Source: a virus
Length of the DNA: 64,000 nucleotides
IMG/VR virus record: IMGVR_UViG_3300030103_005573
Coordinates: 14,151 to 78,150 of that record
Reading direction: 5' to 3' (one strand)
Shown here piece by piece: positions 1-64,000 of this stretch. The notes beneath the pieces are model-generated. The model was not told the DNA's origin. It ran no database searches and was given only the letters and a program-made list of their open reading frames with translations. How positions within the stretch are numbered: the first letter of the stretch is position 1; the number at the start of each line of letters is the position of its first letter. Position numbers and translations under genes: made by a program.

Positions 1-3000
1 CTGCACCTGTTGGCACATCTTTAATATACATATAAACACCCTCACCCTCATCAGGTGTTGAGCCATATTGGTGCCACATACCTTGAGCAGAACTTGTGAA
101 TTCTGATGGATTTACAGAAGAAGAGAAGTCATAATCTACCGCTATACTTGCTGGCGTTGAGGGAGAGGCATCTACACCTCCAGCAAAATCAGTTGTATTT
201 ATAATAGCTGAAGATTTTGCTGTACCAGTTATGACCTTGGTATTCATAGCGGTACCATTGACACTAGACACTATTCCAATTATTGCGCTTAGGCTACTGG
301 GTCTAGACGCTATTACATCAATTTCTCCGTTAGAGGTGCAAAGCTGAATCGCATCCTCAATACGTGACGCTAGAACTGCGTTGCTACCCAATGAATTGAT
401 ACCAACAACATAATTTGTCGCTGAAGCCCTTGAGGGAGAAGAGGTACTATTGTCAAACTCAAAAGTAACTGCTGTTGTATTTGTTGTAATTATAATAGTC
501 ATACCAGAAGCAGCGGAACCATGATCTATTGCTGTAATAGTTGCGGATGCAGCAGCGGCGGATACGGCTTCTGCGGCAGGTGTTCTTATGATATTTGGGA
601 AATCAAGGATTGGGCTTTCCCACTTGGGCATTATTGTCCACTTGTTTGGGTCTGCTGACCTGTAAGAAGATCCTGCCGAGGTTGGAAACTCGTTGCCTAT
701 ATTTATAGAGGCGTCGATATCCATTCTATTAAGCCAAGCACGATTCCACTTATAGGTAGGAGTTGTATTTGTTTCTATCGTATTTCCGTAAGAGTCAATA
801 AAGGAACCCGATGTCGCATCGTAATAACTACCGCTCTCATTCAAGAAGTCTACAAAAACCTCGCCACGGTCATTATTTAAAATTTCTTCTAGCGTATATT
901 CTTGTTTGTCCCCAGTAGGCATAAATGTAATGCGAGCCAAAGAGGGTCCGTAATAATATGGCGGTGTAAACGGTGCAAATTCACCACGATGCTTGGGCCA
1001 TGATGATCCAGATGGTGTCCAAGACCCAGACCCAGCAGCAATCTCCCAAGGTTGTAATATATAACTTGTATTAGTTGCTGGGCCAAAGGCTGCTGGGTTA
1101 CTGTACATGTTAAACTGGTTTGTTTTCATTAATCCAATCTCCATCATGTACGCTTTTGATGAATCAACAGTTACCGTGCGAGCAGCGGCTGTAACCTCTT
1201 GAGAACCCTTCGAAGGGCTACCAAATTGAGATACAAACTTTGTAAGTTTTCCAGGCGAGCCAAATTTATTTTGTTTTGTTTTTAAGAAAAATTGTGGAAC
1301 ATTGGCAAGGAAATTGGATACTGCCTTCTTATAAAGATTGTTAGAATCTACCTGACCTTCTGTAAAAGATGCCGTAACATCTAGATGAAGAAAACTATTA
1401 ATATCAGACATAACCGTTGCTAACGACCCGGTTGTTGTATCTAAATCAGCAGTTAGGTAATCCTCTGGAGCTAGAATAGATTCAAAAGGTAATCTATCCG
1501 CCCAGAAAAGAGCGTTGACGTCTGGGTCTGTCCAATCAAAATTCTCTCTGTTTCTTCTAGAGTTTCCTGGTATTGTACCTGAAACATTGGCTGTTCCTGT
1601 TAATTCGCCATACAGACCCCCAAACAATGGATAACCTATTTTATATCCTGGAAACGTGCCATCACCAGCGGCTGATGTTGATTCCTTCTTGTCGTATTGT
1701 CCAGTGTTTCTTGTTACTCGACGAATTGGAAAATCAACTGCCACACCTGACTTAATAGAGTTATACATGATGCCTGGGGCGAAATATGGTCGTAACATAG
1801 TTCGCCACTGGCTAGCTTGCCCGGCTCCCGAGCCTGCAAATTTTGTGACTGTTCCATATGATTGGGAGAAAAGTGTTGATATCTCAAGAGTTCTATTCAT
1901 TGGATAAAAACTATCATAAGGCAATATCTTCATAATTACATCAGAACTTATCTCAAAATGTCGAGGGTAATCATTGAAAATATAATTAACATCTCCCTTA
2001 TCATAGGACATGAAATCAGACAAAAATTCTATGTTATCCGTAGTAGCATATCTTGTATAGAAGTCTGTATTTGTTCCATCAAAATTATTTACATTTGCTC
2101 CCGTTATCTCTAACGAAGATGAAATTGCAGTAAATAAAGTTCGATTAGTTTTAAATTCAGAAATATGTTCACTTATACGGTATTCTGGGATAATTGTATG
2201 TGCCTTGCCTTTAAGCCTTAACTCACTTACCCACTCGTCATAATTATTATAAAATGGGTAAACCCTTTCAGCAAGACCGCCCTTGTTTTGTCCATCCACG
2301 AATATACGCTCAGAAGCAGCAGTCCATGCAGGGCGAGAAAAAGCTCCACCAGGAATGCGTGGCTCACAATTCGTATTGGTAGAAGCAACTGTACCAGTTT
2401 CAAAAGCAATACTATAAACATATTGTGAACTTACTATTGATGTAGAATCATAAGAACTTGTTCCGGCGTTATTAGATGGTGTAGAATCTGTAACAGAATC
2501 AATTACTGTACCATAATGAACGCTCATTAACTCACCACAAGCAGTAGTAGACTGTCCAGCAAGAATAACAGACGCAGATAATGATCCTGTTTCAAAAGTT
2601 GACTGAGCATAGGTATTAGATAAGTCAGACCATAGATAAGAATCCATAGGCCATATAGAAGCAGACCCTGGTCCTGTTAACTTTGGAGTGAAAGCGTTTT
2701 TTAGATTGTACGGTGTTTGGTCGCCAAGTTGGACTACAAATCCTTGTGAGTTCGTAAAAGGAGATCTCAATCTTGGAACCTGCCTATTATCCCTATCCCT
2801 AATTGTTGGTACATAAAAAAGAGTATCAAAATTAGGATAGAAAGTTGTTACGGTTTCAATATCCGCATCATTTTTCCAAAATGAATTTGCAAAAGATAGA
2901 CGAGCACGACTCCCTGAAAGATAGGTATTTATCTCTTTTGGGAAAATTGTTTCACCATAAGCAAACATTTTTATTATGTTAACACCATTTAGAGCACGAG

Positions 3001-5407
3001 ATGTGTCACTATTTAGTTGTTCTCGTAATACCTCATATGGTCGCTTAACTTTATTATGAGACGCTTTAATATTGCCAATAAGTTGCCTGTTAAGTTCTCG
3101 GTTAGCAAAACCCATCAAAGAGTTTCCATAACTGTACTGTAAATTTAGTGTCGTTTTGTTACTTGAGTCTTTTGCTGGAGTTCCAACAATTGTTTCAATT
3201 TGATGTACTAACGGAATATAACGAGATGTTACTGGGGGCTCTGTAAATCTCTGAGAGTAATAGTTTATTATTGTATTACCTGCTTGATCAGTAGATGTGC
3301 GACTTTGCGTTGCAACATCATTATCAACACCATTCCTAGTTAGGCGCTCTTCCGGGAGTAATTCATAGATATTATTATTTCTTAAATAAGTTGCCCCATT
3401 TTGATACCTTGATTGAAGTTGTGCCCATGGAGCTGTGTATGGATTTGAGGACCAAACATAATATTGATTACCATCAATCCAGGTAAAATCGCCCGTTCCC
3501 GCATTAAAGGAACTGGGAATACCTGTGCTAAGATTTGTTTTTGATAGAATAATATTCTCTGGGTATCTTGACCTTGCAAGTACATAATTGTTATATGTTT
3601 TTGAGTCAGAGCCGGAAAGAGCAAAAAACCACTGCGTACTATCTCCTGCTGGTATTGGTCTTGTTACAAAGTAGGCATCATATATTGTCCCTGTTATAAA
3701 TGTATTATTTGAGGGTATCACTCGTTGAGTTTGATTTCTCTGTGTTTTATTTACTGATGCTATTGTTGTACTACCTGATACAAAACCTCCGAATTCTGTG
3801 TGTGTAGACAATCTCTTGATAAATGGGTTGCGAACAGGTAAATTCCTAAAAGGGAGAGCACTGTTAGATGAGAACTGATCAGAAGTTACATCACGAAACT
3901 GTTGCTTAGAGTCAACCTTAGCGCCCGGTGATGAAAAACGATTTACAATAATAGTCTCATTTGTTTTCCTCGAAGCTATTTGTCGAGGTGATGGGAAATC
4001 TGCTGACCCTGTTAATCCTAGTGCTCTGCGAGAGGGAGTTGTTAAAAAAGCACTTGGCGTTTGATAATTATAATTTTCAGTATTGAATGCCAGGTCCATG
4101 TTAGTTGCAGACCTGTCTGAAGTCTGAACTATTTCATATCTCTTCTGAAAATTACCTACCACACGAACGCTGTTAGATATAAATAAAGTTTGTATATTAT
4201 CAATATTTACAGGGGCTTTAGCTGCTTGACCTCGCAAATAATGACCCCTTGGATTATTTCCAGAAACTTTATTAATGGCAGCAGAAGGTGATTTACCGCC
4301 AGCAAAAGCAGAAGTAGACCCAAAAGAACTAGCGATAAGACTTCCTGCAAATAAAACCCCATTCACTGAAGGTCCTGGAATTGTAGTAGTAACAACAATC
4401 ACTGCGCCAAGATTGTAAGCAGTAACACGTAGATTCTGATCGGTAGCACTGGCGTTTATACTTGTTACCAAAGAAGATGCCACATCTGTAACACTAGCAG
4501 CATCTTTTACGCCCGTAACACTATCAGTACTCTCATCCATATCGGCAGTATTATCTAAGTCAGTCTCAAAATTAACACCACCCAAACTCAAAGTTACGTT
4601 TTTACCGTTATAATTTGAGGTGGCAAAGGATCCACCACCGATGCTAATTGTTATTGTGGCTATGGCAAAACCTCCATCCAATGATAAAGAAAATTGCTCT
4701 TTTCTCTCATTAGTTTGTAATAAGGCATTGTGTCGAGACTGGATTCCTCCAACATACCTCTGCGTGAAAGGACCTTGCATTGGTACCTCACCGCCGTAAG
4801 GCTGTATTTTATCATCATGTAAATTTGCAAAATCTAAATTTGGAAAACCGAAAGATGTTAATTTTGCTTGATATCCTGAACTCACACTGGAACTAAAGGC
4901 ACTAAAAGGCAGTACTTGTTCTCCAGTAAAAGTTTTGCCGTCAAGAACTGCTTTAACTGTAGCACGTTTTTTAATCCCTGGAAATAACTCATCATTTATA
5001 TCGAGATATTCCTCAAATTCACTAAAGACAATATTGTTGGCAAACCTTTTCTTGTTTAAAGGTTGATTACTCCCACCTTTAATGGAATTATCCATCTCAA
5101 GATTAAAAGAAGAAATTCTTTCCCTATCTAAATTTCTTTGTACTTGCACCTTTACAGATTGGTTAGTATAAAGATTATTAATGTTAAAGGATGAAGATAA
5201 AGGGGAATCATATCTGTTTGCGGAATTCTTCCACCAATTATAATTGTTTTTTTGATTCAGTCCGATCGGCGCATGATTATGCTTCCATCCCTTTGATCCC
5301 TGGAGTCTTTGCTGTAGAGTACTTCTTTGATTTGACCCTCCAATAATTCTTTTAGAACTCTGTGGGGGAGCCGTATCTACAGTTATTTTATTTGCGTTTC
5401 TAACCAT
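1..5407 (-). CDS. Very large virion structural (baseplate/tail) protein, >1800 aa, 3' end runs off the window
   Basis: ATG at 5407 (MVRNANKITVDTAPPQSS...). It is absent from the ORF track, consistent with no stop before position 1; I translated the first ~550 aa and the last ~200 aa by hand, not all of it. Ser/Thr/Gly/Asn-rich and follows the baseplate genes. Confidence 0.8.
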   Translation of the reverse strand, partial: MVRNANKITVDTAPPQSSKRIIGGSNQRSTLQQRLQGSKGWKHNHAPIGLNQKNNYNWWKNSANRYDSPLSSSFNINNLYTNQSVKVQVQRNLDRERISSFNLEMDNSIKGGSNQPLNKKRFANNIVFSEFEEYLDINDELFPGIKKRATVKAVLDGKTFTGEQVLPFSAFSSSVSSGYQAKLTSFGFPNLDFANLHDDKIQPYGGEVPMQGPFTQRYVGGIQSRHNALLQTNERKEQFSLSLDGGFAIATITISIGGGSFATSNYNGKNVTLSLGGVNFETDLDNTADMDESTDSVTGVKDAASVTDVASSLVTSINASATDQNLRVTAYNLGAVIVVTTTIPGPSVNGVLFAGSLIASSFGSTSAFAGGKSPSAAINKVSGNNPRGHYLRGQAAKAPVNIDNIQTLFISNSVRVVGNFQKRYEIVQTSDRSATNMDLAFNTENYNYQTPSAFLTTPSRRALGLTGSADFPSPRQIASRKTNETIIVNRFSSPGAKVDSKQQFRDVTSDQFSSNSALPFRNLPVRNPFIKRLSTHTEFGGFVSGSTTIASVNKTQRNQTQRVIPSNNTFITGTIYDAYFVTRPIPAGDSTQWFFALSGSDSKTYNNYVLARSRYPENIILSKTNLSTGIPSSFNAGTGDFTWIDGNQYYVWSSNPYTAPWAQLQSRYQNGATYLRNNNIYELLPEERLTRNGVDNDVATQSRTSTDQAGNTIINYYSQRFTEPPVTSRYIPLVHQIETIVGTPAKDSSNKTTLNLQYSYGNSLMGFANRELNRQLIGNIKASHNKVKRPYEVLREQLNSDTSRALNGVNIIKMFAYGETIFPKEINTYLSGSRARLSFANSFWKNDADIETVTTFYPNFDTLFYVPTIRDRDNRQVPRLRSPFTNSQGFVVQLGDQTPYNLKNAFTPKLTGPGSASIWPMDSYLWSDLSNTYAQSTFETGSLSASVILAGQSTTACGELMSVHYGTVIDSVTDSTPSNNAGTSSYDSTSIVSSQYVYSIAFETGTVASTNTNCEPRIPGGAFSRPAWTAASERIFVDGQNKGGLAERVYPFYNNYDEWVSELRLKGKAHTIIPEYRISEHISEFKTNRTLFTAISSSLEITGANVNNFDGTNTDFYTRYATTDNIEFLSDFMSYDKGDVNYIFNDYPRHFEISSDVIMKILPYDSFYPMNRTLEISTLFSQSYGTVTKFAGSGAGQASQWRTMLRPYFAPGIMYNSIKSGVAVDFPIRRVTRNTGQYDKKESTSAAGDGTFPGYKIGYPLFGGLYGELTGTANVSGTIPGNSRRNRENFDWTDPDVNALFWADRLPFESILAPEDYLTADLDTTTGSLATVMSDINSFLHLDVTASFTEGQVDSNNLYKKAVSNFLANVPQFFLKTKQNKFGSPGKLTKFVSQFGSPSKGSQEVTAAARTVTVDSSKAYMMEIGLMKTNQFNMYSNPAAFGPATNTSYILQPWEIAAGSGSWTPSGSSWPKHRGEFAPFTPPYYYGPSLARITFMPTGDKQEYTLEEILNNDRGEVFVDFLNESGSYYDATSGSFIDSYGNTIETNTTPTYKWNRAWLNRMDIDASINIGNEFPTSAGSSYRSADPNKWTIMPKWESPILDFPNIIRTPAAEAVSAAAASATITAIDHGSAASGMTIIITTNTTAVTFEFDNSTSSPSRASATNYVVGINSLGSNAVLASRIEDAIQLCTSNGEIDVIASRPSSLSAIIGIVSSVNGTAMNTKVITGTAKSSAIINTTDFAGGVDASPSTPASIAVDYDFSSSVNPSEFTSSAQGMWHQYGSTPDEGEGVYMYIKDVPTGA

Positions 5408-5432
5408 TTAATAATTAGTCTCTTTTAATCAA

Positions 5433-8400
5433 TTATGGAAAGTCTCGGAAAATTCTATCAAGCACATAATTTTGTGTCCAGTTTGAGAATCTTCTTAGTT
5501 CTTCCTGTTGCACTATTGGTTCTATAGGTATAAGTGTTTCTGGGTTTATTCTTTCGCTTATACCTGGTAAAAAGTTTGGATTAGGTTGAGGAGGTTGTAA
5601 TGGCGGGATTGGAGTGTCAGAGCCTGCCCCTGGAACTCCAAGCTCTATTGTTGGGCCTCCTGCTGATCCTTCGATTACATTTTGTGGAGTTGCTGTGTTT
5701 TCGCCAGGAACTTTTAATAGTGGTGGTTGATATTTTATTTTATTTCTTTCTAAACTATGACTCTCAACTATATTTCTTACGTTTTCTGCATATCTAGCAG
5801 AAAATGGCATAAGTTGATCAAGCATTTGAGTTACGGCTGAATCTAGCCATTTATAATAGTCAAGATACTTTTGTAAGTCTACTATATCGTTCTGTACCTT
5901 GCGGAAAAATATTTCTCTTAGCTTTTCCATTTGTTTATAATTTAATCTATATTTGTTTACTGGTTCGCCGATTAAGTTATTAAAATCTTTAATAGAAGCA
6001 AACAAATGAAGCATACGGCTAGAAATACTACGATACATGCTCTTTTCTATAGCATAAAAACTACTAGAAGGTTTTTTGAAAGTACCAAAAACTCTATCGT
6101 CTGCTGATAAAACTTGCACAACATCAGTGTAGGCAAGATACTCTGGTGATACTAAACTATTAGAATAAACATATTGCTTTCTTGCTGGAGATGCATATGC
6201 TGTAAAGAAATCGCCCCGTCCAGTATGTTGTCTTAAGTTAATATTACTAAGTGTATCTCCTTGATATGTAGCTTCATAACTACTATCATTTAACCCATGA
6301 GAAGAGTCTTGGACAATGAAGCGACCGCTTGCGTTAGATCCTGTAACTTTTGTAAATTCCCAATTAAGCGCTAAAGTTTGTATGTTAGGTATATAAACGC
6401 CTGCGCTAGCTGTTTGGAACAAATAAGAATTTCTAGATGGATGCAAGGTGCCGTGGGTATCCACTTCTCTTGCCTGGATATCAAGAACTTCTGGTGGTAG
6501 AAAATCTGTCCAATATCTTGTGCTTGATGCTCGGACATCAGTAGAAGTTAGTGTACTTCCGGTAAAATTTGTCTTGTGTGCACCAATATATATTCTTTTA
6601 GCTGAATTTATGATTGATGAACCAGAAGTATAACTTAAATCTGACACTACATTGAAATAATTTTGCTTCTGACCTGTATTGAAATTGACGCCATATAATC
6701 CCAGTTCATAACCAGTGGACGATACCGAAGAACTTAGAATTGAATTAGAGAAGGGATAACGTTTTGGTTTAAGAGTTAAAGAAAGGTTCCACCTCTCATT
6801 ATCGTAAACATTCCTAAAAACACTCGAAGTCAGCAACGTATTTCCCGTGCGATCTTTAACTATAAAATATGCGTCCTTAACTTTGTTCAAGGGGGATATA
6901 ATTTCTGAAAATTGTCCTGGTTTTTTTACTGCATATACTTGTAAACCATAATCGTTAGCAGCCGATTGCCAAGTCAGATCTGTTGATGTAGGGTCAGTAT
7001 CAAGAGGCGTGTGAAAACCAAATAGAGAAGAACTAACCACATTTGGCACAAGATAAGGAAGTGTGTCCTCGTTTTCTTTGCTTGGGAACACAAACTCAGA
7101 TTGCACGGAAAAAGAATACTCATCAAGTTGGTCTGATCCGCTTATGAGTCCAACAGAATTAACATTAGTAGAATCATAATATTGATATACTGTTGCCTCA
7201 CCATCTGTCTGATTCAGAAGAGATGTAAAATCGATATATTTCTTATGACTAACTGTTGTAATATAACTACTTGTTAATTCATAATCAGCGTCATCTGAAT
7301 ACGCATTAAATGCTAATACCTCTTCACCAACACCAAGACACCTAATAAAATTTCTTATTGATTTTTCATTACCTTTTGATTTCAGTATGAAATTAAGATT
7401 GTTATAAATGTTCTTATAAATAGAATTTTTGATATCTACTAGGTGCTGATCGAAATTAATCTGCTCATCTCTCTGTAAAAATTGTGCTAATAGTCCAGAG
7501 TTCTCGAATAGTTCAGGTGCTGTAACACCAAGATTATCTACTAGGCGATCATTAAACGGAAACTCGTCTATTGATTCAGTCAAGCTTCCACTAATATAGT
7601 TGTTGTACTTCAGTTCCTTAAGATAAGTAAGCTGATTATAAAGTGTATCAAAATATCCAGAGATTATCTGTGTTAGGGCAACAATCTCGTTATTACTGGC
7701 TTCTTCTGCCTCAACTACCCAAGTTGGAAGGTTATTTATAAGACGAGAGCTATTATTAAAATCATAATTTGACCCGCTCAGTTGATATTCATTTTTAGTT
7801 GAAATATAGTCCGGGTGGTTAGTTCTTATTATTGGCTCGCCACGTTCCGTGATAGATTGAATAGATAATTGATTTATGGCAGATCCCGTGTTTCTGGGGT
7901 ATGGTAGAGCCGAAGAATAACCAACATAGTTCCCATTTGATACCCTACCTGAATAATCTAGTATAATAGCATCAACTGAATTATTCCCTGTGATACCTTC
8001 ATTAAATTTAAAATAAACTCCCAAGGAAACATTAGCGTCATATTTATCGCTACCTCCCTCAACATTGGTAAACCAATTTCTGCCAATTTGTTCAGAATCC
8101 CTGGACGCTTTCCAGAATCTAAATTCATCAAATGATGCTGATAATTTACCAGAACCTTCTGCTAACCCTAATCCCCCAAAGCCTTCTGGGGATTCCCTTA
8201 ACCCTCCGAGGTTGGCTATCATAGTTCCTGTCACCTGCCCAATAGCACCAGACCCAGTAACACCTGTTTCAACACATTCACCGTTTACAAACAAATCCAT
8301 CGTAGGAGAACTTCCAGATGTGTTAAATCTAAATGAAAAATTTCTCCAGGTTGCATCGGAAATTGTTATTTGACCTGGAGTTGTTGGTATAGCAGTCTCT

Positions 8401-9113
8401 GTAAATCCATTCGTGCCCGATAACATTGTCACAAAAAACTGTGTTTCTGATCCTGAATGTAATGCTATCCTAAATCTTCCGTAATTATCACTAGATGAAT
8501 TTGCTACTGGGGTGCCGTTGGTTAGATCAATAATCGCCATCTTTCTAGATTCAGCAACTGTGTTTAAATTATCTTTCTTTAGAAAAAACTCAACTGTTGT
8601 CCCGCTGGTGCCGCCAAATTCTAGATTAGATGTCCTACCCTTAGATTCATCAAATTTTGTGCTTTTGTGAGGACCACCTTTAACTTGAATATATGTTGGT
8701 GTAGTTGGTGAGTCATAAAATGATGCATTTGTTGAGGAAAGTTTATAAGGGTAGCCTATAAATATATACCCAGTGCTTCTGGGGTATATTGTTTCTAAAG
8801 TATACTTTTCCAAAGGGTTTATATTATTGAAAAAGTCTGTCTTTTCCAAACCCGAACCATCATAAGGGTAATCGCTAGCAATAAATTCAAAAGCATTTTT
8901 ATAATACTCAAAAGCAGATCCAAACCTTACAAAGTTTTCTGGTTTTGAGTAATCTATAGGTGGAAGAAAATATTCATTCCTATCTGTAAGGGCCTTTAGA
9001 TGATCACTAGATTCTATACCATCGCCCAAAGTATTGGGCGCACTACTTTTTAAATATTTGTTTACCGTAGTGCCTTCTTTGTTATTTTGATATAGACTTT
9101 TTAAGCTGCTCAT
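5433..9113 (-). CDS. Large baseplate wedge-associated protein with a LamG/concanavalin-like domain
   Basis: 1226 aa with LamG-like signature (TVEFFLK...SFDEFRFWK...YFKFNEG) and a wedge-like ILKSKGNEKSIRNFIRCLG segment; lies in the gp6/gp25 block. Confidence 0.6.
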   Translation of the reverse strand: MSSLKSLYQNNKEGTTVNKYLKSSAPNTLGDGIESSDHLKALTDRNEYFLPPIDYSKPENFVRFGSAFEYYKNAFEFIASDYPYDGSGLEKTDFFNNINPLEKYTLETIYPRSTGYIFIGYPYKLSSTNASFYDSPTTPTYIQVKGGPHKSTKFDESKGRTSNLEFGGTSGTTVEFFLKKDNLNTVAESRKMAIIDLTNGTPVANSSSDNYGRFRIALHSGSETQFFVTMLSGTNGFTETAIPTTPGQITISDATWRNFSFRFNTSGSSPTMDLFVNGECVETGVTGSGAIGQVTGTMIANLGGLRESPEGFGGLGLAEGSGKLSASFDEFRFWKASRDSEQIGRNWFTNVEGGSDKYDANVSLGVYFKFNEGITGNNSVDAIILDYSGRVSNGNYVGYSSALPYPRNTGSAINQLSIQSITERGEPIIRTNHPDYISTKNEYQLSGSNYDFNNSSRLINNLPTWVVEAEEASNNEIVALTQIISGYFDTLYNQLTYLKELKYNNYISGSLTESIDEFPFNDRLVDNLGVTAPELFENSGLLAQFLQRDEQINFDQHLVDIKNSIYKNIYNNLNFILKSKGNEKSIRNFIRCLGVGEEVLAFNAYSDDADYELTSSYITTVSHKKYIDFTSLLNQTDGEATVYQYYDSTNVNSVGLISGSDQLDEYSFSVQSEFVFPSKENEDTLPYLVPNVVSSSLFGFHTPLDTDPTSTDLTWQSAANDYGLQVYAVKKPGQFSEIISPLNKVKDAYFIVKDRTGNTLLTSSVFRNVYDNERWNLSLTLKPKRYPFSNSILSSSVSSTGYELGLYGVNFNTGQKQNYFNVVSDLSYTSGSSIINSAKRIYIGAHKTNFTGSTLTSTDVRASSTRYWTDFLPPEVLDIQAREVDTHGTLHPSRNSYLFQTASAGVYIPNIQTLALNWEFTKVTGSNASGRFIVQDSSHGLNDSSYEATYQGDTLSNINLRQHTGRGDFFTAYASPARKQYVYSNSLVSPEYLAYTDVVQVLSADDRVFGTFKKPSSSFYAIEKSMYRSISSRMLHLFASIKDFNNLIGEPVNKYRLNYKQMEKLREIFFRKVQNDIVDLQKYLDYYKWLDSAVTQMLDQLMPFSARYAENVRNIVESHSLERNKIKYQPPLLKVPGENTATPQNVIEGSAGGPTIELGVPGAGSDTPIPPLQPPQPNPNFLPGISERINPETLIPIEPIVQQEELRRFSNWTQNYVLDRIFRDFP

Positions 9114-10594
9114 ACATCATCTTCTTCTATTTTAAATTTAAATACTTCTGATTGTTCTCTGTATTCACCTTGTAAATAGTAAGCAAACTTAATTCCATAC
9201 ATATATCCAGGCTCTAGACATGAAGTATCTAATTCAAAATAGTTCCCGCTCACGTCATATGATAAGCGAGTGAAGTTGTTGTTTGAACTTCCAGTTCCAA
9301 ATGGGATTATTTCTAAATTATCAATAGAACGGAAGATACGATAGTAAGCATCTTCTATGATTGTTGCCTCAACAGTAGATTTTGCAACCGTATATATATT
9401 AGGACTCCAATCCTTATCCCTAACAAACACACGGAGTTGTGGCTTCTGCCCTTTTTTGTAACTGTCTTTTAGATTAGTTATATTTGTTAGATATACAGTA
9501 TCATATAACAAATTGGACGTATCTACTGGAATTGGTTCGTATGATCCAGTGTGGTATTCTATTCTAGGAGCGGAACCTGTCCACCAAACATCGTAAACAC
9601 TTTCTAAAGAACTAGTAGAAGCAAACGAAGCAGTATAAACACCTGAAACTGTGTTTCCATTTTCTACTAAAAGTCCTGCGGTGACTGTATTAACAGAATT
9701 GCCGTCAGTATCTGTAATATAAAGAGGTGAACCAGTTGGAGCAGCGCTCCCAGAATAAAGTTCAACTTTTAGTTTGTTATTTGCTAATCCTGGAATGTTT
9801 GTTAATTGTCCCCTGATAACATTGTAGAGAAAAATAGTATTTAGATTATCTGTCGCAGGCGCTATACTGCTGCTTATATAAAAATTTCCTCTGTTATCTT
9901 TTCTACTAGAGTCCCAGCGAGCCTCAATTGTTGGTTGATAGTGATAAAATTCACTTGTTCTACCAAAAAATCTTTTAGTGTAAAAACTATCAGAACCAGA
10001 TACTATCGCATCAGGAAATCTAATAAGGAATCCATAATTATTTGTTGATCCTAACCACTTATATACCTGCTCAGAAACATCGACAGATATATTCTCCAAA
10101 CCAGTACTAAATGGTACAGTGACTGAAGTGTTGGGACCAGTTATTATAGATGAACCTGTCTCAGACCACGCCACTCCAGAGGATGCAGATATCCAGTTTG
10201 ACACTCCAAGATCTGAATAGTTGTCCATGTCTAGCCCTCGACCCTCAGACCAACTCTGAGACAACATATTCATCTGAAGGGTGAAGTCTTCCGGGGTTGA
10301 TGATCCGTGAGGTGCATTATAGAGGTTAAGATGGAACTTTATACTCCCTGTGTTTGCTGGAAGAATTCCACTGCTTATATCTGCCTGGATAGAATCTATG
10401 GGGAATTGGATTATAATCCTACTCTGCTCAGCATTTACAGCGCTAATTGAGGCTGAGGTTTGTCCATGGATAACAAAAGCTTCTAATATATCAGATGCGC
10501 CCATGTTTGATCCAGTTCCTCTTGTCAGAAGATCGCTCTTAAAAGCGTTTGTGATTGTATTATCTTTGTTTGAGTAGTATTTTTTTATGCCCAT
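9110..10594 (-). CDS. Virion structural protein (beta-rich, baseplate region)
   Basis: 494 aa, overlaps the next gene by 4 nt, Ser/Gly-rich, baseplate context. Confidence 0.55.
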   Translation of the reverse strand: MGIKKYYSNKDNTITNAFKSDLLTRGTGSNMGASDILEAFVIHGQTSASISAVNAEQSRIIIQFPIDSIQADISSGILPANTGSIKFHLNLYNAPHGSSTPEDFTLQMNMLSQSWSEGRGLDMDNYSDLGVSNWISASSGVAWSETGSSIITGPNTSVTVPFSTGLENISVDVSEQVYKWLGSTNNYGFLIRFPDAIVSGSDSFYTKRFFGRTSEFYHYQPTIEARWDSSRKDNRGNFYISSSIAPATDNLNTIFLYNVIRGQLTNIPGLANNKLKVELYSGSAAPTGSPLYITDTDGNSVNTVTAGLLVENGNTVSGVYTASFASTSSLESVYDVWWTGSAPRIEYHTGSYEPIPVDTSNLLYDTVYLTNITNLKDSYKKGQKPQLRVFVRDKDWSPNIYTVAKSTVEATIIEDAYYRIFRSIDNLEIIPFGTGSSNNNFTRLSYDVSGNYFELDTSCLEPGYMYGIKFAYYLQGEYREQSEVFKFKIEEDDV

Positions 10595-10595
10595 T

Positions 10596-12392
10596 TTAGA
10601 CTATAACTCCAACAATATCAGTATTAGGTAATAAAACCTCGACCACAGAGTCTTGAGGAACTACCATATACCTTCCATCGGTAGACATATTTGATCTTAT
10701 ATCGTATACAACATCACTATATGATCCACCAGTTTTATTTGTAAATTCTATATTTCTTGTATCTGTTACTCCAGGAACATCATTTAAAACTTTGTATATA
10801 TCCGATATGAAGATAGATTCTCCTAGATTAAATTTGACTGTTAAGAAATTATCAATTACAGCCTGGTTGCAAGCTTGTAAAAGTTCGAACTTATTTATGT
10901 CTAGATCTGCAATAACCTCATAGTTTATTCCTATGTTTATTATTTTCCCATCTAAAATATCTATAGTATCATTTATCATCCTATAGTTGTCTAGCCATAA
11001 TTTAAGATTATCTTTTAAAGCAGTGTTTGGCAATGATAAATTACCATTAACATCTTCAGATATAGCGAAGAGATTTAAGTTTCTTTTTAAAGAGTCAACA
11101 TCACGAACAACATTTACTCTTTTAATTTTACCAAATTTGGATGGCATCCTATAACAAACACTGATATAGTCTTCTCTTGTTACTGCTCTATTCTGAGAGG
11201 AGTAAGCACCAAAAGCTCTGATTTTAATCTCTTCTGAAGAAAGATCAGAAGTTTCGCCAACAATAGGCTCCTCATTCTCAACTTCTAGAGAATCAATCAT
11301 TGTATTAATTATTGCCTCAGATAAAGACCCCCTGTCAGAAAACAATAAATTTGGGGCTACAATATTAGTAACAGACCCAACAGATGCATTACTGGTGGCG
11401 CTAGTGTTGGCAGTATAGGTCACAGTAAGAGTTGTATTGGTTGGCACAACTCCAAATTTATCTGTCTTGATCAAATTAGTAGGGTCAAATGTAGTTTGAG
11501 TGACATATGGCTTGCTGTCAATTTCTAAGACAACATCCGCTGGATCAGCTATAACATCTCCTGTAATATTGTCTTCTGAACCATATCCAAATTGAATTTG
11601 TGTTGTACCATCAGGTAGAAAATTGGTAACATATCTTCTAGGAACTGGTGTAACTCTCATATTATATGGCACTGCTTCCCTAGAATCTGAATCTATGTTT
11701 TTTGCTTGTGAAAGAACCACATCTTGTGATAAGTTTTCTACCTCAAAATATTCATTACCCTGAGAATCAACAACAGATATAATTTCTGAGATATTAAACC
11801 TTGACATTTCTAGAGTTAAGAATCTTTGATAATCACCTACCGATATTGTCTCCTCAAATTTTTGACCTGAAACTACTTGTCCATACGCCCTTACTGCGAA
11901 GAAAGTTGGATTACCTGTGCTAGCATCAGTTCTAGCCACCGTTACTTGATTATTTGGATCTGTAAAATCAACATCTTCAATGAGAGTGTATGAGGCACCA
12001 TTATCACCAGATATTATTGTTCCCCTCTGTAATATTGGAAAATAATTCAGGTCTGGTGTTCTAGATGTTGTAGAGACTGGTACCAGCATGTACAAAGTAA
12101 TTTGACCCGTTGCTTTTGCTGCACCTTGATTTTTATATCCAAGTGATTCTGCTAGCCGAGTTACATTATCATACCTTATCGCAGTGTCTAAAAAACTTTC
12201 GTTAGCCTGGAAGTCGGCATAAAAAGATAATTGATCTCCAACGTAGGCGACCAAATCCATCATCAATGCACCAAAAGATGCCTCACTAAAGTCTTTAAAA
12301 GTTGATGGATAATAACGCTTAGCATAATTCTGTAAGTCATTTTTAATTGACTCAAAATCTCTGCTTGTATAATTTATCGGTCTTTTTGCCAT
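10596..12392 (-). CDS. Baseplate wedge subunit (T4 gp6-like)
   Basis: N-terminal INYTSRDFESIKNDL...DFSEASFG...QANESFLDTA and C-terminal QNRAVTREDY are typical gp6/baseplate-J motifs. Confidence 0.9.
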   Translation of the reverse strand: MAKRPINYTSRDFESIKNDLQNYAKRYYPSTFKDFSEASFGALMMDLVAYVGDQLSFYADFQANESFLDTAIRYDNVTRLAESLGYKNQGAAKATGQITLYMLVPVSTTSRTPDLNYFPILQRGTIISGDNGASYTLIEDVDFTDPNNQVTVARTDASTGNPTFFAVRAYGQVVSGQKFEETISVGDYQRFLTLEMSRFNISEIISVVDSQGNEYFEVENLSQDVVLSQAKNIDSDSREAVPYNMRVTPVPRRYVTNFLPDGTTQIQFGYGSEDNITGDVIADPADVVLEIDSKPYVTQTTFDPTNLIKTDKFGVVPTNTTLTVTYTANTSATSNASVGSVTNIVAPNLLFSDRGSLSEAIINTMIDSLEVENEEPIVGETSDLSSEEIKIRAFGAYSSQNRAVTREDYISVCYRMPSKFGKIKRVNVVRDVDSLKRNLNLFAISEDVNGNLSLPNTALKDNLKLWLDNYRMINDTIDILDGKIINIGINYEVIADLDINKFELLQACNQAVIDNFLTVKFNLGESIFISDIYKVLNDVPGVTDTRNIEFTNKTGGSYSDVVYDIRSNMSTDGRYMVVPQDSVVEVLLPNTDIVGVIV

Positions 12393-12409
12393 ATCATCTT
12401 ACCCTAGCT

Positions 12410-12814
12410 TTAATTAGTTAGCTGTGAAGTTATTAACAATTGGTCAGTGCCATCAAATGGCAATATGTTATATTTAATACTTACCTGAACCTCATTAAGT
12501 GCTAATGCCGGGTTTTCATCACTAGTAATAAAATTTATTTTTTCTATATTAACAATTGGCAAATAGAAGTTTGTCTGCTCCACTATCCTATCAGCTAAAT
12601 TACTGAATGTGTCATCATTTACTTGCTCAAACAAAAACCTTCGTAAACCAACACCAAATTCTGGAACCATGACCCTTTCGCCAGGACTAGTCAAAACCAA
12701 CATTTTTAAGTTTTGATTTACTGTTTGCTTCAAATTTTTATTAAGCTGATAGGGTCCATCAGTCGAATCATATATAAGTGGTACTTTTGGCGAGATGCCA
12801 TTTAGTTTAGTCAT
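12410..12814 (-). CDS. Baseplate wedge / sheath-initiator protein (gp25/GPW-like)
   Basis: NLKMLVLTSPGERVMVPEFGVGLRRFLFE is the gp25 signature; adjacent to the gp6-like gene. Confidence 0.9.
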   Translation of the reverse strand: MTKLNGISPKVPLIYDSTDGPYQLNKNLKQTVNQNLKMLVLTSPGERVMVPEFGVGLRRFLFEQVNDDTFSNLADRIVEQTNFYLPIVNIEKINFITSDENPALALNEVQVSIKYNILPFDGTDQLLITSQLTN

Positions 12815-15800
12815 TTGTAATAAGTAGGTTTTCTAGTAATGTTTTCTCTTGTAAAATACGAGCAGACAACGTTGGTGCAATTTCATATATACCTGACAAG
12901 TGTGATATAAATCTTCCAGCCAATTCTAGTCCACTAAGCTCTGGAGGCAAGCCTGGTTGTCCAGGGTTCTCTTCTTCATAGAGTCTTTTTGCTTCCTCGA
13001 ATCTTTCTTTTGTGTAGTCTCCCCATAAACTAAAGTACTCAGATATTGTACTATAATAGCTTTGTGGGGTCAATGGATCAAGATCCTTGTTTAGCCAATC
13101 ATTCTCCAATATGATAACCCATAATTCGTCAGCGCTACGTTCGATTTCAGTCAGTTGTCCAGAGTTCAACCTTTGTCTTGCAGTATCTATAGTCCTATTA
13201 AAATTAAATGGCTTTAGTCCAATCGTTTGTAATGATGTTAGCGCTGCGCTTAATTGTTCATTAAGGACTGCTGCCTGTTCTTCGTTCGCAATAATAAGTT
13301 GCATCCTCAATGACTGAATTGAATTCTCAAGGAGTGCTACTCTTATAGATTCATTTTGAGTTAATTCTCGCCTTTGATTATCTGGTGCGGACCAATTTCT
13401 AAAAATTGTATCCACCTCTTCTCTAGCAAAAGCTCTTATATCCCCACGTATTCTAACACTGCGATCAAGTGGGTTACCTTCTAATATACTTAAGCTGGTT
13501 ACTCTGTCTAAATAAGACATAATCTCATTATTGGCAATTGTGATATCATCAAGATCAAATAAAGAAAATATACCATACCCCTCAGCAGTTGTATTAAAGT
13601 TAATGTATTGGTTCTCTATCGTATTGAACCTAATTTGTACTTCCCTAGTCCTAAAGTATCGAATGGGCAAGTTCGTATCCCAGGTTGATACATATGTTGG
13701 AAATTTAGTTTGTGCATTAGTGAACTGATAAACTGATTGTCCTTTTATGCTTGTTAATAATCCATCATATGAATCTGCAACAGTAGACAGATACCTAGTG
13801 AAAGTATCTTCATATCTTTCCGAGAACTTGATCCCCTTATCATGATATATCATATAGGATGCTATTTGAGGGGCAGCAGGTATAAAATAAGGACTAACAA
13901 GCATACCAAGTTCGGTTATATCTGTTTCAGTATAAAACTCCCTCACCTTCTGCTTTGTTTGCTCCGCCATATTAGCATCCACAATACCATAGTCTCGAAG
14001 ACTTGTTTGAGGATCTGTTATAGTTCTATACAAATCTAATAAAACTTCTTTGTAATTTTGCATAGTATCTTCATTAAATATTGATTTATTAATGCCAGAA
14101 AATACTTGATTTTTAGCAATGTTAGATAACATACTGATATACATTGATTCAATGATGTTTTTAAAATTTTGACTTGGAGAATTTACATCACTAATCAAAG
14201 GGTTGTTTATCATTTTTTCATCGGAAGCTATTCTAGGATAAACTTTTTGTATGACTCCTACTTGACTTTCAAATGGACCCAACATATTATCATAAGACAA
14301 TTCTTGTGTTATTTTTTGAGACAGATAGTCAGATATCAATTTTATAGTACCAACACTGCCCCAGTGAGGATATACAGTTGTCATTGGCATAATATTTAAG
14401 AAGAAATGAAACATATGATTTTGAATGGTTTCCACTGCTATACTAGCTTTGGAAATATCTTGTGCGGTTATGCACTCATCATCTAATTGCGTAAAGGGAA
14501 ATCTGGATATTGACTGAATATATCTTGACATATTCTGTGGTCCATCTTTTGCTATAACGCTATCATTTATTTGAGTGTCAATTCTTCTAGTATAATTTTG
14601 AAGAAACGCTGCTTTAGTGTTTCTACTATATAATCCAACTTGCGTTCCAGGTCCCTTACCTATGGATAATCGATTATAATAAGTCCTAAAGGCTGGGGAT
14701 CCTATTGGTGGCATCATGACCCCGTCCACATTTAAAAACTCAAAATTATTATTCCTATCTAAGCGGATATTATATTCATCTGATTCTAATCCCTTAAATA
14801 TTTGATAATTAATTTGTTCGAAGGTTCCTCTTGTGCCAGCTTTATAGATGTCATCAGAAACCTCATTACAGTTAAATTCATCTGGATTAAAGGAACACAC
14901 CCTCTGTAAAGAATCTTCATTTGGCTCAGTAAAGAAAGAAATATTTATAGATGGATTTCCAAGAGTTAAATATGACGCTCCTGTCCAACCAGTATATGGA
15001 GAACCTAATTCTACTGCTAAAAGATATTTTCGTACCTCACTACTGACCAGGGTTAAAAGGGCACGATCACCCCTGGATCGAGTCCCATCTTGACTTGTCA
15101 ATGTTGCGCCGAGATTTCTCATCCTTTCTGTTGTTAGGAATCTTTTTAATTTCCCCTCTAGAGAAGGCGGGGCAGTTTTTATGGCATAATATGAAGCGTC
15201 ATATGGTTCATATTGTTTTTGAGGTTTTTCTAAAAATTGTGGAATATCAAGACGAGGAGCATTTGGTATCCTACTAACTGTTCCTGGAGGTGGTAGGTCC
15301 CCTGGGTCGGAGTCTGCGAGAAATTCTTGATACTCATCATAGTTAGCTCGATAGTCAGACCAGATATAGTAATAAACAATCTCGTCCAATTGTTCATTGT
15401 TTCTTGCCTGATAATTACCCTCGTAACTAACCTCACCATTAGGACTAGTTCTTATTCGGAATCTTTGTCTTGTAGGACTCCAACTAGATGGTGTCAGGAA
15501 CCCAATTTCCCTATTGTAAGAATATACCTGATTAATTAAAAGCTCTCTTAAAGAAAAGAATATCTGATAAAAGAGTTCGCTTCCAACTTTTGATGAATAT
15601 AAATTATACTCACCCTTTGCCCTTATAAATCTATCTTCTGATTTATCAAACAATGACATCAAAGAATTAGTAAAAAATGCTGTTATTGCGTTACTTGCAA
15701 ACGCAATAACTTTTAAGAAATCATCATACCACTGTAAATCTGGAACTAGATTTAACATCTGTTGAATTCTAAGCTCCATTCCTTGAAATCCTCTCAAGAA

Positions 15801-18737
15801 ATCACAAAGAAAGTTAATTTTGTCTATTTTTGCACTTACAGTTTGTTGATATTGTTCTGCTAAAGCATCAATTTCAATATTTTTGTACCCAAGGTTTCTT
15901 ATAACTCCATCTTCGAAGTTGACATTAGCGCAGTAAACCGATAGTGGTGAACTTTTTACTACGTCCATCCTTCCAAAGTCAAGACTTTCACCAAGCATAT
16001 AAAAGAAATCTGCAATATTTTCTGTTGTAAAATCAATCGTATTATAATTCTCAGGTCTTATATTAAAATTTGGTATTGATTCCTCACCAGAAACTGTCTC
16101 CACAATGTGCTGGATTAAATCATAGTCAGCATCACCATCAAGAAGTTGTTGTAACTCAATAGGGGTACACATTTTAGACACATCATTTATTAATGCTGTT
16201 AACTGTTGCAAGGTTGGTACTCGCTTTATTGTTATTGCTTCACCTTCCTCAGTTTCCTCAGTGGAAACATTATGAAGAGGTGTCTTTCTTGCTATACGAA
16301 CTAAATCAACAAAGCCAATTAAATCTTCTAAATTAGCACTTCCAAATGCTAAAGAAGTTAAAGCACTACTTAAATCTGACTTAGAATTCCTTACCTTTGA
16401 TTTAGGTCCGCAGCCGAATAAAGCATTAACTATATCTTTTACTACACCAGCAACTAGAGATTTAATGAAGTTCTCTATTATTGTTTCAACAGCTTTTCTA
16501 TAAATGTCTGACTGTTTTACTTTTAAAGATACCATCTTGGTTTTTTTAAGCTCAACAGTTGGAGTAAACTGATCAATTGTTTTAGATGTTAAGTATTTTG
16601 CTTCTGGTGGGAGTCCTAAGGGATCTAGAAAATTATCTTCTATAAAGTCTCCTAAAACATCTAAGGAACAAAAGATTTGATCATTTATGAATTTTTCAGC
16701 CGTAACATAAAGTAAATCTTGGTTAGCTTCCGGGTCATCTGCCTCTGATGACCTATTGTTGTAATATAATTCGGAATCTGTCAATACTCTTCTTAGGAAT
16801 TCATCCTCTATCACTTCCTGCTTTAGGATCAATATTGTCTCTTTTATTAGAGATGACATTTTAGTTTTACCAGTGACTGCTTGATAGAATTTTAATGCAT
16901 ATTTAGCAAATTGAGCCTGGGCGGTGTTACAATCCATTGTCGATATGGCTGTAGATATTCTGAACTTTCTCTTTGATCCTGAAAATAGTTTTTCATATTC
17001 TTGTGGACTTACGGAAGTTATCTCCGATAATTTTGTAAAAAGAGTATTCCTTCTCTTGTTTGTTAGGCTAGAGGAATTGCGAGAGTTAAGTCTCTTTACC
17101 TGTGTTGGGTTTAAGTCTGGTGTTGGGTAAATATATTTTTTTACAAAATTAACAGGATCATCAATTATTGGTGAACTATCAGTTGTGTCCTTATATATTC
17201 TCTGAGCGTTTCTTAGAATAGAAAAAGTTGTTGGAGTAAATAAACTAAAAGCATTTACAATTACACTATTGTCTGGACTAAGGTAAGGATTGATACCAAA
17301 CCCACTCGAATAAAATAATCCATTTACAACTATATGATCAATCTTATATCTTGATGTAAAGAATAGTTGGATCTCGTCTGTATCTTCTAAAGAAAATCTG
17401 TTATGATTTGCAAAAAGACCAAACAACTCAAAAAAGTTCTCTAGTTTACTTGCTTCTTGTTCTAAGTTTACACCCTTGATACTTTCTTCGGATATGCCTT
17501 GCTTATCTAACAAAAAACTAACCCTACGAAGTGTCTGCCTAACACTGAGTAGATACCTTAACATGTCTTGGACTGAGAAAGTCAAGCTTTGGGTTGACTT
17601 ATTAGAATTACTAATAAGCTTTTTTGCCTTTTCTAAGGCAGTTAAATCAAACTCTCTCTGTGAAGGTTCTGATGAATCAACAACTTCTCTTAATTGTGCT
17701 ATCTGTTCTGATGGGATTTTAAGACAATACATCCATCTAGACCCTGGTCGTACCCCCTTGTATGTCAAAAGAGGAAAACAATCAACAGACTTTTCTCTTC
17801 TATTGACATTATTGTAAGAATCGGGTGGCACAAAATTTCTTTTTAGAAGATTAAAATTCTGTTCAGAATTTCTTTCTGTTAATTTTAATATTTCTTTAAC
17901 TGCATTCTCTACTGATGAATTATATAATTCTCTTTTAGATTCTTCTAATCTTCTCCAGATCCCGACTGCTGACTCAACGCTTTCTTTTTTGATTCTTGTT
18001 CTTAGACTATTTGCAAATGAGAAAACACTGTTGTCCACTATATCTGTTCTTTTTACATAATAGTAATTTTTATCAACAGGATTATAATATACCTTATCAC
18101 CATCGCCCCCTGGCAATCCATTTTGAGTCCAATCATACAAGTCAACATTTGAATCAGAACTAATATAGACAGCCATTTCTGGCTCAAGCTCCAACTGTTC
18201 CAGACCTTGATTATCAGCATACTGAATATCCGGTAGTTCGAGTGACCTTCTTAAGTTGTTTCTATATTCTTTTGAGTGATCTGGTGCTATAGCTACTAAG
18301 TTTGCTAGATTTTGTTTAGTTTCTCCAGTCTCTGACCCATCGGAGCGGAACTCTGGGAGATAAGTTAACTCTGTTGTATTTGATACATATTTATCAATAA
18401 CATTATTTTGTTGTAAATTTTCTACAACTACCTGTAATATAGCTTTTGATTCTTGAGCACTTATACTCTCTGGTTGTCCATTTACAAGTTTTCCATTTTG
18501 AGGGTAAAGGGCGAAATAAGCAAGGTAATCTCTTTCGGATATTACTAATTCACTGCTTATTAACCGAGTACCCACCAAAGGAAAACTGTAAAAATAAAGA
18601 TACTGCTCATGAATAGCATCTAAGATGTACTTATTTTCTTGCAGATCATACTGGTACCCCACTCCACGGCGACTGTCCGAGTCTAGTGTTTGAGCATATG
18701 GATTAATGATGTTTTTTTGTCGTTCAGTTAGTTGCAT
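12807..18737 (-). CDS. Very large hypothetical virion (baseplate/hub-region) protein
   Basis: 1976 aa open frame between gp5-like and gp25-like genes; no recognisable catalytic motif. Confidence 0.5.
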   Translation of the reverse strand: MQLTERQKNIINPYAQTLDSDSRRGVGYQYDLQENKYILDAIHEQYLYFYSFPLVGTRLISSELVISERDYLAYFALYPQNGKLVNGQPESISAQESKAILQVVVENLQQNNVIDKYVSNTTELTYLPEFRSDGSETGETKQNLANLVAIAPDHSKEYRNNLRRSLELPDIQYADNQGLEQLELEPEMAVYISSDSNVDLYDWTQNGLPGGDGDKVYYNPVDKNYYYVKRTDIVDNSVFSFANSLRTRIKKESVESAVGIWRRLEESKRELYNSSVENAVKEILKLTERNSEQNFNLLKRNFVPPDSYNNVNRREKSVDCFPLLTYKGVRPGSRWMYCLKIPSEQIAQLREVVDSSEPSQREFDLTALEKAKKLISNSNKSTQSLTFSVQDMLRYLLSVRQTLRRVSFLLDKQGISEESIKGVNLEQEASKLENFFELFGLFANHNRFSLEDTDEIQLFFTSRYKIDHIVVNGLFYSSGFGINPYLSPDNSVIVNAFSLFTPTTFSILRNAQRIYKDTTDSSPIIDDPVNFVKKYIYPTPDLNPTQVKRLNSRNSSSLTNKRRNTLFTKLSEITSVSPQEYEKLFSGSKRKFRISTAISTMDCNTAQAQFAKYALKFYQAVTGKTKMSSLIKETILILKQEVIEDEFLRRVLTDSELYYNNRSSEADDPEANQDLLYVTAEKFINDQIFCSLDVLGDFIEDNFLDPLGLPPEAKYLTSKTIDQFTPTVELKKTKMVSLKVKQSDIYRKAVETIIENFIKSLVAGVVKDIVNALFGCGPKSKVRNSKSDLSSALTSLAFGSANLEDLIGFVDLVRIARKTPLHNVSTEETEEGEAITIKRVPTLQQLTALINDVSKMCTPIELQQLLDGDADYDLIQHIVETVSGEESIPNFNIRPENYNTIDFTTENIADFFYMLGESLDFGRMDVVKSSPLSVYCANVNFEDGVIRNLGYKNIEIDALAEQYQQTVSAKIDKINFLCDFLRGFQGMELRIQQMLNLVPDLQWYDDFLKVIAFASNAITAFFTNSLMSLFDKSEDRFIRAKGEYNLYSSKVGSELFYQIFFSLRELLINQVYSYNREIGFLTPSSWSPTRQRFRIRTSPNGEVSYEGNYQARNNEQLDEIVYYYIWSDYRANYDEYQEFLADSDPGDLPPPGTVSRIPNAPRLDIPQFLEKPQKQYEPYDASYYAIKTAPPSLEGKLKRFLTTERMRNLGATLTSQDGTRSRGDRALLTLVSSEVRKYLLAVELGSPYTGWTGASYLTLGNPSINISFFTEPNEDSLQRVCSFNPDEFNCNEVSDDIYKAGTRGTFEQINYQIFKGLESDEYNIRLDRNNNFEFLNVDGVMMPPIGSPAFRTYYNRLSIGKGPGTQVGLYSRNTKAAFLQNYTRRIDTQINDSVIAKDGPQNMSRYIQSISRFPFTQLDDECITAQDISKASIAVETIQNHMFHFFLNIMPMTTVYPHWGSVGTIKLISDYLSQKITQELSYDNMLGPFESQVGVIQKVYPRIASDEKMINNPLISDVNSPSQNFKNIIESMYISMLSNIAKNQVFSGINKSIFNEDTMQNYKEVLLDLYRTITDPQTSLRDYGIVDANMAEQTKQKVREFYTETDITELGMLVSPYFIPAAPQIASYMIYHDKGIKFSERYEDTFTRYLSTVADSYDGLLTSIKGQSVYQFTNAQTKFPTYVSTWDTNLPIRYFRTREVQIRFNTIENQYINFNTTAEGYGIFSLFDLDDITIANNEIMSYLDRVTSLSILEGNPLDRSVRIRGDIRAFAREEVDTIFRNWSAPDNQRRELTQNESIRVALLENSIQSLRMQLIIANEEQAAVLNEQLSAALTSLQTIGLKPFNFNRTIDTARQRLNSGQLTEIERSADELWVIILENDWLNKDLDPLTPQSYYSTISEYFSLWGDYTKERFEEAKRLYEEENPGQPGLPPELSGLELAGRFISHLSGIYEIAPTLSARILQEKTLLENLLITND

Positions 18738-18744
18738 AAATTAG

Positions 18745-19974
18745 TTAGTTTACATTATTAAATCTACTATCAAATCTCCAAGCACCCCATGGATTTTTTT
18801 GACTATAGTTTATTTTATGTTTGATAAAGTTTTTCTCTTGTTCTTTTAGATTTTTTATTTCCAAAGGTAATCTTGCCATTAAGGTTTTAAGTTTTAGTTG
18901 AGATTTTCCGGTAATATCTACAAAAGTCAACATAACTGTTACCAAAAGCTCATATAAGAATGCTGTAGATGCCTGAGAGTCTGCTAATAATTCTAGTAAA
19001 TTGTCCAAAACCTTTGTTAGACTATCAGCTTTAGTCATTGGTTGAAGCCCATAATCATTGTTGCCAGCAATTATGTCTACACCCTGTACACCTAAACCAA
19101 TATAGTATCCAAGTCCATTAAAAGCATCACCACTAGTAACAAGTTTTATACCCTCGTTTCCAACAAGCCTAACAGAATCTGCTTTGATCATAATAGCAGA
19201 ATTGTTTTTTCTGTACCCTACCTTACCAGCGGCAAGATTAAAATATTCTTCACTATCTATATCTTCTGCATTTTGAGTGATGTATATCCTAGCAGCATCG
19301 AGTTCAGGACTCTTGTTTGTATATACTTTATTGCCATCTTTATCGACCTCTCTTGCCAAGGGTCCCGAAAGTCCTGCTACAATATCAATACAACCATTCC
19401 TTGTTCTTGCGCCGCTGCCTGTGCCAGAATCGGGACCTCTTGGTCTGTCACGTCCTTGGATTATAACTGTGTTGTGTTTTCCCTGGATTACATCTTCTGC
19501 TTCAGTAGCGTAATATATTGGGTTTGGTTCTAGGATCTTACTGTTAAAGAATCCAGAAAATTCTGCTGCCACTCTTTCTGGGAAGTTTTGTGAAATATTT
19601 TCTTTACTGTCATCCATTAGTCCCGGCCTAATAGAATCAACAGTAGGCCCATTACCAGGCGGTCTTTCTGGAATATTTGTGGTATCGTCTGGTTCTGTTT
19701 GATTTAGAATATCTAATGATTCTCTTAAATCCTTTTCATTTTCCTCAATTACAGTCGTTAAATCGTCAAGTGCTTCTTGGGTCTGCTCATCATCTGACTG
19801 GATAAAGGATATACTTGATCTAAAAAAATCAGTGTTTGCAGCTTCCTGTTCAGATGTTATTATTATATCTCCAGTATCTGTATTAACATACCTATTAGAT
19901 CCTGGCTCACTTATTAATTTAAAATTAGAGCCTTCATCTCGAAGCCTTTGTATATCTGATTCTGTTGTGCTCAT
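18745..19974 (-). CDS. Baseplate hub/spike protein (gp5 C-terminal-like)
   Basis: Beta-repeat-like stretches (DVIQGKHNTVIIQGRDRP, IDIVAG, IMIKADSVRLVGNEGIKLVT); position between a lytic hub gene and gp25. Confidence 0.55.
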   Translation of the reverse strand: MSTTESDIQRLRDEGSNFKLISEPGSNRYVNTDTGDIIITSEQEAANTDFFRSSISFIQSDDEQTQEALDDLTTVIEENEKDLRESLDILNQTEPDDTTNIPERPPGNGPTVDSIRPGLMDDSKENISQNFPERVAAEFSGFFNSKILEPNPIYYATEAEDVIQGKHNTVIIQGRDRPRGPDSGTGSGARTRNGCIDIVAGLSGPLAREVDKDGNKVYTNKSPELDAARIYITQNAEDIDSEEYFNLAAGKVGYRKNNSAIMIKADSVRLVGNEGIKLVTSGDAFNGLGYYIGLGVQGVDIIAGNNDYGLQPMTKADSLTKVLDNLLELLADSQASTAFLYELLVTVMLTFVDITGKSQLKLKTLMARLPLEIKNLKEQEKNFIKHKINYSQKNPWGAWRFDSRFNNVN

Positions 19975-19976
19975 TG

Positions 19977-21200
19977 TTATGTCCTACAACCAATTTTTCC
20001 ATCTCTATTGACAAATTGAAATGGATAGTTTGTTATATATGCAACAACATCTGCTCTTGTTACATACCCTCTTTGCGCACCACCAAAGACAGGGTTTTGC
20101 TTGGCAAAAATCCTATGAGCATCTGGCGAATTGCTTTTCTCAGTCCCTAATCTATAATCATCTGGCTTATTACGGGCTCTGGGGAATAACACCAATAGAT
20201 ATAATTCTCCGATAGTTAGCGGGCGTCTTATACTTTTAATCCCTTTTCTTATAAAGTAGTCTCTTGCCAAATAAACTTGTTGGGGACCGTCTAATCTTTT
20301 TATATCTAGTGGATTAAGAGAAGCTCCACGCCTTTTAAAATTTCCTGTAATATATCTTTCACCTTTTGGTGTCTTTAATTTTCTCCATTCAAATGCTCCG
20401 CCTCTAAAAATACCTCGATTTTCATCATATTCACACTCAAGTCCATTGGTAGTGAACTGTATAAGCCCTGTAGGAAACTGTCTTCTGGTCTTGGGATTAA
20501 ATGCCCTAGGGTCAATCTGTGATTCAAACTCAAATATTCTAACTAAATCTGCCTTACTAACATTTAAATCTGATGAGACTTCGTCTAGTGCTATATTAAA
20601 GCTAGAATCATTAAGTAAATTTTGTCCACGCAAATAGTTAGCTGCATCTGGTTTACATAAACTAGTTCTCTTTCTGTAACTACCGCCTCCTAGACTTGGA
20701 GCTAAATCAACAATTGAGGTCACTGTAGCAACATCAGAAGCGCTTGAAAATTGATGTTTCTGATTGTCATACGTGAGAGCTACTACAGACCCTACTGGTA
20801 TTTCTCCCTTGTCCCAGCGAGCATAAGGATATAGTTGTAAATATGGATCACTAGCATCACCAAGCTTTGGTTCAGGGAGCCAAAAATGACGGTCATCACT
20901 GATTACTTTTATTCTTACTAGCACATAATTTGCAGTTCCGGGTTTTTCACCCTTTGCAGCTACATCGTAATTTGTTGGATTAATTATTTCTGAACTTAAT
21001 ACTAAGGCATATGGGTTTGTTTTTGATAGTGTAGTATCAGGAGTATAAAAATCCCTGATCATTTGTTTTAAAGCACCCATGGGTGATGATCTGTCTAAAC
21101 CCCACTGCCGCTGCCCTATATCAACACCTAATTGATTTTCTCTTTGTACAAGATATTGCTTCTCATCGTCTGATATTTTTTTATTACTATAAATTGACAT
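19977..21200 (-). CDS. Baseplate hub protein with a lytic transglycosylase/lysozyme-like C-terminal domain
   Basis: Catalytic-Glu motif FESQIDPRAFN, followed by TGLIQF, QQVYLARDYF and LYLLVLFP (SLT-like); N-terminal half resembles a gp5 OB-type region. Confidence 0.7.
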   Translation of the reverse strand: MSIYSNKKISDDEKQYLVQRENQLGVDIGQRQWGLDRSSPMGALKQMIRDFYTPDTTLSKTNPYALVLSSEIINPTNYDVAAKGEKPGTANYVLVRIKVISDDRHFWLPEPKLGDASDPYLQLYPYARWDKGEIPVGSVVALTYDNQKHQFSSASDVATVTSIVDLAPSLGGGSYRKRTSLCKPDAANYLRGQNLLNDSSFNIALDEVSSDLNVSKADLVRIFEFESQIDPRAFNPKTRRQFPTGLIQFTTNGLECEYDENRGIFRGGAFEWRKLKTPKGERYITGNFKRRGASLNPLDIKRLDGPQQVYLARDYFIRKGIKSIRRPLTIGELYLLVLFPRARNKPDDYRLGTEKSNSPDAHRIFAKQNPVFGGAQRGYVTRADVVAYITNYPFQFVNRDGKIGCRT

Positions 21201-21201
21201 T

Positions 21202-21492
21202 CTATTCCTCCTTTAGAATGTCAAACAACTGATTTTTATCATCATCCGTAAGTCCTGCCTGATTAGAGGATTGATCCTTCTTGTAAACTAGAGTCGCTAA
21301 TTTAACTAATTGTTCGTTACTTCTTTGTAGTGTTTCTACAAACTTGGCAGCAGTGGGTCCAGAGTCCGAATAACGATCGTTAGAAACGCTCATGTACTCC
21401 TTTAAATTATCTAGGAGCATTTCTGTTTCTTGCCTGTCCCTATTAATATTTTCTAGGGCTTGTTCGATTAAGGAGTTGAGATCTTTCTTCAT
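21202..21492 (-). CDS. Hypothetical helical protein
   Basis: 96 aa, preceded by the putative late-promoter motif. Confidence 0.6.
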   Translation of the reverse strand: MKKDLNSLIEQALENINRDRQETEMLLDNLKEYMSVSNDRYSDSGPTAAKFVETLQRSNEQLVKLATLVYKKDQSSNQAGLTDDDKNQLFDILKEE

Positions 21493-21507
21493 ACAATAAA
21501 TAGAATG

Positions 21508-22194
21508 TTAAGAAATTTCTCCTTCATTCCACTTCTTTTTAAAGGTTCGGTATCTTTCCCGCATTTTGTTAAGGGCGCTCACAATTTGTTTTGTATTGAG
21601 ACCCGTAATCTCTCGCATATACAAATATACTGCTTTCTTATTGAAAATTTCTATTTGCTCTATGTTTTCCATTAAAGTTATAACAGCGTTAAGTACCTTC
21701 TCTTCGTTAGGTTTAAGTGTGAGGTTTTGCCAACTGTTGATTTCGCTGAGAAGTGAAAGCCAAAATTCCTTATCCTCGATATCAGTCATCAGATCGCCCT
21801 CAACTCCTGAGACTGCTTCTACCTCTCTAACCATTTCGTCATAATTAACTTCACGGCGGTTCTTCTTTGTTTGTTTTTTAGCTTTGTGCGTAAACCAATT
21901 CTTTGTTACAACCGAAAAGTAGGAGAATGCTTTTTTATTTTTAGAGGGGTCAAATTTCCCTAGAATAGTTGTAAGCCAAATTTTACAGTCATCCTTGTGG
22001 TACTCAATATTCTCAAGGGACGTAAATTTATAAGTGTAAACAATTTTATCCACAAGCTCATCAAAAGCAGGCTGTATATGTTCGACATAGAGCTTAGTTC
22101 TCATTGACAAACTGTCTGTATTACAATAATCTACTATTGCCTTTTCTGTTATTTCTGTAAAATAATAATTATTCTTTTTCTTTTTTCTAGGCAT
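21508..22194 (-). CDS. Phage RNA polymerase sigma factor (T4 gp55-like late sigma)
   Basis: Sigma region-2-like KFDPSKNKKAFSYFSVVTKNWF, N-terminal NYYFT motif, C-terminal HTH-like YLYMREITGLNTKQI. Confidence 0.7.
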   Translation of the reverse strand: MPRKKKKNNYYFTEITEKAIVDYCNTDSLSMRTKLYVEHIQPAFDELVDKIVYTYKFTSLENIEYHKDDCKIWLTTILGKFDPSKNKKAFSYFSVVTKNWFTHKAKKQTKKNRREVNYDEMVREVEAVSGVEGDLMTDIEDKEFWLSLLSEINSWQNLTLKPNEEKVLNAVITLMENIEQIEIFNKKAVYLYMREITGLNTKQIVSALNKMRERYRTFKKKWNEGEIS

Positions 22195-22495
22195 TCTCAG
22201 TCTCTACTTCTTTCCTGGTAAGCTCTTCGTTGGCTTTAAGATATTCCTGAACCTCATCAGCGAGGTTCCCTGTATGCATCAAAAGCTTTTCTAATGTGGA
22301 GTCACCATAAAAAAGTTCACGACCATAGACATCAGTTAAATGTGTTTCGTATTCAGCAATTGACTCCAGAACAACTCTTGTATCTTCGTTTGTCATCTCT
22401 AAATAATTTAGTAGTTTTCTAGTGTACCAAACAAAAATAACATTAATAGCCATAGAAGATATCAAAGCAATTGTTAAAAGTGTTGTAGTAATCAT
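22187..22495 (-). CDS. Small membrane-anchored protein
   Basis: N-terminal hydrophobic helix (LLTIALISSMAINVIFVWY). Confidence 0.6.
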   Translation of the reverse strand: MITTTLLTIALISSMAINVIFVWYTRKLLNYLEMTNEDTRVVLESIAEYETHLTDVYGRELFYGDSTLEKLLMHTGNLADEVQEYLKANEELTRKEVETENA

Positions 22496-22755
22496 TTTTT
22501 CCTATAAATTTTATTAGATTGTTTTTTCTTGTAATCTTCTAACTCTTGCTTTCCCTCTTGGATTGCTTTTTCTACTTGACTTCCTGTTTTCTCTTTGGTA
22601 TTATAACATTTTTTTGTTACTTGTAAAACGTTAGATAAATTTTTCTGTAAATTCTGTGAATTACATTTAGTACAGGTTATACCCTTAGCGCTATAAGAGT
22701 GTCTTATCTTTACTTGCTTTTTACAATTTAAGCAATCATAAACGTAGAGAGGCAT
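22492..22755 (-). CDS. FmdB-family zinc-ribbon protein
   Basis: MPLYVYDCLNC...CTKCNS pattern (two CxxC pairs). Confidence 0.8.
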   Translation of the reverse strand: MPLYVYDCLNCKKQVKIRHSYSAKGITCTKCNSQNLQKNLSNVLQVTKKCYNTKEKTGSQVEKAIQEGKQELEDYKKKQSNKIYRKK

Positions 22756-22919
22756 TACTCAGAGGCTGTCTTAAATGAGGGCGGATTAGTTACAACAATT
22801 TCTTCATCCTGGATCTCTAAGTTCCAGTCTGACAAAAGCTCTGTGATATCTGTTTGTTCTGTTAGGCACTTTTGTAATGTCATTAAAAGTGCGCCGACTG
22901 CTTGGTTTGAAAATTTCAT
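22755..22919 (-). CDS. Small hypothetical protein, 54 aa (not in ORF track)
   Basis: Hand translation MKFSNQAVGALLMTLQKCLTEQTDITELLSDWNLEIQDEEIVVTNPPSFKTASE; AGGAG RBS upstream; fills the gap exactly. Confidence 0.75.
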   Translation of the reverse strand: MKFSNQAVGALLMTLQKCLTEQTDITELLSDWNLEIQDEEIVVTNPPSFKTASE

Positions 22920-22920
22920 T

Positions 22921-23895
22921 TTATTTCTCCTTTATAATTTTATTAGTTATGGAACATATCTCTAATATGTCTTTTTCTTCAAGATAGGGATCTACTGGTA
23001 GATATCCTACATTTTGCGATTTTTTATAAGATAAAAATTCTTTATAATTAATATCTTTCTTAAACAAAGGCATCATTGACATGGGTTTAAAGCTATGACG
23101 GGCAGCATACCCACAAGAATTTAAAGTTGATACTATTTTATCTTTCACTGGTGAGAAAAAATCATATACCCACACTGCATCTCTATCTGGCATTTTAATG
23201 CTATCAGGCAAGAGGGTGTTATATATTTCCTCATTTACTCTTCTCTTATTATGATTATCATGATAATTTAAAAGGCTGTCAATTGCTAGAGATGCTTGAG
23301 AGTTTGTCATACGATAATTAAAACCTATTTGTTTATGGTAATAATTATGATCTTCTCCAAAAGACATGCTCTTCATATCCCTTACCACTCTTAGAAGATC
23401 AGTATCATCCGAGGCAACAATACCGCCTTCTTCAGCACAGATTATTTTGTTTCTGTAAAGAGAGAAACACCCAATATCAAAAGACCCAACAGCTTTACCA
23501 TCCCAATAAGCACCCTGAGCTTCGCAAGCATCCTCAATAACTCTTAAGTTGTGTTTTTCGGCTATTTCTATTACTCGATTCATATCGACAACTCGACCAT
23601 ATATGTGAGTAACCATAAGAACTTTTGTATTTTCGTCTATAACTTCCTCTACCTTATCTAGGTCAATTAATAGTCGGTCATCACAGTCAACAAATACTGG
23701 TGTAAGGCGAGCATAGTGTACAGCTAAACCAGAAGCATACATGGTAAACTCTGGAACTATTACTTTACTACCCTCTGGGAGTCTTAGTGCTTCTAACGCA
23801 ACATGTAAAGCTGCTGTCCCTGTATTAACAGCGACTGCTGACTCAACACCCAAATGTTCTGCATACTTTTGTTCTAAAATCTCAAACTTTTGCAT
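22921..23895 (-). CDS. DegT/DnrJ/EryC1/StrS PLP-dependent sugar aminotransferase (perosamine synthase-like)
   Basis: AVNTGTAALHVAL, VIEDACEAQG, SLYRNKIICAEEGG (PLP lysine), GFNYRMTN. Confidence 0.9.
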   Translation of the reverse strand: MQKFEILEQKYAEHLGVESAVAVNTGTAALHVALEALRLPEGSKVIVPEFTMYASGLAVHYARLTPVFVDCDDRLLIDLDKVEEVIDENTKVLMVTHIYGRVVDMNRVIEIAEKHNLRVIEDACEAQGAYWDGKAVGSFDIGCFSLYRNKIICAEEGGIVASDDTDLLRVVRDMKSMSFGEDHNYYHKQIGFNYRMTNSQASLAIDSLLNYHDNHNKRRVNEEIYNTLLPDSIKMPDRDAVWVYDFFSPVKDKIVSTLNSCGYAARHSFKPMSMMPLFKKDINYKEFLSYKKSQNVGYLPVDPYLEEKDILEICSITNKIIKEK

Positions 23896-23904
23896 TACAA
23901 ATTC

Positions 23905-24408
23905 TCATCGTCTAATGATTTCATAATCACTACTATAACTTGGCCAGATTATAGCACCGTTGGCAATACGGAGGAACTCTTTTTCTATAGTGTCCCAACG
24001 CCCTTCTTCTATTAGTCCGTTCTCCTCTGATTCTAAAATTCCATATTTGACGCAAGAACAAACAATCCAATCAAAACTATTATCTTCGAATGGCAAGTCT
24101 TGTAGTGTTGATTCTACAAGTTTTATCCCAGGGTATAATTCCCTTCCATATTCGATAAGGGCTGGTGTTTGATCTACACCGGTATATTCGTTTTTAACAA
24201 ATTGAGATAACCAACCAAATCCACACCCAGCGTCAAGTAGTTTATCTTCTTCTTTGACCTCTTGATTAATTACAGATAGTCTGCTATTTATTATTCTTTT
24301 CCATTCTGTAGGTCCCGACCTATAAACAGAGTAATAGGGATCTCCAACTGATTTTGCTTGCGCAACTCTAGTTACCCAAAACTCTTTGTTATCATATAGG
24401 TTTTTCAT
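23905..24408 (-). CDS. Class I SAM-dependent methyltransferase
   Basis: LLDAGCGFG, GVDQ, DLPFEDNSFD. Confidence 0.85.
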   Translation of the reverse strand: MKNLYDNKEFWVTRVAQAKSVGDPYYSVYRSGPTEWKRIINSRLSVINQEVKEEDKLLDAGCGFGWLSQFVKNEYTGVDQTPALIEYGRELYPGIKLVESTLQDLPFEDNSFDWIVCSCVKYGILESEENGLIEEGRWDTIEKEFLRIANGAIIWPSYSSDYEIIRR

Positions 24409-24992
24409 CTATTTGACCTGGTTCCTGTAAATATAAAAGTTCTATCATGTGGAAGGAATTGTATATTTAAGTTATCAATATATTCGCCATATCGATCTGA
24501 TATTTGTTCTTGTGATACAAACCATCTAACATGACCAGGGTCATCAAAGATTGGAACTGTAAATACTAAATTAACACCCTCTGGAATAGCTTGAAGAAAC
24601 TCAACATCTTTATGTACATGTTCTAAAAATTCTGTGGATATTACTGTAGTATCTTTAGGATTTGTTTCTATAAAGCTACCAACATCCATTGCTGTGATAT
24701 CATTAACAAAAAATGAAGCGCTAGGTGCAGTTGCGTTTCTTTGCTGTGCTTTTTCAATAGCTACAGTGGAAAAATCGATACCGTTATATGTTCCTTCAAA
24801 TCCATCACGGTACATAACTTGACACACATGCCCAGGACCACATCCAAAATCATATATGGTGCTACCCAATGTTGACATAGCAGTATGTGCAATAGTTTCC
24901 CAAAGATTTCCTACTGGTGGGTTTGGATCATTGTATGCAACTGATGTTGCAAAAATGTCATCATAATATTTAGCTGGCTGTTCTATACCCAT
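24405..24992 (-). CDS. Class I SAM-dependent methyltransferase
   Basis: YDFGCGPG, GIDFS, STEFLEHV; start moved to MGIEQ (24992) because of a GAGG RBS and to avoid overlap with the upstream gene. Confidence 0.85.
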   Translation of the reverse strand: MGIEQPAKYYDDIFATSVAYNDPNPPVGNLWETIAHTAMSTLGSTIYDFGCGPGHVCQVMYRDGFEGTYNGIDFSTVAIEKAQQRNATAPSASFFVNDITAMDVGSFIETNPKDTTVISTEFLEHVHKDVEFLQAIPEGVNLVFTVPIFDDPGHVRWFVSQEQISDRYGEYIDNLNIQFLPHDRTFIFTGTRSNR

Positions 24993-25002
24993 TTTATTAC
25001 CT

Positions 25003-25956
25003 CTACCAATCCCAATGGTTATTATTTTGTTTAAAATATTCAATAGTCCTCTTTAGCGACTCCTCAAGATTAACCTCTGGTCGGGACTCAATTACATTAT
25101 AAAGTTTTGTATTATCTGATTGTAAGTGCCAAATCTCCCACGGGCGGACACGAGCCTGTTCAGTAATAATATTAACTTTTTTATGACCCATTAATTTACC
25201 AATCAAATGAGCTAAGTCATAAATTTGTATACCATCTTCACTGCCCATATTGTAAACCTCACCAAATTCTCCGAACTCTAGCAACTCAACTGCCATTCTA
25301 ACTGCGTCACCAGCATACTGAAAATCTCTAAAAGAATTATTGCCTAGGTTTACATTGTGACTTCTGTCAAGTTGTTCAATGATCTCTGGAATAACATATT
25401 CATGTGTTTCTCTTTCTCCAACACAATTAAACTGACGCATAGCAATCGCTGGGACTTTTGCCTCTCTCCAGCGGACCTGTACAAGACCATCAGCAGCTAA
25501 CTTTGATACACCATAAGTTGAGTGAGGAGTTACAGGATCAGTTTCTTTAATCTTACCCTTCATGTCACCATAAATTTCAGCAGACGAAACTTGTAGCAAA
25601 CCTTGGATATTAGCTTTTTGACAAGCATTTAAGACCTTCAAGACTGCCGTTGCATTAATATCAAAAAAGTGCATTGGTCTCTCAAAACACTCAGGGATAT
25701 AAGGTTCGGCAGCATAATTAAAGACATACTTTATTTTGTTATCCAGAAAAATCTTTGCTAGTTCATTCTCATCATCACGAATGTCAAACCACATAAAATC
25801 TGCTTTGTGATGAAGATGCTTTTTAAGCCCTGTTATCAAATTATCAAGAACAAGAACTTTGCAATTCCTATCTTCTATCAAATGGTCAACAAGGTGGGAA
25901 CCTAAAAAGCCAGCACCACCAATAACACACACGTTCTCATCTTTAATAGTTCTCAT
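25003..25956 (-). CDS. NAD-dependent NDP-sugar 4,6-dehydratase/epimerase (extended SDR)
   Basis: GGAGFLGSH, SSAEIYG, YGVSK (YxxxK), RDFQY. Confidence 0.9.
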   Translation of the reverse strand: MRTIKDENVCVIGGAGFLGSHLVDHLIEDRNCKVLVLDNLITGLKKHLHHKADFMWFDIRDDENELAKIFLDNKIKYVFNYAAEPYIPECFERPMHFFDINATAVLKVLNACQKANIQGLLQVSSAEIYGDMKGKIKETDPVTPHSTYGVSKLAADGLVQVRWREAKVPAIAMRQFNCVGERETHEYVIPEIIEQLDRSHNVNLGNNSFRDFQYAGDAVRMAVELLEFGEFGEVYNMGSEDGIQIYDLAHLIGKLMGHKKVNIITEQARVRPWEIWHLQSDNTKLYNVIESRPEVNLEESLKRTIEYFKQNNNHWDW

Positions 25957-25960
25957 AATT

Positions 25961-26584
25961 TTACTCCTCTATAAAATTAATATAAGTCTTTTTTCCTTTA
26001 TTGTTAATATAATAAGAAGATTCTTTACCAGGAAAATGTAAAGCTCTAATATATTTTGTTAAATTTTTTACTCTATCTAAATCATTTCTGTAATAAGTTT
26101 TGGCATTTTCCGAGGGTTGTGGTACGGCAACAAAGTTTTCCTCAAGTAGATCGACAAACCAATCTTTAAACATCTTGAAAATTAAAACATTACCTCTTTC
26201 ATTAAGAGAATAAGCTGTATCAGTTTCAGATACAATAAATTCTCTTATTTCTATTATATCACCAGTATCAATCCCTTTATCAATCAAATGAAGAGTAATA
26301 CCTGATTTCTTATCCTCGTTAATGAGTGTCCAACTATATGCTCCTGCTCCTCTGTATTCCGGTAAAATTCCAGGATGAAAATTGTAGCATTTTTTACCTT
26401 CCATAACGGAAGATGTTAATATAGTATCATATAGGACTGATATTACAATACTCGCATCGTTTATCTCATCTACTAGCTCATATCCTGTAGGGATATTTTT
26501 ACTAGCCCACTCTTTACAAATATTTCCTACATACCTTGATGTGGCTATACAAACTTTCTTACGAGAGTTACAAGCTTCACTCAC
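25961..26584 (-). CDS. Formyltransferase (sugar N-formyltransferase-like)
   Basis: NFHPGILPEYRG, GITLHLIDKGIDTGDII; located inside a sugar cluster. Confidence 0.85.
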   Translation of the reverse strand: MSEACNSRKKVCIATSRYVGNICKEWASKNIPTGYELVDEINDASIVISVLYDTILTSSVMEGKKCYNFHPGILPEYRGAGAYSWTLINEDKKSGITLHLIDKGIDTGDIIEIREFIVSETDTAYSLNERGNVLIFKMFKDWFVDLLEENFVAVPQPSENAKTYYRNDLDRVKNLTKYIRALHFPGKESSYYINNKGKKTYINFIEE

Positions 26585-27437
26585 TTTTTAGCTCCAGTAA
26601 CCTATTATACATTTCTGTAACCATGTTGTTTAGTTTATACTGGTTTGTAAATTCTATACACTCGTTTCTATCGAGTTTAGGGGTATTGTCCCAAGTTTCT
26701 TTTAATGTTTTTTTAAAATCCTCATAACTATTGTCATTAAAATATATTGCTCGATCACCAAAATAATCTCTCGCACCCATATACTTTGAGTCACTAACCA
26801 TAACAGGCTTTCCTAATCTGTGAGCTTCAATCAGTGTAAGTCCACCCGTTGATGCTTCGTGATATTCTGTAACGAGAAAACTACACTCGGCAATCACTTT
26901 GTGAAAATCTTGTTCCGATAATTTATGCAGTGATTCATACAAAGGAATTTCTAGTTCTGAACATGCCTGCTTTAGCCATCCTATATTTTTATCTTTATGA
27001 TAGTATCGCATAGCCTGGTAAACATATCTACCATCTTTTATTTCCCCGTCATAATCAAAAAGTCTTGCGTATGATTTTATTATTCTACATTTGTGTCCAA
27101 GACCTAGAAATTCTTCAGTGCGAAGATTAACCTCTTCAGAGGGAGTCCAAATTTCTAAAGATTTATTTAATAACTCTCCGTAACCAGGCCAGTTATAACC
27201 AGCATTACTTTGCATATCCACCCAGCCATAAAAGTCCCAGTTATAATTTATCATAGGTACCTGGGGGTTGTGCTCGTTGATTGATTTAATCTTTGGTAAT
27301 TGAGAATGTGATAATCCAATCAAAAAATCACAGTCCTCTGTACAATGATTCTTTATCACTTCTACACCAAACTCTCGAAACTCATCAGCAATTTTATGAG
27401 AAAATTCATCTGGAGGTAGTACAAAACTAATCTTCAT
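26577..27437 (-). CDS. Glycosyltransferase (GT-B, GT4-like)
   Basis: EASTGGLTLIEAHRLGKPVMVSD motif. Confidence 0.75.
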   Translation of the reverse strand: MKISFVLPPDEFSHKIADEFREFGVEVIKNHCTEDCDFLIGLSHSQLPKIKSINEHNPQVPMINYNWDFYGWVDMQSNAGYNWPGYGELLNKSLEIWTPSEEVNLRTEEFLGLGHKCRIIKSYARLFDYDGEIKDGRYVYQAMRYYHKDKNIGWLKQACSELEIPLYESLHKLSEQDFHKVIAECSFLVTEYHEASTGGLTLIEAHRLGKPVMVSDSKYMGARDYFGDRAIYFNDNSYEDFKKTLKETWDNTPKLDRNECIEFTNQYKLNNMVTEMYNRLLELKSE

Positions 27438-28492
27438 TGTGATAGACCCTCTTTAATAACTTGTATGTATTTGGGCAGCATATTTTCCCAAGAATGTTGC
27501 TCTCCCCATAGTTTACCTTGATTTGAGTATTTTGTTATATCTTTTTTATACCATAAGTCTATAGTATTTGCTATATTAATAGGGTCAATGGTTGCCCTAT
27601 GGAAAGGAACATTTACAATTCTATCCTCAACATATCCTGATACTGGTATAAGAGGTTCGTTTGGGAGCCACAAAGTATTAGGAAACCTATCTGTTGTCAT
27701 AACCAACATACCGCTGGCGTATGCCTCTTGTAGAGGTAATGACAATCCATTAAATTTCTCTGGAAATAGAAAAACGTCACCTTCTAGGAACAGCTTATCA
27801 TACTCAACTGTTCCAATACGAACATCTACTCTGCTATCACTTACATTAATATCTAATGGTTTCTGAGAGCGGATAATCATTTCTATCGGAGATTTTATGT
27901 GCTGTAATGATTCTATAACCTCTCTTGTCCCATTTCTATCATTTGTCCCTCCATTGCCAGCATTATAAACAAAAGTATTAGCCTGCGTTCTTTGTTTCCA
28001 CGAAACATCAACCGGGATCGTTACTTGTCTTATGCTTGCCTCAGGATACATTTTTCTGTACACTTCGTAATCTAATTTAGAAGGACAAAGATACAAATCT
28101 GCTTCCATAGGGTATGGAGTGCATTCATACATTGGCATGAGCACTGTTTTAACGCCTAATCTTTTAGCGTCTTTTAAAATATCATACCCGACTGTTCTAC
28201 CATCGCTTGTCTGAATGGTAAAATAAAAAGGTATCTCAAATACAAGCAAAACATCTATTTTTGATAAAAAATTAGTAATTACAAGTCGCTCATCAACTCC
28301 TGGGTGTTTAGTTTGTGCAAAAGAATCAGAGGGGTTACCTATGAATGAAGAATGGTTAAACCACTCTGGGTGATTTTTTAACGTTCCATGCTCTTTTATT
28401 AAAACCTCATGTACGAGCCCACTATCATAAAAAGACTTTGCAAGAACACCCAACCCTTGATTAGTTGATAAAACTATAGAACCTATTTTCAT
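27434..28492 (-). CDS. Glycosyltransferase (GT-B, GT4-like)
   Basis: DVFLFPEKFNGLSLPLQEAYASGMLVMTTD. Confidence 0.8.
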   Translation of the reverse strand: MKIGSIVLSTNQGLGVLAKSFYDSGLVHEVLIKEHGTLKNHPEWFNHSSFIGNPSDSFAQTKHPGVDERLVITNFLSKIDVLLVFEIPFYFTIQTSDGRTVGYDILKDAKRLGVKTVLMPMYECTPYPMEADLYLCPSKLDYEVYRKMYPEASIRQVTIPVDVSWKQRTQANTFVYNAGNGGTNDRNGTREVIESLQHIKSPIEMIIRSQKPLDINVSDSRVDVRIGTVEYDKLFLEGDVFLFPEKFNGLSLPLQEAYASGMLVMTTDRFPNTLWLPNEPLIPVSGYVEDRIVNVPFHRATIDPINIANTIDLWYKKDITKYSNQGKLWGEQHSWENMLPKYIQVIKEGLSQ

Positions 28493-28497
28493 TTTTA

Positions 28498-30318
28498 TTA
28501 CCTATCAATTATATCTACAATGTACGATACACGATTGTCTAATGTGTGGTTTTCCTTTGTATGCTTAATACCATTTAAGATTATTTCCTCTCTATCTTTT
28601 GGGTTATCTAAAAAGAAATCAATCTTTTGTTTGAGGATATTAAAATTATTTCGCTCGAAAGTAATAAAATGTTGACCATCTGTATAATGATCTTCTATAC
28701 CCTCAACATATGGGTGAATAATTAAACCACCACGACCAATTGTTTCATAAAGGCGATTTGACCAAAGGTTTTTAGATTCTACACAATCACCAATAATAAC
28801 TTTAGCGGATCTAATCAATTCTGTTAATTTATCTTCTCTATACTCATCAGTATTGTTTTTCCCTGCCCAGAAAAACTTATCTCCATAGGTATTTTGTAGA
28901 AAATTAAGAAGTTTGTATCGATTCTGACCATGAAAATTCATGTCTAAGCCGCCCACAAATAAGACATCAATACTCTTCTTAGAATTTTTTACCTGCCTCT
29001 CTGTTACGCAGTTTGCTGGAAATATGGCATCCTTTAGCGGATAATGATTAATACCACTTTCAGCAAATAAGTGCTGGTTTCCACCATCTGTAGAGAAAAC
29101 ATAATCTGCCTGAAACATCGGATGTTTTTGTCTTACTTCGTTTTCTCTTGGGGTGCCAAAATATAAATCAGGTACCCAGCAGACTGTCTTTATACAGTTT
29201 TTCTTTAGAGTGTCCATAAATTGACTCTGATTAGGTATTCTTAACTTGGCATAAAAAACATAATCAGGGTTAGATCTGATCAATATATCTTGATTATTTA
29301 AATCCTCGGATAGATTAAAAGTGTCTTCATCAAATCTTAAAACTTCATATCCACTTTTTTCTAATGATAGGGCTTTTCCTTCTTCATCATAAAGTTTTCT
29401 AAATTTTCCTATAAATGCTATTTTCTTTTTATAGTTTTTATCAATAGGCTTCTCAATGGTATCGACAAAAAGATCTATCGCCGATTTGATTCGTTTGCGT
29501 GTCTCTTTGATTAATTCATTTCCATTTAAAGAGATATGTTTCTCGCTTGCTGCTCCAATAAGTGATGAAATCGTCTTAACTTGACAATTCATCATCTTAG
29601 CCTCAACTATTAAACGGCAGAATGTTTCTAAAACTTTTGGAATAAATACCAAAGTCTCGTATGTTGCCATGGTTTTTAAGAAATCATTTGGTGGAAGTCC
29701 CCCGACAAGATCAAAATCTATCCCCTTTGATTGACAATAAGAAACACCCGCAGTCATATTCTTAGTAGGATTATCAGATTTAACAACCATAGTGCCATTG
29801 GTCTTATTAGTTGTACTTAATTGCTCAATCATATCTAACCGTGAATCAGACCACAGACTGGTACCAATACTAAGCACATTATTAATGTTGAGAGTTCTCT
29901 CCATAACTTCTTTGCAGATTTTACTAAGACATATTACTGATTTTGCTTTTGCATAAAATCTTGAGTTAATTACATTATCAGTTGGTATTATAACCTCATT
30001 AATTGTTACTTGATTTTCACAAAAAATAGATGGGTCTCTTGTATCTAGAAATTTATGATCATGTTCATATATTACATACTCGATATTATCGGACATATAT
30101 TTTTTACAATCATAATTTAAACCAACAAAATTAGATACGATGTAAAGGATTTTATTATTTTCTCTCAAGAACTCTAACGTTATTTTAGAGCTACTAATTT
30201 TACTAATGTTATAGCCCCTGTCTGATAACTTATTGATCAAGACATCATCATTGAGTTCTGCTCCTCCAACAACCTGATCGCTAAAGAAGTCTGATATGAA
30301 AAACAATTCTTTATTCAT
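28498..30318 (-). CDS. Two-domain glycosyltransferase (N-terminal GT-B-like plus C-terminal CgeB/YkvP-like)
   Basis: GGAELND...ETFCRLIVEAKMM, then DVLFVG...WSNRLYETIGRGG...HTLDNRV. Confidence 0.75.
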   Translation of the reverse strand: MNKELFFISDFFSDQVVGGAELNDDVLINKLSDRGYNISKISSSKITLEFLRENNKILYIVSNFVGLNYDCKKYMSDNIEYVIYEHDHKFLDTRDPSIFCENQVTINEVIIPTDNVINSRFYAKAKSVICLSKICKEVMERTLNINNVLSIGTSLWSDSRLDMIEQLSTTNKTNGTMVVKSDNPTKNMTAGVSYCQSKGIDFDLVGGLPPNDFLKTMATYETLVFIPKVLETFCRLIVEAKMMNCQVKTISSLIGAASEKHISLNGNELIKETRKRIKSAIDLFVDTIEKPIDKNYKKKIAFIGKFRKLYDEEGKALSLEKSGYEVLRFDEDTFNLSEDLNNQDILIRSNPDYVFYAKLRIPNQSQFMDTLKKNCIKTVCWVPDLYFGTPRENEVRQKHPMFQADYVFSTDGGNQHLFAESGINHYPLKDAIFPANCVTERQVKNSKKSIDVLFVGGLDMNFHGQNRYKLLNFLQNTYGDKFFWAGKNNTDEYREDKLTELIRSAKVIIGDCVESKNLWSNRLYETIGRGGLIIHPYVEGIEDHYTDGQHFITFERNNFNILKQKIDFFLDNPKDREEIILNGIKHTKENHTLDNRVSYIVDIIDR

Positions 30319-31592
30319 AGCGTGTCTAATTCCGATATATCATTATAAGTTTTGGTTTTTATTGTACCCATATGTTCCTGGTGGAATTCTTTATACTTTT
30401 GTTTAATTTTTTCAATGTCATATTTATCCAACAAATGTGTAGACAAAGAATGAGCTTCCTCCAAAAACGAACCTTTGTTATTACTAATAAATCTTAAGTT
30501 CTTTTTAAATGAGGTTTCGTCTGGGTACGCCCACTCGCAACCCTCTACAATAAGTCCTGGCATTATGTGTTGTGATTGGACCTTGTCTAATTTATAATCA
30601 ACCTTTAGAAAATGACTTTGTAATTTAACTTTCCCGGTCTTTGATTTGACAGGTGCTCGAAGAAAATCTAAATGACCAGACCAATTTGTTGCAATTACTG
30701 GTATTTTGTTACACGCAGCATTAAATATTGGGATACCAAACCCTTCCCCGTGAGTTGTCGTAACATAACAATCAATATATTCTGGATTATACAAAGAAGC
30801 CATTTCTTGCTCGGAAAAATTACCATGAACAAAATATATCTTACACTTCCTGTTCGGGCTAATTGTATCCAACAATCCTTTTATTATTGTTTTACTCGAA
30901 TGAAAATCCAAAGTACTATTATTTTGCATATGAGCTTTGACTACTAATCCAACTTTATCATTATCTTTAAACTCTTCAACAAACCACTTAAGCATATTTT
31001 CGAAGTTTTTCCTTGGAGCTAATTGGAGAACTGTAAGAAAATTAAATTCTGTGGTTATCTCCATATCCTTATAAATATCAACCTTCTCTACGGTGGAATC
31101 ATAACCAAATGGAATTACAGTTATTGGAGTAGATATCCCAACTCCATTTTGATCTTTTGTTTTCTTGAGATTTTTTTTAGCATGCTCAGATACAACAAGA
31201 ATATTCTTCATCAGATTACATTTAGAAACCCATTCTGGTGGGGCAAAGGTAGTTTCCAACGCTGCTGTTACACCTATATCATTTTCTGACATTTGCTGAA
31301 ATTCATTAGGTGGTCTAACTTGATATGTACAGTCAAACAATCCTGCGATGTTAACCCTTCCTTCTTGGTCAACTCTGCTTTGAAATAAATTATTTGTCTT
31401 ATTAATAAGATTCTTGTACTTATTGTAATACTTTAAACTATGAGTTGCAGCAGCCCACTGGGTATCTTGAACATACACATCAAATACATCTTGCATCTCT
31501 ACAAAAGAATCAAGTAAAGTACGTGCATGCTCACTGTAACCTGAGATATTACAAACAGGTCCTACTATTAGTACTCTTGGTTTATTATTCAT
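30315..31592 (-). CDS. Glycosyltransferase (GT4-like)
   Basis: SGYSEHAR, PRKNFENM, THGEGFGIPIFNAA, ATNWSGHLDF. Confidence 0.85.
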   Translation of the reverse strand: MNNKPRVLIVGPVCNISGYSEHARTLLDSFVEMQDVFDVYVQDTQWAAATHSLKYYNKYKNLINKTNNLFQSRVDQEGRVNIAGLFDCTYQVRPPNEFQQMSENDIGVTAALETTFAPPEWVSKCNLMKNILVVSEHAKKNLKKTKDQNGVGISTPITVIPFGYDSTVEKVDIYKDMEITTEFNFLTVLQLAPRKNFENMLKWFVEEFKDNDKVGLVVKAHMQNNSTLDFHSSKTIIKGLLDTISPNRKCKIYFVHGNFSEQEMASLYNPEYIDCYVTTTHGEGFGIPIFNAACNKIPVIATNWSGHLDFLRAPVKSKTGKVKLQSHFLKVDYKLDKVQSQHIMPGLIVEGCEWAYPDETSFKKNLRFISNNKGSFLEEAHSLSTHLLDKYDIEKIKQKYKEFHQEHMGTIKTKTYNDISELDTL

Positions 31593-32848
31593 AGTTTTTC
31601 TACCCTAATATTTTTATAATTTTTTCGTGTTTCAAATGAGCCATATTTGTCATGTATATTGGTCATTAGGTTCACCCATCGCTCATTGAACATATCAAAA
31701 TTATAGTTATCCTGAACATGTTGTTTGCCTAATTTTCCTAACTCTTGTAGCTCTTCGTCTGATTTATTATACATCTCCAATAAAGCGTTTAGAAAATCTT
31801 CTTTAGAAATACGGTCCTCGTAAATATATGGAACCTGCTGTGATCCAATAACTGCTTTAGACGCAGGTTCGATACCTACACCAAACCATCGTTCGCCGTC
31901 TGTCACCTGCTCTTGTAATCCACCCGTCATAGTAACAATAATTGGAGTCTCACAAGATAATGACTCTAGGGTTGCCAACCCAAAACCTTCAGCATCAGAA
32001 ACGTTAACTGTACAGTCGGCAATATTGTATAATAAACTCATTTGCTCTGCTGGGAGTTTGGCTTTTGATATTACAACCTCTCCCTCTTTAAACCCTAATT
32101 CATTGACAAGGTATTCGAGAGGTTGACCGTGAGGGTCATTTGGATCGGTATGCATAAATAAACATACTTTATCTCTATCAACACTTTCCATTTCCAGGAA
32201 TTCACTAAACCAATACACAAGGGAACCAGACTGCTTTCGTCTTGCATTTCTATTATTCCAGAAAAATACAAACCTATCTTTCAAAGGAGGATTATTTTCT
32301 AGTATTTTATCTATTTCGTCTTGTGGTTTCTTAGAAAAGATGTTACTATTAACTGCATGAGGAATATAATGCTCCTCAACCTCAGGTGCTACAGTACGAA
32401 CAATATCGCTCGTAACCTTTGAGATACTAGCGATAACATCATTAGATTCATAATACCTTTGATTATACTTTGGATAAGGATAGTTATCCCAGACATGATA
32501 ATATATCATCGGGATATTTTCTCGGATTGAATCATCAACAGACCACAGCCATTCATAAAAACGAGGATCTGTCATAAAATATAGAATATCTGGCTTTCTT
32601 TCATTGATAAAAGTTTTTACAATCTTAGCATCGCCATAAGAATCTACTGGGAAGATCTCCCAAGTACCAGGAAATCCGTCAACTCTTTTAGGAGTATAGT
32701 CTTGATGCTTAAGCGCCCCACCTAATGAAATAACATTAAACTTCCCACTACGGAGAAGTGCCTCTATAACATACCTTGTTTGGGTACCAACCCCAGACGG
32801 CAACAGTGGATGATCACTAATTGTTAGAACGGTAATTTTTTTATCCAA
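31589..32848 (-). CDS. Glycosyltransferase (GT4-like)
   Basis: SDHPLLPSGVG, NNRNARRK, SDAEGFGLATLESLSC, TGGLQEQV. Confidence 0.85.
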   Translation of the reverse strand: MDKKITVLTISDHPLLPSGVGTQTRYVIEALLRSGKFNVISLGGALKHQDYTPKRVDGFPGTWEIFPVDSYGDAKIVKTFINERKPDILYFMTDPRFYEWLWSVDDSIRENIPMIYYHVWDNYPYPKYNQRYYESNDVIASISKVTSDIVRTVAPEVEEHYIPHAVNSNIFSKKPQDEIDKILENNPPLKDRFVFFWNNRNARRKQSGSLVYWFSEFLEMESVDRDKVCLFMHTDPNDPHGQPLEYLVNELGFKEGEVVISKAKLPAEQMSLLYNIADCTVNVSDAEGFGLATLESLSCETPIIVTMTGGLQEQVTDGERWFGVGIEPASKAVIGSQQVPYIYEDRISKEDFLNALLEMYNKSDEELQELGKLGKQHVQDNYNFDMFNERWVNLMTNIHDKYGSFETRKNYKNIRVEKL

Positions 32849-32857
32849 TTTTGTACC

Positions 32858-33697
32858 TCATTTACAATGTTCGGTCCTGTAAAATTCACAGACACCTGGA
32901 CGGTGTTTGCAACTCGTACAAGAATTTCTGTTTTTAATATATCTCTCTTTTGTTATATTGTAAAGGGCAGTTGTTAAAGATTTTAATGCATCTGTTGTTC
33001 TTTTTTTAGCCGCAGTGATCCTAACAAACTCAACCTTTTTACCAGGCTTCGCAGTCCGCTTTAATAAAACGAAGTGACAGTCAATATCTTTTGGATCTAC
33101 TTCATATTTTTGAGCATAAAAATGTTTATACATAACAAGCTGGTAGGCCATGACTTTATCGCTCTTTTTTTCACGCCGCCAACCCCAAGAACAAGTCTTC
33201 CAGTCAATCAGGTGAACTTTTTCATCCTTTTTAGAATAAACAACAAGATCAATAAACCCTTTAAATTTTTTCTCAGCATCCTTAAATTCTGTAATAGGTT
33301 CGTACAAAAACTCTTCAGCAGCCAATACGTGCCAATCCTCGCCAAGCTTCCCAAATTTTTCTACTAGAGAGCGGTAAAGGTCGGGAATAATCTCAATACC
33401 GTGAGACATCCACAAAGGCAGGTCAAACTCATTAGCCGCCCTCTGTTGTTCACCAGCCGGCAGGGCTTTCAGTTCTTTTACAAACTGTTCCTTGAGTAGG
33501 GTAGTGATCTTTTCCTGAGACCTGTATTGCTCAGTCTTTGTGAGAGTTTCCTCACACAGGGTATGTAAAGCTTTTCCAAAGGCAGTGTAGATATTACCCT
33601 CAAACTTATTGATCTTGTCAATGTAGGTAAGTTTATGATAATGCGGGCAAATGAGCCAATTCTTCCACTCTGAATAAGAGATGTGTTTTCCAGCCAA
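32858..33697 (-). CDS. PD-(D/E)xK nuclease (RecB/Cas4-like exonuclease)
   Basis: ISYS...CPH, FGKALH, GFIDLV, IDWKT, QLVMY and C-terminal Cys cluster (CTSC...C). Confidence 0.85.
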   Translation of the reverse strand: MAGKHISYSEWKNWLICPHYHKLTYIDKINKFEGNIYTAFGKALHTLCEETLTKTEQYRSQEKITTLLKEQFVKELKALPAGEQQRAANEFDLPLWMSHGIEIIPDLYRSLVEKFGKLGEDWHVLAAEEFLYEPITEFKDAEKKFKGFIDLVVYSKKDEKVHLIDWKTCSWGWRREKKSDKVMAYQLVMYKHFYAQKYEVDPKDIDCHFVLLKRTAKPGKKVEFVRITAAKKRTTDALKSLTTALYNITKERYIKNRNSCTSCKHRPGVCEFYRTEHCK

Positions 33698-33712
33698 AGT
33701 TTTGTCACTTTC

Positions 33713-34369
33713 TTAGTTGCTTATTTCTTCTATTTTATTATAAACTTCCGGGCTTATTCTTTTTACTTTTTCTTTATTCCCTAGAAAGTACTGCTCAAAT
33801 CCTGTTGCAAAATATTCACGGAGAGACATGGATGCATAAGGGCGGACAAATATACCAGAAGTAACCAACTTTAGCATATTCTTTCCAACTCGTTTATATA
33901 GAAATTTGTCAAAATCCTGATCATATTTTAGATTTGAGAAATCATATTCCTTTGTCCAATAACCCTCTGATCTTAGTTCGAATTCTAATTGTGCTCTTTT
34001 TTTTAAGAATTCTTTCTTAATTTTTTGATCGCCATAAATTTCTTCTGGGTAGAGCATCTCAGCATGATGAGCGAATTCATGAATAATATCGTCAATTAAA
34101 TCTTCGGCATTATCTTGCTCGTGTGTAATATAAAAAACACCATCTTTATAAATAGCATTAGCGTCACGGTCGTCAAATACCTTCTGGTGTCCTATCTCGA
34201 CTCCCTTTAGGTCCTGGAAGAATTTAGGAGGAATTACATCCTCAATGGATCGAAAAACTGCTTGTCCATCTACATTGTTTGTTAATTCGTCTTTCTGTAC
34301 AACAGGAACGTTACCAAACCTAAAGTGTCGTGTAGTATCTTTAGTTTTCTCAAAAATGTAATCTTTCAC
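33713..34369 (-). CDS. Zincin-like metallopeptidase
   Basis: IHEFAHH (HExxH) plus downstream YASMSLREYFATGFE. Confidence 0.65.
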   Translation of the reverse strand: MKDYIFEKTKDTTRHFRFGNVPVVQKDELTNNVDGQAVFRSIEDVIPPKFFQDLKGVEIGHQKVFDDRDANAIYKDGVFYITHEQDNAEDLIDDIIHEFAHHAEMLYPEEIYGDQKIKKEFLKKRAQLEFELRSEGYWTKEYDFSNLKYDQDFDKFLYKRVGKNMLKLVTSGIFVRPYASMSLREYFATGFEQYFLGNKEKVKRISPEVYNKIEEISN

Positions 34370-35670
34370 AATATCTCCGAAGCTAATGTTGCTAGTTGTG
34401 ATCTTTCGCCTTTAGTAAGTGTAATATGTCCAGCTATGTCATGCTCTTTAAATTTCTCAACAGCGTGAGTCAGTCCGTTAGAAACTGAATCCACGTATGA
34501 GTTGTCAATCTGTTGAACATCTCCTGTTAGTACAAGCTTAGTTCCATGACCTACCCTAGTTATTATAGTCTTTAATTCGTGTGCTGTCAAGTTTTGTGCT
34601 TCATCAACAATCAAAAAAGCGTTTGCAATAGAACGACCACGGATATAAGTCATCGCCTCAATTTCAATAGTTCCCTGTTCCACATGCATATCTAAAGCTG
34701 TTCTATCACCAAATAGGTGCTCCAGATTATCACGAATAGGGGCAATCCACGGCAACATTTTCTCTTCCAGGGTTCCAGGTAAGAATCCAATATCTCTACC
34801 CATAGGCTGAACAGGTCTTGTTATGATTAATTTATCGTACCCTCCACTGGCTCCTGTAGTATTTATTACCTGCTCAAGAGCGCAAGCTGTAGCTAATAAT
34901 GTTTTACCAGTACCCGCTGGACCTGTCAAGGAAATGACATGTATATCTCTATCGAACAATAGATCCATAGCATATTGCTGTTCTTTATTCTTTGCGGAAA
35001 GTCCCCAAATATTCTTAAATTTATTTACTTTTCGAAGAGGCTTATTATAGCCCTCAAATTTGCAAATAGCTGACTTGTTAGTAGCTTCATTTTTAAGAGT
35101 TAGGTACTGGTTTGGGTATAGTTTAACTTTTTGCTCCTCCAACATGAATGGTTCGCCTGTATAGAATCTGTCGATATTACTGAACTCTACCTCCAGTTCT
35201 TGTGTGCCTGTAAAAAGGTTTTCTACCGAGTTGATTACTTTTTGTGGCTGATAATCAGAACATTCTATCCCGTGGGCATCACATTTAACTCTCATATTAA
35301 GATCACGAGATACAACAATTATTTCATATCCCCTTTCCTTAAGGCGGAGAGCTATGGCAATAATTTTATTATCTGAGTCATTTTGATCCATTCCAGGTGG
35401 CATATATTTAGCATCAAAATGAGCAGCAAATACTTTACCTTTACCTCTACCTAGAGCAACACCATCCATGAGGCTGCCTTTTTTTCTTAACGAATCAAGC
35501 ACCCTATTCATTGTGCGAGCATTTAAACCTGCTGTATCTTGTCGATGTTTGTGCTTGTCTATCTCATCAAGAACAATTGTTGGGATTGCTATATTGTTTT
35601 TACCAAATGCCAATATAGAACTGGCTTCCGTAAGATACACGTTGGTATCTAAAATTATAGTTTTCTTCAT
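34366..35670 (-). CDS. phoH: PIN-domain PhoH-family protein (PhoH2/YlaK-like)
   Basis: N-terminal PIN (ILDTNV, DNKII, SRDLNMRVK); GPAGTGKT, GFLPG, RGRS, DEAQN, GDVQQID. Confidence 0.92.
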   Translation of the reverse strand: MKKTIILDTNVYLTEASSILAFGKNNIAIPTIVLDEIDKHKHRQDTAGLNARTMNRVLDSLRKKGSLMDGVALGRGKGKVFAAHFDAKYMPPGMDQNDSDNKIIAIALRLKERGYEIIVVSRDLNMRVKCDAHGIECSDYQPQKVINSVENLFTGTQELEVEFSNIDRFYTGEPFMLEEQKVKLYPNQYLTLKNEATNKSAICKFEGYNKPLRKVNKFKNIWGLSAKNKEQQYAMDLLFDRDIHVISLTGPAGTGKTLLATACALEQVINTTGASGGYDKLIITRPVQPMGRDIGFLPGTLEEKMLPWIAPIRDNLEHLFGDRTALDMHVEQGTIEIEAMTYIRGRSIANAFLIVDEAQNLTAHELKTIITRVGHGTKLVLTGDVQQIDNSYVDSVSNGLTHAVEKFKEHDIAGHITLTKGERSQLATLASEIL

Positions 35671-35728
35671 TTTTTCCCCGTAAAAAGTGGGTTTATATAA
35701 TTAGTTCACAGATTAAACTTAAAGGTAA

Positions 35729-35751
35729 TAAAAAAGCCGCCCGAAGGCGGC
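35729..35751 (-). terminator. Rho-independent terminator after tmRNA
   Basis: GCCGCC-TTCG-GGCGGC hairpin followed by a T-run, directly after the tmRNA CCA. Confidence 0.85.
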
Positions 35752-36075
35752 TGGTGGAGGTAGGGAGAATCGAACTCCCGTCTTGTCTATTTCCATAAAA
35801 AGGTCGTTCACAAGGTTAGGTCTGTTTTTATCGTCGGACAGCCCACATGACTATATTGTTTTATTATGGCTAAAATAATCAAAAGCACTTAGGATCGCAA
35901 ATACGACTTTCTGTTTTTTGGCTGTCGTCGCCTCAAGTCTAAACAGGTTATTAAGCTGCTAGTGCTAGTTCTGCGTTATTGTTTGCAGTTAAAATTTTAA
36001 GCGTTTTTACTGAGCCACGCTTCCCTCACCCTTGCACCTACTTTACTTCCCTATCAATCGATACCGTTTACCCCC
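35752..36075 (-). ncRNA. ssrA: tmRNA (transfer-messenger RNA), tag ANNNAELALAA
   Basis: 5' GGGGGTA pairs with 3' TACCTCC-ACCA including G3:U70; T-arm GGGAGTTCGATTCTCCC; tag frame at 35986-35951 GCA AAC AAT AAC GCA GAA CTA GCA CTA GCA GCT TAA TAA. Confidence 0.95.
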
Positions 36076-36086
36076 ATTCATTTAAT

Positions 36087-36115
36087 GTTATATAACATAA
36101 CGAAGAACTTGTCAA
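36087..36115 (-). promoter_or_regulatory. Sigma70-type promoter for tmRNA
   Basis: TTGACA-N17-TATAAC ending 11 nt before the mature 5' end. Confidence 0.75.
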
Positions 36116-36261
36116 TTTATTTATACTTCTATATATGCTAGCAAGCTATCAAGCTGAGATAAAGCTAGAATAAGTAAGAAAAGTAGAAAAGAGTTTTTTT
36201 GCTGTTTAACAGCTTGCAGCTATTATAACTAAGTCTGATAAAGTGTTAAGAATAAAAATGA

Positions 36262-37041
36262 TTAAAAATCTAAACCTAGATCCATTTCACCTTCACTAGA
36301 ATCTCCAAGGTCTTCTTTTTCCTCTTCATATTCTGGCGTAGAAACATCTGGAAGTGTGTTAGCTAATTCATCTTCGAATTTATCAAAATAGAGAAGCAAG
36401 TTTGTGACAAGATAATCATAGAAAATGTTCTGGTCTGTATCATCTGCTAACATGTCGTAGGCATCAACAATTTGTTTTTCTACTTTTTTAAAGGTAACAG
36501 CAGCAAAATTACGACCTGTTTCATTCTGATCATCTAATTGTACAAAATCATCAGCATCTGAATCGCCATCGCCATCAATGTCAATGAATTCACCTTCTAC
36601 AGATTGTTCTTCTTTCCCGTCATCTTGTGGGTCTAGGTCAATTGATATTTTCTCTAGGAGAGTATTTCTATCGATTTCATATTCTATATTTTCTTCTACT
36701 TGTTCTTCGCCTTGAGTTGCTGCCTCAATTGGACGAAGGGCATTCTCAACGGCATGAACAATATGGTTCTTAAAAGAATCTCTCTGCTCTTTATCGCTGG
36801 TTAGCATCTTGTAATCGTTTTCAATAGTTGGAATAATCTTTTCCAGCAAATCAGCTAGAACATTGATACCAGTGCTACGACTAGCTTCTTCTGTTCCTGT
36901 CTCAGCTTCAATTAATTGACGAATAACTTTTCTTATTTTTTCCTCAGCAAGTCTCTGCTGATCTAGCTTTGTAGTTATTCTTTTACGGATGTGCTCTCTG
37001 ATAAGTTCTTCAGCAATCATTTGATTTCGGTCAATAGTCAT
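36262..37041 (-). CDS. Acidic hypothetical protein (possible head/scaffold-associated)
   Basis: Probable start MTIDRNQ at 37041 (avoids overlap); LIREHIRK...IRQLIE leader-like helices; very acidic. Confidence 0.6.
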   Translation of the reverse strand: MTIDRNQMIAEELIREHIRKRITTKLDQQRLAEEKIRKVIRQLIEAETGTEEASRSTGINVLADLLEKIIPTIENDYKMLTSDKEQRDSFKNHIVHAVENALRPIEAATQGEEQVEENIEYEIDRNTLLEKISIDLDPQDDGKEEQSVEGEFIDIDGDGDSDADDFVQLDDQNETGRNFAAVTFKKVEKQIVDAYDMLADDTDQNIFYDYLVTNLLLYFDKFEDELANTLPDVSTPEYEEEKEDLGDSSEGEMDLGLDF

Positions 37042-37051
37042 AGTGTTATAA

Positions 37052-39019
37052 TTATCTCCGTCTTTGACGTTTAGCTCTTCTAACTTTAGGTTTCTCTCTT
37101 TTAGGTCGTTTCCTGATATTAACAGTTCCACCTATAGGTGCAGCAGGTCCAGCTACCGCTCCACCAGCCATGGCTGCCATCTCATCAATAGTGTCATCTA
37201 TGATTGAGTTTAATCTCTCAGTTTGAGTAGTCAAAGAATTCCAAAGAGCATTGCCATCAATTGAAGGGGGAGCATAAGATAAGAAAGTTTCTTTATCTCC
37301 ATCAGCAAGAGCTTTTCTCATATCACGAGCACTATAAACAACACCATCCTTAGACTGGACAGGATCTTCAACGATATCCTCTACATTTACACCGGGGTTG
37401 TGACGCTCAGCATACGATTGCGCACGATCAAAGCGAGTATCCCCTACATCCTTACTGCTCTTAACTAAAAGAATTGTATCTCCATCTCTGGAGGAGACGG
37501 GATCAGCAACAAATTCATAGACTGCCTGGACTGGGCTACGATAGTCAGCGATCTTAGCTGTGATGTTTGGTTCACCGTTCTCAAGATATTCTTCCCAGAT
37601 CCGCAAACTTTGCGCATTGCTTACTTCTGGATAATCAACGGGAGAAATTAAAACAATTACCTCATCAACATCAGATCGTTTAGCAATCTTATTCACATAA
37701 TCAAAGTGACCACGATGTGGCGGCTTAAACTTACCTGGGAACAGTGCTATTCTCTTACCGTCCTTCTCTGTAATAACTTGAGCATTACGATTGAGAGATT
37801 CTTTTGTACTTCTTTTCAGGTTCCCGTAGCGGAACATCCCAAGTATCTGATTTAGCGGAGCAAAGTTGCCAGCAAACTTGTATGTGTGTCCATTATAATC
37901 AAAGACCACCGCCTCAACTGGAGTAGTGATCGTAGAGAAATCCTTGATTTTATTGAGGTGTCGCTGCATGATCGCCATTGATTCAGGGTTCTCAGCACCA
38001 ACGGCTGTGATTTCTCTAACAGCAGTTGCTAATTCATTTTTAAGTCGCATGACTTCTTTTTGATTATCAGCTATAAAAACACTTTCCAAGCCTTTGAGAA
38101 GATCTACTGTAAAATCATGGATAGCAAGCTCTAGCGGCTCAATAGATTGCTGTAGAAGTGATTTACTTGTTGCTATTACAGTATTTAAATCTTGTAGATC
38201 TTGTGGATTAAGTCCTTTTTTTAAAGCTCTTAAACCAATATTTCCCTGAAGCTTAAGAATATAATATATGATTTCTTCTCGTAGGTTTGGTGGTAGATCA
38301 CTATCTATACCATTCATTAGTCTTTTAAACATATAATCTACAACTGTAGAATCATTATTTAGACCCTCTTTTCTCATTTCATTATTGATCTTAGAGATTG
38401 CTTTATTTAGCGCTGCGCCATCATCCTCAATCTTTTTGATATCAACCATAGCACGACGAGCAAGTCTAAAATCGTCTTTATGGAGCTTCTTCTCCATTCT
38501 TTCCATAGCATTATCTAGAGTTTCTAGTGTGCCTTCTGGTATTGGTGATTTTTCTCCGCTTTCACGGTCAAAAATAAAGTGACCAACATCATGGATTTTC
38601 AGGGTCTTGTCATCATATAAAATAACGTTGGCATTACCTGGGTCCATAACCTCGGCATTATACCAGATATTTGTATTAGCTCCAAATATTCTATCTTTTT
38701 CTTGATCTGATAATGCCTCAACAGCTTTTTCAAAAGTATTAAATCCACCAGTAAAAGCTTTTTCTAAATTACCTCTACCAGCAAACTTCTGAGCAAGCTC
38801 AGTGGCATCTAATCCGCCTGATTTGAGGTTGCCTTTATTTCTAGCCCCTTTAGCTTTTCCCTCTGGGATAGAGTAAGAAAGAAACAAGTTTTGACCATCT
38901 ACTTTTTCCTCAGCAGTCAGTTCGCCATTAGCAGCAGCCTCAAGGATCTCCTTCATTTCACCAAATGTTAAATCCCTATTTTCATAGAGGTGATCCATGT
39001 GACCAGCTACGCCACCCAT
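37052..39019 (-). CDS. Fusion of an RNA-ligase-like (KxDG) domain and a HIGH-superfamily cytidylyl/adenylyltransferase domain
   Basis: EEKVDGQNL (covalent nucleotidyltransferase motif I-like); FPGKFKPPHRGH and SARDMRKAL (HxGH NTase); basic C-terminal tail. Confidence 0.7.
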   Translation of the reverse strand: MGGVAGHMDHLYENRDLTFGEMKEILEAAANGELTAEEKVDGQNLFLSYSIPEGKAKGARNKGNLKSGGLDATELAQKFAGRGNLEKAFTGGFNTFEKAVEALSDQEKDRIFGANTNIWYNAEVMDPGNANVILYDDKTLKIHDVGHFIFDRESGEKSPIPEGTLETLDNAMERMEKKLHKDDFRLARRAMVDIKKIEDDGAALNKAISKINNEMRKEGLNNDSTVVDYMFKRLMNGIDSDLPPNLREEIIYYILKLQGNIGLRALKKGLNPQDLQDLNTVIATSKSLLQQSIEPLELAIHDFTVDLLKGLESVFIADNQKEVMRLKNELATAVREITAVGAENPESMAIMQRHLNKIKDFSTITTPVEAVVFDYNGHTYKFAGNFAPLNQILGMFRYGNLKRSTKESLNRNAQVITEKDGKRIALFPGKFKPPHRGHFDYVNKIAKRSDVDEVIVLISPVDYPEVSNAQSLRIWEEYLENGEPNITAKIADYRSPVQAVYEFVADPVSSRDGDTILLVKSSKDVGDTRFDRAQSYAERHNPGVNVEDIVEDPVQSKDGVVYSARDMRKALADGDKETFLSYAPPSIDGNALWNSLTTQTERLNSIIDDTIDEMAAMAGGAVAGPAAPIGGTVNIRKRPKREKPKVRRAKRQRRR

Positions 39020-39259
39020 TTACTTATCCTCTGTGAGTATCTTTAGTTCTTCCTCTAGTGAATCAATTCTTTCATTTAAGGACCGCAAGTGTCTCTTTAT
39101 ACCACGAATATGTTCTTTTGCCAAGGAGATTCTACTATTATCCCTTTTATTTGTAACTCTTATACTTGTTACAATATCATAGAGAGCTTGAACAGAAGCT
39201 CCAGCATCAACCTTAAAATCTTCGTTGAGAAGAAATTTTTTAGTTAGTCTATTGAACAC
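39020..39259 (-). CDS. Small coiled-coil hypothetical protein
   Basis: 79 aa; KKFLLNE leader-like motif. Confidence 0.6.
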   Translation of the reverse strand: MFNRLTKKFLLNEDFKVDAGASVQALYDIVTSIRVTNKRDNSRISLAKEHIRGIKRHLRSLNERIDSLEEELKILTEDK

Positions 39260-39484
39260 TTATTTTTTTGCTTTCTTTGGGGCTTTTTTAGCAGACTTTT
39301 TTGGAGTTTTTTCTTCGACATGTGTTTCACAGTCTTCTGTCTCACATGGGTCTTGCTCACAAGCTTCCTCAATTACTGGTTCTGCAACTGGTGCGCTGAC
39401 AATAGGAGCAGGCGCAATTACAGTATTTGCTGCTCTTGCACGACGAGCGGCTCTTCTTTTTCTTCTTAGACGTGGACTAGCCAT
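39260..39484 (-). CDS. Small protein with basic termini (protamine/H1-like tails)
   Basis: RLRRKRRAARRAR N-terminus, KKSAKKAPKKAKK C-terminus, acidic Cys-containing middle; GGAGG RBS. Confidence 0.7.
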   Translation of the reverse strand: MASPRLRRKRRAARRARAANTVIAPAPIVSAPVAEPVIEEACEQDPCETEDCETHVEEKTPKKSAKKAPKKAKK

Positions 39485-39544
39485 TATTATTATCCTCCAA
39501 ATATGTTAAAAAACATAAACTTTAATAGTATAAATAGTATTTAC

Positions 39545-40450
39545 TTAATTGATTGACCCGGTTTGTTCTATGATTACTTCACCATCTACAATATCGAAGT
39601 AATATATTGCATACTCGCCATTTTCATCTGTACCGTTAAGATATAAATAATTGTTCGAACCAGACACATAAATATCTGCATGTGTTAATAAGGTATCGCC
39701 GTCAAATTTAAACCATGGGTCATCCACCTCTTCCCCAAAGTCAGAATGAGGCACTTCCTTAATAACAGTTTTCCCACCAGTGATAGAAAATTCATATTTT
39801 GCCGGTAGTCCTTGTTCATTAGTGCCATGTAGATATAGGTTATTACCTGATCCTGAAATATAAACAGCAGCATCCGTCATTAGGGTGTCGCCGTTAAAAT
39901 ATAGTTCAGCATCATTTGGAATATTTACGTTTAGATTACCTCCTGGTCCTATACTGGCACTCAAGAGAGCAAAACTAGAACTTAAGCTAGCCAAGCTAGA
40001 ACTTAAAGAAGATATCTCAAGGTTAGAGGCGTATATGTCCGAACTTAACGCTGAAACGCTGGAAGATATGCTAGAACTAAGAATATTAACATCCGTAATT
40101 ACAGTAGTCAATTCGTCATTGATAGTAATAATATCTTGATCATTGGAGGCCACATTTTCTGCAACATTAGATACTCCAATATCTAAAGAAATAACAGCGT
40201 CTGCATTTGATATCACCTCAGAATTTAGATTATGAATCTTTATAGTATTAATATCCACGGAGGAACTTACATCAGTAATTCTAGAATGAAGTACTGAAGT
40301 TTCATCTTCTATTACATCTAATCTATATTCCCATACAGAAGTAACTTCTGGGAGAGAACCTGTTATATCGTTGTCATCTATAAATTTAACAACAGCAGAT
40401 TTCATCGCATGATGAGCAGAAATATGACCTAAATTACGTCTTTTAGCCAT
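39545..40450 (-). CDS. Fibre-like protein: coiled coil plus a duplicated C-terminal beta module
   Basis: Heptad Ser/Ile-rich stalk; two copies of FxGDTLxTxAxxYxSGSxNxLYLxGTxExG. Confidence 0.6.
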   Translation of the reverse strand: MAKRRNLGHISAHHAMKSAVVKFIDDNDITGSLPEVTSVWEYRLDVIEDETSVLHSRITDVSSSVDINTIKIHNLNSEVISNADAVISLDIGVSNVAENVASNDQDIITINDELTTVITDVNILSSSISSSVSALSSDIYASNLEISSLSSSLASLSSSFALLSASIGPGGNLNVNIPNDAELYFNGDTLMTDAAVYISGSGNNLYLHGTNEQGLPAKYEFSITGGKTVIKEVPHSDFGEEVDDPWFKFDGDTLLTHADIYVSGSNNYLYLNGTDENGEYAIYYFDIVDGEVIIEQTGSIN

Positions 40451-40465
40451 TATAAAGTACCATTA

Positions 40466-40921
40466 TTATTGAGAATTAGCATCATACCCAAGTGATTCAT
40501 CAGTAATACTTAGGCGATAATGCCTATCAACATAACCAAATAAATTAAGAGCACTATTTTGGTCGGCTTTGGCATAAATTGCTACGTCTTTGTGAGGAAT
40601 GCCAGGGTAGACCTGGATTAAACCCACTTCCTTATCAACATCTATAACAATTGTCTTAGAAGCATCTGTAAAATCCCCAGTTCCACCTATCTCTAAAGTC
40701 AAGATTCTATCGTTAGAACTACTATAATTTGATACCCATAAAAACACTTCATCATAGGCATAATTAGCTGCCTGGTGCACTAAAACCCCACCAGTAGTTA
40801 AGACAAGAGGAGAGGTATCAGAATCCCCCGATAATCCTATTCTAGCGACTCTGGTTGGGCTTTGTTTATATGCAGTACCCGATATTGTTGGTGCGGGTGG
40901 TTGTTTTCCTAATCTAGTCAT
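40466..40921 (-). CDS. Hypothetical beta-rich (probably structural) protein
   Basis: 151 aa, AGGAG RBS, late-type motif upstream. Confidence 0.55.
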   Translation of the reverse strand: MTRLGKQPPAPTISGTAYKQSPTRVARIGLSGDSDTSPLVLTTGGVLVHQAANYAYDEVFLWVSNYSSSNDRILTLEIGGTGDFTDASKTIVIDVDKEVGLIQVYPGIPHKDVAIYAKADQNSALNLFGYVDRHYRLSITDESLGYDANSQ

Positions 40922-40957
40922 AGAAATCTCCTGGAGCTTCTATAAATATCTTATGAA

Positions 40958-41137
40958 TTATATTTTTTCATCTCCGTAGATGTTTAATGTAATGACACCT
41001 CTAGGTGATTCGGGTTGAGGATATGCTTGACTAGGCTCTGGATAGATTTCTAGAGGTAATTCTAAACTCCTCTCTGAAAGGGGTTTTTGTTTTGGTTTTT
41101 TTATAACAACAATTACAGGCTTATAATGTCCCGGCAT
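40958..41137 (-). CDS. Small Pro-rich hypothetical protein
   Basis: Probable start MPGHYKP with a GGAG RBS, inside the 84 aa track ORF. Confidence 0.5.
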   Translation of the reverse strand: MPGHYKPVIVVIKKPKQKPLSERSLELPLEIYPEPSQAYPQPESPRGVITLNIYGDEKI

Positions 41138-41153
41138 CGTGTCTCTCCAAAAA

Positions 41154-42086
41154 TTATCTAGGAGAAAAAACATCTCCCATATTTTTAACGCTCTGAATAT
41201 GGAAATATTCACTCATTTTTTTATGTAGTTTTTGACTCATTTCTAACATTTGTACATCTGTTTTGTCCACATTCTTATTCATTCTAGCCCACACTTTCAT
41301 TTCTGCTTGGGCGATGGAATTTTTAAGGAAAACTTTAATAGCCATCAATGGAGATGCTACACCAATATTCTCCATAGATCTATATCCAGCAAAGATGTTT
41401 CCGATCAATTCATTATTGATATTCATGATAGGAGAACCGCTGCTTCCGGGCTTAGTTGGCATACTATACATGGCATACCCTTCTGGCGAATACCCTGTAA
41501 AGTATCCATCAAAAGTTAATACCATCCTGGGAAATACAATTCCATGAGGTGCGGCCATATTGTAAGCTAACTCTCCACGCTTGGGGGATGATTTAGCAAC
41601 TTTAAGAACAGGAGGCTTTACTAGTACTGACCCTACCTCTAACAAACAGAGATCAAATCTTTTATCTATAGCTACCACAGAAGCTTGATGTCTAAAGCCA
41701 TTATAATCAATTACAGTAAATTTTTGACCAAGGTGAGTTACTACCACACCATCAATTTTTCTCTCGGGAACAAATGTACTTCTACAAGAATGTCCAGCGG
41801 TAAGAGCGTAACTTACACCAGTGTCAACCTCACTATGTTTGATAAATGACCCAGAAGAAACGGCTCTTGAGGTAGCATTTTGACATTTAATCTTATTATT
41901 TTTATCTAATTCACAACCTTTCCAATGTGTATCACTGCGTAATTGTATAAATGATTGTACCGGAAAATTATGTCTTATTGGCTTTACATGATTAGGTGTA
42001 GCGCAGGCAGAAGAGCAACTTGTGACCATAATATACAACAGGGTGATTGAACACACTCGCAGGGCATCGGTAAATATACGCATCAT
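41154..42086 (-). CDS. Secreted/lipoprotein trypsin-like serine protease
   Basis: Catalytic triad LTAGHSC / DLCLL / PGSSGSP; N-terminal hydrophobic signal with Cys. Confidence 0.85.
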   Translation of the reverse strand: MMRIFTDALRVCSITLLYIMVTSCSSACATPNHVKPIRHNFPVQSFIQLRSDTHWKGCELDKNNKIKCQNATSRAVSSGSFIKHSEVDTGVSYALTAGHSCRSTFVPERKIDGVVVTHLGQKFTVIDYNGFRHQASVVAIDKRFDLCLLEVGSVLVKPPVLKVAKSSPKRGELAYNMAAPHGIVFPRMVLTFDGYFTGYSPEGYAMYSMPTKPGSSGSPIMNINNELIGNIFAGYRSMENIGVASPLMAIKVFLKNSIAQAEMKVWARMNKNVDKTDVQMLEMSQKLHKKMSEYFHIQSVKNMGDVFSPR

Positions 42087-42172
42087 AAAATAACTATTTC
42101 CGAATTGGGACTTTCTGTCTATATAAGTTGTATTATTTTAATACTATCCTATAATAAAGAAGGTATAACAAG

Positions 42173-42472
42173 ATGTTGTTACAAATGAAATCCCTCTTCA
42201 AGTCAGTCGCTATCATATTAGCGGCTTTAGTTTTATTTACCCAAAATGCTTATGGCAACGATGAGCAAACAACCATTAAACCAGTCTGGGAAAAAATAAA
42301 TGGGGAGTGGAAATTTAACAATGAAACTAAAAACTCGTACCAAAGTTTAGTCTATGTTATTACAACAACTAAGAATAATTCAACAAAAAACATACTTACT
42401 AAAGAGATGGTCAAACTTCCGTTCGTTTTAATTCTAGATGGACACAAAAAAGAAGGACTATCATTACACTAA
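42173..42472 (+). CDS. Small secreted protein
   Basis: Signal peptide ending ...QNAYG; first gene of the plus-strand island. Confidence 0.6.
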   Translation: MLLQMKSLFKSVAIILAALVLFTQNAYGNDEQTTIKPVWEKINGEWKFNNETKNSYQSLVYVITTTKNNSTKNILTKEMVKLPFVLILDGHKKEGLSLH

Positions 42473-42489
42473 AATATTGGGAGTAGAAA

Positions 42490-42975
42490 ATGATAAGAGT
42501 ATTAACACGTAAAAGGGTACTCTTATTTATTCTAGGAATTGTCTCCCTTTTAGCTGCCTCTCTGATATATTATAACAGTATTAAGCCCGAACTTGTTCTA
42601 TCGGGGGATGTCACATATTATCTCCCAGGACAAAGAAGCAATTGCCAGTGGGTCATGCAGGCAGATCACAACTTATATAACACACCTGGTGAGACTACCG
42701 AGATTCGCATAGGAATTCCCTCTGCTCAAAAAATGGGGTTTATCAGTGGAAGAGTAGAGGTCGGACCTCACAATACCTTAATCTTAGCTTTTATACCACC
42801 TGGAAAATCTAAAGATAAGATTCCTGTAGTATTGACTGCTGATTACTCAGAAAAAACATTGCCTATTGATTTTGTTCGTTTCAGATGGGCACAAAGTAGT
42901 GCCATAACTATACTTTTATTTTCTAGTAAAAATAAATGTTTATCGTCAATTCCAGCTAGCGGTTTAACAAAATGA
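42490..42975 (+). CDS. Membrane-anchored hypothetical protein
   Basis: GGAG RBS, N-terminal TM helix, overlaps next gene (ATGA). Confidence 0.65.
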   Translation: MIRVLTRKRVLLFILGIVSLLAASLIYYNSIKPELVLSGDVTYYLPGQRSNCQWVMQADHNLYNTPGETTEIRIGIPSAQKMGFISGRVEVGPHNTLILAFIPPGKSKDKIPVVLTADYSEKTLPIDFVRFRWAQSSAITILLFSSKNKCLSSIPASGLTK

Positions 42976-44219
42976 GATTAATTAAAATCCTACCTGCACT
43001 ACTATTGTTTTTTGCATGTGAGGAGGATCGCCTAGTAAAATTAGAATGTGTACCTGGTGAAAAACTTGTGTGCGATGAACATGGGCAGGATTTTCCTGCG
43101 GCGGACCCTGTTGATATTGCAAAACGAGCAGGTCAATGTTCTTATGGTATAAAAACATGCACGGTAAGAGGATGGTCAGAATGCATAGGAGCACAAGGAC
43201 CTACTGATGAAATATGTGATGGAATAGATAACGACTGTGATGCCATAATTGATGAAACTTATCCAGAAGAACACCAACTTTGTGGATTTGAAGAGAATAT
43301 AGATTATGGAGTTGGTATATGTAAACCAGGAGTTATGAGTTGTTATAATGGAGTTTTATATTGTGGTGGACATGTCGGACCTACTGATGAAATTTGTGAT
43401 GGTGTTGATAATAATTGTGATGGCACTATAGATGAAGGCATTGCTAACTCCACAGCAATCGTATGTTATGAAGGTCCAGATGGAACTCTGGGTGTTGGAG
43501 AATGCAGGGCAGGAATTAGATATTGTACAGATGGATCTTTTGGTGGACCATGTGACAGTCAAATTTTGCCAGTATTAGAACGATGTGATAATTTAGATAA
43601 TGATTGTGATGGAGAAGTTGATGAGGGATTTGACACCCGTGGTGTAGATTTAGTTTTTGTTATTGATATCTCCGGTTCGTTTAGGGATGAGATAGACTCA
43701 ATGGTACAAGGTATTACTCCCCTTTTAGACGACCCGATAACGAGCACATTTCGCTTTGGACTCGTTGTCGTAGGTGCTAGGGCAGGTGACGACCTAAGAC
43801 CCGCATATCACCTCGCAAGAATGGTGTCTGATTTTGTTCCCGCTGATGAGTTTTTGGCTGTAATAGAAGCTGGAAGAATGGTTCCAAGTGCTGGACAAGA
43901 GCCAACAGTAGATACAATGTATTGGTCAATGAATGAATATCCATTTTCATGGAGGACAGGTGCACAAAAAGTTATTATAACAATGACGGACGAAGAAGCT
44001 CAAACAACATTCTCACACCCAAGGACTTGTTTTGAGGTAGCAGAGCACGCAGATAATCTTGGATTTGAATTATTTGTTTTCGCTCTCCAACAACACCACA
44101 ATACATTTATAAATTGTGTTAGGGGCAGGAGAGATAGGTTATATACTCCTACAGCAAATTCAGAAACTGTATTTCTACAGATCAGAGCTATTTTTGAGGA
44201 TCTTTGTATGGGAGGGTAA
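42972..44219 (+). CDS. Lipoprotein with Cys/Asp-rich (MopE-like) repeats and a C-terminal von Willebrand A domain
   Basis: Lipobox LLFFAC; three E(I/R)CD(G/N)xDN(D/N)CDxxxDE repeats; DLVFVIDISGS MIDAS motif, MTDEE. Confidence 0.85.
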   Translation: MRLIKILPALLLFFACEEDRLVKLECVPGEKLVCDEHGQDFPAADPVDIAKRAGQCSYGIKTCTVRGWSECIGAQGPTDEICDGIDNDCDAIIDETYPEEHQLCGFEENIDYGVGICKPGVMSCYNGVLYCGGHVGPTDEICDGVDNNCDGTIDEGIANSTAIVCYEGPDGTLGVGECRAGIRYCTDGSFGGPCDSQILPVLERCDNLDNDCDGEVDEGFDTRGVDLVFVIDISGSFRDEIDSMVQGITPLLDDPITSTFRFGLVVVGARAGDDLRPAYHLARMVSDFVPADEFLAVIEAGRMVPSAGQEPTVDTMYWSMNEYPFSWRTGAQKVIITMTDEEAQTTFSHPRTCFEVAEHADNLGFELFVFALQQHHNTFINCVRGRRDRLYTPTANSETVFLQIRAIFEDLCMGG

Positions 44220-44606
44220 TTACTCTTCTTTTTTATCTTCCCCGAAAGACATTTCTACAGTCTCTTTACCTTTCTCAAAGGCAAAACCCATGTTGCCATT
44301 CGGCGTTATGAATGATGTACCTTTCCCATCTTCATCATTTTCTAATTCTGAATACATATAGGTTTCTACGTTTTTTCGTAGTTGTTTGGTTTTTAAATAC
44401 ATATCTTTAAAAAGGTCTTCAAGTTCTTTAGATTTTTGTAAAGATTTCTTAGGGTCCCCATGCTTTAGACTTGCAAGAAGAAGTGGTATGACATCTGGGT
44501 GTCTTCTCTCAAAAGCCTCAATAGAATCTAGTGCCAATAGATGAAGAAATTTACCAGCTTTATAGTTTTTAATGTTTAACTTAAGTTCTATGTCTTTAAC
44601 TTTCAT
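44220..44606 (-). CDS. Hypothetical protein
   Basis: 128 aa, GGGAG RBS. Confidence 0.6.
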   Translation of the reverse strand: MKVKDIELKLNIKNYKAGKFLHLLALDSIEAFERRHPDVIPLLLASLKHGDPKKSLQKSKELEDLFKDMYLKTKQLRKNVETYMYSELENDEDGKGTSFITPNGNMGFAFEKGKETVEMSFGEDKKEE

Positions 44607-44633
44607 TTAATTCTCCCTGTAGGGTTTTTCTAA

Positions 44634-45182
44634 TTAGTAATTATCTTCCACATGTTTCTTAATTTGTGCTCTTATAGCTTCTTTTTCTTCCTCTGTTTCC
44701 GCATTTGCCCAGCCCCATGCCAACGTAGCTCTCATATTGTCTGATTTATGCGATCCATCTTTAATATAGTTTTCTAACTCTCCTGAGATCTCATCTGCAT
44801 CTATATCATCTGTTTTGATTTTTAGAGTAGATGCGATAACAAACAGTGTAGCCATATCACATTCTTCATAAGCTTCAGAAGCCTGAGAGAAGTACTCTGT
44901 TAAAACTTCTGAGTCTACTTTATCTGGGTGTGTAGCTTTTGAGATTCTTCTGTATAACTTTTTCATATCTCTGGTAGGCGTTGGTTTTTTCTTTTCTGTT
45001 TCTTCCAACGATGACGGAGCAGTATTCTTTTTTGCAGACTCTATCATTCTTTTATATTCTTCTGGAAAATCTTTATAGAACTGTTCTTTAAACTTCATGA
45101 AGAGATCTGTGGTTTCCTCCAAATCCTCAGAGACATATTGTGCCTTAAATACTAACTTTTTAATGTTTGGCTTTTTTGGCAT
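44634..45182 (-). CDS. J-domain (DnaJ-like) protein
   Basis: MKKLYRRISKATHPDKV...FSQASEAYE: helix-HPD-helix of a J domain. Confidence 0.7.
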   Translation of the reverse strand: MPKKPNIKKLVFKAQYVSEDLEETTDLFMKFKEQFYKDFPEEYKRMIESAKKNTAPSSLEETEKKKPTPTRDMKKLYRRISKATHPDKVDSEVLTEYFSQASEAYEECDMATLFVIASTLKIKTDDIDADEISGELENYIKDGSHKSDNMRATLAWGWANAETEEEKEAIRAQIKKHVEDNY

Positions 45183-45198
45183 ATAATAAATATCCTTT

Positions 45199-45233
45199 AA
45201 AAAAAGAAAGGGGCAGCCGAAGCCGCCCCTTTC
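45199..45233 (-). terminator. Rho-independent terminator after the Ala-rich gene trio
   Basis: GAAAGGGGCGGC-TTCG-GCTGCCCCTTTC followed by a T-run. Confidence 0.85.
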
Positions 45234-45273
45234 AAATAAAACTATAGACTGTCTAGATGAAGTTAAACTTCAA

Positions 45274-46797
45274 TTAGCCAGGCTGAACTTCTAGTTGCAT
45301 GACGTTCTCAGCACCAGATGTATTGTATTCAAAGACCAAGTGGACTTTATCAACACCATCTTCAAGTTTGAGAGTACCGCCATCAGAGCCGTCACCGTCA
45401 AACTTAAACTTAGCAGCAAACGCATCAATGTTACCTTGTAGTGCATTATCAGCAGCAAGACGGTCACCTTCTTCAATCCCAATGCTAGTAGCAATACCAC
45501 TATCAGCGACTTGACGAATGTTAGTCTGATTTGCTTCAGCAGTACCACGAGCAGCAGTTTCTGCATCAATCTCAGCCTGAATACCATTGTCACCAGAGAT
45601 GCGTAGTGCTTCTTCACTGTCAACAGCAAGAGAGCGAACACCTTCTTCTGCGGTGTTTGCTGCAATTGCAGCAGCCTTAGCAGAGGACATGCCAGCTTCT
45701 TCAGTAGAAACGTCGGCAGAGCGGTTGGCTGATTCTGTTGCTATAGCAGCCATCAAAACACCATTAGCATTTAGACGAGCAACTTTTTCTGAAGACATCG
45801 CTGCTTCCATGGTAGAAATTTCAGATGAAAGAGCACCAGAAAGAACTACATCGCCCGAAAGCATAGAAGAGTTCTCAGCAGCAACAGCAGCGGCACGATC
45901 ACCAGCTTCAGAAGCTACGTTACCAGCGATGACTGCATCAGCAGCTTCATAAGCTGCCTTCTCAACAGAAAGAGCATCTTTACGATCAAGAGTTTCTTGA
46001 CCAACGAGAACACCGATAGAAGAATCAGCATCACCACGAGCAGTAGCTTCAGCAGCTACGCCTGCAATTCTTGCAGCTTCTTGTGTATCAATATCACCCT
46101 GGATTGCAGCATCACCAGCAGCACGAGCAGTAGCTTCGGCAGTGACAGCAGCAGCACGAGCTACTTCAGCGTCATCAATGTCACCAGAGATGCCGGCATC
46201 AGCAGTAAGACGTGCAGCTTTTTCAGTTGACGAAGCAGCGGCACGAGCAGTTTCTTGTGCGTCAATTTGACCACTTAGAGTAGCATCATCAGCAGCACGC
46301 TTGGATGCTTGAGCAGTTACCTCAGAAGCACGATTAGTAGCTTCATCAGCAATACGTGTCTCCATGGAAAGGTCAGCAGCAGAGCGCAAAGCAGCTTCAG
46401 CAGCTAGATCAGCGATACGTTCTGCTACCGCACTAGACAAGTCGCCAGACAAGGACGAATCCATTGCTTCACGAGCAGCTTTTTCTACGGACAATGCAGA
46501 AGACTGATCACCAGCTTCAGAGTCAATGTTACCCTGAATAACTGTATCAGCATCACCACGGGATGTAACTTCACTAGCGAGAGCAGAGTTTTCATCACCC
46601 TCTTCTGTGGCTAGATTAGCAGAAAGAACGTTACGTGCAGCCAATTCAGCAGTAAACGCATCATTCAAGGAGTGATCTCCACCTGCGGGGTTAGCAACCT
46701 GTAAGACTTCTGCTAGTTCACCAGCAGATTCAATCATCTTTTTCTGAAGGACTAATCCGCTACCGGATGAATCCTCAATATATACATTTTTTGGCAT
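45274..46797 (-). CDS. Ala-rich long coiled-coil fibre protein, paralog 3
   Basis: 507 aa; N-terminal YIxxxxxSGLVLQKKM motif; 18+11 residue ExxAR repeats; short beta C-terminus; AAGGAG RBS. Confidence 0.8.
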   Translation of the reverse strand: MPKNVYIEDSSGSGLVLQKKMIESAGELAEVLQVANPAGGDHSLNDAFTAELAARNVLSANLATEEGDENSALASEVTSRGDADTVIQGNIDSEAGDQSSALSVEKAAREAMDSSLSGDLSSAVAERIADLAAEAALRSAADLSMETRIADEATNRASEVTAQASKRAADDATLSGQIDAQETARAAASSTEKAARLTADAGISGDIDDAEVARAAAVTAEATARAAGDAAIQGDIDTQEAARIAGVAAEATARGDADSSIGVLVGQETLDRKDALSVEKAAYEAADAVIAGNVASEAGDRAAAVAAENSSMLSGDVVLSGALSSEISTMEAAMSSEKVARLNANGVLMAAIATESANRSADVSTEEAGMSSAKAAAIAANTAEEGVRSLAVDSEEALRISGDNGIQAEIDAETAARGTAEANQTNIRQVADSGIATSIGIEEGDRLAADNALQGNIDAFAAKFKFDGDGSDGGTLKLEDGVDKVHLVFEYNTSGAENVMQLEVQPG

Positions 46798-46842
46798 TTT
46801 ATTTTTATCTCCTTATAAAATGTTTTTGTTAATTGCTATCCC

Positions 46843-48372
46843 TTATGCACCCTTGTGGAGTTCTAAGAGAACAACACCGCTAACAGTCTTGTAATTCATA
46901 CGAACAACATCACTACCATCGGTGAGAGTTAGGTTAGAACCAGCACCAACTGCTGGAGCACCACTGTAGCCAAACTTGTTATCAAGTGAAGTAATTGAGT
47001 CACCCATTGCAGTATCACCTGCAACACGAGCAGCTATAGCATCATCAAGATCACTTTGTAGTGAAAGATCAGCAGATCCACGAGCAGCAGACTCAGTAGT
47101 AATGTATGCAGCCATTGCTGTGTTTTCAGCAGCAATGTTATCACTTAGAGTAACATCACCAGCAGCACGAGCAGTTTCTTCAGCAGCAACATCCGCTACA
47201 CGAGCAGCGACCATTGCAGCAACATCAGCTTCTACATCAGCGACGTCGCCTGCACGGACAGTTGCAAGACTTGCAACAGCAGCAAGAGCAGCAGCCTCTT
47301 CGGTGTCAATGTCACCAGAGATACCAGCATCATCAGCAGCAGCACCAGCTTCTTCGGTAGATACCAAAGCTTCACGATCAACTACAGCACCAGAGATACT
47401 TGCAGATAGAGCCGCATCAGCAGCTTCACGAGCAGCCTTTTCTGTACTTACAGCAGCGGAACGTGCAGCTTCTTCATCAGAGATGAGAGTAGCGACAGAA
47501 ACGTCAGCAGCAGCACGATCAGATGCGTGACCAGTTACAGCAGACGCACGATCAGACTCTTCACTATCAATACCAGCAGAAAGGTTGGCATCACCTAGTT
47601 CACGAGCAGCCTTTTCAGAAGAGATCGCACCAGAGCGAGCAGCAGCTTCGGCAGCAATATTAGCAGCCAAAGAGGCGTCGCCAGCAACACGAGCGTCTTT
47701 TTCTACAGAAAGAGCAGCAAGACGTGCAGTTTCTTCAGCATCAATTTCACCCTGAAGGGCAAGATCAGCAGCCGCACGCTCAGAAGCTTCTAGAGCATGT
47801 TCAGCTACACGAGCTACTTTCTCAGAAGAGATCTGAGAAGCCATATCGTTGTCTTCGTTTCCACGAGAAAGAGCTTCAGCAGAAACAGCAGCACTACGTG
47901 CAGCGATTTCATCATCCTTAAGAGTAGCAACAGAGTTATCTGCGTTTGACATTGCATTAGCTTCAGCAGTTACAGCGTTAAAACGAGCATCGCTTTCATC
48001 ACCAAGTAAAACAGTTTGAGCATCGTCAGCACTGTCCATAGCAGCTTTCTCAGAAGAGATTGCAGCACTTGCAGCAGCTTTCATTGTGCTCAAGTTAGCA
48101 GTAAGAGTTGCATCATCAGCAGCACGAGTTACTCTTTCTGCCGCAGCAGCAGCAGAACGCTCACCAGCTTGAGTGGAAATTGCAGAGTCAATCGCATCAC
48201 GAAGATCTTTTTCAAGTGACAATTGTGCGTTGACGTCTTTATCATCAACGGCAGGTTCCGCAGCACCTGGCTCTAAAACCTTTAATAGAGAAGCTAGTTC
48301 GGATGAGTCCTGAACCATCTTCTTTTGTAGTACTAATCCGCTATCATCAGCGCCATTAATATATGTAGGCAT
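46843..48372 (-). CDS. Ala-rich long coiled-coil fibre protein, paralog 2
   Basis: 509 aa; same architecture; AAGGAGG RBS. Confidence 0.8.
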   Translation of the reverse strand: MPTYINGADDSGLVLQKKMVQDSSELASLLKVLEPGAAEPAVDDKDVNAQLSLEKDLRDAIDSAISTQAGERSAAAAAERVTRAADDATLTANLSTMKAAASAAISSEKAAMDSADDAQTVLLGDESDARFNAVTAEANAMSNADNSVATLKDDEIAARSAAVSAEALSRGNEDNDMASQISSEKVARVAEHALEASERAAADLALQGEIDAEETARLAALSVEKDARVAGDASLAANIAAEAAARSGAISSEKAARELGDANLSAGIDSEESDRASAVTGHASDRAAADVSVATLISDEEAARSAAVSTEKAAREAADAALSASISGAVVDREALVSTEEAGAAADDAGISGDIDTEEAAALAAVASLATVRAGDVADVEADVAAMVAARVADVAAEETARAAGDVTLSDNIAAENTAMAAYITTESAARGSADLSLQSDLDDAIAARVAGDTAMGDSITSLDNKFGYSGAPAVGAGSNLTLTDGSDVVRMNYKTVSGVVLLELHKGA

Positions 48373-48434
48373 ATTATTTCCTCCTTAGAAAATAAATTAT
48401 GTTATCATAAGAACCAATAAAAAGCTATCAGTTA

Positions 48435-50930
48435 TTAGCTGATGAACATTTTTACAACGTTTGTACCAGCAACTTTAACGAACTTAGCAGTTACGGCAAC
48501 ACCGGAACCAGCATCAGTCATTACAAAGTCACCACCACCTGCACCATCACCAGAGAAGCCGAGTCTATCAGTAAGGACTTTTAGACTTGTGCTTACAGCA
48601 GCATCGCCAGTTTGACGATCAGCAATTTCACTAGTGATATTTGCGATCAATGCATCATCACCAGCTTCCTTGGAAACTTTTTCTGAAGATATTTCGCTAG
48701 AACGCAATGCAGCTTGAGTAGACATAGCAGCAGAGTGTGTAGCATCATCAGCAGCACGCTTTGTAGCCAAAGAGGATACAGCAGCAGCACGATTACTTTC
48801 TTCATCGGAAAGCAAGTTAGCGATAGAAAGGAAATCAGCTTCACGAGCAGATTCTTCGCTATCTACAGCAGTGATACGAGCGTTGATAGCAGCGTCTAAT
48901 TCGTTGGACAAAGAAACGTCCATCGCACTACGAGCAGCTACAGCTACAGAAACATCAGCAGCACGAGCAACAGCTTCATCATCAATTTCACCCTGAAGAG
49001 CAGCATCAGCAGCAGCACGAAGTCCAGCTTCAGCAGCAACAGCAGTTTCACGAGCTAAGACAGCACTTGAAAGACCGCTGGAGTTTGTTGCATCATCAGC
49101 TTCACGAGTAGCTTTTTCTGAAGATACAGCAGCAGAACGATCAGCGATAGCAACAGCTAGTTCACCTTCTAGGGCAACATCAACGGATTGCATTGCAGAC
49201 TGCTCAGCAGCAATAGCAGAAACATATGCAGCTTCTTCGGAGTCAAGAGCAACAGACTGTGTTGCATCGCCAGCGAGACGATCAGTTTGTTTGTCAGCTA
49301 CTTCTGCGGCCATAGCAGCTTCTTCAGCAGCTAGGTTTGTAGAAAGAGCAGCGTCACCAGCAACACGATCAGCGTTAATAGAAGCCAAAGAAGTATCTTC
49401 TTCGGACTCTTCTGTTGCCAAAAGTGCAGCTACAGAATTATCACCTGCTAACATAGCAGCGGATTCAGCAGCAACAGCGGCTACACGAGCATCTTCCATA
49501 TCACCGATATCGGTTGTAAGAGCTACATCACCTTCACCACGAGCAGTTGCTAAAGAAGCAACAGCAGCGTTCATAGTAACTAACTCAGCAGCGATAGCAG
49601 CACTTTGTGCAGAATCTTTGTTGCTACGAGAAAGTGTTGCTGCGGCTAGATCATCGTCTAGTTCGCCAGCATCAGTAACAAGTTGACTGCTAACAGCAGC
49701 ATCGCCAGCTTGACGCTCAGCAATTGTGAAATCCATATCAGAGATACGAGCAGAAACTTCTGCCGAAAGGGCAGTAGATAGAGAACCACGTTGAGTAGAC
49801 GCTTCAGCGAATGCCTCATTGAGGTTTTTGTCCAGACCAGATTCTGGCTCCGAAACTTTGAGTACTGCTGCTAGTTCGCCAGAACTATCAAGCATTTTCT
49901 TTTGTAAAACTAAGCCAGGCTTATTGGCATCATCAGAAATATAAGCCATGTTGGTTCCTCCATTAAGAGTTATTGTAACCGGCGCACTAGTTGTTTGCCC
50001 GAAAGCATTTTGCGCTATCAATACATATGAAACCGTTCCTGTAATTGCAACCGATTTAGAACTTAATCCCGAAACGTCTATAGTCTCGTGAGTATTTGGA
50101 TTGTATAACGATAATGTTGTACCTAAATCACTGTCCCATGAAAATGTCACAGAGTCACCGCTAGAATCAACACTTGCGACATCTGAAGAGAAAGAGTTTA
50201 TAACAGGGTTTACAACGTGATAACCGTCGGCATGAGTTTCGATAGAATCGTAAGCAATACCATAACCTTGAGACCAGATAATATCATCGTAAAAACCATT
50301 AGCAGATTTGCCATAAGCAAAATTACCACCAATGCGAATATGAGGATCAGAATTGGTAGCATTATAAATGTTACCAGCATAAGAGTCCTTTACGAAATAA
50401 CAAGGGTTTCCACTATTATCATTCAATATGTTGCCAGAGGCATCAAAAAGAGCGTAAGTGAAAACACCCGCTATACGACTGAAATAAATGCGTATCCAAG
50501 GATAACCTGTCAAGTCAATGTTAAAAGACTTACTTGTTTGCGTACCAGAACCATACCGATAGTAAGCACGTAAATCATATGATGAAGCACTATTACCAGA
50601 AGGTCCATAGTTGGCAATTTTAACAACATCAGGGCTAGAAATAAAGTGATGTCTTAACGCTGATGTCCCAAAACTGGAATCATTAGGTTTCCACCAAAAC
50701 ATTACGGTGAAATCGTCAGTTCCTATATTCTCTAGTGCATCAACTGGTCCATAGGCTGTATAATCAACAGCCCTACCTCCAGCAGTATGTCCAATACGAA
50801 AGGCAGGATTAGCACCTCCATACCAGCGACTGCTATTAGCAATAGAAGCAGCTTCACCATAAGCGGTAAGATCAACACTATTAACTCGGTCGGTATTGTT
50901 ACCATTTAACCAATGGTATAAATTAGCCAT
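48435..50930 (-). CDS. LamG-like head plus Ig-like linker fused to an Ala-rich coiled-coil fibre, paralog 1
   Basis: 831 aa; DDFTVMFWWKP...IRIGG...NGFYDDII (LamG-like); PVINSFSSD...VTFSW (Ig-like); stalk begins at MAYISDD. Confidence 0.8.
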   Translation of the reverse strand: MANLYHWLNGNNTDRVNSVDLTAYGEAASIANSSRWYGGANPAFRIGHTAGGRAVDYTAYGPVDALENIGTDDFTVMFWWKPNDSSFGTSALRHHFISSPDVVKIANYGPSGNSASSYDLRAYYRYGSGTQTSKSFNIDLTGYPWIRIYFSRIAGVFTYALFDASGNILNDNSGNPCYFVKDSYAGNIYNATNSDPHIRIGGNFAYGKSANGFYDDIIWSQGYGIAYDSIETHADGYHVVNPVINSFSSDVASVDSSGDSVTFSWDSDLGTTLSLYNPNTHETIDVSGLSSKSVAITGTVSYVLIAQNAFGQTTSAPVTITLNGGTNMAYISDDANKPGLVLQKKMLDSSGELAAVLKVSEPESGLDKNLNEAFAEASTQRGSLSTALSAEVSARISDMDFTIAERQAGDAAVSSQLVTDAGELDDDLAAATLSRSNKDSAQSAAIAAELVTMNAAVASLATARGEGDVALTTDIGDMEDARVAAVAAESAAMLAGDNSVAALLATEESEEDTSLASINADRVAGDAALSTNLAAEEAAMAAEVADKQTDRLAGDATQSVALDSEEAAYVSAIAAEQSAMQSVDVALEGELAVAIADRSAAVSSEKATREADDATNSSGLSSAVLARETAVAAEAGLRAAADAALQGEIDDEAVARAADVSVAVAARSAMDVSLSNELDAAINARITAVDSEESAREADFLSIANLLSDEESNRAAAVSSLATKRAADDATHSAAMSTQAALRSSEISSEKVSKEAGDDALIANITSEIADRQTGDAAVSTSLKVLTDRLGFSGDGAGGGDFVMTDAGSGVAVTAKFVKVAGTNVVKMFIS
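49947..49961 (-). promoter_or_regulatory. Internal in-frame translation start (RBS plus ATG) giving a 504 aa stalk-only product
   Basis: GGAGG-AACCAAC-ATG at 49961-49947, in frame, at the position equivalent to the paralogs' N-termini. Confidence 0.7.
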
Positions 50931-51110
50931 TATTATTCCTCCAAAAAAAAAGAGAGAAATATAACTTATAGAAAACTATTTGGAAAACTTATTTGTAACT
51001 TATCGTCTTACAGAAACGGTCGTTGTCTTCGGCAGTTTGTCTTACCAACGACATGCCTTAAACGTCTTATATAGATTTTTATTCACTGTTTTTTACATTT
51101 ATTTTTATAT

Positions 51111-51136
51111 AAAAAAAAGCCCCCCGAAGGGAGCTT
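51111..51136 (-). terminator. Rho-independent terminator after tRNA cluster
   Basis: AAGCTCCC-TTCG-GGGGGCTT followed by a T-run. Confidence 0.85.
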
Positions 51137-51142
51137 GATTTT

Positions 51143-51230
51143 TGGAGGAAGGAGAGGGATTCGAACCCTCGGTAGGTTGCCCTACACAGCATTTCCAATG
51201 CTGCACCATCGGCCTCTCGGTCATCCTTCC
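51143..51230 (-). tRNA. tRNA-Ser(GGA)
   Basis: GGAAGGA/TCCTTCC acceptor, CAGCA-TTGGAAA-TGCTG anticodon arm, long variable arm, encoded CCA. Confidence 0.93.
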
Positions 51231-51235
51231 ACTTT

Positions 51236-51261
51236 AAGCAGTTTAAAGACTTGCTTAGGTC
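51236..51261 (-). repeat. 26-nt direct repeat, copy 1 (GACCTAAGCAAGTCTTTAAACTGCTT)
   Basis: Identical to 51391-51416; in a tRNA spacer. Confidence 0.9.
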
Positions 51262-51283
51262 AAGCACTAGAATCGCACTTCTA

Positions 51284-51359
51284 TGGTGGAGGGTATCAGA
51301 GTCGAACTGATGACCTTCTGCGTGCAAAGCAGATGCTCTACCAACTGAGCTAACCCCCC
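51284..51359 (-). tRNA. tRNA-Ala(TGC)
   Basis: G3:U70, TCTGC-TTTGCAC-GCAGA, CCA end. Confidence 0.95.
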
Positions 51360-51390
51360 TGCTACATTAAATAGAAGTATAACGACCTTA

Positions 51391-51416
51391 AAGCAGTTTA
51401 AAGACTTGCTTAGGTC
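51391..51416 (-). repeat. 26-nt direct repeat, copy 2
   Basis: Identical to 51236-51261; starts 2 nt after the CCA of tRNA-Thr. Confidence 0.9.
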
Positions 51417-51418
51417 TA

Positions 51419-51494
51419 TGGAGCCGCTTATCCGACTTGAACGGATGACCGTCGGTTTACAAAACCGAAGCTCTACCAACTGAGCTAAAGCGGC
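51419..51494 (-). tRNA. tRNA-Thr(TGT)
   Basis: GCCGCTT/AAGCGGC, TCGGT-TTTGTAA-ACCGA, CCA end. Confidence 0.95.
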
Positions 51495-51497
51495 TAA

Positions 51498-51574
51498 TGG
51501 TACTCCCTGGAGGATTCGAACCTCCGACCTACGGCTTAGAAGGCCGTTGCTCTATCCGGCTGAGCTAAGGAAGC
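51498..51574 (-). tRNA. tRNA-Arg(TCT)
   Basis: ACGGC-CTTCTAA-GCCGT, GGTTCGAATCC T-arm, CCA end. Confidence 0.95.
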
Positions 51575-51577
51575 TTA

Positions 51578-51654
51578 TGGTAGACCCGCAGGGACTCGAA
51601 CCCCGATAGAATCGCTTATGAGGCGACGTCATTAACCAATTATGATACAGGTCC
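51578..51654 (-). tRNA. tRNA with CAT anticodon, probably tRNA-Ile2 (lysidine, reads AUA)
   Basis: GTCGC-CTCATAA-GCGAT; C4-G69/C5-G68 pairs; no initiator features; tilS ~1 kb away. Confidence 0.8.
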
Positions 51655-51742
51655 ATAAAAATAATATTCAGTTTTCATTCAACTATTACCAGACGGCAAG
51701 ACCTAACTGGTAAACCCATTTTACGGGCAACAAAACAAAACG

Positions 51743-52216
51743 TTAAGAAACTAGTTCTAAATCACGTTCGGAGTAGAAAGGATTGTAACGGTCTTCTGAG
51801 CCATCATACTGAACTTTATAATTGCCTCCAGACTCAGCCTGCATAACTAGAGCAACTTTTCCTGCCAACTTCCAACGGTTGTTACGCTTATTATCTTTAA
51901 AACGAACCAACGAGCCAACAGAATACTTGGGAGGTAATGGAACAATAGTATTCAATGCTTGCGTCAAATTATCCCAAAAGGTGCCAGGAAAATAGTCAGT
52001 ATGGGGATCTGATTTCAAACCATCCCGAACTGTATGAGGAGCACTGATCGTTCCGTCACCGTTTGTCCAGAATGAAAGAAGTTGATCAGAATCCTTAAAC
52101 CGAACATAAACTTTTACCTGACCATTATTATGATAGTCATTTTGTGTAATGTCAACCTCACGGTCTACAACTTTAGCACGAGTTTCGATCTTCTTGATAG
52201 CAGCTTTGAGCTTCAT
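51743..52216 (-). CDS. Early hypothetical protein with an SH3/KOW-like C-terminus
   Basis: Start reassigned to MKLKAA behind an AAGGGAG RBS; YSVGSLVRFK...YKVQYDG...YSERDLELV. Confidence 0.7.
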   Translation of the reverse strand: MKLKAAIKKIETRAKVVDREVDITQNDYHNNGQVKVYVRFKDSDQLLSFWTNGDGTISAPHTVRDGLKSDPHTDYFPGTFWDNLTQALNTIVPLPPKYSVGSLVRFKDNKRNNRWKLAGKVALVMQAESGGNYKVQYDGSEDRYNPFYSERDLELVS

Positions 52217-52266
52217 ATCTCTCTCCCTTACAAACACATAGTACCATAGACCTAGGGTAAGTCAAG
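52217..52266 (-). promoter_or_regulatory. Early sigma70-type promoter plus RBS cassette
   Basis: TTGACT-N16-TACTAT (with extended -10 TG) followed by TTGTAAGGGAGAGAGAT-ATG. Confidence 0.7.
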
Positions 52267-52275
52267 AAAATAATA

Positions 52276-52455
52276 TTAAAAACCACCACACTCAGCAGGA
52301 AACAATGGCTCATCTTCATGTGAATGATATGTAGCTAACTCAGAAGGGACCTCTAAGATATCCATATCGATCATAAAGGTTTCCAAAGCATCTTGGATGG
52401 TAGGTGCCCAGATTTTAAAACTAGCACCACGTACTTGGATTTCAAAGCAGTTCAT
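52276..52455 (-). CDS. Small hypothetical protein, 59 aa (not in ORF track)
   Basis: Hand translation MNCFEIQVRGASFKIWAPTIQDALETFMIDMDILEVPSELATYHSHEDEPLFPAECGGF; AAGGAG RBS. Confidence 0.75.
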   Translation of the reverse strand: MNCFEIQVRGASFKIWAPTIQDALETFMIDMDILEVPSELATYHSHEDEPLFPAECGGF

Positions 52456-52476
52456 TTTTTCTCCTTAGAACTGTTA

Positions 52477-52644
52477 TTATTTTGGAGCATAAATAGCCTG
52501 GTCAAGACCTTCTAGGTATCCACACGTTAAGAATAACCCTGTCATTAAGACAACTGCCACCCAAATCCTTATACACCCAGGGCAGTTATCACATCCAGTC
52601 TTATCACACTGATCGTTAAAAAAGAAGCTACGCCAATTCTTCAT
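52477..52644 (-). CDS. Small Cys-rich membrane protein
   Basis: Probable start MKNWRSFF (GGAG RBS); CDKTGCDNCPGC then a TM helix. Confidence 0.55.
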   Translation of the reverse strand: MKNWRSFFFNDQCDKTGCDNCPGCIRIWVAVVLMTGLFLTCGYLEGLDQAIYAPK

Positions 52645-53233
52645 GGTTTTTCTCCACAAGCTTTTTGATTGTTTTTTCAATGCCCGGATTCACAAGCCGA
52701 GCGTTAGGAAGAATATCGTGTCTAATAATACTTCTCATAAACTGTTTATCTTCATTTGCCGGATCTACCAAGAAGGGAACTTCCTTCCTATTACACCAGT
52801 CTTCTAACGAGCGTTTAGGAGTTAGGATAAATGGTCTAATCACGTTTTGGTTACGGTACGGGATGATTCTCCCGTTCCCGTGGATCGAAGAGAATAAAAA
52901 CCACTCTATCACATCGTCTAAGTTATGACCCGTAATGACTGGCTCGTTGAAGCTGTGAAGAAATTTATAACGCTCATTCCTCCAATGTTCCTCAAGCGAC
53001 TCACCTGGCGGGCAACTATTATAATTAACACCAACCACAAGATCAATATCACGACTGTCACAAAAATCTTTTACAAAACTTTTACACTTAGTTCCGAAAG
53101 AAGTGCCGTGATCAAAATATGCTGCTGTTACATTGTGGTTATTTGAGAGAAAGTCTAGAATAGCCATGGAATCTGGGCCGCCTGAAACGGCGACTGTAAG
53201 ATCCCTTGGCAACTTTCCCAAAACCTTTAACAT
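52628..53233 (-). CDS. tilS: tRNA(Ile)-lysidine synthase (short, PP-loop domain only)
   Basis: AVSGGPDS, DHG, EEHWRNERY, TGHNLDDVIE, IRPF, DPAN, RSIIRH; start MLKVLGK with AAGGAG RBS (the track ORF extends into tRNA-Val). Confidence 0.88.
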   Translation of the reverse strand: MLKVLGKLPRDLTVAVSGGPDSMAILDFLSNNHNVTAAYFDHGTSFGTKCKSFVKDFCDSRDIDLVVGVNYNSCPPGESLEEHWRNERYKFLHSFNEPVITGHNLDDVIEWFLFSSIHGNGRIIPYRNQNVIRPFILTPKRSLEDWCNRKEVPFLVDPANEDKQFMRSIIRHDILPNARLVNPGIEKTIKKLVEKNHEELA

Positions 53234-53244
53234 AACAACTCCTT

Positions 53245-53319
53245 TGGTGCGCTCGGTAGGGTTTGAACCTACGACCCCTGCCGTGTAAAGGCAACGCTCT
53301 ACCACTGAGCTACAAGCGC
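53245..53319 (-). tRNA. tRNA-Val(TAC)
   Basis: TTGCC-TTTACAC-GGCAG, CCA end. Confidence 0.93.
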
Positions 53320-53324
53320 ATATT

Positions 53325-53399
53325 TGGTAGGGACGGTGGGGATCGAACCCACGACCAGCGGATTAAAAGTCCGATGCTCTACCTCTGAGCTACGTCCCT
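53325..53399 (-). tRNA. tRNA-Lys(TTT)
   Basis: AGGGACG/CGTCCCT, CGGA-CTTTTAA-TCCG, CCA end. Confidence 0.93.
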
Positions 53400-53402
53400 A
53401 CA

Positions 53403-53563
53403 TTTGAAGAGTTTTCGCCCAAGTACATTTGGGCTCCTATCCCATTTTGTATCTAACCCTACAATCCGTCTTCCACACGCAACTCTTCAAAGGTATGTGG
53501 GTACTGAAGGTAGGGACGCTGGCTCTTTGTGCTTCCTGCCAGATCGGTTCGGGTTGACCCCTA
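53403..53563 (-). ncRNA. Candidate structured RNA upstream of tRNA-Lys
   Basis: Perfect 11-bp inverted repeat 53403-53413/53481-53491 enclosing a GCCCAA/TTGGGC hairpin; second nested pair TAGGG/CCCTA and CTGGC/GCCAG; more GC-rich than the flanks. Confidence 0.4.
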
Positions 53564-53598
53564 ACACTTATCTTCGTTTTGTATATTTCTTTTTCATT

Positions 53599-53862
53599 TT
53601 AGTTTCCTTTACTAAGTTTATCTAAAGTTCTTTCCAGATCACAGAGTACATAAACTACCATATCATTCGCAGTTCTAATTTGTGTGACAGGTGGCTGGAG
53701 GTATTCATAAGTAGAATAAAGCTCATTATCAGACATTTTTTCATTGTCTATCACGGCTTCCTGGATGCCAATCACAGTACAAACATTTTCAGGATTGATC
53801 CAAACTGATCCGCCTGGGGTTCCGATTTGGTGTCCTTTAGTTTCCTCAAACTCTACAAACAT
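53599..53862 (-). CDS. Hypothetical early protein
   Basis: 87 aa, AAGGAG RBS, VWINPENV motif. Confidence 0.7.
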   Translation of the reverse strand: MFVEFEETKGHQIGTPGGSVWINPENVCTVIGIQEAVIDNEKMSDNELYSTYEYLQPPVTQIRTANDMVVYVLCDLERTLDKLSKGN

Positions 53863-53883
53863 ATTTTTCTCCTTAGTTTGTAT

Positions 53884-54198
53884 TTATAGTCCATAGACGC
53901 CAATGACGTCTTTTGCTTTGTCGTCAAGAATGTTCCCACGAGGGAAGTTGCGAGCGGGGGCTTTCCAAGAAGCAGCTTTCCAAATCAAGCCGTCCTCTTT
54001 ACTGACGAAGAACCAAACACTTCGGTGGTACTCGCCGCCATCTTGGTAAACCTTGTAGTACTTACCACCCGATTTGACTTTGACCTCTGGGCGAGGCAAC
54101 GTCGGGAACTTAGAATCATAGTGATTATTAAGAAGCTCCACGCACTGGTCAAGAAAACCGTTCATGTGAAACTCAACTTCAGGATTAGCAATAGCCAT
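53884..54198 (-). CDS. Phage early protein of unknown function
   Basis: KYYKV...RSVWFFV...GLIWKAASWKAPA...RGNI pattern that I recognise from phage early genes; strong RBS. Confidence 0.75.
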   Translation of the reverse strand: MAIANPEVEFHMNGFLDQCVELLNNHYDSKFPTLPRPEVKVKSGGKYYKVYQDGGEYHRSVWFFVSKEDGLIWKAASWKAPARNFPRGNILDDKAKDVIGVYGL

Positions 54199-54250
54199 TT
54201 ATCTCTCTCCCTTACAACACTATATTACTACGGATTAGAGATAGGTCAAG
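54199..54250 (-). promoter_or_regulatory. Early sigma70-type promoter plus RBS cassette
   Basis: TTGACC-N16-TAATAT followed by TTGTAAGGGAGAGAGAT-AA-ATG; same leader as 52217-52266. Confidence 0.7.
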
Positions 54251-54258
54251 TTTTTTAT

Positions 54259-54477
54259 TTACTTTTTTTTGTTTTTTTTGCTACGCATATACATCAATTG
54301 TTGTTTGCCCAACAACTCTTTCTTTATCCGCTTTTTCTTTGCTTTTAATTTTTTGAGCAACTCTCTTTGTTTCTTGGCTCGACCTGACTGGATCCACATT
54401 AGGAATAGGACGGTGCCACCAGGCAAAGCCAGGGCTAATAGAATACCAGCCAGTAGAATACCTAATTGAATAATCAC
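54259..54477 (-). CDS. Small membrane protein with a basic tail
   Basis: N-terminal hydrophobic segment, Lys-rich C-terminus, GAGG RBS. Confidence 0.55.
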   Translation of the reverse strand: MIIQLGILLAGILLALALPGGTVLFLMWIQSGRAKKQRELLKKLKAKKKRIKKELLGKQQLMYMRSKKNKKK

Positions 54478-54497
54478 TCATTATCCTCATCCTTATA

Positions 54498-55253
54498 TTA
54501 TTTATACTGTGAAAGCAAAATTAAAGTATCTTCTGGCGTATTAACATCATAATACTTACCACACCTAATAGCAATCTCAAAATCGTTTCCACCTGGAGTG
54601 ATCTTATCCCCAAAGAAAATACAATCTTCTGGTGATTCATCTATAAAATTAAAGGCGTAAGACTTATCCCACTCTTTTCTAGTTATGTCAATAGATATTT
54701 GACCACCAAGATTAAATCCTAATCCCCACCCTTGAAACTCATCTTTCAGCTTTTCTACAATCTTTTTTCTTTCGTTGCTTTTTTTATCCCACTTAACATA
54801 ATCATCTCTTTGCTCAAGAGAGCAATTTCTACCGATAACAGAGAAATTAATCTGACTTCCTCTCCATTCAATAAAAGTTCCTGTTTTGTATTTAGTGTGA
54901 GATTCAGAAGCAATAGACAAAAGACGAGACACTAAATGGTTGATATCGGCTTGGGAATAATGATCAATTAATTCTATTTTATGAATTAGTTCTGGCTCAA
55001 GAGGTTTTGTCTCATCATCAAGATCAAGAAATGTATTGTAAACTCTTGTTCCATTACAAGTAAAAACTTTGGAAAAATTCTCTAATAGAAAAGTCTCTGG
55101 CAATTGATTTAAGACTTTGGACATATCTGAACCAGTAACAAGATATTTCCTGAACCCGTTTGGAATATTTTCCAATGCTTGTATCATCTCTTTAGAGATC
55201 TTTTGTGTTGCGGGTGTCAAAGTCCCGTCCATATCAAATATTAATGCTTTCAT
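54498..55253 (-). CDS. HAD-superfamily (eukaryote PMM-type) phosphomannomutase
   Basis: FDMDGTLT, VTGSD, FIEWRGSQINFSVIGRNCSLEQR, GGQISIDI, WDKSY, FFGDKITPGGNDFEI. Confidence 0.88.
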   Translation of the reverse strand: MKALIFDMDGTLTPATQKISKEMIQALENIPNGFRKYLVTGSDMSKVLNQLPETFLLENFSKVFTCNGTRVYNTFLDLDDETKPLEPELIHKIELIDHYSQADINHLVSRLLSIASESHTKYKTGTFIEWRGSQINFSVIGRNCSLEQRDDYVKWDKKSNERKKIVEKLKDEFQGWGLGFNLGGQISIDITRKEWDKSYAFNFIDESPEDCIFFGDKITPGGNDFEIAIRCGKYYDVNTPEDTLILLSQYK

Positions 55254-55561
55254 AAAGGTAAATCTCCTGTAACGTGGTAAATGTCCATTTCTTCCAAATC
55301 AACCCTGCCAATCATAAGATAGAAATACAAATCATATTCAGATATATCAGCCATTATGCCGTGTGTTTCATCTGTATATTTGCTATTAACTATATTCCTG
55401 TAGTACATTCCTGGGGATGTATTTGGGATAAGAAAACAAGTATAATTAAAACTTTCATCATTATTAATATGACAGTCCATAATAACACCCAACCGATTTA
55501 GTTCAGTGCTTCTGATAATAGTTCCAGGAAGAACAGCTTCCTTGGGGTAGTTTTTATTCAT
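55250..55561 (-). CDS. Hypothetical protein
   Basis: 103 aa, overlaps the PMM start by 4 nt. Confidence 0.6.
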   Translation of the reverse strand: MNKNYPKEAVLPGTIIRSTELNRLGVIMDCHINNDESFNYTCFLIPNTSPGMYYRNIVNSKYTDETHGIMADISEYDLYFYLMIGRVDLEEMDIYHVTGDLPL

Positions 55562-55574
55562 TCTTTATAAATTT

Positions 55575-55802
55575 TCAGTGTATAGTTGGATTTGTAATAT
55601 CGCTAACTGATTCTAAAGACATTTCTATATTAGCCGCAGCCAAATATAGGGCATCTCTTTCCTCTTCACAAGATATACCAGCTAAATCAAGGGCATCATA
55701 AAACTGCAAAGACGTAACTCCTGGATTATTTGATATCCCCTCAAGGATATAAGAAGCTTGCTTTATTAGTTCTAATCCTTGGTTTACTAAATTTGGCTCC
55801 AC
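55575..55802 (-). CDS. Hypothetical protein
   Basis: 75 aa, GTG start, GGGAG RBS. Confidence 0.55.
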   Translation of the reverse strand: MEPNLVNQGLELIKQASYILEGISNNPGVTSLQFYDALDLAGISCEEERDALYLAAANIEMSLESVSDITNPTIH

Positions 55803-55824
55803 TTAGTAATACTCCCTGAATTTG

Positions 55825-56799
55825 CTAAATAATTTTATAATCTAATACTTCAAAGTCGTATGAAATATTTTCTTCACTTTCAGAACATAGATCGGTAGAT
55901 AAATACTTCTTACTATCATCGCACAGTATTGTACCAACTATTGCTCCATTCTTTAACTCAAAAGCTTTTTTAGTTGCAGCTAAAAGATTAGCACCAGAAG
56001 AAATACCAACAGATAATCCACTTTTATTAATTAATCTAGCAACAGCAATTGCATCTGAATCGGAAATTCTCATCATTGCACCCAATTCCTCTAAAGACAG
56101 TATTTCAGGCACAAAACTATCACCAATACCCTCTATTCGGTGCGAACCATCACTATTATTCTCAGGAAATACCGGAAATGCCTGAAAATCCTCATTTATT
56201 TGTGAAAAGTACCTATGAAAACCCATAATAGTACCCCCAGTCCCTGCACCAGTCACAAAAGCATCTAAATTATCAATACCATTCTTCGACAATTGTGCAT
56301 TTAGCTCTGGAGCAGTTCCTTTATAATGAGCTAGAGGATTACTAACGTTTGCGAACTGTTTTGGGCAAAAAAAGCCTTTTTTATCGCCTTTTTTCTCTGC
56401 TAGATCAATACACTTAGTAAAACCACCAGCTTCGGCGCTTATTTCATGTAATTTAGCGCCATAAAACCGCAAAAGCTTCTTTCTTTCAACAGAAAGCCAA
56501 TCAGGCATGTAAATTTCTACAGGATGTCCCAAAAAAGCCCCCATTGCAGCAAAAGCAATACCAGTATTTCCACTAGTTGCCTCAACAATGGTGTTTTTTG
56601 CCTCAAGGTTGCCATTTGAATAGGCACTTTCTATAATTTGTAAGGCCATTCTGTCTTTTATGCTTCCAGAATAGTTCCAAGCCTCATATTTTGCAAAAAT
56701 ATTGAGTTTTTTACCATTAAATCTAACAGAAACGTCTATTAGTGGAGTATTCCCAACAAATTTAGATAGTTTTTTTACAGAATCAGGTAATTCTTTCAC
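55825..56799 (-). CDS. cysK: PLP-dependent cysteine synthase family protein
   Basis: VGNTPL, NYSGSIKDR (PLP Lys), EATSGNTGIA, GAGTGGT, HRIEGIG, GISSGAN, KYLST; probable GTG start at 56799 just after the prkA stop. Confidence 0.88.
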   Translation of the reverse strand: MKELPDSVKKLSKFVGNTPLIDVSVRFNGKKLNIFAKYEAWNYSGSIKDRMALQIIESAYSNGNLEAKNTIVEATSGNTGIAFAAMGAFLGHPVEIYMPDWLSVERKKLLRFYGAKLHEISAEAGGFTKCIDLAEKKGDKKGFFCPKQFANVSNPLAHYKGTAPELNAQLSKNGIDNLDAFVTGAGTGGTIMGFHRYFSQINEDFQAFPVFPENNSDGSHRIEGIGDSFVPEILSLEELGAMMRISDSDAIAVARLINKSGLSVGISSGANLLAATKKAFELKNGAIVGTILCDDSKKYLSTDLCSESEENISYDFEVLDYKII

Positions 56800-56809
56800 T
56801 TTTTTGCCT

Positions 56810-58753
56810 TTAACTGTCTCTCCAGAGATTATTTGAAGCAAATTTGATGACTTCTTCGGCAGAACTTTCATTATATCCATATTCGTCAATCAAAGTCTTA
56901 ACCATTTCGTTATATTTGCCCTGCTGTTTCTTATCTCTGCTTTTAGACTTGGTAATAATTCTCGATATGTCTCTGACAGAGGCAGTTAATTTGTTCTCAA
57001 TAGCTTCTCTTAATGGGGCGTAACTCTGCCAGTGCACTTTTTCGCCACGTCGGAGCTTAGAGAACATATATGAAGTTATATCAATTCTAAAATTATCCCT
57101 AGAAGTTCCTACAATTCCAATTTGTTCCTCTATAGAAGACATAAACTTTTCATCGGGTTGGATTTCTTCGTTTGTAACAGAATCTTTGACGTTTGTTAAA
57201 TTAACATAAGCCTCAGCATGGTCAAGATAGTTATTAAATAAAGATTCGGCTTGTTCATCATATGCTGAAACAAAGGCTTTTGTGATTTCTTTCTCTAAAA
57301 TGTTGAGATATTCATCATGAAGTATCTTAGTCAAGAATGTTAGATATCTATTTCTATCGTCCTCGACAACGATCTGATCTTTAACCTGTTTAATGAGGGC
57401 ATCACGAATAGATATAGGGGTAACCATATTCTTATCACTATCAGAAAGAGCCGCATCAATAGCTTTCATAATGAAGCGAGTAGAAATACCAGTCATGCCC
57501 TCGTCTCTAGCCTCATCCCTAAGATCATTAATGTCTACTTTTTTAACGTGACCTTGCTCAATTACGTCTTTTCCGTTATAGATTTTCATCTTAGTAAGAG
57601 GATCAACTTTGTTGGAAGCATGTAGTCGGCTAAGAACTGCGAACATGGAGGCAACCTCAAGAGTATGTGGAGCAATATGCCCATCGAAGTCAGAAAGACC
57701 GAGAAGCTTCTCGTAAATCTTCTGCTCTTCAGAATATTCTAGACTATAAGGAACGTTGACACGAACGATACGATCTAAAATAGCTTCGTTTGTATTTTCA
57801 GATTTAAATTTATTCCACTCAGCTTCATTACAGTGAGCAAGAATAACACCATCAAAATAAATCATTGGTCCTTTGCCTGGAGAAGGGACGGCTTTTTCCT
57901 GGGTTGCTGTAATCATTGTATGTAAGAACTCAATCTCGTTTTTGAATACCTCAACAAATTCAACGATACCACGGTTACCAACGTTAAAGGCACCGTTTAG
58001 AGATAATACTCTTGGATCATCTTCAGAATAAAGATCAAGCTTAGATATATCTTCACTGCCAACAAGAATTGTAACATCTTGACTATTGGCATCCATTGGA
58101 GGCACAACACCAACACCACGACGACCACGAACTGAGAAGCTAGACTGTTTTACGGGCATCGCCATATAATCATTATTAAATTCTTCTTTTAGTCTATGAC
58201 GACACACAGGGCAAAGATCACCCTCGATATTGATATCATAAATTTCTTTAAACTGTTCTCTTAAAGAACGTGGGATTAAGTGAAGTGGTTCTTCATGAAT
58301 AGGGCATCCATCAATATGATACATTGGTTCACATTCTTCTAAAGCCATTTTGATTCTTTCCATTAGTGCTGATTTACCAGCACCAACAGGACCGAGTAAC
58401 AGGAGGACCTGTCTACTTTCTTCGCCCTTAAGAGAGGCAGAACGAAGGAATCTCATTATTTTAGCTAAAGACCTTTCCATACCAAAAAACTTACTTTGAA
58501 AATAATCATATGTGCGCAGTTCTTCACCATTAAAGAGTTTAGAACACCTTTCATCAGCCTTCTCAAGACGTGTTATACCATGAGCAGCAATAGCATCATA
58601 TAATCTCTTATGTGCTAGTTTAGTCGCACTTGGATTTTTCTCTAGTATTTCTAGGTACTCGGATAGAGATCCATGAAATTTTTCTTCTTTTTTTGTTTCC
58701 TTGTGTTTTGACACAAGTTTTAAAAACTTATCTGATTTATTTGTCTTTGGCAT
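56810..58753 (-). CDS. prkA: PrkA/YeaG-family AAA+ ATPase / Ser kinase
   Basis: LLGPVGAGKS, CPIHEEPLHL, EGDLCPVC, GNRGIVEFVEVFK, EGMTGISTRF. Confidence 0.95.
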   Translation of the reverse strand: MPKTNKSDKFLKLVSKHKETKKEEKFHGSLSEYLEILEKNPSATKLAHKRLYDAIAAHGITRLEKADERCSKLFNGEELRTYDYFQSKFFGMERSLAKIMRFLRSASLKGEESRQVLLLLGPVGAGKSALMERIKMALEECEPMYHIDGCPIHEEPLHLIPRSLREQFKEIYDINIEGDLCPVCRHRLKEEFNNDYMAMPVKQSSFSVRGRRGVGVVPPMDANSQDVTILVGSEDISKLDLYSEDDPRVLSLNGAFNVGNRGIVEFVEVFKNEIEFLHTMITATQEKAVPSPGKGPMIYFDGVILAHCNEAEWNKFKSENTNEAILDRIVRVNVPYSLEYSEEQKIYEKLLGLSDFDGHIAPHTLEVASMFAVLSRLHASNKVDPLTKMKIYNGKDVIEQGHVKKVDINDLRDEARDEGMTGISTRFIMKAIDAALSDSDKNMVTPISIRDALIKQVKDQIVVEDDRNRYLTFLTKILHDEYLNILEKEITKAFVSAYDEQAESLFNNYLDHAEAYVNLTNVKDSVTNEEIQPDEKFMSSIEEQIGIVGTSRDNFRIDITSYMFSKLRRGEKVHWQSYAPLREAIENKLTASVRDISRIITKSKSRDKKQQGKYNEMVKTLIDEYGYNESSAEEVIKFASNNLWRDS

Positions 58754-58756
58754 CGT

Positions 58757-60073
58757 TTAAAACTCCCAAATTTCATCTTCAATAATTGTTGTAAATTTAA
58801 CACCACCAGACCATAGAATATTGATATGTTCAAAAACTCTATTAGCCTCTGAAAGCTCTAGATCTCGTCCGTCGTGTTCATGTTTTAAAATTAGTGTACC
58901 ATCTTTTTCTAATTTATCTACATAAACAACTGGGACAGAACCTAGACCTACATTCTTAATTAGGTCGTCACGGATAGTTCTCCAAGTTTCTTCACCAGAA
59001 ACATCGGTTATTCTGTGAACACCCTCCCTCTGTTGGTACGCAAAGCTGAACAAGTTCAATTCAGAACAAAGGTCTTGATCAAGGTACGTTTTGATAAAGG
59101 TTTCATCATTATGTGATAGTCTAGCATCCATACAAGCATCAAACCCATACTTTTCTTCTATGTGTCTAAAAATTTTGTATCCCAAATGGTAAGGATTTAC
59201 CCTACCTAAATGAGGTCTTATTACTTGGTTATGTAATCTGATAAACGCTAAATGATATTCTGTGGGCAAGTCTAACATGTTTATTATTTTTTCGTGAATA
59301 AGGACTGCCCATCCTTCGTTCATTATTTTTGTTTTTGCCTGTGGGATAAAATACTTTGAGTTATCCTCAATTATGTTTATTAGGTCTTTTTCCCACTCTT
59401 CTAGAAAACGATTATGTTCTCTAATAAAAGAAAGAACATTATAATCTTTCTCAAGAGGAATTCTTTCTAAATCGAAATTTTGATATTTTCCGATTTTGTC
59501 ATTTATTACTAAATTAGTGTAATATTCTTTTAACTTCTTATGGTCTCGACGCTTGAGTCCAGGCGTTCTTGGAACCTGGTATTTAATGGCATGACAAGCA
59601 TCAATTATTTTTTCTACTTTATCTATCCCGATATTAGGATCTTCCATATACTTTTGGACACGTCTTCCCGCAGCCTTAAATCGCTCAATAACAGTGTCTG
59701 CACCTGTATCAATAAACATTCGGTTATTCTTAAAAAAATCACTATGCCCAACACAATGAGCCATTGTCAATAAATGAGTTGGCATTGGGTTCTCAGTCAT
59801 CAAATAAGCAATACTGGGGTTGGAATTTATTATCATCTCATAAGGAAGCCCTGTCATTCCTAATCCATATTCTGTATGAATGCGCTCAAAAGATTTACCA
59901 TAAGACCAATGGCGATAATGTGTAGGCATACCTGTGTAAGCCATGGCACCGATCATTTCCCTATAATCACATATCTCATAACTTATAGGATACCAGTCTA
60001 ATCCAAGTTCCTCACCAAGCTTACATATCTTATCATCCCAATCTTGTAGCTCTTCCATGCTCCACTCAGCCAT
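58757..60073 (-). CDS. spoVR: SpoVR/YcgB-family protein
   Basis: GMPTHYRHWSYGK, YEMIINSNP, AHCVGHSDFFKNN, TKIMNEGWA, NPYHLG. Confidence 0.95.
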   Translation of the reverse strand: MAEWSMEELQDWDDKICKLGEELGLDWYPISYEICDYREMIGAMAYTGMPTHYRHWSYGKSFERIHTEYGLGMTGLPYEMIINSNPSIAYLMTENPMPTHLLTMAHCVGHSDFFKNNRMFIDTGADTVIERFKAAGRRVQKYMEDPNIGIDKVEKIIDACHAIKYQVPRTPGLKRRDHKKLKEYYTNLVINDKIGKYQNFDLERIPLEKDYNVLSFIREHNRFLEEWEKDLINIIEDNSKYFIPQAKTKIMNEGWAVLIHEKIINMLDLPTEYHLAFIRLHNQVIRPHLGRVNPYHLGYKIFRHIEEKYGFDACMDARLSHNDETFIKTYLDQDLCSELNLFSFAYQQREGVHRITDVSGEETWRTIRDDLIKNVGLGSVPVVYVDKLEKDGTLILKHEHDGRDLELSEANRVFEHINILWSGGVKFTTIIEDEIWEF

Positions 60074-61269
60074 TATGTTTTTCCTCCGAAGAGTTTCTTA
60101 AAAGATGTCCATATATTGTCATGGGTTACTAATCTGTTTCTTTTGAGCCTCTTGTCCATTATGGACTCAATACGGTTCCATAAGTTGTTCTCAGAAAACT
60201 CTGCAAAAAATGATAACGAGTTTATACGTTCATGATCTTGGAGTTCACCAATTTCTGTGTAGCACATCATTTGGTTTATTTCTTTTAGCTCCCTAAAAAG
60301 ATCAAGAGTCTTATCGTTATCTGAACTCCAGTTCTCACCGTCGCCACAATAAAACGTATAAATATTCCAATTGTTTGGGTGATATCTTTTGTCTATAATT
60401 TGTTTAACTTTCTCAAGTCCAGAGGAGGCCATTGTCCCACCGCCAGTAGCACGAGTAAAGAATTGTTCTTCATTTACTTCTTTGGCGTCGGTTGTATGGG
60501 AAACAAAAACAACATCAACTGAAGAATATTTATGGTTTAAAAATTGATATAACAAGAAGAAGAAACTTCTAGCTAAAAACTTCTTAGATTTAGTCATGGA
60601 CCCAGACACGTCCATTACAAAGAAAATGACTGCTGTAGTATTTTCTTTTTGCACGGGAGCAATGTGTTTGTACCTTAAGTCACTTTCATGAAATGGGAAA
60701 CGCTCCTCATTTTCCGGGTCATGTGTTCCAGCTTTTATTGCTGCTTTTTTTCTTTTTATTTTTTGCTTTATTGTTTCCTTTTTCGAAAGCCTAGGACGAA
60801 TACCATAAGGTCTCTTACCTTTACGCTTCATCTTCTCTTCAGTAATAAATTTGAACTGCTTCTTTTCTAATTCAGGAAGGTTAAGATCTGCAAAAAGATA
60901 TTCCGCTAACTCTTCTAGCGACATCTCAATTTCATACATTTCTTCACCGGGTTTATTGCCCGGTTTATTCCCTTGCCCCTGTCCTCGTCGAGGATTTGCT
61001 TTTCCTATTCGCTGCCCCTGTTTAACGTCCTTGCCCTGAGCAGAGCCCACTCTTTTATTCTTCTCATTATTACCATAGACAAATTGGTGTTCTTTAATCC
61101 CTTTAATCGGGATTCTTACTTTCTTCTTCCCACTTTGTCCAATAATACTTTCTTCAGCGACAACATCCTTGATGCTTTCTTTGATTGCTTTTTCTACTTT
61201 TTTCCTATGCCGAGAGCGGTCACTAGCTGCTCGATCGGCGATAGTCTTATGTTCTCTGAAAGTACTCAT
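60073..61269 (-). CDS. yeaH: YeaH/YhbH (DUF444) vWA-domain protein
   Basis: DRSRHRKKV, LNLPEL, DLRY, MDVSGSM, GGTMASS, DGENWSSD. Confidence 0.93.
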   Translation of the reverse strand: MSTFREHKTIADRAASDRSRHRKKVEKAIKESIKDVVAEESIIGQSGKKKVRIPIKGIKEHQFVYGNNEKNKRVGSAQGKDVKQGQRIGKANPRRGQGQGNKPGNKPGEEMYEIEMSLEELAEYLFADLNLPELEKKQFKFITEEKMKRKGKRPYGIRPRLSKKETIKQKIKRKKAAIKAGTHDPENEERFPFHESDLRYKHIAPVQKENTTAVIFFVMDVSGSMTKSKKFLARSFFFLLYQFLNHKYSSVDVVFVSHTTDAKEVNEEQFFTRATGGGTMASSGLEKVKQIIDKRYHPNNWNIYTFYCGDGENWSSDNDKTLDLFRELKEINQMMCYTEIGELQDHERINSLSFFAEFSENNLWNRIESIMDKRLKRNRLVTHDNIWTSFKKLFGGKT

Positions 61270-61294
61270 ATACTAAGTAGTTTCAGAACAGAGG

Positions 61295-61639
61295 TTATTT
61301 TATAGTTACTGTTATCGTATCGTCTTTGGTAGGTGTAAGTTCGGTGATTGCTATTTCATGAGAATTTCCATCTAGATCTTTTACGATAGCTAACCCAGGT
61401 TCGTTGTGTCCCGCTGGGGCTCTGACTAAATCCATAATATAACCTTTATTGGCTACTCGTTCATAGTCTACTTTTTCACGACCGCTGGCAGTTTTCTTAA
61501 CAACTTTCTCAAGTGTATTCCAGGTTACCGGCATGCCTTTTTTAAAATCTTTTTCCATACGGAAAGCTTCAGTGATCCGTCCAGTTCTTATAAGAGTCTC
61601 TGTGACAACTTTTCTTAATAGATCTTCTGTAATTTTCAT
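61295..61639 (-). CDS. Hypothetical protein with MKIT leader
   Basis: MKITEDLLRKVVTETL. Confidence 0.7.
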   Translation of the reverse strand: MKITEDLLRKVVTETLIRTGRITEAFRMEKDFKKGMPVTWNTLEKVVKKTASGREKVDYERVANKGYIMDLVRAPAGHNEPGLAIVKDLDGNSHEIAITELTPTKDDTITVTIK

Positions 61640-61648
61640 TTTTTATTC

Positions 61649-61957
61649 CTAGTTGTCTGGTCTTAGTACGGCTTGTTTAAGTTCTTTATCACCAACATCT
61701 GACCCAGTGATGGATTTGATTATTGCATCTAAAACTTGAGTCTTCCTGGCTGGGTCTAGTACTTCGTATCTTTTTCTTAATTGTACAATCTGCTCTTGGT
61801 CTCCACCGTCGGTGATTATTTTCTTTATCAAATCTCCTATGTCTTGACGTGGCTCATTGCCTTGAGTAGCAGGTTCTGCTGCTGGCTCTTGCTCATTAAG
61901 TCTTTTAGAAAGAGTCTCTTTAACGATTTCTCTAATTCTTTGTTTTGTAATTTTCAT
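61649..61957 (-). CDS. Hypothetical protein with MKIT leader
   Basis: MKITKQRIREIVKETL...LNE; AGGGAG RBS. Confidence 0.7.
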   Translation of the reverse strand: MKITKQRIREIVKETLSKRLNEQEPAAEPATQGNEPRQDIGDLIKKIITDGGDQEQIVQLRKRYEVLDPARKTQVLDAIIKSITGSDVGDKELKQAVLRPDN

Positions 61958-62009
61958 TTTGTTCTCCCTTGGGAATACTTCTATAAGTAGTTAGCTATTA
62001 TTTATTCTT

Positions 62010-62612
62010 CTATGACGATGATTTTGTTACTGCAACCCCAACCCCAGAAGCATCTTTATCGTTTAGATACATTTGTAGGTGTTGGTTTGCTGTCCTGTCT
62101 ATGTAATCTTTTAAAGGCTCACCAGGGTCGGCATTCCTCATGTTACTAAAACTCTGCTTAAGATAATCATAATAACTTTCCTGAAACTTGTTGGCTAAAT
62201 TAGAATCCATACCCTGGATAAGGTTTTCGTACTCATCATCCAAATCATAATACAAAGCAAGTCCTGTTCTCTCACCGTCATCGACTTGATTCTCTGACAT
62301 CGCTATCATAAACTTTGCCATATCTCCAGACCGCTCAGCAACTTTTTCAAAAAGTTTACTTAACATGGCGTTTGTTGCCCCAGCAGCAGGGCCAACGAGT
62401 GCTGCGCCCGCACCTCCTGTTGCTGCCCCAGCAAGCGCACCTGCTCCGGCTCCAACGGCAGCCGATAAAGCAAACTTAGCAACTTTACCAAGAATTTTAG
62501 ATGCGGCTTTTGGACTTTGACTTCCAAATGTTGCCATAAATTCACCAACGGTCGGCTCTCTGCTTTGCTCATTGAGAATAAATTTCCTCCAGTAGTCCAT
62601 CTCCCGTTTCAT
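62010..62612 (-). CDS. Hypothetical protein with a glycine-zipper-like segment
   Basis: WRKFILNE leader; AAVGAGAGALAGAATGGAGAAL. Confidence 0.65.
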   Translation of the reverse strand: MKREMDYWRKFILNEQSREPTVGEFMATFGSQSPKAASKILGKVAKFALSAAVGAGAGALAGAATGGAGAALVGPAAGATNAMLSKLFEKVAERSGDMAKFMIAMSENQVDDGERTGLALYYDLDDEYENLIQGMDSNLANKFQESYYDYLKQSFSNMRNADPGEPLKDYIDRTANQHLQMYLNDKDASGVGVAVTKSSS

Positions 62613-63421
62613 TTCTCATCAACTCCTAAGATTCTCATTGGTGTAGCGATGAACTCATTCCATAGAGAAGTTTTCAATTCACCGTTACAGTCGTTCTCTA
62701 AATCAGTACAGAGATTTTCTTTGTCTTCCCCAGGATATCCTAATCTATATAGGTTCACACATTTTCTTCCATTGTCAACAGAGAAAGATTTAACATCGCT
62801 ACGGAAGCCAGCACGAACATTCCCTTCGAACTCCATAATCAGGTTTGATTCTTTTCTGAAGAATGGTCGCTCTGCTACAGTGTAAGCAGAGATATCAAAA
62901 GGCTCGCCTGAATCAATTGCTCTTTTAATCCTATCAACACCGTCTTGTGTAGTGTAGTGAAGGAGTTTTTTAGGGTTGTTAGTTGAGCCGTAAATTTGCT
63001 CGGTAAACTCGTCATCTATGAGAATGTATGGCTCAAGGTCTCCACGGGAATAAAAGTATGCCAATCTTAGCTTGTTAATGTCGGGAAAGTAATTTCCAAA
63101 CTCCCTACGAAGTCCCCATACACGATGGTTCGCAAAATCCTCAACATGATCCATCACATTTTTAAATGTGAGTAACTCATATCGGTCAACTTCTACATTT
63201 AGTTGGAAACCATAAAAAGAATAAATTAAATCTACTAACTCTGTGGGTCCATCAATCTTACCACCTCGTACAGAATGTCCATCCTTTTGGAACTGTAAGA
63301 TTTGATTCGCAAAAGATTCCCACTCAGCGATAGTATGAAAAGCAGACTCTGGCTTAATATAACCATGAACATAAACTTTAACAGCCTCATTGAGAAACTG
63401 TTTCCATTTATCACATTTCAT
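62609..63421 (-). CDS. Hypothetical protein, possible ADP-ribosyltransferase-like fold
   Basis: KWKQFLNE leader; LLHYTT...ISAYT...WNEF; the function call is tentative. Confidence 0.5.
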   Translation of the reverse strand: MKCDKWKQFLNEAVKVYVHGYIKPESAFHTIAEWESFANQILQFQKDGHSVRGGKIDGPTELVDLIYSFYGFQLNVEVDRYELLTFKNVMDHVEDFANHRVWGLRREFGNYFPDINKLRLAYFYSRGDLEPYILIDDEFTEQIYGSTNNPKKLLHYTTQDGVDRIKRAIDSGEPFDISAYTVAERPFFRKESNLIMEFEGNVRAGFRSDVKSFSVDNGRKCVNLYRLGYPGEDKENLCTDLENDCNGELKTSLWNEFIATPMRILGVDEK

Positions 63422-63622
63422 TTAAAAAGGACCTAAGCCAGATTTGCCAGCCTTAGCTGCTTTCTTGGTGTATGGAGCGGTATTTTTATTTCCGCCCTTA
63501 GAAGCATTTCCGATTGCTTTCTTCATTTGCTCCTTGTAATAGCCCTGCATTTTACCCTGAGCAGCCGCTTCTTTAACAACACCCCTTACAATTTCAGTCA
63601 AACGTGATAATGTAATCTTCAT
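63422..63622 (-). CDS. Small basic protein with MKIT leader
   Basis: MKITLSRLTEIVRGVVKE; AGGAG RBS. Confidence 0.7.
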   Translation of the reverse strand: MKITLSRLTEIVRGVVKEAAAQGKMQGYYKEQMKKAIGNASKGGNKNTAPYTKKAAKAGKSGLGPF

Positions 63623-63674
63623 TAGTTTCTCCTAAAAATAATAGTTTAGGTTATTGAGCCACCACCACCATTGC

Positions 63675-63812
63675 TTATTTGTTTTTGCTTTCAACATTTT
63701 GTAGATCTAACTCCTTGATTTTCTTCATAACTTTATCTGTAAACTTTTTTGATCTATGTAATTCTCTCAAGCCTACTACAACTAAACTCCAATCGGCAGT
63801 TTTAGTAATCAT
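63675..63812 (-). CDS. Small hypothetical protein, 45 aa (not in ORF track)
   Basis: MITKTADWSLVVVGLRELHRSKKFTDKVMKKIKELDLQNVESKNK; GGAG RBS; late-type motif upstream. Confidence 0.55.
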   Translation of the reverse strand: MITKTADWSLVVVGLRELHRSKKFTDKVMKKIKELDLQNVESKNK

Positions 63813-63841
63813 GGGAGGCTCCAAAAAATAAGACGCTATAA

Positions 63842-64000
63842 TTAGTCTACTGTCTTGAATAAAGAATGTTTTACGTGCTCTGATATTATACGACCATTGT
63901 CCTTATAGTACCCCGTACTTTTAACAATAAATTCATTCTCTCCGAGGTCGCAACAAAGATTAACCTCTACTTTATAAAACGTACGATCACCTAAAGAAGT
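63842..64000 (-). CDS. C-terminal end of a hypothetical protein (starts beyond the window)
   Basis: Open frame ...TSLGDRTFYKVEVNLCCDLG...KTVD ending TAA at 63842. Confidence 0.55.
   Translation of the reverse strand, partial: TSLGDRTFYKVEVNLCCDLGENEFIVKSTGYYKDNGRIISEHVKHSLFKTVD

Follow-up and report, generated by a model that had tools for sequence, protein, structure and literature searches.

Among the closest described counterparts to the locus reported here is T4 fibritin (gp wac), the collar and whisker fibre, which is a parallel trimeric alpha-helical coiled-coil rod of about 500 residues with a short N-terminal attachment region, a tiny C-terminal beta domain (the foldon) that nucleates and registers the trimer, and no receptor-binding domain. 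Fibritin is a homotrimer of one gene, as most described phage fibres appear to be, and is built from heptad segments broken by loops. Other relevant systems are the phiKZ peripheral tail fibres, in which tandem paralogous fibre genes (gp131 paralogues) co-assemble through a parallel alpha-helical bundle (PMC13250141), the laminin and fibrinogen heterotrimeric coiled coils and designed ABC heterotrimers with buried polar layers, in which chain selection and register are set by charged or polar core and flanking residues and by the C-terminal end, and SF-assemblin/beta-giardin (PF06705), which has a 29-residue repeat with a period of 29/8 (PMC2119799).

A 64,000-nucleotide stretch (hereafter the window; positions 14,151 to 78,150 of IMG/VR record IMGVR_UViG_3300030103_005573) from an uncultured marine T4-like phage was analysed and found to carry three neighbouring paralogous genes, A, B and C, with an uninterrupted 29-residue repeat containing Arg/Glu/Asp core layers. 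No sequence match to fibritin was found, there being no Pfam hit to the foldon (Fibritin_C, PF07921) in A, B or C and no PF07921 match in the window's record or in a 98%-complete relative, although the control genomes gave no match either. In contrast to the proposed trimer, the phiKZ fibre is a hetero-hexamer with a short six-helix bundle and beta-propeller heads rather than a 60-nm three-stranded repeat rod, and there is no sequence relation. The laminin, fibrinogen and designed heterotrimers are eukaryotic or synthetic, heptad-based and left-handed, and are likewise not related by sequence, while the SF-assemblins are two-stranded eukaryotic cytoskeletal filaments to which only sub-threshold Pfam matches were obtained (15.9 bits for C and, in a further search, 21.8 bits, against a cut-off of 30.6 bits; no hit for A or B), so that the resemblance is one of periodicity only.

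Organisation of the three-gene operon

All three genes lie on the minus strand. Gene A (48435-50930) encodes 831 amino acids, gene B (46843-48372) 509 amino acids and gene C (45274-46797) 507 amino acids. The initial annotation had described the first chain as a protein of 504 amino acids; this was found to be the part of A (48435-49949) that starts at an internal ATG (49949-49947), which is preceded by a nested Shine-Dalgarno sequence (GGAGGA, 49956-49961) at a distance of 6 nt, while the long form has its own GGAGGA (50937-50942) before the ATG at 50930-50928. The GGAGGA-N6-ATG arrangement is conserved in two related contigs, L094 and L101, although the heads are only 31% identical. Full-length homologues of 821-835 aa were found, whereas in the related contigs L009, L010, L097 and L098 A is a free-standing gene of 502-503 aa, collinear with the short form. 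Orthologues of B and C are of 499-509 aa and 497-504 aa, respectively.

Other features noted in the initial annotation were also confirmed. The ribosome binding sites are strong (GGAGGA, AAGGAGG and AAGGAGA), the spacers of 45-62 nt contain no hairpin terminator that was obvious by eye, and a single intrinsic terminator, a GC hairpin plus T run (45199-45233), closes the operon; the same hairpin follows C in L010, L097 and L101. Codon usage is biased (GCT 72%, CGT 88% and GGT 73%, against 43, 14 and 38% in 13 other genes) and is typical of highly expressed genes. Metatranscriptome contigs of 150-240 nt, 90-100% alike, were found to lie on A, B and C, but such libraries can hold DNA, and this does not show transcription.

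The N-terminal motif Y-I..GLVLQKKM..S..ELA..L.V is present in all three chains (49845-49949 in A, 48268-48372 in B and 46687-46797 in C). Fourier analysis gave a sharp peak at 3.625 residues in each chain, with all other peaks being harmonics of 1/29 and a power of 2.3-4.9 compared to a maximum of 0.8-1.2 in 500 shuffles. When anchored at the cap, each chain shows 14 uninterrupted 29-residue repeats without an indel (A, 48558-49775, residues 59-464 of the short form; B, 46969-48186, residues 63-468; C, 45403-46620, residues 60-465), the last unit of which shows an 18+11 substructure. No 87-nt DNA repeat was detected with Tandem Repeats Finder, so the repeats are old. The stalks end in chain-specific caps that are conserved across lineages (A, 40 aa, ..VTAKFVKV..VVKMFIS, 48438-48557; B, 41 aa, ..LTLTDGSDVVRMNYKTVSGVVLLEL.., 46846-46968; C, 42 aa, ..LKLEDGVDKVHLVFEYNT..VMQLEV.., 45277-45402), the beta character of which is inferred from the sequence pattern and from contacts in the co-fold described below.

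Residues 1-240 of A (50211-50930) form a variable all-beta head which appears to be LamG/ConA-like by homology. The head itself has no Pfam hit, but it is homologous to the head of L101 (E 7e-21), which weakly matches Pfam Laminin_G_3 (19 bits, cut-off 27.6), while the protein P0001 passes the threshold (49.2 bits, E 8e-13) with a different head sequence. Residues 241-327 (49950-50210) form an Ig/FN3-like linker domain that is 56% identical to P0001. A single-sequence AF2 model of the head was poor (pLDDT 37); with five sequences only the Ig-like part was confident (pLDDT 80-90, seven strands), and fold matches for both parts were weak.

No Pfam, PHROG or PDB sequence match supports any specific structural role for A, B or C. 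There was no hit to YadA_stalk (PF05662), which only a distant relative (P0011) nearly reaches (27.8 against 28.4 bits), and ESM Atlas gave only leads below 0.9 (alanine zipper, Mtd_N, head fibre and PTR). No DNA or protein match to the trio was found in the GenBank phage collection, where the nearest isolates, by the gp6-like baseplate protein, are only about 30% identical (Microcystis phage Mel-JY01 and Flavobacterium phage immuto). Scans of viral contigs with the head, P0042, P0005 and the J-domain protein added nothing new.

Conservation of the trio and complementarity of core layers

The initial annotation had inferred a 1:1:1 heterotrimer from equal length and register alone, an argument that is weak by itself; however, the comparison with relatives came out in its favour. 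Seven related marine phage contigs keep the A-B-C order and nearly identical stalk lengths, and the order A-B-C followed by a J-domain gene is kept in all related contigs (L009/L010, L094, L095, L097, L098, L099, L101 and L103), which represent at least three deep lineages. The distance from N-motif to cap is 452 residues in all seven A genes with an identifiable N-motif, 450-452 in C and 447-456 in B, the B linker varying by 9 residues between lineages. A 29-residue shift of A against B and C in the MAFFT alignment is not meaningful, as paralogue identity is 25-35% at every multiple of 29, the level of the repeat consensus alone.

A profile of nine stalks was used to search for further proteins with this repeat, and 3399 were found (959 at E<=1e-10). 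These constitute an unnamed phage fibre-stalk family with the same Ala-rich repeat consensus (L3 E6 R10 V14 E17 R21 D25 L28), often spaced 29 residues, and a periodicity of ~3.6 residues, and some members have an N-terminal I-K-K-K-F motif resembling LVLQKKM. In contrast to the trio they range from 179 to 5165 aa, were single-copy in the loci checked and often carry large C-terminal tail-fibre-type domains. With a scoring matrix blind to these columns, Glu17 was found to be 97% conserved in 868 units of 141 other family members, compared to 67% in the trio, suggesting that the state in the trio is derived.

In the trio the core stripe of each repeat is L/I3, E6, R10, V14, E17, R21, D25, L/I28, such that hydrophobic layers alternate with buried Arg layers, each preceded one turn earlier by a Glu layer. 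With the chains aligned from the cap, exactly one non-Glu chain was found in 23, 24, 24, 24, 20 and 23 of 26 Glu layers in six genomes, while the mean over the 168 shifted registers was about 12 and the maximum 17-20 (binomial tails from 4e-4 to 5e-7). The in-register alignment was the best of 289, half-repeat staggers included, in three genomes, and in the fourth it was level with one shorter alignment. Arg layers showed no double substitutions in five of the six genomes, while the divergent lineage had 4 double and 3 triple. The odd chain moves between genes across lineages while the rule is kept (for example, row 6 column 6, AEE to EQE; row 12 column 17, LEE, EAE and EEQ; row 3 column 6, EME to AEE). 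No such pattern was observed in surface columns, complementarity at columns 7, 13, 18 and 24 was not significant, and per-repeat charge variance in the core sector was lower than in shifted registers only as a trend (P 0.02-0.15). It should be noted that the lineages are few (about three deep ones, several contigs being close relatives), that the six genomes are therefore not independent, and that in the most divergent lineage (L101) the rule is weaker and needs a correction for 2-residue phase slips in A and C. In-register complementarity with switches of the odd chain between genes cannot come from shared ancestry.

These data bear on the possibility that the genes encode three separate homotrimeric fibres (AAA, BBB and CCC) which share one docking site, with equal length reflecting a common ruler requirement on the virion. 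Such a reading fits the common N-motif (a shared socket), the chain-specific caps, each of which could act as its own foldon, and the conservation of Glu17 in other family members, by which all-Glu layers can evidently exist. It does not explain, however, why the non-Glu residues of three different genes partition the layers almost perfectly (0-2 all-Glu layers against 6.7-7.7 expected, and 1-2 doubles against about 6), why this holds only in the cap-anchored register or why the odd chain switches between genes. An A homotrimer would have 12-14 of 26 Glu layers with no Glu next to the Arg layers. This explanation was considered unlikely.

Predicted assembly and location of the fibre

The C-terminal thirds of the chains (A320-504, B324-509 and C321-507) were modelled together. 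The co-fold scored 0.62, compared to 0.13 for the best of 3 controls, a mark reached by 58 of 80 solved complexes and 2 of 110 mismatched pairs; the runs agreed in at least 97% of contacts and the partner's pLDDT was at least 85. Contacts fell on columns 3, 6/7, 10, 14, 17/18, 21, 25 and 28, in the cap-anchored register, and between caps. Without homotrimer models for comparison this result must be viewed with caution, as paralogues of a homotrimeric coiled coil might co-fold in silico anyway.

Taken together, the results suggest that A, B and C are the three chains of one parallel, in-register 1:1:1 heterotrimeric alpha-helical coiled coil, most likely a virion fibre (a probability of roughly 0.7). 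Each chain would contribute the short N-terminal motif, probably a common docking or nucleation element, and a Pro/Gly linker followed by the 14 repeats, with 8 helical turns per repeat giving an almost straight rod of roughly 60 nm; both this straightness and the length, given as about 65 nm in the initial annotation, remain geometric inferences. We read the layer rule as a barcode, in that only A+B+C in the correct register gives uniform E,E,X layers, while any homotrimer, wrong mixture or slip by a repeat would give X,X,X, E,X,X or E,E,E layers next to the Arg layers, although this energetic logic is inferred. In some lineages, including that of the window, chain A also carries the LamG-like plus Ig-like head, with a nested start that could also yield the headless chain, and such a fibre would carry at most one lectin-like head. 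To our knowledge the regular rule of two Glu plus one other residue has not been described, and no matching report was found in the papers searched. It is perhaps slightly more likely than not that this is the first natural obligate ABC heterotrimeric coiled-coil fibre of a virus, with chain composition and axial register written in its buried Glu/Arg layers, and that fibres with exactly one lectin-like head or with none can be made through the nested start.

A different stoichiometry was also considered, such as a six-helix A2B2C2 bundle like the phiKZ fibre base (PMC13250141) or lateral bundling of A:B:C trimers through the Ala/Ser-rich surface, as about 210 degrees of each helix surface is Ala/Ser/Thr/Gly. 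This appears improbable, given that the conserved sector is only about 125 degrees wide, as in a trimer, that the two-plus-one rule counts to three, that the confident three-chain co-fold uses exactly that sector, and that surface columns evolve freely.

That the fibre is part of the virion is inferred from distant relatives of the stalk, which carry C-terminal domains that PHROGs calls tail fibre or head decoration, and from the LamG-like plus Ig-like head with swapped variants, which is typical of phage adhesins. The operon does, however, lie outside the baseplate module and structural gene block, between tRNA genes and a J-domain gene, and no exact late-promoter TATAAATA was observed within 210 nt upstream of A in the window. 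These observations, together with the sub-threshold SF-assemblin matches, would fit a heteromeric filament that is not part of the virion, for example an intracellular scaffold, cytoskeletal element or host-takeover structure, but this is doubtful, as the defined length, cap and N-terminal docking motif suit a discrete fibre rather than a polymer. A fibritin-like whisker or an adhesive fibre is our best guess for the function.

Long repetitive coiled coils face a register problem, because any slip by one repeat looks almost as good as the correct alignment. A natural three-gene solution with a simple, readable layer rule would give protein designers a ready-made specificity and register code for long, straight heterotrimeric rods. 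It would also show that fibre valency can be set genetically, with one head per trimer, and would add a new appendage type to abundant but uncultured marine myophages.

Genomic context and the three-gene locus

The 78-kb IMG/VR virus record containing the locus is estimated to be 41% complete and carries a gp6-like baseplate wedge gene, a PrkA/SpoVR/DUF444 module and seven tRNA genes just upstream of the three genes. The nearest cultured phages are only about 30% identical in the baseplate protein, while marine and seawater metagenomes from 11 studies were found to hold at least a quarter of the sampled words of gene B. The record therefore represents an uncultured marine T4-like myophage lineage with an unknown host.

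Three minus-strand ORFs fill positions 45274-50930 of the window and encode proteins of 831 (A), 509 (B) and 507 (C) amino acids. Gene A has an internal ATG at residue 328, preceded by GGAGGA-N6, and from this point it is collinear with B and C; all three share the motif Y-I..GLVLQKKM..ELA..L.V..P. Fourier analysis gave one dominant peak at 3.625 residues (29/8), with every other peak a harmonic of 1/29, and the power was 3-6 times the best of 500 shuffles. When written in rows of 29 from the conserved aromatic residue that opens the C-terminal cap, each chain shows 14 uninterrupted repeats with the consensus L/I3, E6, R10, V/L/I14, E17, R21, G/A24, D25, L/I28, in which D25 is present in 112 of 117 units. 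On a 29/8 helical wheel these residues fill one sector of about 125 degrees, while the rest of the surface is Ala/Ser/Thr/Gly/Asp and varies freely. The repeats are no longer detectable as repeats at the DNA level. The strong RBSs, the single terminator and the distinct codon usage (here GCT 72%, CGT 88%, GGT 73%) were as described in the initial annotation. Short contigs from four marine metatranscriptome libraries (150-240 nt, 90-100% identical) map inside A, B and C (46584-49980), although this is too little to show transcription.

The seven tRNA genes (51143-51654 and 53245-53399, minus strand; Ser-GGA, Ala-TGC, Thr-TGT, Arg-TCT, Met-CAT, Val-TAC and Lys-TTT) lie directly upstream of the very Ala/Ser-rich fibre operon; the fibre genes use CGT for 88% of Arg codons, which the phage tRNA-Arg(TCT) does not read. 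A short PP-loop ATPase (52628-53305, minus strand; Pfam ATP_bind_3, E 2e-28, TilS-like) lies beside the tRNA cluster and is conserved in the related contigs L010, L097 and L098. Next to the fibre/J-domain block, on the opposite strand, is a gene (42972-44219, plus strand) for a 415-amino-acid protein with three MopE-type Cys-rich CDGxDNDCDG motifs and a vWA domain.

Conservation of the trio in related contigs

Pattern scans recovered the same locus in two IMG/VR contigs, one of which is a 178.6-kb genome that is 98% complete, and in nine marine metagenome contigs. Every contig long enough shows A, B and C in that order, with short spacers, the same terminator after C and the same J-domain gene following. 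The J-domain protein is 182-190 amino acids in length (window 44634-45182, minus strand; L010 13731-14285; L097 10736-11290; L101, from the most divergent lineage, 6531-7103; Pfam DnaJ E 6e-06, HPD motif in ..THPDKV..), follows the operon in every lineage and is itself followed by a conserved protein of ~130-150 amino acids. It could recruit host DnaK for fibre folding, but this is only an idea.

Orthologues are 40-50% identical, while paralogues are 25-35% identical at any multiple of 29, which is only the repeat consensus; each paralogue keeps its own cap sequence across lineages. The distance from the N-terminal motif to the cap is 452 in all seven A genes with an identifiable N-motif, 450-452 in C, and 447, 448 or 456 in B, where the difference lies in the Pro/Gly linker. 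In addition, a profile of the stalks was used to search for other proteins with this repeat, and 3399 were identified, ranging from 179 to 5165 amino acids in length. This very large and apparently unnamed family of phage fibre proteins shares the Ala-rich Glu/Arg/Asp repeat unit, with unit spacings of 29, 40 and 47 residues; many members start with an I-K-K-K-F motif, and no Pfam model covers the stalk. Among the 80 viral loci examined, none carried a tandem set of such paralogues. Copy number and length therefore do not vary freely in the trio; free variation among relatives had been named in the initial annotation as an outcome that would count against its interpretation, a 1:1:1 heterotrimer.

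Complementary core layers

The three chains were aligned from the cap and the core columns were compared layer by layer in six genomes. Of the 26 Glu layers (columns 6 and 17, rows 2-14), exactly one non-Glu chain was observed in 23, 24, 24, 24, 20 and 23, compared to a mean of about 12 and a maximum of 17-20 over 168 shifts of B and C by whole repeats (binomial tail under independence, 4e-4 to 5e-7). All-Glu layers numbered 0-2, where 4.5-7.7 were expected under independence, and layers with two or more non-Glu chains numbered 1-2 in five genomes and 6 in the divergent lineage, compared to about 6-10 in the shifted registers. Arg layers with two or more chains substituted numbered none in four genomes, one triple in two and 7 in the divergent lineage, compared to 1.7-9.1 in the shifted registers. 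Among 289 alignments which also allowed half-repeat staggers, the in-register alignment was the best in three genomes and in the fourth was level with one shorter alignment. Surface Ala and Ser columns, treated in the same way, showed no complementarity.

The odd chain is often the same in all lineages (for example row 14 EQE and TEE, row 10 ERR and row 8 YRR), while in at least ten layers it moves from one gene to another with the rule maintained (for example row 6 column 6, AEE to EQE; row 12 column 17, LEE, EAE and EEQ; row 3 column 6, EME to AEE). In the most divergent lineage (L101 775-6433 and L103 561-3639), chain A slips by -2 residues N-terminal of repeat 9 and chain C by +2 N-terminal of repeat 3, while B does not; around repeat 9 all three chains have atypical sequence, which may mark a hinge or a local discontinuity in the rod. 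Shared ancestry would produce positive and not negative correlation between paralogues, and only selection on the joint composition of a layer explains the pattern. This inter-protein compensation in one specific register is the main reason for accepting the heterotrimer, although the number of independent lineages is small.

To determine whether this is a derived state, repeat units were picked in 141 other family members with a scoring matrix blind to columns 6 and 17. In the resulting 868 units Glu17 is 97%, compared to 67% in the trio; in the trio, therefore, one Glu per layer has been given up in a chain-specific way. We infer negative design: a homotrimer of A would have 12-14 of its 26 Glu layers with no Glu next to its Arg layers, while homotrimers of B or C, wrong mixtures and slipped registers would give irregular layers. 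This energetic reading is an inference only.

A co-fold model of the C-terminal thirds of the three chains gave a score of 0.62 (best of 3 controls, 0.13), a mark which was reached by 58 of 80 solved complexes and 2 of 110 mismatched pairs. The runs agreed in at least 97% of contacts and the pLDDT of the partner was at least 85. The modelled contacts are parallel, in the cap-anchored register and on exactly the conserved columns, and the caps touch one another. The model supports binding but does not show it; it was obtained without homotrimers for comparison, and cousins of a true partner often pass this test.

The head of chain A and the inferred role of the fibre

In the window, in the related loci L093, L094 and L101, and in the relatives P0001 and P0005, gene A begins with about 330 extra residues, which are absent in L009, L010, L097 and L098. 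The last 87 of these residues are confidently predicted to fold as an Ig/FN3-like domain and are 56% identical in P0001. The first 240 residues are homologous to the L101 head (E 7e-21) and appear to be LamG-like by the Pfam hits of relatives, while in P0001 they are replaced by a different LamG sequence. The LamG-like head has been exchanged between close relatives (P0001 residues 1-228 versus window 50247-50930) while the Ig-like linker and the stalk are kept; this looks like a modular head swap at the tip of chain A, and such a swapped distal module is typical of phage adhesins. The GGAGGA-N6-ATG at the junction is conserved where the flanking protein is only 31% identical, which suggests that both a headed and a headless chain A are made. 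In an ABC trimer there would be at most one head per fibre.

The function of the fibre is the least secure part of this account. The architecture is closest to that of T4 fibritin, with which it shares a chain of about 500 residues, a short N-terminal conserved element, a long (here inferred) trimeric rod, a tiny (here inferred) beta cap and, in many lineages, no receptor-binding domain; however, there is no sequence relation and no Fibritin_C match. Distant relatives of the stalk carry domains that PHROGs labels tail fibre or head decoration, and a virion appendage, either a whisker-like or an adhesive fibre, is therefore favoured over an intracellular filament. The 29/8 period implies little supercoiling, and 14 x 29 residues at about 0.15 nm per residue implies a length of roughly 60 nm; both figures are geometric inferences.

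No report of a heterotrimeric coiled-coil phage fibre was found in the literature searches. The nearest precedent for co-assembly of paralogues is the hetero-hexameric phiKZ fibre base (PMC13250141). Laminin, fibrinogen and designed ABC trimers are heterotrimeric coiled coils but are functional analogues only, and SF-assemblin, which shares the 29-residue period (PMC2119799), is below the Pfam threshold, two-stranded and eukaryotic. The interpretation of the three genes in the initial annotation as the chains of a 1:1:1 heterotrimer is supported, on stronger grounds than the equal length and register on which it was based, although this support is computational and no experiment has yet been performed. 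Trimeric coiled-coil phage fibres are already known; what distinguishes the fibre proposed here is that it is probably heterotrimeric and appears to carry a readable layer code.

Follow-up and report, generated by a model that had tools for sequence, protein, structure and literature searches.

A conserved in-frame start signal borders an optional lectin-like head in a phage fibre gene

The 64-kb stretch of viral DNA analysed here (the window) carries an operon of three fibre genes on its minus strand. The operon is limited upstream by a terminator-like hairpin that follows a tRNA-Ser(GGA) and downstream by a stronger hairpin that follows the last gene (Table 1). The first gene encodes a protein of 831 amino acids (aa), and the two downstream paralogs are headless and shorter. 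In the best explanation, all three paralogs are coiled-coil fibre genes, and the 831-aa gene, the first in the row, has an optional N-terminal head cassette in front. Behind the head, the stalk reading frame carries a GLVLQKKM motif near its N-terminus, a rod of Ala-rich repeats, and a small beta cap at the C-terminal end. Pfam and PHROGs searches with the three paralogs returned only sub-threshold noise. A PDB sequence search and a tblastn search of cultured phages gave no match for the fibre proteins, and all scores in a protein atlas search were below 0.85.

Table 1. Features of the fibre operon, in window coordinates.
Feature	Position	Strand	Details
Terminator-like hairpin after tRNA-Ser(GGA)	51117..51136	-	Upstream limit of the three-gene fibre operon
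Shine-Dalgarno (SD) GGAGG of the headed 831-aa gene	50938..50942	-	7 nt ahead of ATG 50930
Head cassette, codons 1-327	49950..50930	-	LamG/ConA-like jelly roll and I-set-like Ig sandwich
Joint, GGAGG-AACCAAC-ATG	49947..49961	-	Read in frame as Gly-Gly-Thr-Asn-Met328
Predicted long-form tryptic peptide spanning the joint			Ends ...VTITLNGGTNMAYISDDANK
Stalk reading frame	48435..49949	-	504 aa counted from Met328, stop codon included
Paralog 2 (P0002), headless	46843..48372	-	509 aa; start signal GGAGGAAATAATATG
Paralog 3 (P0003), headless	45274..46797	-	507 aa; start signal AAGGAG-N10-ATG
Strong terminator-like hairpin after paralog 3	45206..45233	-	12 pairs (8 G-C); downstream operon limit

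The sequence-only reading had assigned the first 327 codons to a LamG-like and an Ig-like domain, and structure prediction together with the profiles of relatives agrees with this assignment. In the AF2 model of the head (mean pLDDT 72.7), a LamG/ConA-like jelly roll of type A occupies approximately residues 40-225 and is followed by an I-set-like Ig sandwich at approximately residues 240-322, which was modelled with eight strands at a pLDDT of 81-91. Foldseek found 240 matches in the PDB at E ≤ 0.001, led by lectin-like jelly rolls (E 2e-7), with TM values of only 0.3-0.43 over the two-domain model. The structural matches are ~9% identical to the head, so the likeness is at the level of fold alone. 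The best structural match comes from the binding domains of clostridial neurotoxins, namely from their lectin-like jelly-roll subdomain. A closer kinship with these domains was rejected: the resemblance is confined to the jelly-roll fold, and PF07953 stayed below cut-off in one relative. The Ig part finds a counterpart in profile searches, where positions 244-328 match tandem repeats in large proteins that hit PF07679 (I-set).

The window's own protein (P0001) has no Pfam match at E < 0.1, neither to PF13385 nor to an Ig family. Its head shares the jelly-roll fold with Laminin_G_3/ConA-like lectins (PF13385) but lies below Pfam detection. Relatives of the gene carry a second head type, type B, that does match PF13385 (45.7-63.9 bits against a cut-off of 27.6; E 1e-12 to 1e-17). 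In alignments, the LamG parts of type-B heads are 26-30% identical to the window's type-A head, and the motifs GTGDxTVxFW, W..I..R..G, and G.YDD are conserved and common to both types. The head is probably a glycan-binding module and is a candidate for the receptor-binding role that the sequence-only reading gave it. An earlier claim that the head uses more AT-rich codons did not hold, as the head has a GC3 of 0.25-0.29 against 0.22 for the stalk. Overall GC does differ (39% in the head versus 46% in the stalk), and it does so because of the Ala-rich composition of the stalk. An argument from codon usage for a foreign origin of the head was ruled out, the GC3 of the head resembling that of the rest of the phage.

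The stalk begins at a sequence that looks like a translation start. A GGAGG-N7-ATG had been claimed inside the 831-aa gene at the place where the paralogs begin, and it was found at 49961-49947: on the minus strand, GGAGG (49961-49957), the 7-nt spacer AACCAAC, and ATG (49949-47) follow one another in frame with the open reading frame (ORF) 48435-50930. The claimed separate ribosome-binding site (RBS) of the full-length gene is likewise present, as a GGAGG-N7-ATG at 50942-50928. The sequence Met328-AYISDD...GLVLQKKM aligns with the N-termini of P0002 (MPTYING...GLVLQKKM) and P0003 (MPKNVYIED...GLVLQKKM), and in this alignment Met328 is the counterpart of residue 1 in both downstream paralogs. 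The exact pattern GGAGG-N7-ATG occurs three times in the window compared to 1.24 occurrences expected by chance, and all three belong to the one operon: the start of gene 1, the joint, and the start of paralog 2. A broader pattern, GGAGG-N4-10-start with a downstream ORF of at least 74 aa, has six sites in the window (four with ORFs of >400 aa). Five of the six are true gene starts, and the joint is the sole internal one. At 50930 and 48372, two true starts show the same SD-ATG architecture as the joint. The joint is the stalk gene's own RBS and start codon and at the same time the 3' boundary of the head cassette.

Evidence that the head is optional comes from two relatives, the 178-kb IMG/VR contig L009 and locus L083. 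In both, the orthologous first gene lacks the head and stands alone with 502 aa, and the synteny is that of the window: a tRNA-Ser is followed by paralogs of 502/499/503 and 502/501/504 aa. The first gene begins MPYISNLSESGLVLQKKM or MAYITAASNSGLVLQKKM, downstream of AAGGAGG-N10-ATG. The start codon of these headless orthologues is the Met equivalent to Met328, placed behind a non-coding GGAGG of their own. The stalk is thus an autonomous unit in L009 and L083 as it is in P0002 and P0003, all of which start at the equivalent Met. The headless relatives have a 372-nt intergenic region, in which a search for traces of a head found none. A search among shorter proteins for a separate head gene yielded only P0024, a contig-end fragment, and P0023, probably a frameshifted copy.

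Where relatives do have a head, it is of type A, type B, or a divergent third type (P0108). Some proteins (P0007, P0008, and the locus L086) have two heads in tandem, and their head-to-head joints share the same ...GGNSM-ANVYHW... grammar. All loci belong to one family of uncultured marine phages and to one genomic site, directly after the tRNA-Ser. A check suggested with the sequence-only reading was whether relatives lack or swap the N-terminal domain while keeping the internal RBS. Its outcome favours that reading, as the head is absent from L009 and L083 and swapped among the three types elsewhere. The comparison of these loci shows the LamG-like plus Ig-like head to be an optional, swappable cassette.

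Across the Ig domain, the window and locus L085 are 62-68% identical; at 49960 the identity rises abruptly to 98%. Run X6 contains the window's flanks with a type-B head, and the unlike sequence, which translates to ATYGTTTSDP and VFSPTNAK, starts at 49979 and 50925. These comparisons show that mosaic breakpoints, that is, apparent sites of recombination, coincide with the joint. One further contig, from run X5, links position 49982 to 50946 and skips 963 positions; it may represent a headless variant or a replaced head and is not counted as evidence here.

Do the breakpoints by themselves account for the joint? One model is that the joint is a recombination scar, in which an old stalk start has been kept by repeated crossover in the 15-nt SD-spacer-ATG while internal initiation is negligible or functionless and the virion contains essentially the full-length chain only. 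If head swaps cross over in the SD-ATG, the signal would be kept intact by recombination, without selection for internal initiation. The position of the breakpoints fits this model, and so does the resemblance of the joint to ordinary starts of the locus: GGAGGAAATAATATG, the start signal of paralog 2, is identical to the joint of L097, L099, and L102. The origin of all loci from one family and one site also fits.

The nucleotide evidence comprises 21 metagenome loci; the ENA/Logan homologues P0005, P0008-P0010, and P0108 entered the comparison as proteins. The metagenome loci L084-L102 provided 17 distinct joint contexts. The internal RBS proved conserved in these fused homologues; a lack of conservation would have counted against the sequence-only reading. 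The ATG is present in 17/17 joints, GGAGG in 16/17, and the 7-nt spacing and the frame in 17/17, with no intervening stop codon. The single decayed joint, the head-to-head joint of L086, now reads GGGGGG. Head and stalk form a single continuous frame in every one of the 17 joints, and no slippery-site frame change is needed. None of 16 fused ORFs contains a GGAGG followed by ATG other than the joint. With the protein representatives described below, the conservation extends to three types of head and at least nine types of stalk, and it includes head-to-head joints. The spacer codons vary freely (NN, NS, TN, NI, NE, LG, and IR), and the residue following the joint Met is A, P, or S, its codon usually being GCT. 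As all joints come from one phage family and one genomic site, the 17 cannot be counted as independent events.

Synonymous positions give a further indication. The first Gly codon of the joint is GGA in 16/17 contexts (share 0.94) compared with 29% of the Gly codons in heads. At 13 other conserved Gly columns, the share of the major codon is 0.40-0.88, and at 36 conserved fourfold-degenerate columns its mean is 0.67; four of these 36 columns exceed the joint's first Gly in conservation (major-codon share 1.0). Together with the counts for ATG, GGAGG, and spacing, this shows the internal SD and start codon to be conserved more than the protein alone would demand, although relatedness among the loci keeps the signal modest. 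In the second Gly codon, the third position is almost as conserved (14/17 contexts) as the critical A of the first (16/17), which suggests limited divergence and thereby favours a scar.

Several other observations weigh against the scar model. The spacer codons and the flanking synonymous sites have diverged around an unchanged SD, ATG, and 7-nt spacing. The joint persists although the LamG parts of the heads share only 26-30% identity, and it is also present with the divergent P0108 head. The sequence-only reading had itself offered a relic of recent gene fusion as an alternative, and this is weakened by the same persistence at identities down to 26-30% and by the changed spacer codons. Furthermore, under the general rules of bacterial initiation, an intact GGAGG-N7-AUG in mRNA as loosely folded as at the real starts is expected to recruit ribosomes, so that the absence of a short product would require active occlusion. 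We therefore regard a pure scar as a serious but lesser possibility.

At the protein level, approximately 30 representatives retain GG-x-x-M-(A/P/S), and no exception was found. Among them are the divergent third head type P0108, P0027 (GGNDMA), and P0031 (GGSEMA). Such a motif could be a protein feature in its own right, a flexible linker or a processing site at which the head is cut off the stalk after assembly, with its resemblance to an RBS incidental; Gly-Gly is typical of interdomain linkers, and the motif always lies between folded modules. However, the headless orthologues and paralogs begin at the same Met with a non-coding GGAGG upstream. Since headless genes start at the equivalent Met behind a GGAGG, the Gly-Gly-x-x-Met derives from the start signal. 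A linker or processing site would leave unexplained the invariant Met, the use of GGA over the preferred GGT, and the fixed 7-nt spacing despite variable spacer residues, and the domain searches turned up no protease or autocleavage domain. This explanation is quite improbable. Another idea is that the internal SD causes a translational pause at the domain boundary, so that the head folds before the long coiled coil emerges. In every relative the GGAGG does coincide exactly with the end of the Ig domain, but the invariant ATG, the fixed spacing, and the identity of the joint with the headless-gene start would be left without a reason. SD-induced pausing is itself disputed, and a pause seems the most remote of these explanations.

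The explanation we favour, and consider rather likely on the pattern of conservation, is that ribosomes use the internal start and that the headless chain co-assembles with headed chains. Ribosomes would initiate at 50930 and at 49949 on the same mRNA, giving two chains, one of 831 aa with the head and one of 504 aa without it. Because the stalk is identical in both, the two chains could mix in a parallel oligomeric rod with a head on some chains only. The 15-nt signal would double as an in-frame crossover site by which heads move between fibre genes, a role suggested by the occurrence of the same signal at ordinary gene starts of the locus.

Is the joint accessible to ribosomes? Folding predictions make the mRNA around the joint no tighter than around true starts and, across 16 ORFs, looser than the ORF background (z +0.5 to +0.8), which weakly favours internal initiation. 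Within the window alone, the RNA accessibility of the joint is unremarkable. Scans near the joint for an internal promoter, sigma-70-like or TATAAATA, found nothing above chance. The RNA-library run X19 contained only short contigs of <90% identity from a diverged relative.

Three copies of stalk residues 600-831 were modelled as a parallel, in-register bundle with same-residue contacts at a score of 0.62 (best control 0.00), a mark attained by 20/30 solved pairs and 1/23 single chains. The partner pLDDT was at least 80, and runs agreed in at least 91% of contacts. The score could also reflect a likeness of the stalk to generic coiled coils, and the model fixes neither the chain number nor the choice between a homotrimer and a heterotrimer with the two paralogs. 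In such a model, the head would sit at the N-terminal end of the parallel bundle, which may be the fibre tip proposed in the sequence-only reading or the opposite end.

Within the literature collection searched, no phage fibre gene was reported to have an internal start. Nested in-frame phage genes expressed by internal initiation are known from T7 gene 4A/4B, lambda C/Nu3, and phiX174 A/A*. They resemble the fibre gene in having one frame, two starts, and a common C-terminus. These cases are fixed features of single genes, whereas close relatives of the present phage differ at this one locus, where the N-terminal part may be kept, missing, exchanged, or duplicated. According to an idea attributed to Fraser et al. 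(2006), Ig-like domains are joined sub-stoichiometrically to phage structural proteins via programmed frameshifting. That system is alike in placing an accessory Ig-like or adhesin module, mobile among phages, on a fraction of the copies. There the module is C-terminal and added by a ribosomal slip, whereas here it is N-terminal and its partial dosage would come from a second start. The closest parallel comes from phage endolysin genes with in-frame internal starts, in which the full-length enzyme and a cell-wall-binding-domain chain form heteromers (Pinto et al. 2022, PMC9430671). In both systems, an SD and ATG lie within a longer ORF where a linker connects two modules, the short product amounts to a C-terminal module that can stand alone, and the oligomerising part is common to both products, so that complexes contain fewer N-terminal modules than chains. 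Unlike the endolysins, the protein here is a coiled-coil fibre with an optional lectin-type head and a second product that is predicted, and the joint doubles as the cassette boundary for several head and stalk types.

A broader and more tentative proposal, which we hold to be doubtful at present, is that the 15-nt SD-spacer-ATG is a general in-frame plug grammar of marine phage fibre genes in which every joint stays an active start. A module ending in the signal would recombine ahead of any gene starting with the signal, and the frame would be kept. A gene with n heads in a row would produce n+1 nested chains, and the ratio of these would set the number of adhesin heads per fibre. If true, this grammar would be a built-in means to tune and diversify adhesion to a host or particle.

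The host range of phages is largely set by fibre modules, and the exchange and dosage of these modules pose a central question. The locus offers a rule that can be read from the sequence: a cassette bounded at both ends by the same RBS and start can be inserted, removed, swapped, and stacked in frame. Provided that the internal start works, which its conservation suggests, headed and headless chains would come from a single gene and the number of lectin-type heads would be tunable. The principle of two polypeptides from one gene, proven in endolysins, would then be widened to virion adhesins, and an in-frame GGAGG-N7-ATG at a domain boundary would become an annotation signature for optional modules in uncultured phages.

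The window comes from a 78-kb IMG/VR virus record whose estimated completeness is ~41%. The phage has a gp6-like baseplate wedge and belongs among the distant T4-like myoviruses; no close cultured relative of it was found. Three tandem minus-strand genes bounded by two hairpins encode the fibre protein P0001 and its two headless paralogs, P0002 and P0003. Common to all three proteins are an N-terminal motif (x7-12-GLVLQKKM), a rod of Ala-rich repeats, and, at the C-terminus, a small beta-rich cap. In P0001, 327 additional residues (the head) precede these parts; the rest of the protein, from Met328, is the stalk. The sequence-only reading had described a Shine-Dalgarno (SD) sequence and ATG at this head-stalk joint, and its coordinates and description proved exact: GGAGG-AACCAAC-ATG is in frame, and Met328 aligns opposite residue 1 of both paralogs. 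The 3' boundary of the head is the stalk gene's own SD-ATG, in frame with both.

Features of the fibre locus and of related loci (window coordinates unless a locus is named)
Feature	Position	Strand	Remark
P0001 gene	48435-50930	minus	831 aa
P0002 gene	46843-48372	minus	509 aa
P0003 gene	45274-46797	minus	507 aa
Joint	49961-49947	minus	within the P0001 gene
Terminator-like hairpin after tRNA-Ser(GGA)	51136-51117		upstream limit of the three genes
Strong hairpin	45233-45206		downstream limit of the three genes
Codon after true start of head	50925-50927		GCT; column 2 of head alignment A4
Stalk N-termini with G-L-V-[LI]-Q-K-x-M	49890-49949, 48313-48372, 46738-46797; loci L090-L102
Two small genes past the operon terminator	44220-45182	minus	182 and 128 aa
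Same gene pair in headless relatives	L009:10752-11767; L083:10749-11762
ORF with two stacked heads	L086:1225-3570		type B then type A; also P0007, P0008
Fibre gene after tRNA-Ser	50930-51230; L085, L087, L090, L092, L095, L098, L100, L101, L102

The 64 kb contain three copies of GGAGG-N7-ATG, where chance would give 1.24, and all three are inside the fibre operon: at the start of the 831-aa gene, at the joint, and at the start of paralog 2. A relaxed scan of the window (4-10 nt spacing, any start codon, followed by an ORF of at least 74 aa) gave six sites, four of them preceding an ORF of >400 aa. Ordinary gene starts account for five of the six; thus, a perfect SD plus start specifically marks gene starts in this phage. 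The joint is the sole internal site.

The head is an optional, exchangeable, and stackable cassette. Protein searches and an exhaustive representative search identified ~30 distinct fused proteins. Head A is joined to a window-type stalk in P0004 and to a 'QADVDQNE'-repeat stalk in P0009, head B to a stalk nearly identical to the window-type one in P0005 and P0006, and head B followed by head A to the 'QADVDQNE'-repeat stalk in P0007 and P0008. Heads also occur on at least six other stalks (195-616 aa), with an additional inserted domain in P0033, and as a far more divergent version on an orthologous stalk in P0108. The IMG/VR contigs L009 (178 kb) and L083 are headless but syntenic, with a tRNA array ending in tRNA-Ser, three paralogs, and downstream genes that match those of the window. 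In both, the first paralog is 502 aa long, begins MPYISNLSESGLVLQKKM or MAYITAASNSGLVLQKKM, and is preceded by AAGGAGG-N10-ATG. Nucleotide homology with the window picks up again at 49960, that is, at the joint, and no head remnant was found in their longer intergenic region.

All ~30 fused proteins display Gly-Gly-x-x-Met-(Ala/Pro/Ser) at each module boundary. The head-to-head boundary is also Gly-Gly-x-x-Met, followed by the usual head A N-terminus (ANVYHWLNG). Readings of the joint as a linker or processing site, or as a pause site, are together improbable. DNA of 21 loci from a metagenome scan yielded 17 distinct joint contexts. In favour of the sequence-only reading, relatives swap the head or, in L009 and L083, lack it, and the SD-ATG is kept in every fused relative found: ATG is present in 17/17 contexts and GGAGG in 16/17, the exception being the head-to-head joint of L086 (GGGGGG). 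The spacing is 7 nt in all 17, every joint is in frame, and none contains a stop codon. The spacer codons vary (AAT AAC, AAT AGT, ACC AAC, AAT ATC, AAT GAA, TTA GGC, ATT CGT), and several joints (GGAGGAAATAATATG) are identical in every letter to the window's paralog 2 start signal. Sixteen fused ORFs each have a single GGAGG followed by ATG, the one at the joint. In the stacked L086 ORF, the head-to-head joint (GGGGGGAATTCTATG) has a weakened SD, whereas the head-to-stalk joint (GGAGGAAATAACATG) is intact.

Is the joint constrained at the nucleotide level? Across the heads, 45% of Gly codons are GGT and 29% GGA; at the joint, GGA encodes the first Gly in 16/17. Over 36 conserved fourfold-degenerate head columns, the commonest-codon share averaged 0.67; it was 0.94 at the joint versus 0.40 to 0.88 in 13 other conserved Gly columns. 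Because the joint is surpassed in conservation by four columns (three Val columns and that of the Ala following the true start), this synonymous-site signal is suggestive of constraint on the first joint Gly codon but short of decisive. Predicted mRNA structure (+/-30 nt) is looser at the joint than in the ORF background in 16/16 ORFs (mean z +0.8), although these ORFs are related and the background is inflated by the GC-rich stalk. The joint is also predicted to be at least as loose as the true starts of the 16 ORFs; in the window alone, its predicted accessibility is unremarkable. The codon after the true start is GCT in 17/17 heads and that after the joint ATG in 10/17, the remainder being CCT, TCT, TCA, TCC, or AGT. 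All residues found at both positions permit removal of the initiator Met.

Alignment A4 (15 sequences) contains two head types, type A (MANxYHW..., the window's type) and type B (MAVFSPTNAKVH...). Their first domains are 26-30% identical and their second domains far more similar. Type-B heads match Pfam Laminin_G_3 (PF13385; E 1e-12 to 1e-17); the window's type-A head by itself does not, but the conserved type-B motifs are present in it. An AF2 model of the head (mean pLDDT 72.7) consists of a jelly roll and a separate beta sandwich (residues 240-322). Foldseek ranked lectin-like jelly-roll subdomains highest among PDB structures (E 2e-7, ~9% identity), a predicted likeness in fold alone. The second domain matches tandem repeats in large proteins that match the I-set Ig family. 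The head did not prove to have the more AT-rich codons ascribed to it: its GC3 of 0.25-0.29 compares with 0.22 for the stalk and 0.23-0.29 for other phage genes. P0033 (789 aa) carries ~100 extra residues, another beta-rich domain, between its LamG part and Ig domain; its head still ends QLSQGGNNM-SKISAGAAGLVLQK.

The breakpoints of these mosaics are located on the SD-ATG joint. The window and the related locus L085 share 91-98% identity across the flanks and 71-92% over the LamG part; the value drops to 62-68% within the Ig domain and rises abruptly to 98% at 49960. Contigs of the public sequencing run X6 that carry the window's flanks pass into unlike sequence at 49979 and 50925. These stretches translate as the end of a P0005-type Ig domain (ATYGTTTSDP) and the start of head B (VFSPTNAK), indicating a natural close relative in which head B was swapped between the two SD-ATG boundaries. 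The main rival to internal initiation is that the joint signal persists solely as the site within which cassette exchange takes its crossovers. This accounts for the breakpoints equally well, but silence of a strong start does not follow from it alone, and it appears rather unlikely. In run X5, a low-depth contig joins 49982 to 50946, omitting the 963 nt of the head, though letters may exist between them; it may represent a headless allele or a different head type in the same population.

In all loci with sufficient upstream sequence, the fibre gene immediately follows tRNA-Ser. The joints thus all come from a single hypervariable locus in a single phage family and are non-independent events. 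The tRNA-Ser (GGA or AGA) ends a tRNA array whose content differs among relatives, and the position after it is a conserved site of a hypervariable gene. The Ala/Asp-rich 'QADVDQNE(A/S)D' repeat of the P0008 and P0009 stalk also occurs in fibre-like ORFs of >70 IMG/VR contigs of widely differing sizes (L010-L082); this rod repeat is widespread in marine phages and has no Pfam family. In almost every stalk type, headed or headless, G-L-V-[LI]-Q-K-x-M follows the start Met at a distance of 7-17 residues, which vary freely; the motif may act as a peptide for docking or registry. The two small genes immediately beyond the operon's terminator, shared with the headless L009 and L083, encode 182-aa and 128-aa products in the window; these candidate fibre assembly or docking partners have no PHROG match.

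Three copies of stalk residues 600-831 were modelled as a parallel in-register bundle (score 0.62; best of three controls 0.00; partner pLDDT at least 80; contact agreement between runs at least 91%). This score was attained by 20/30 proteins solved as pairs and 1/23 solved as single chains, in a calibration with two copies rather than the model's three. The pass could also stem from a general resemblance to coiled coils. The model is evidence for, rather than proof of, association of same-stalk chains with all N-termini at one end. Because the N-terminus is the virion-proximal end of most phage fibres, the head, initially read as a 'receptor-binding tip', is no more than a candidate for that role.

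Nested in-frame genes expressed by internal initiation are well known; an SD-ATG conserved as the universal in-frame joint between virion fibres and swappable N-terminal adhesin cassettes was reported nowhere in the searchable literature. An unoccluded GGAGG-N7-AUG generally recruits ribosomes in bacterial initiation. For this reason, and because the joint signal is intact and conserved, the internal start is probably used. Endolysin genes, a demonstrated precedent for internal in-frame initiation (PMC9430671), also argue for such use. Ribosomes would then start at the joint as well, producing headless chains beside headed ones, and the two would co-assemble.
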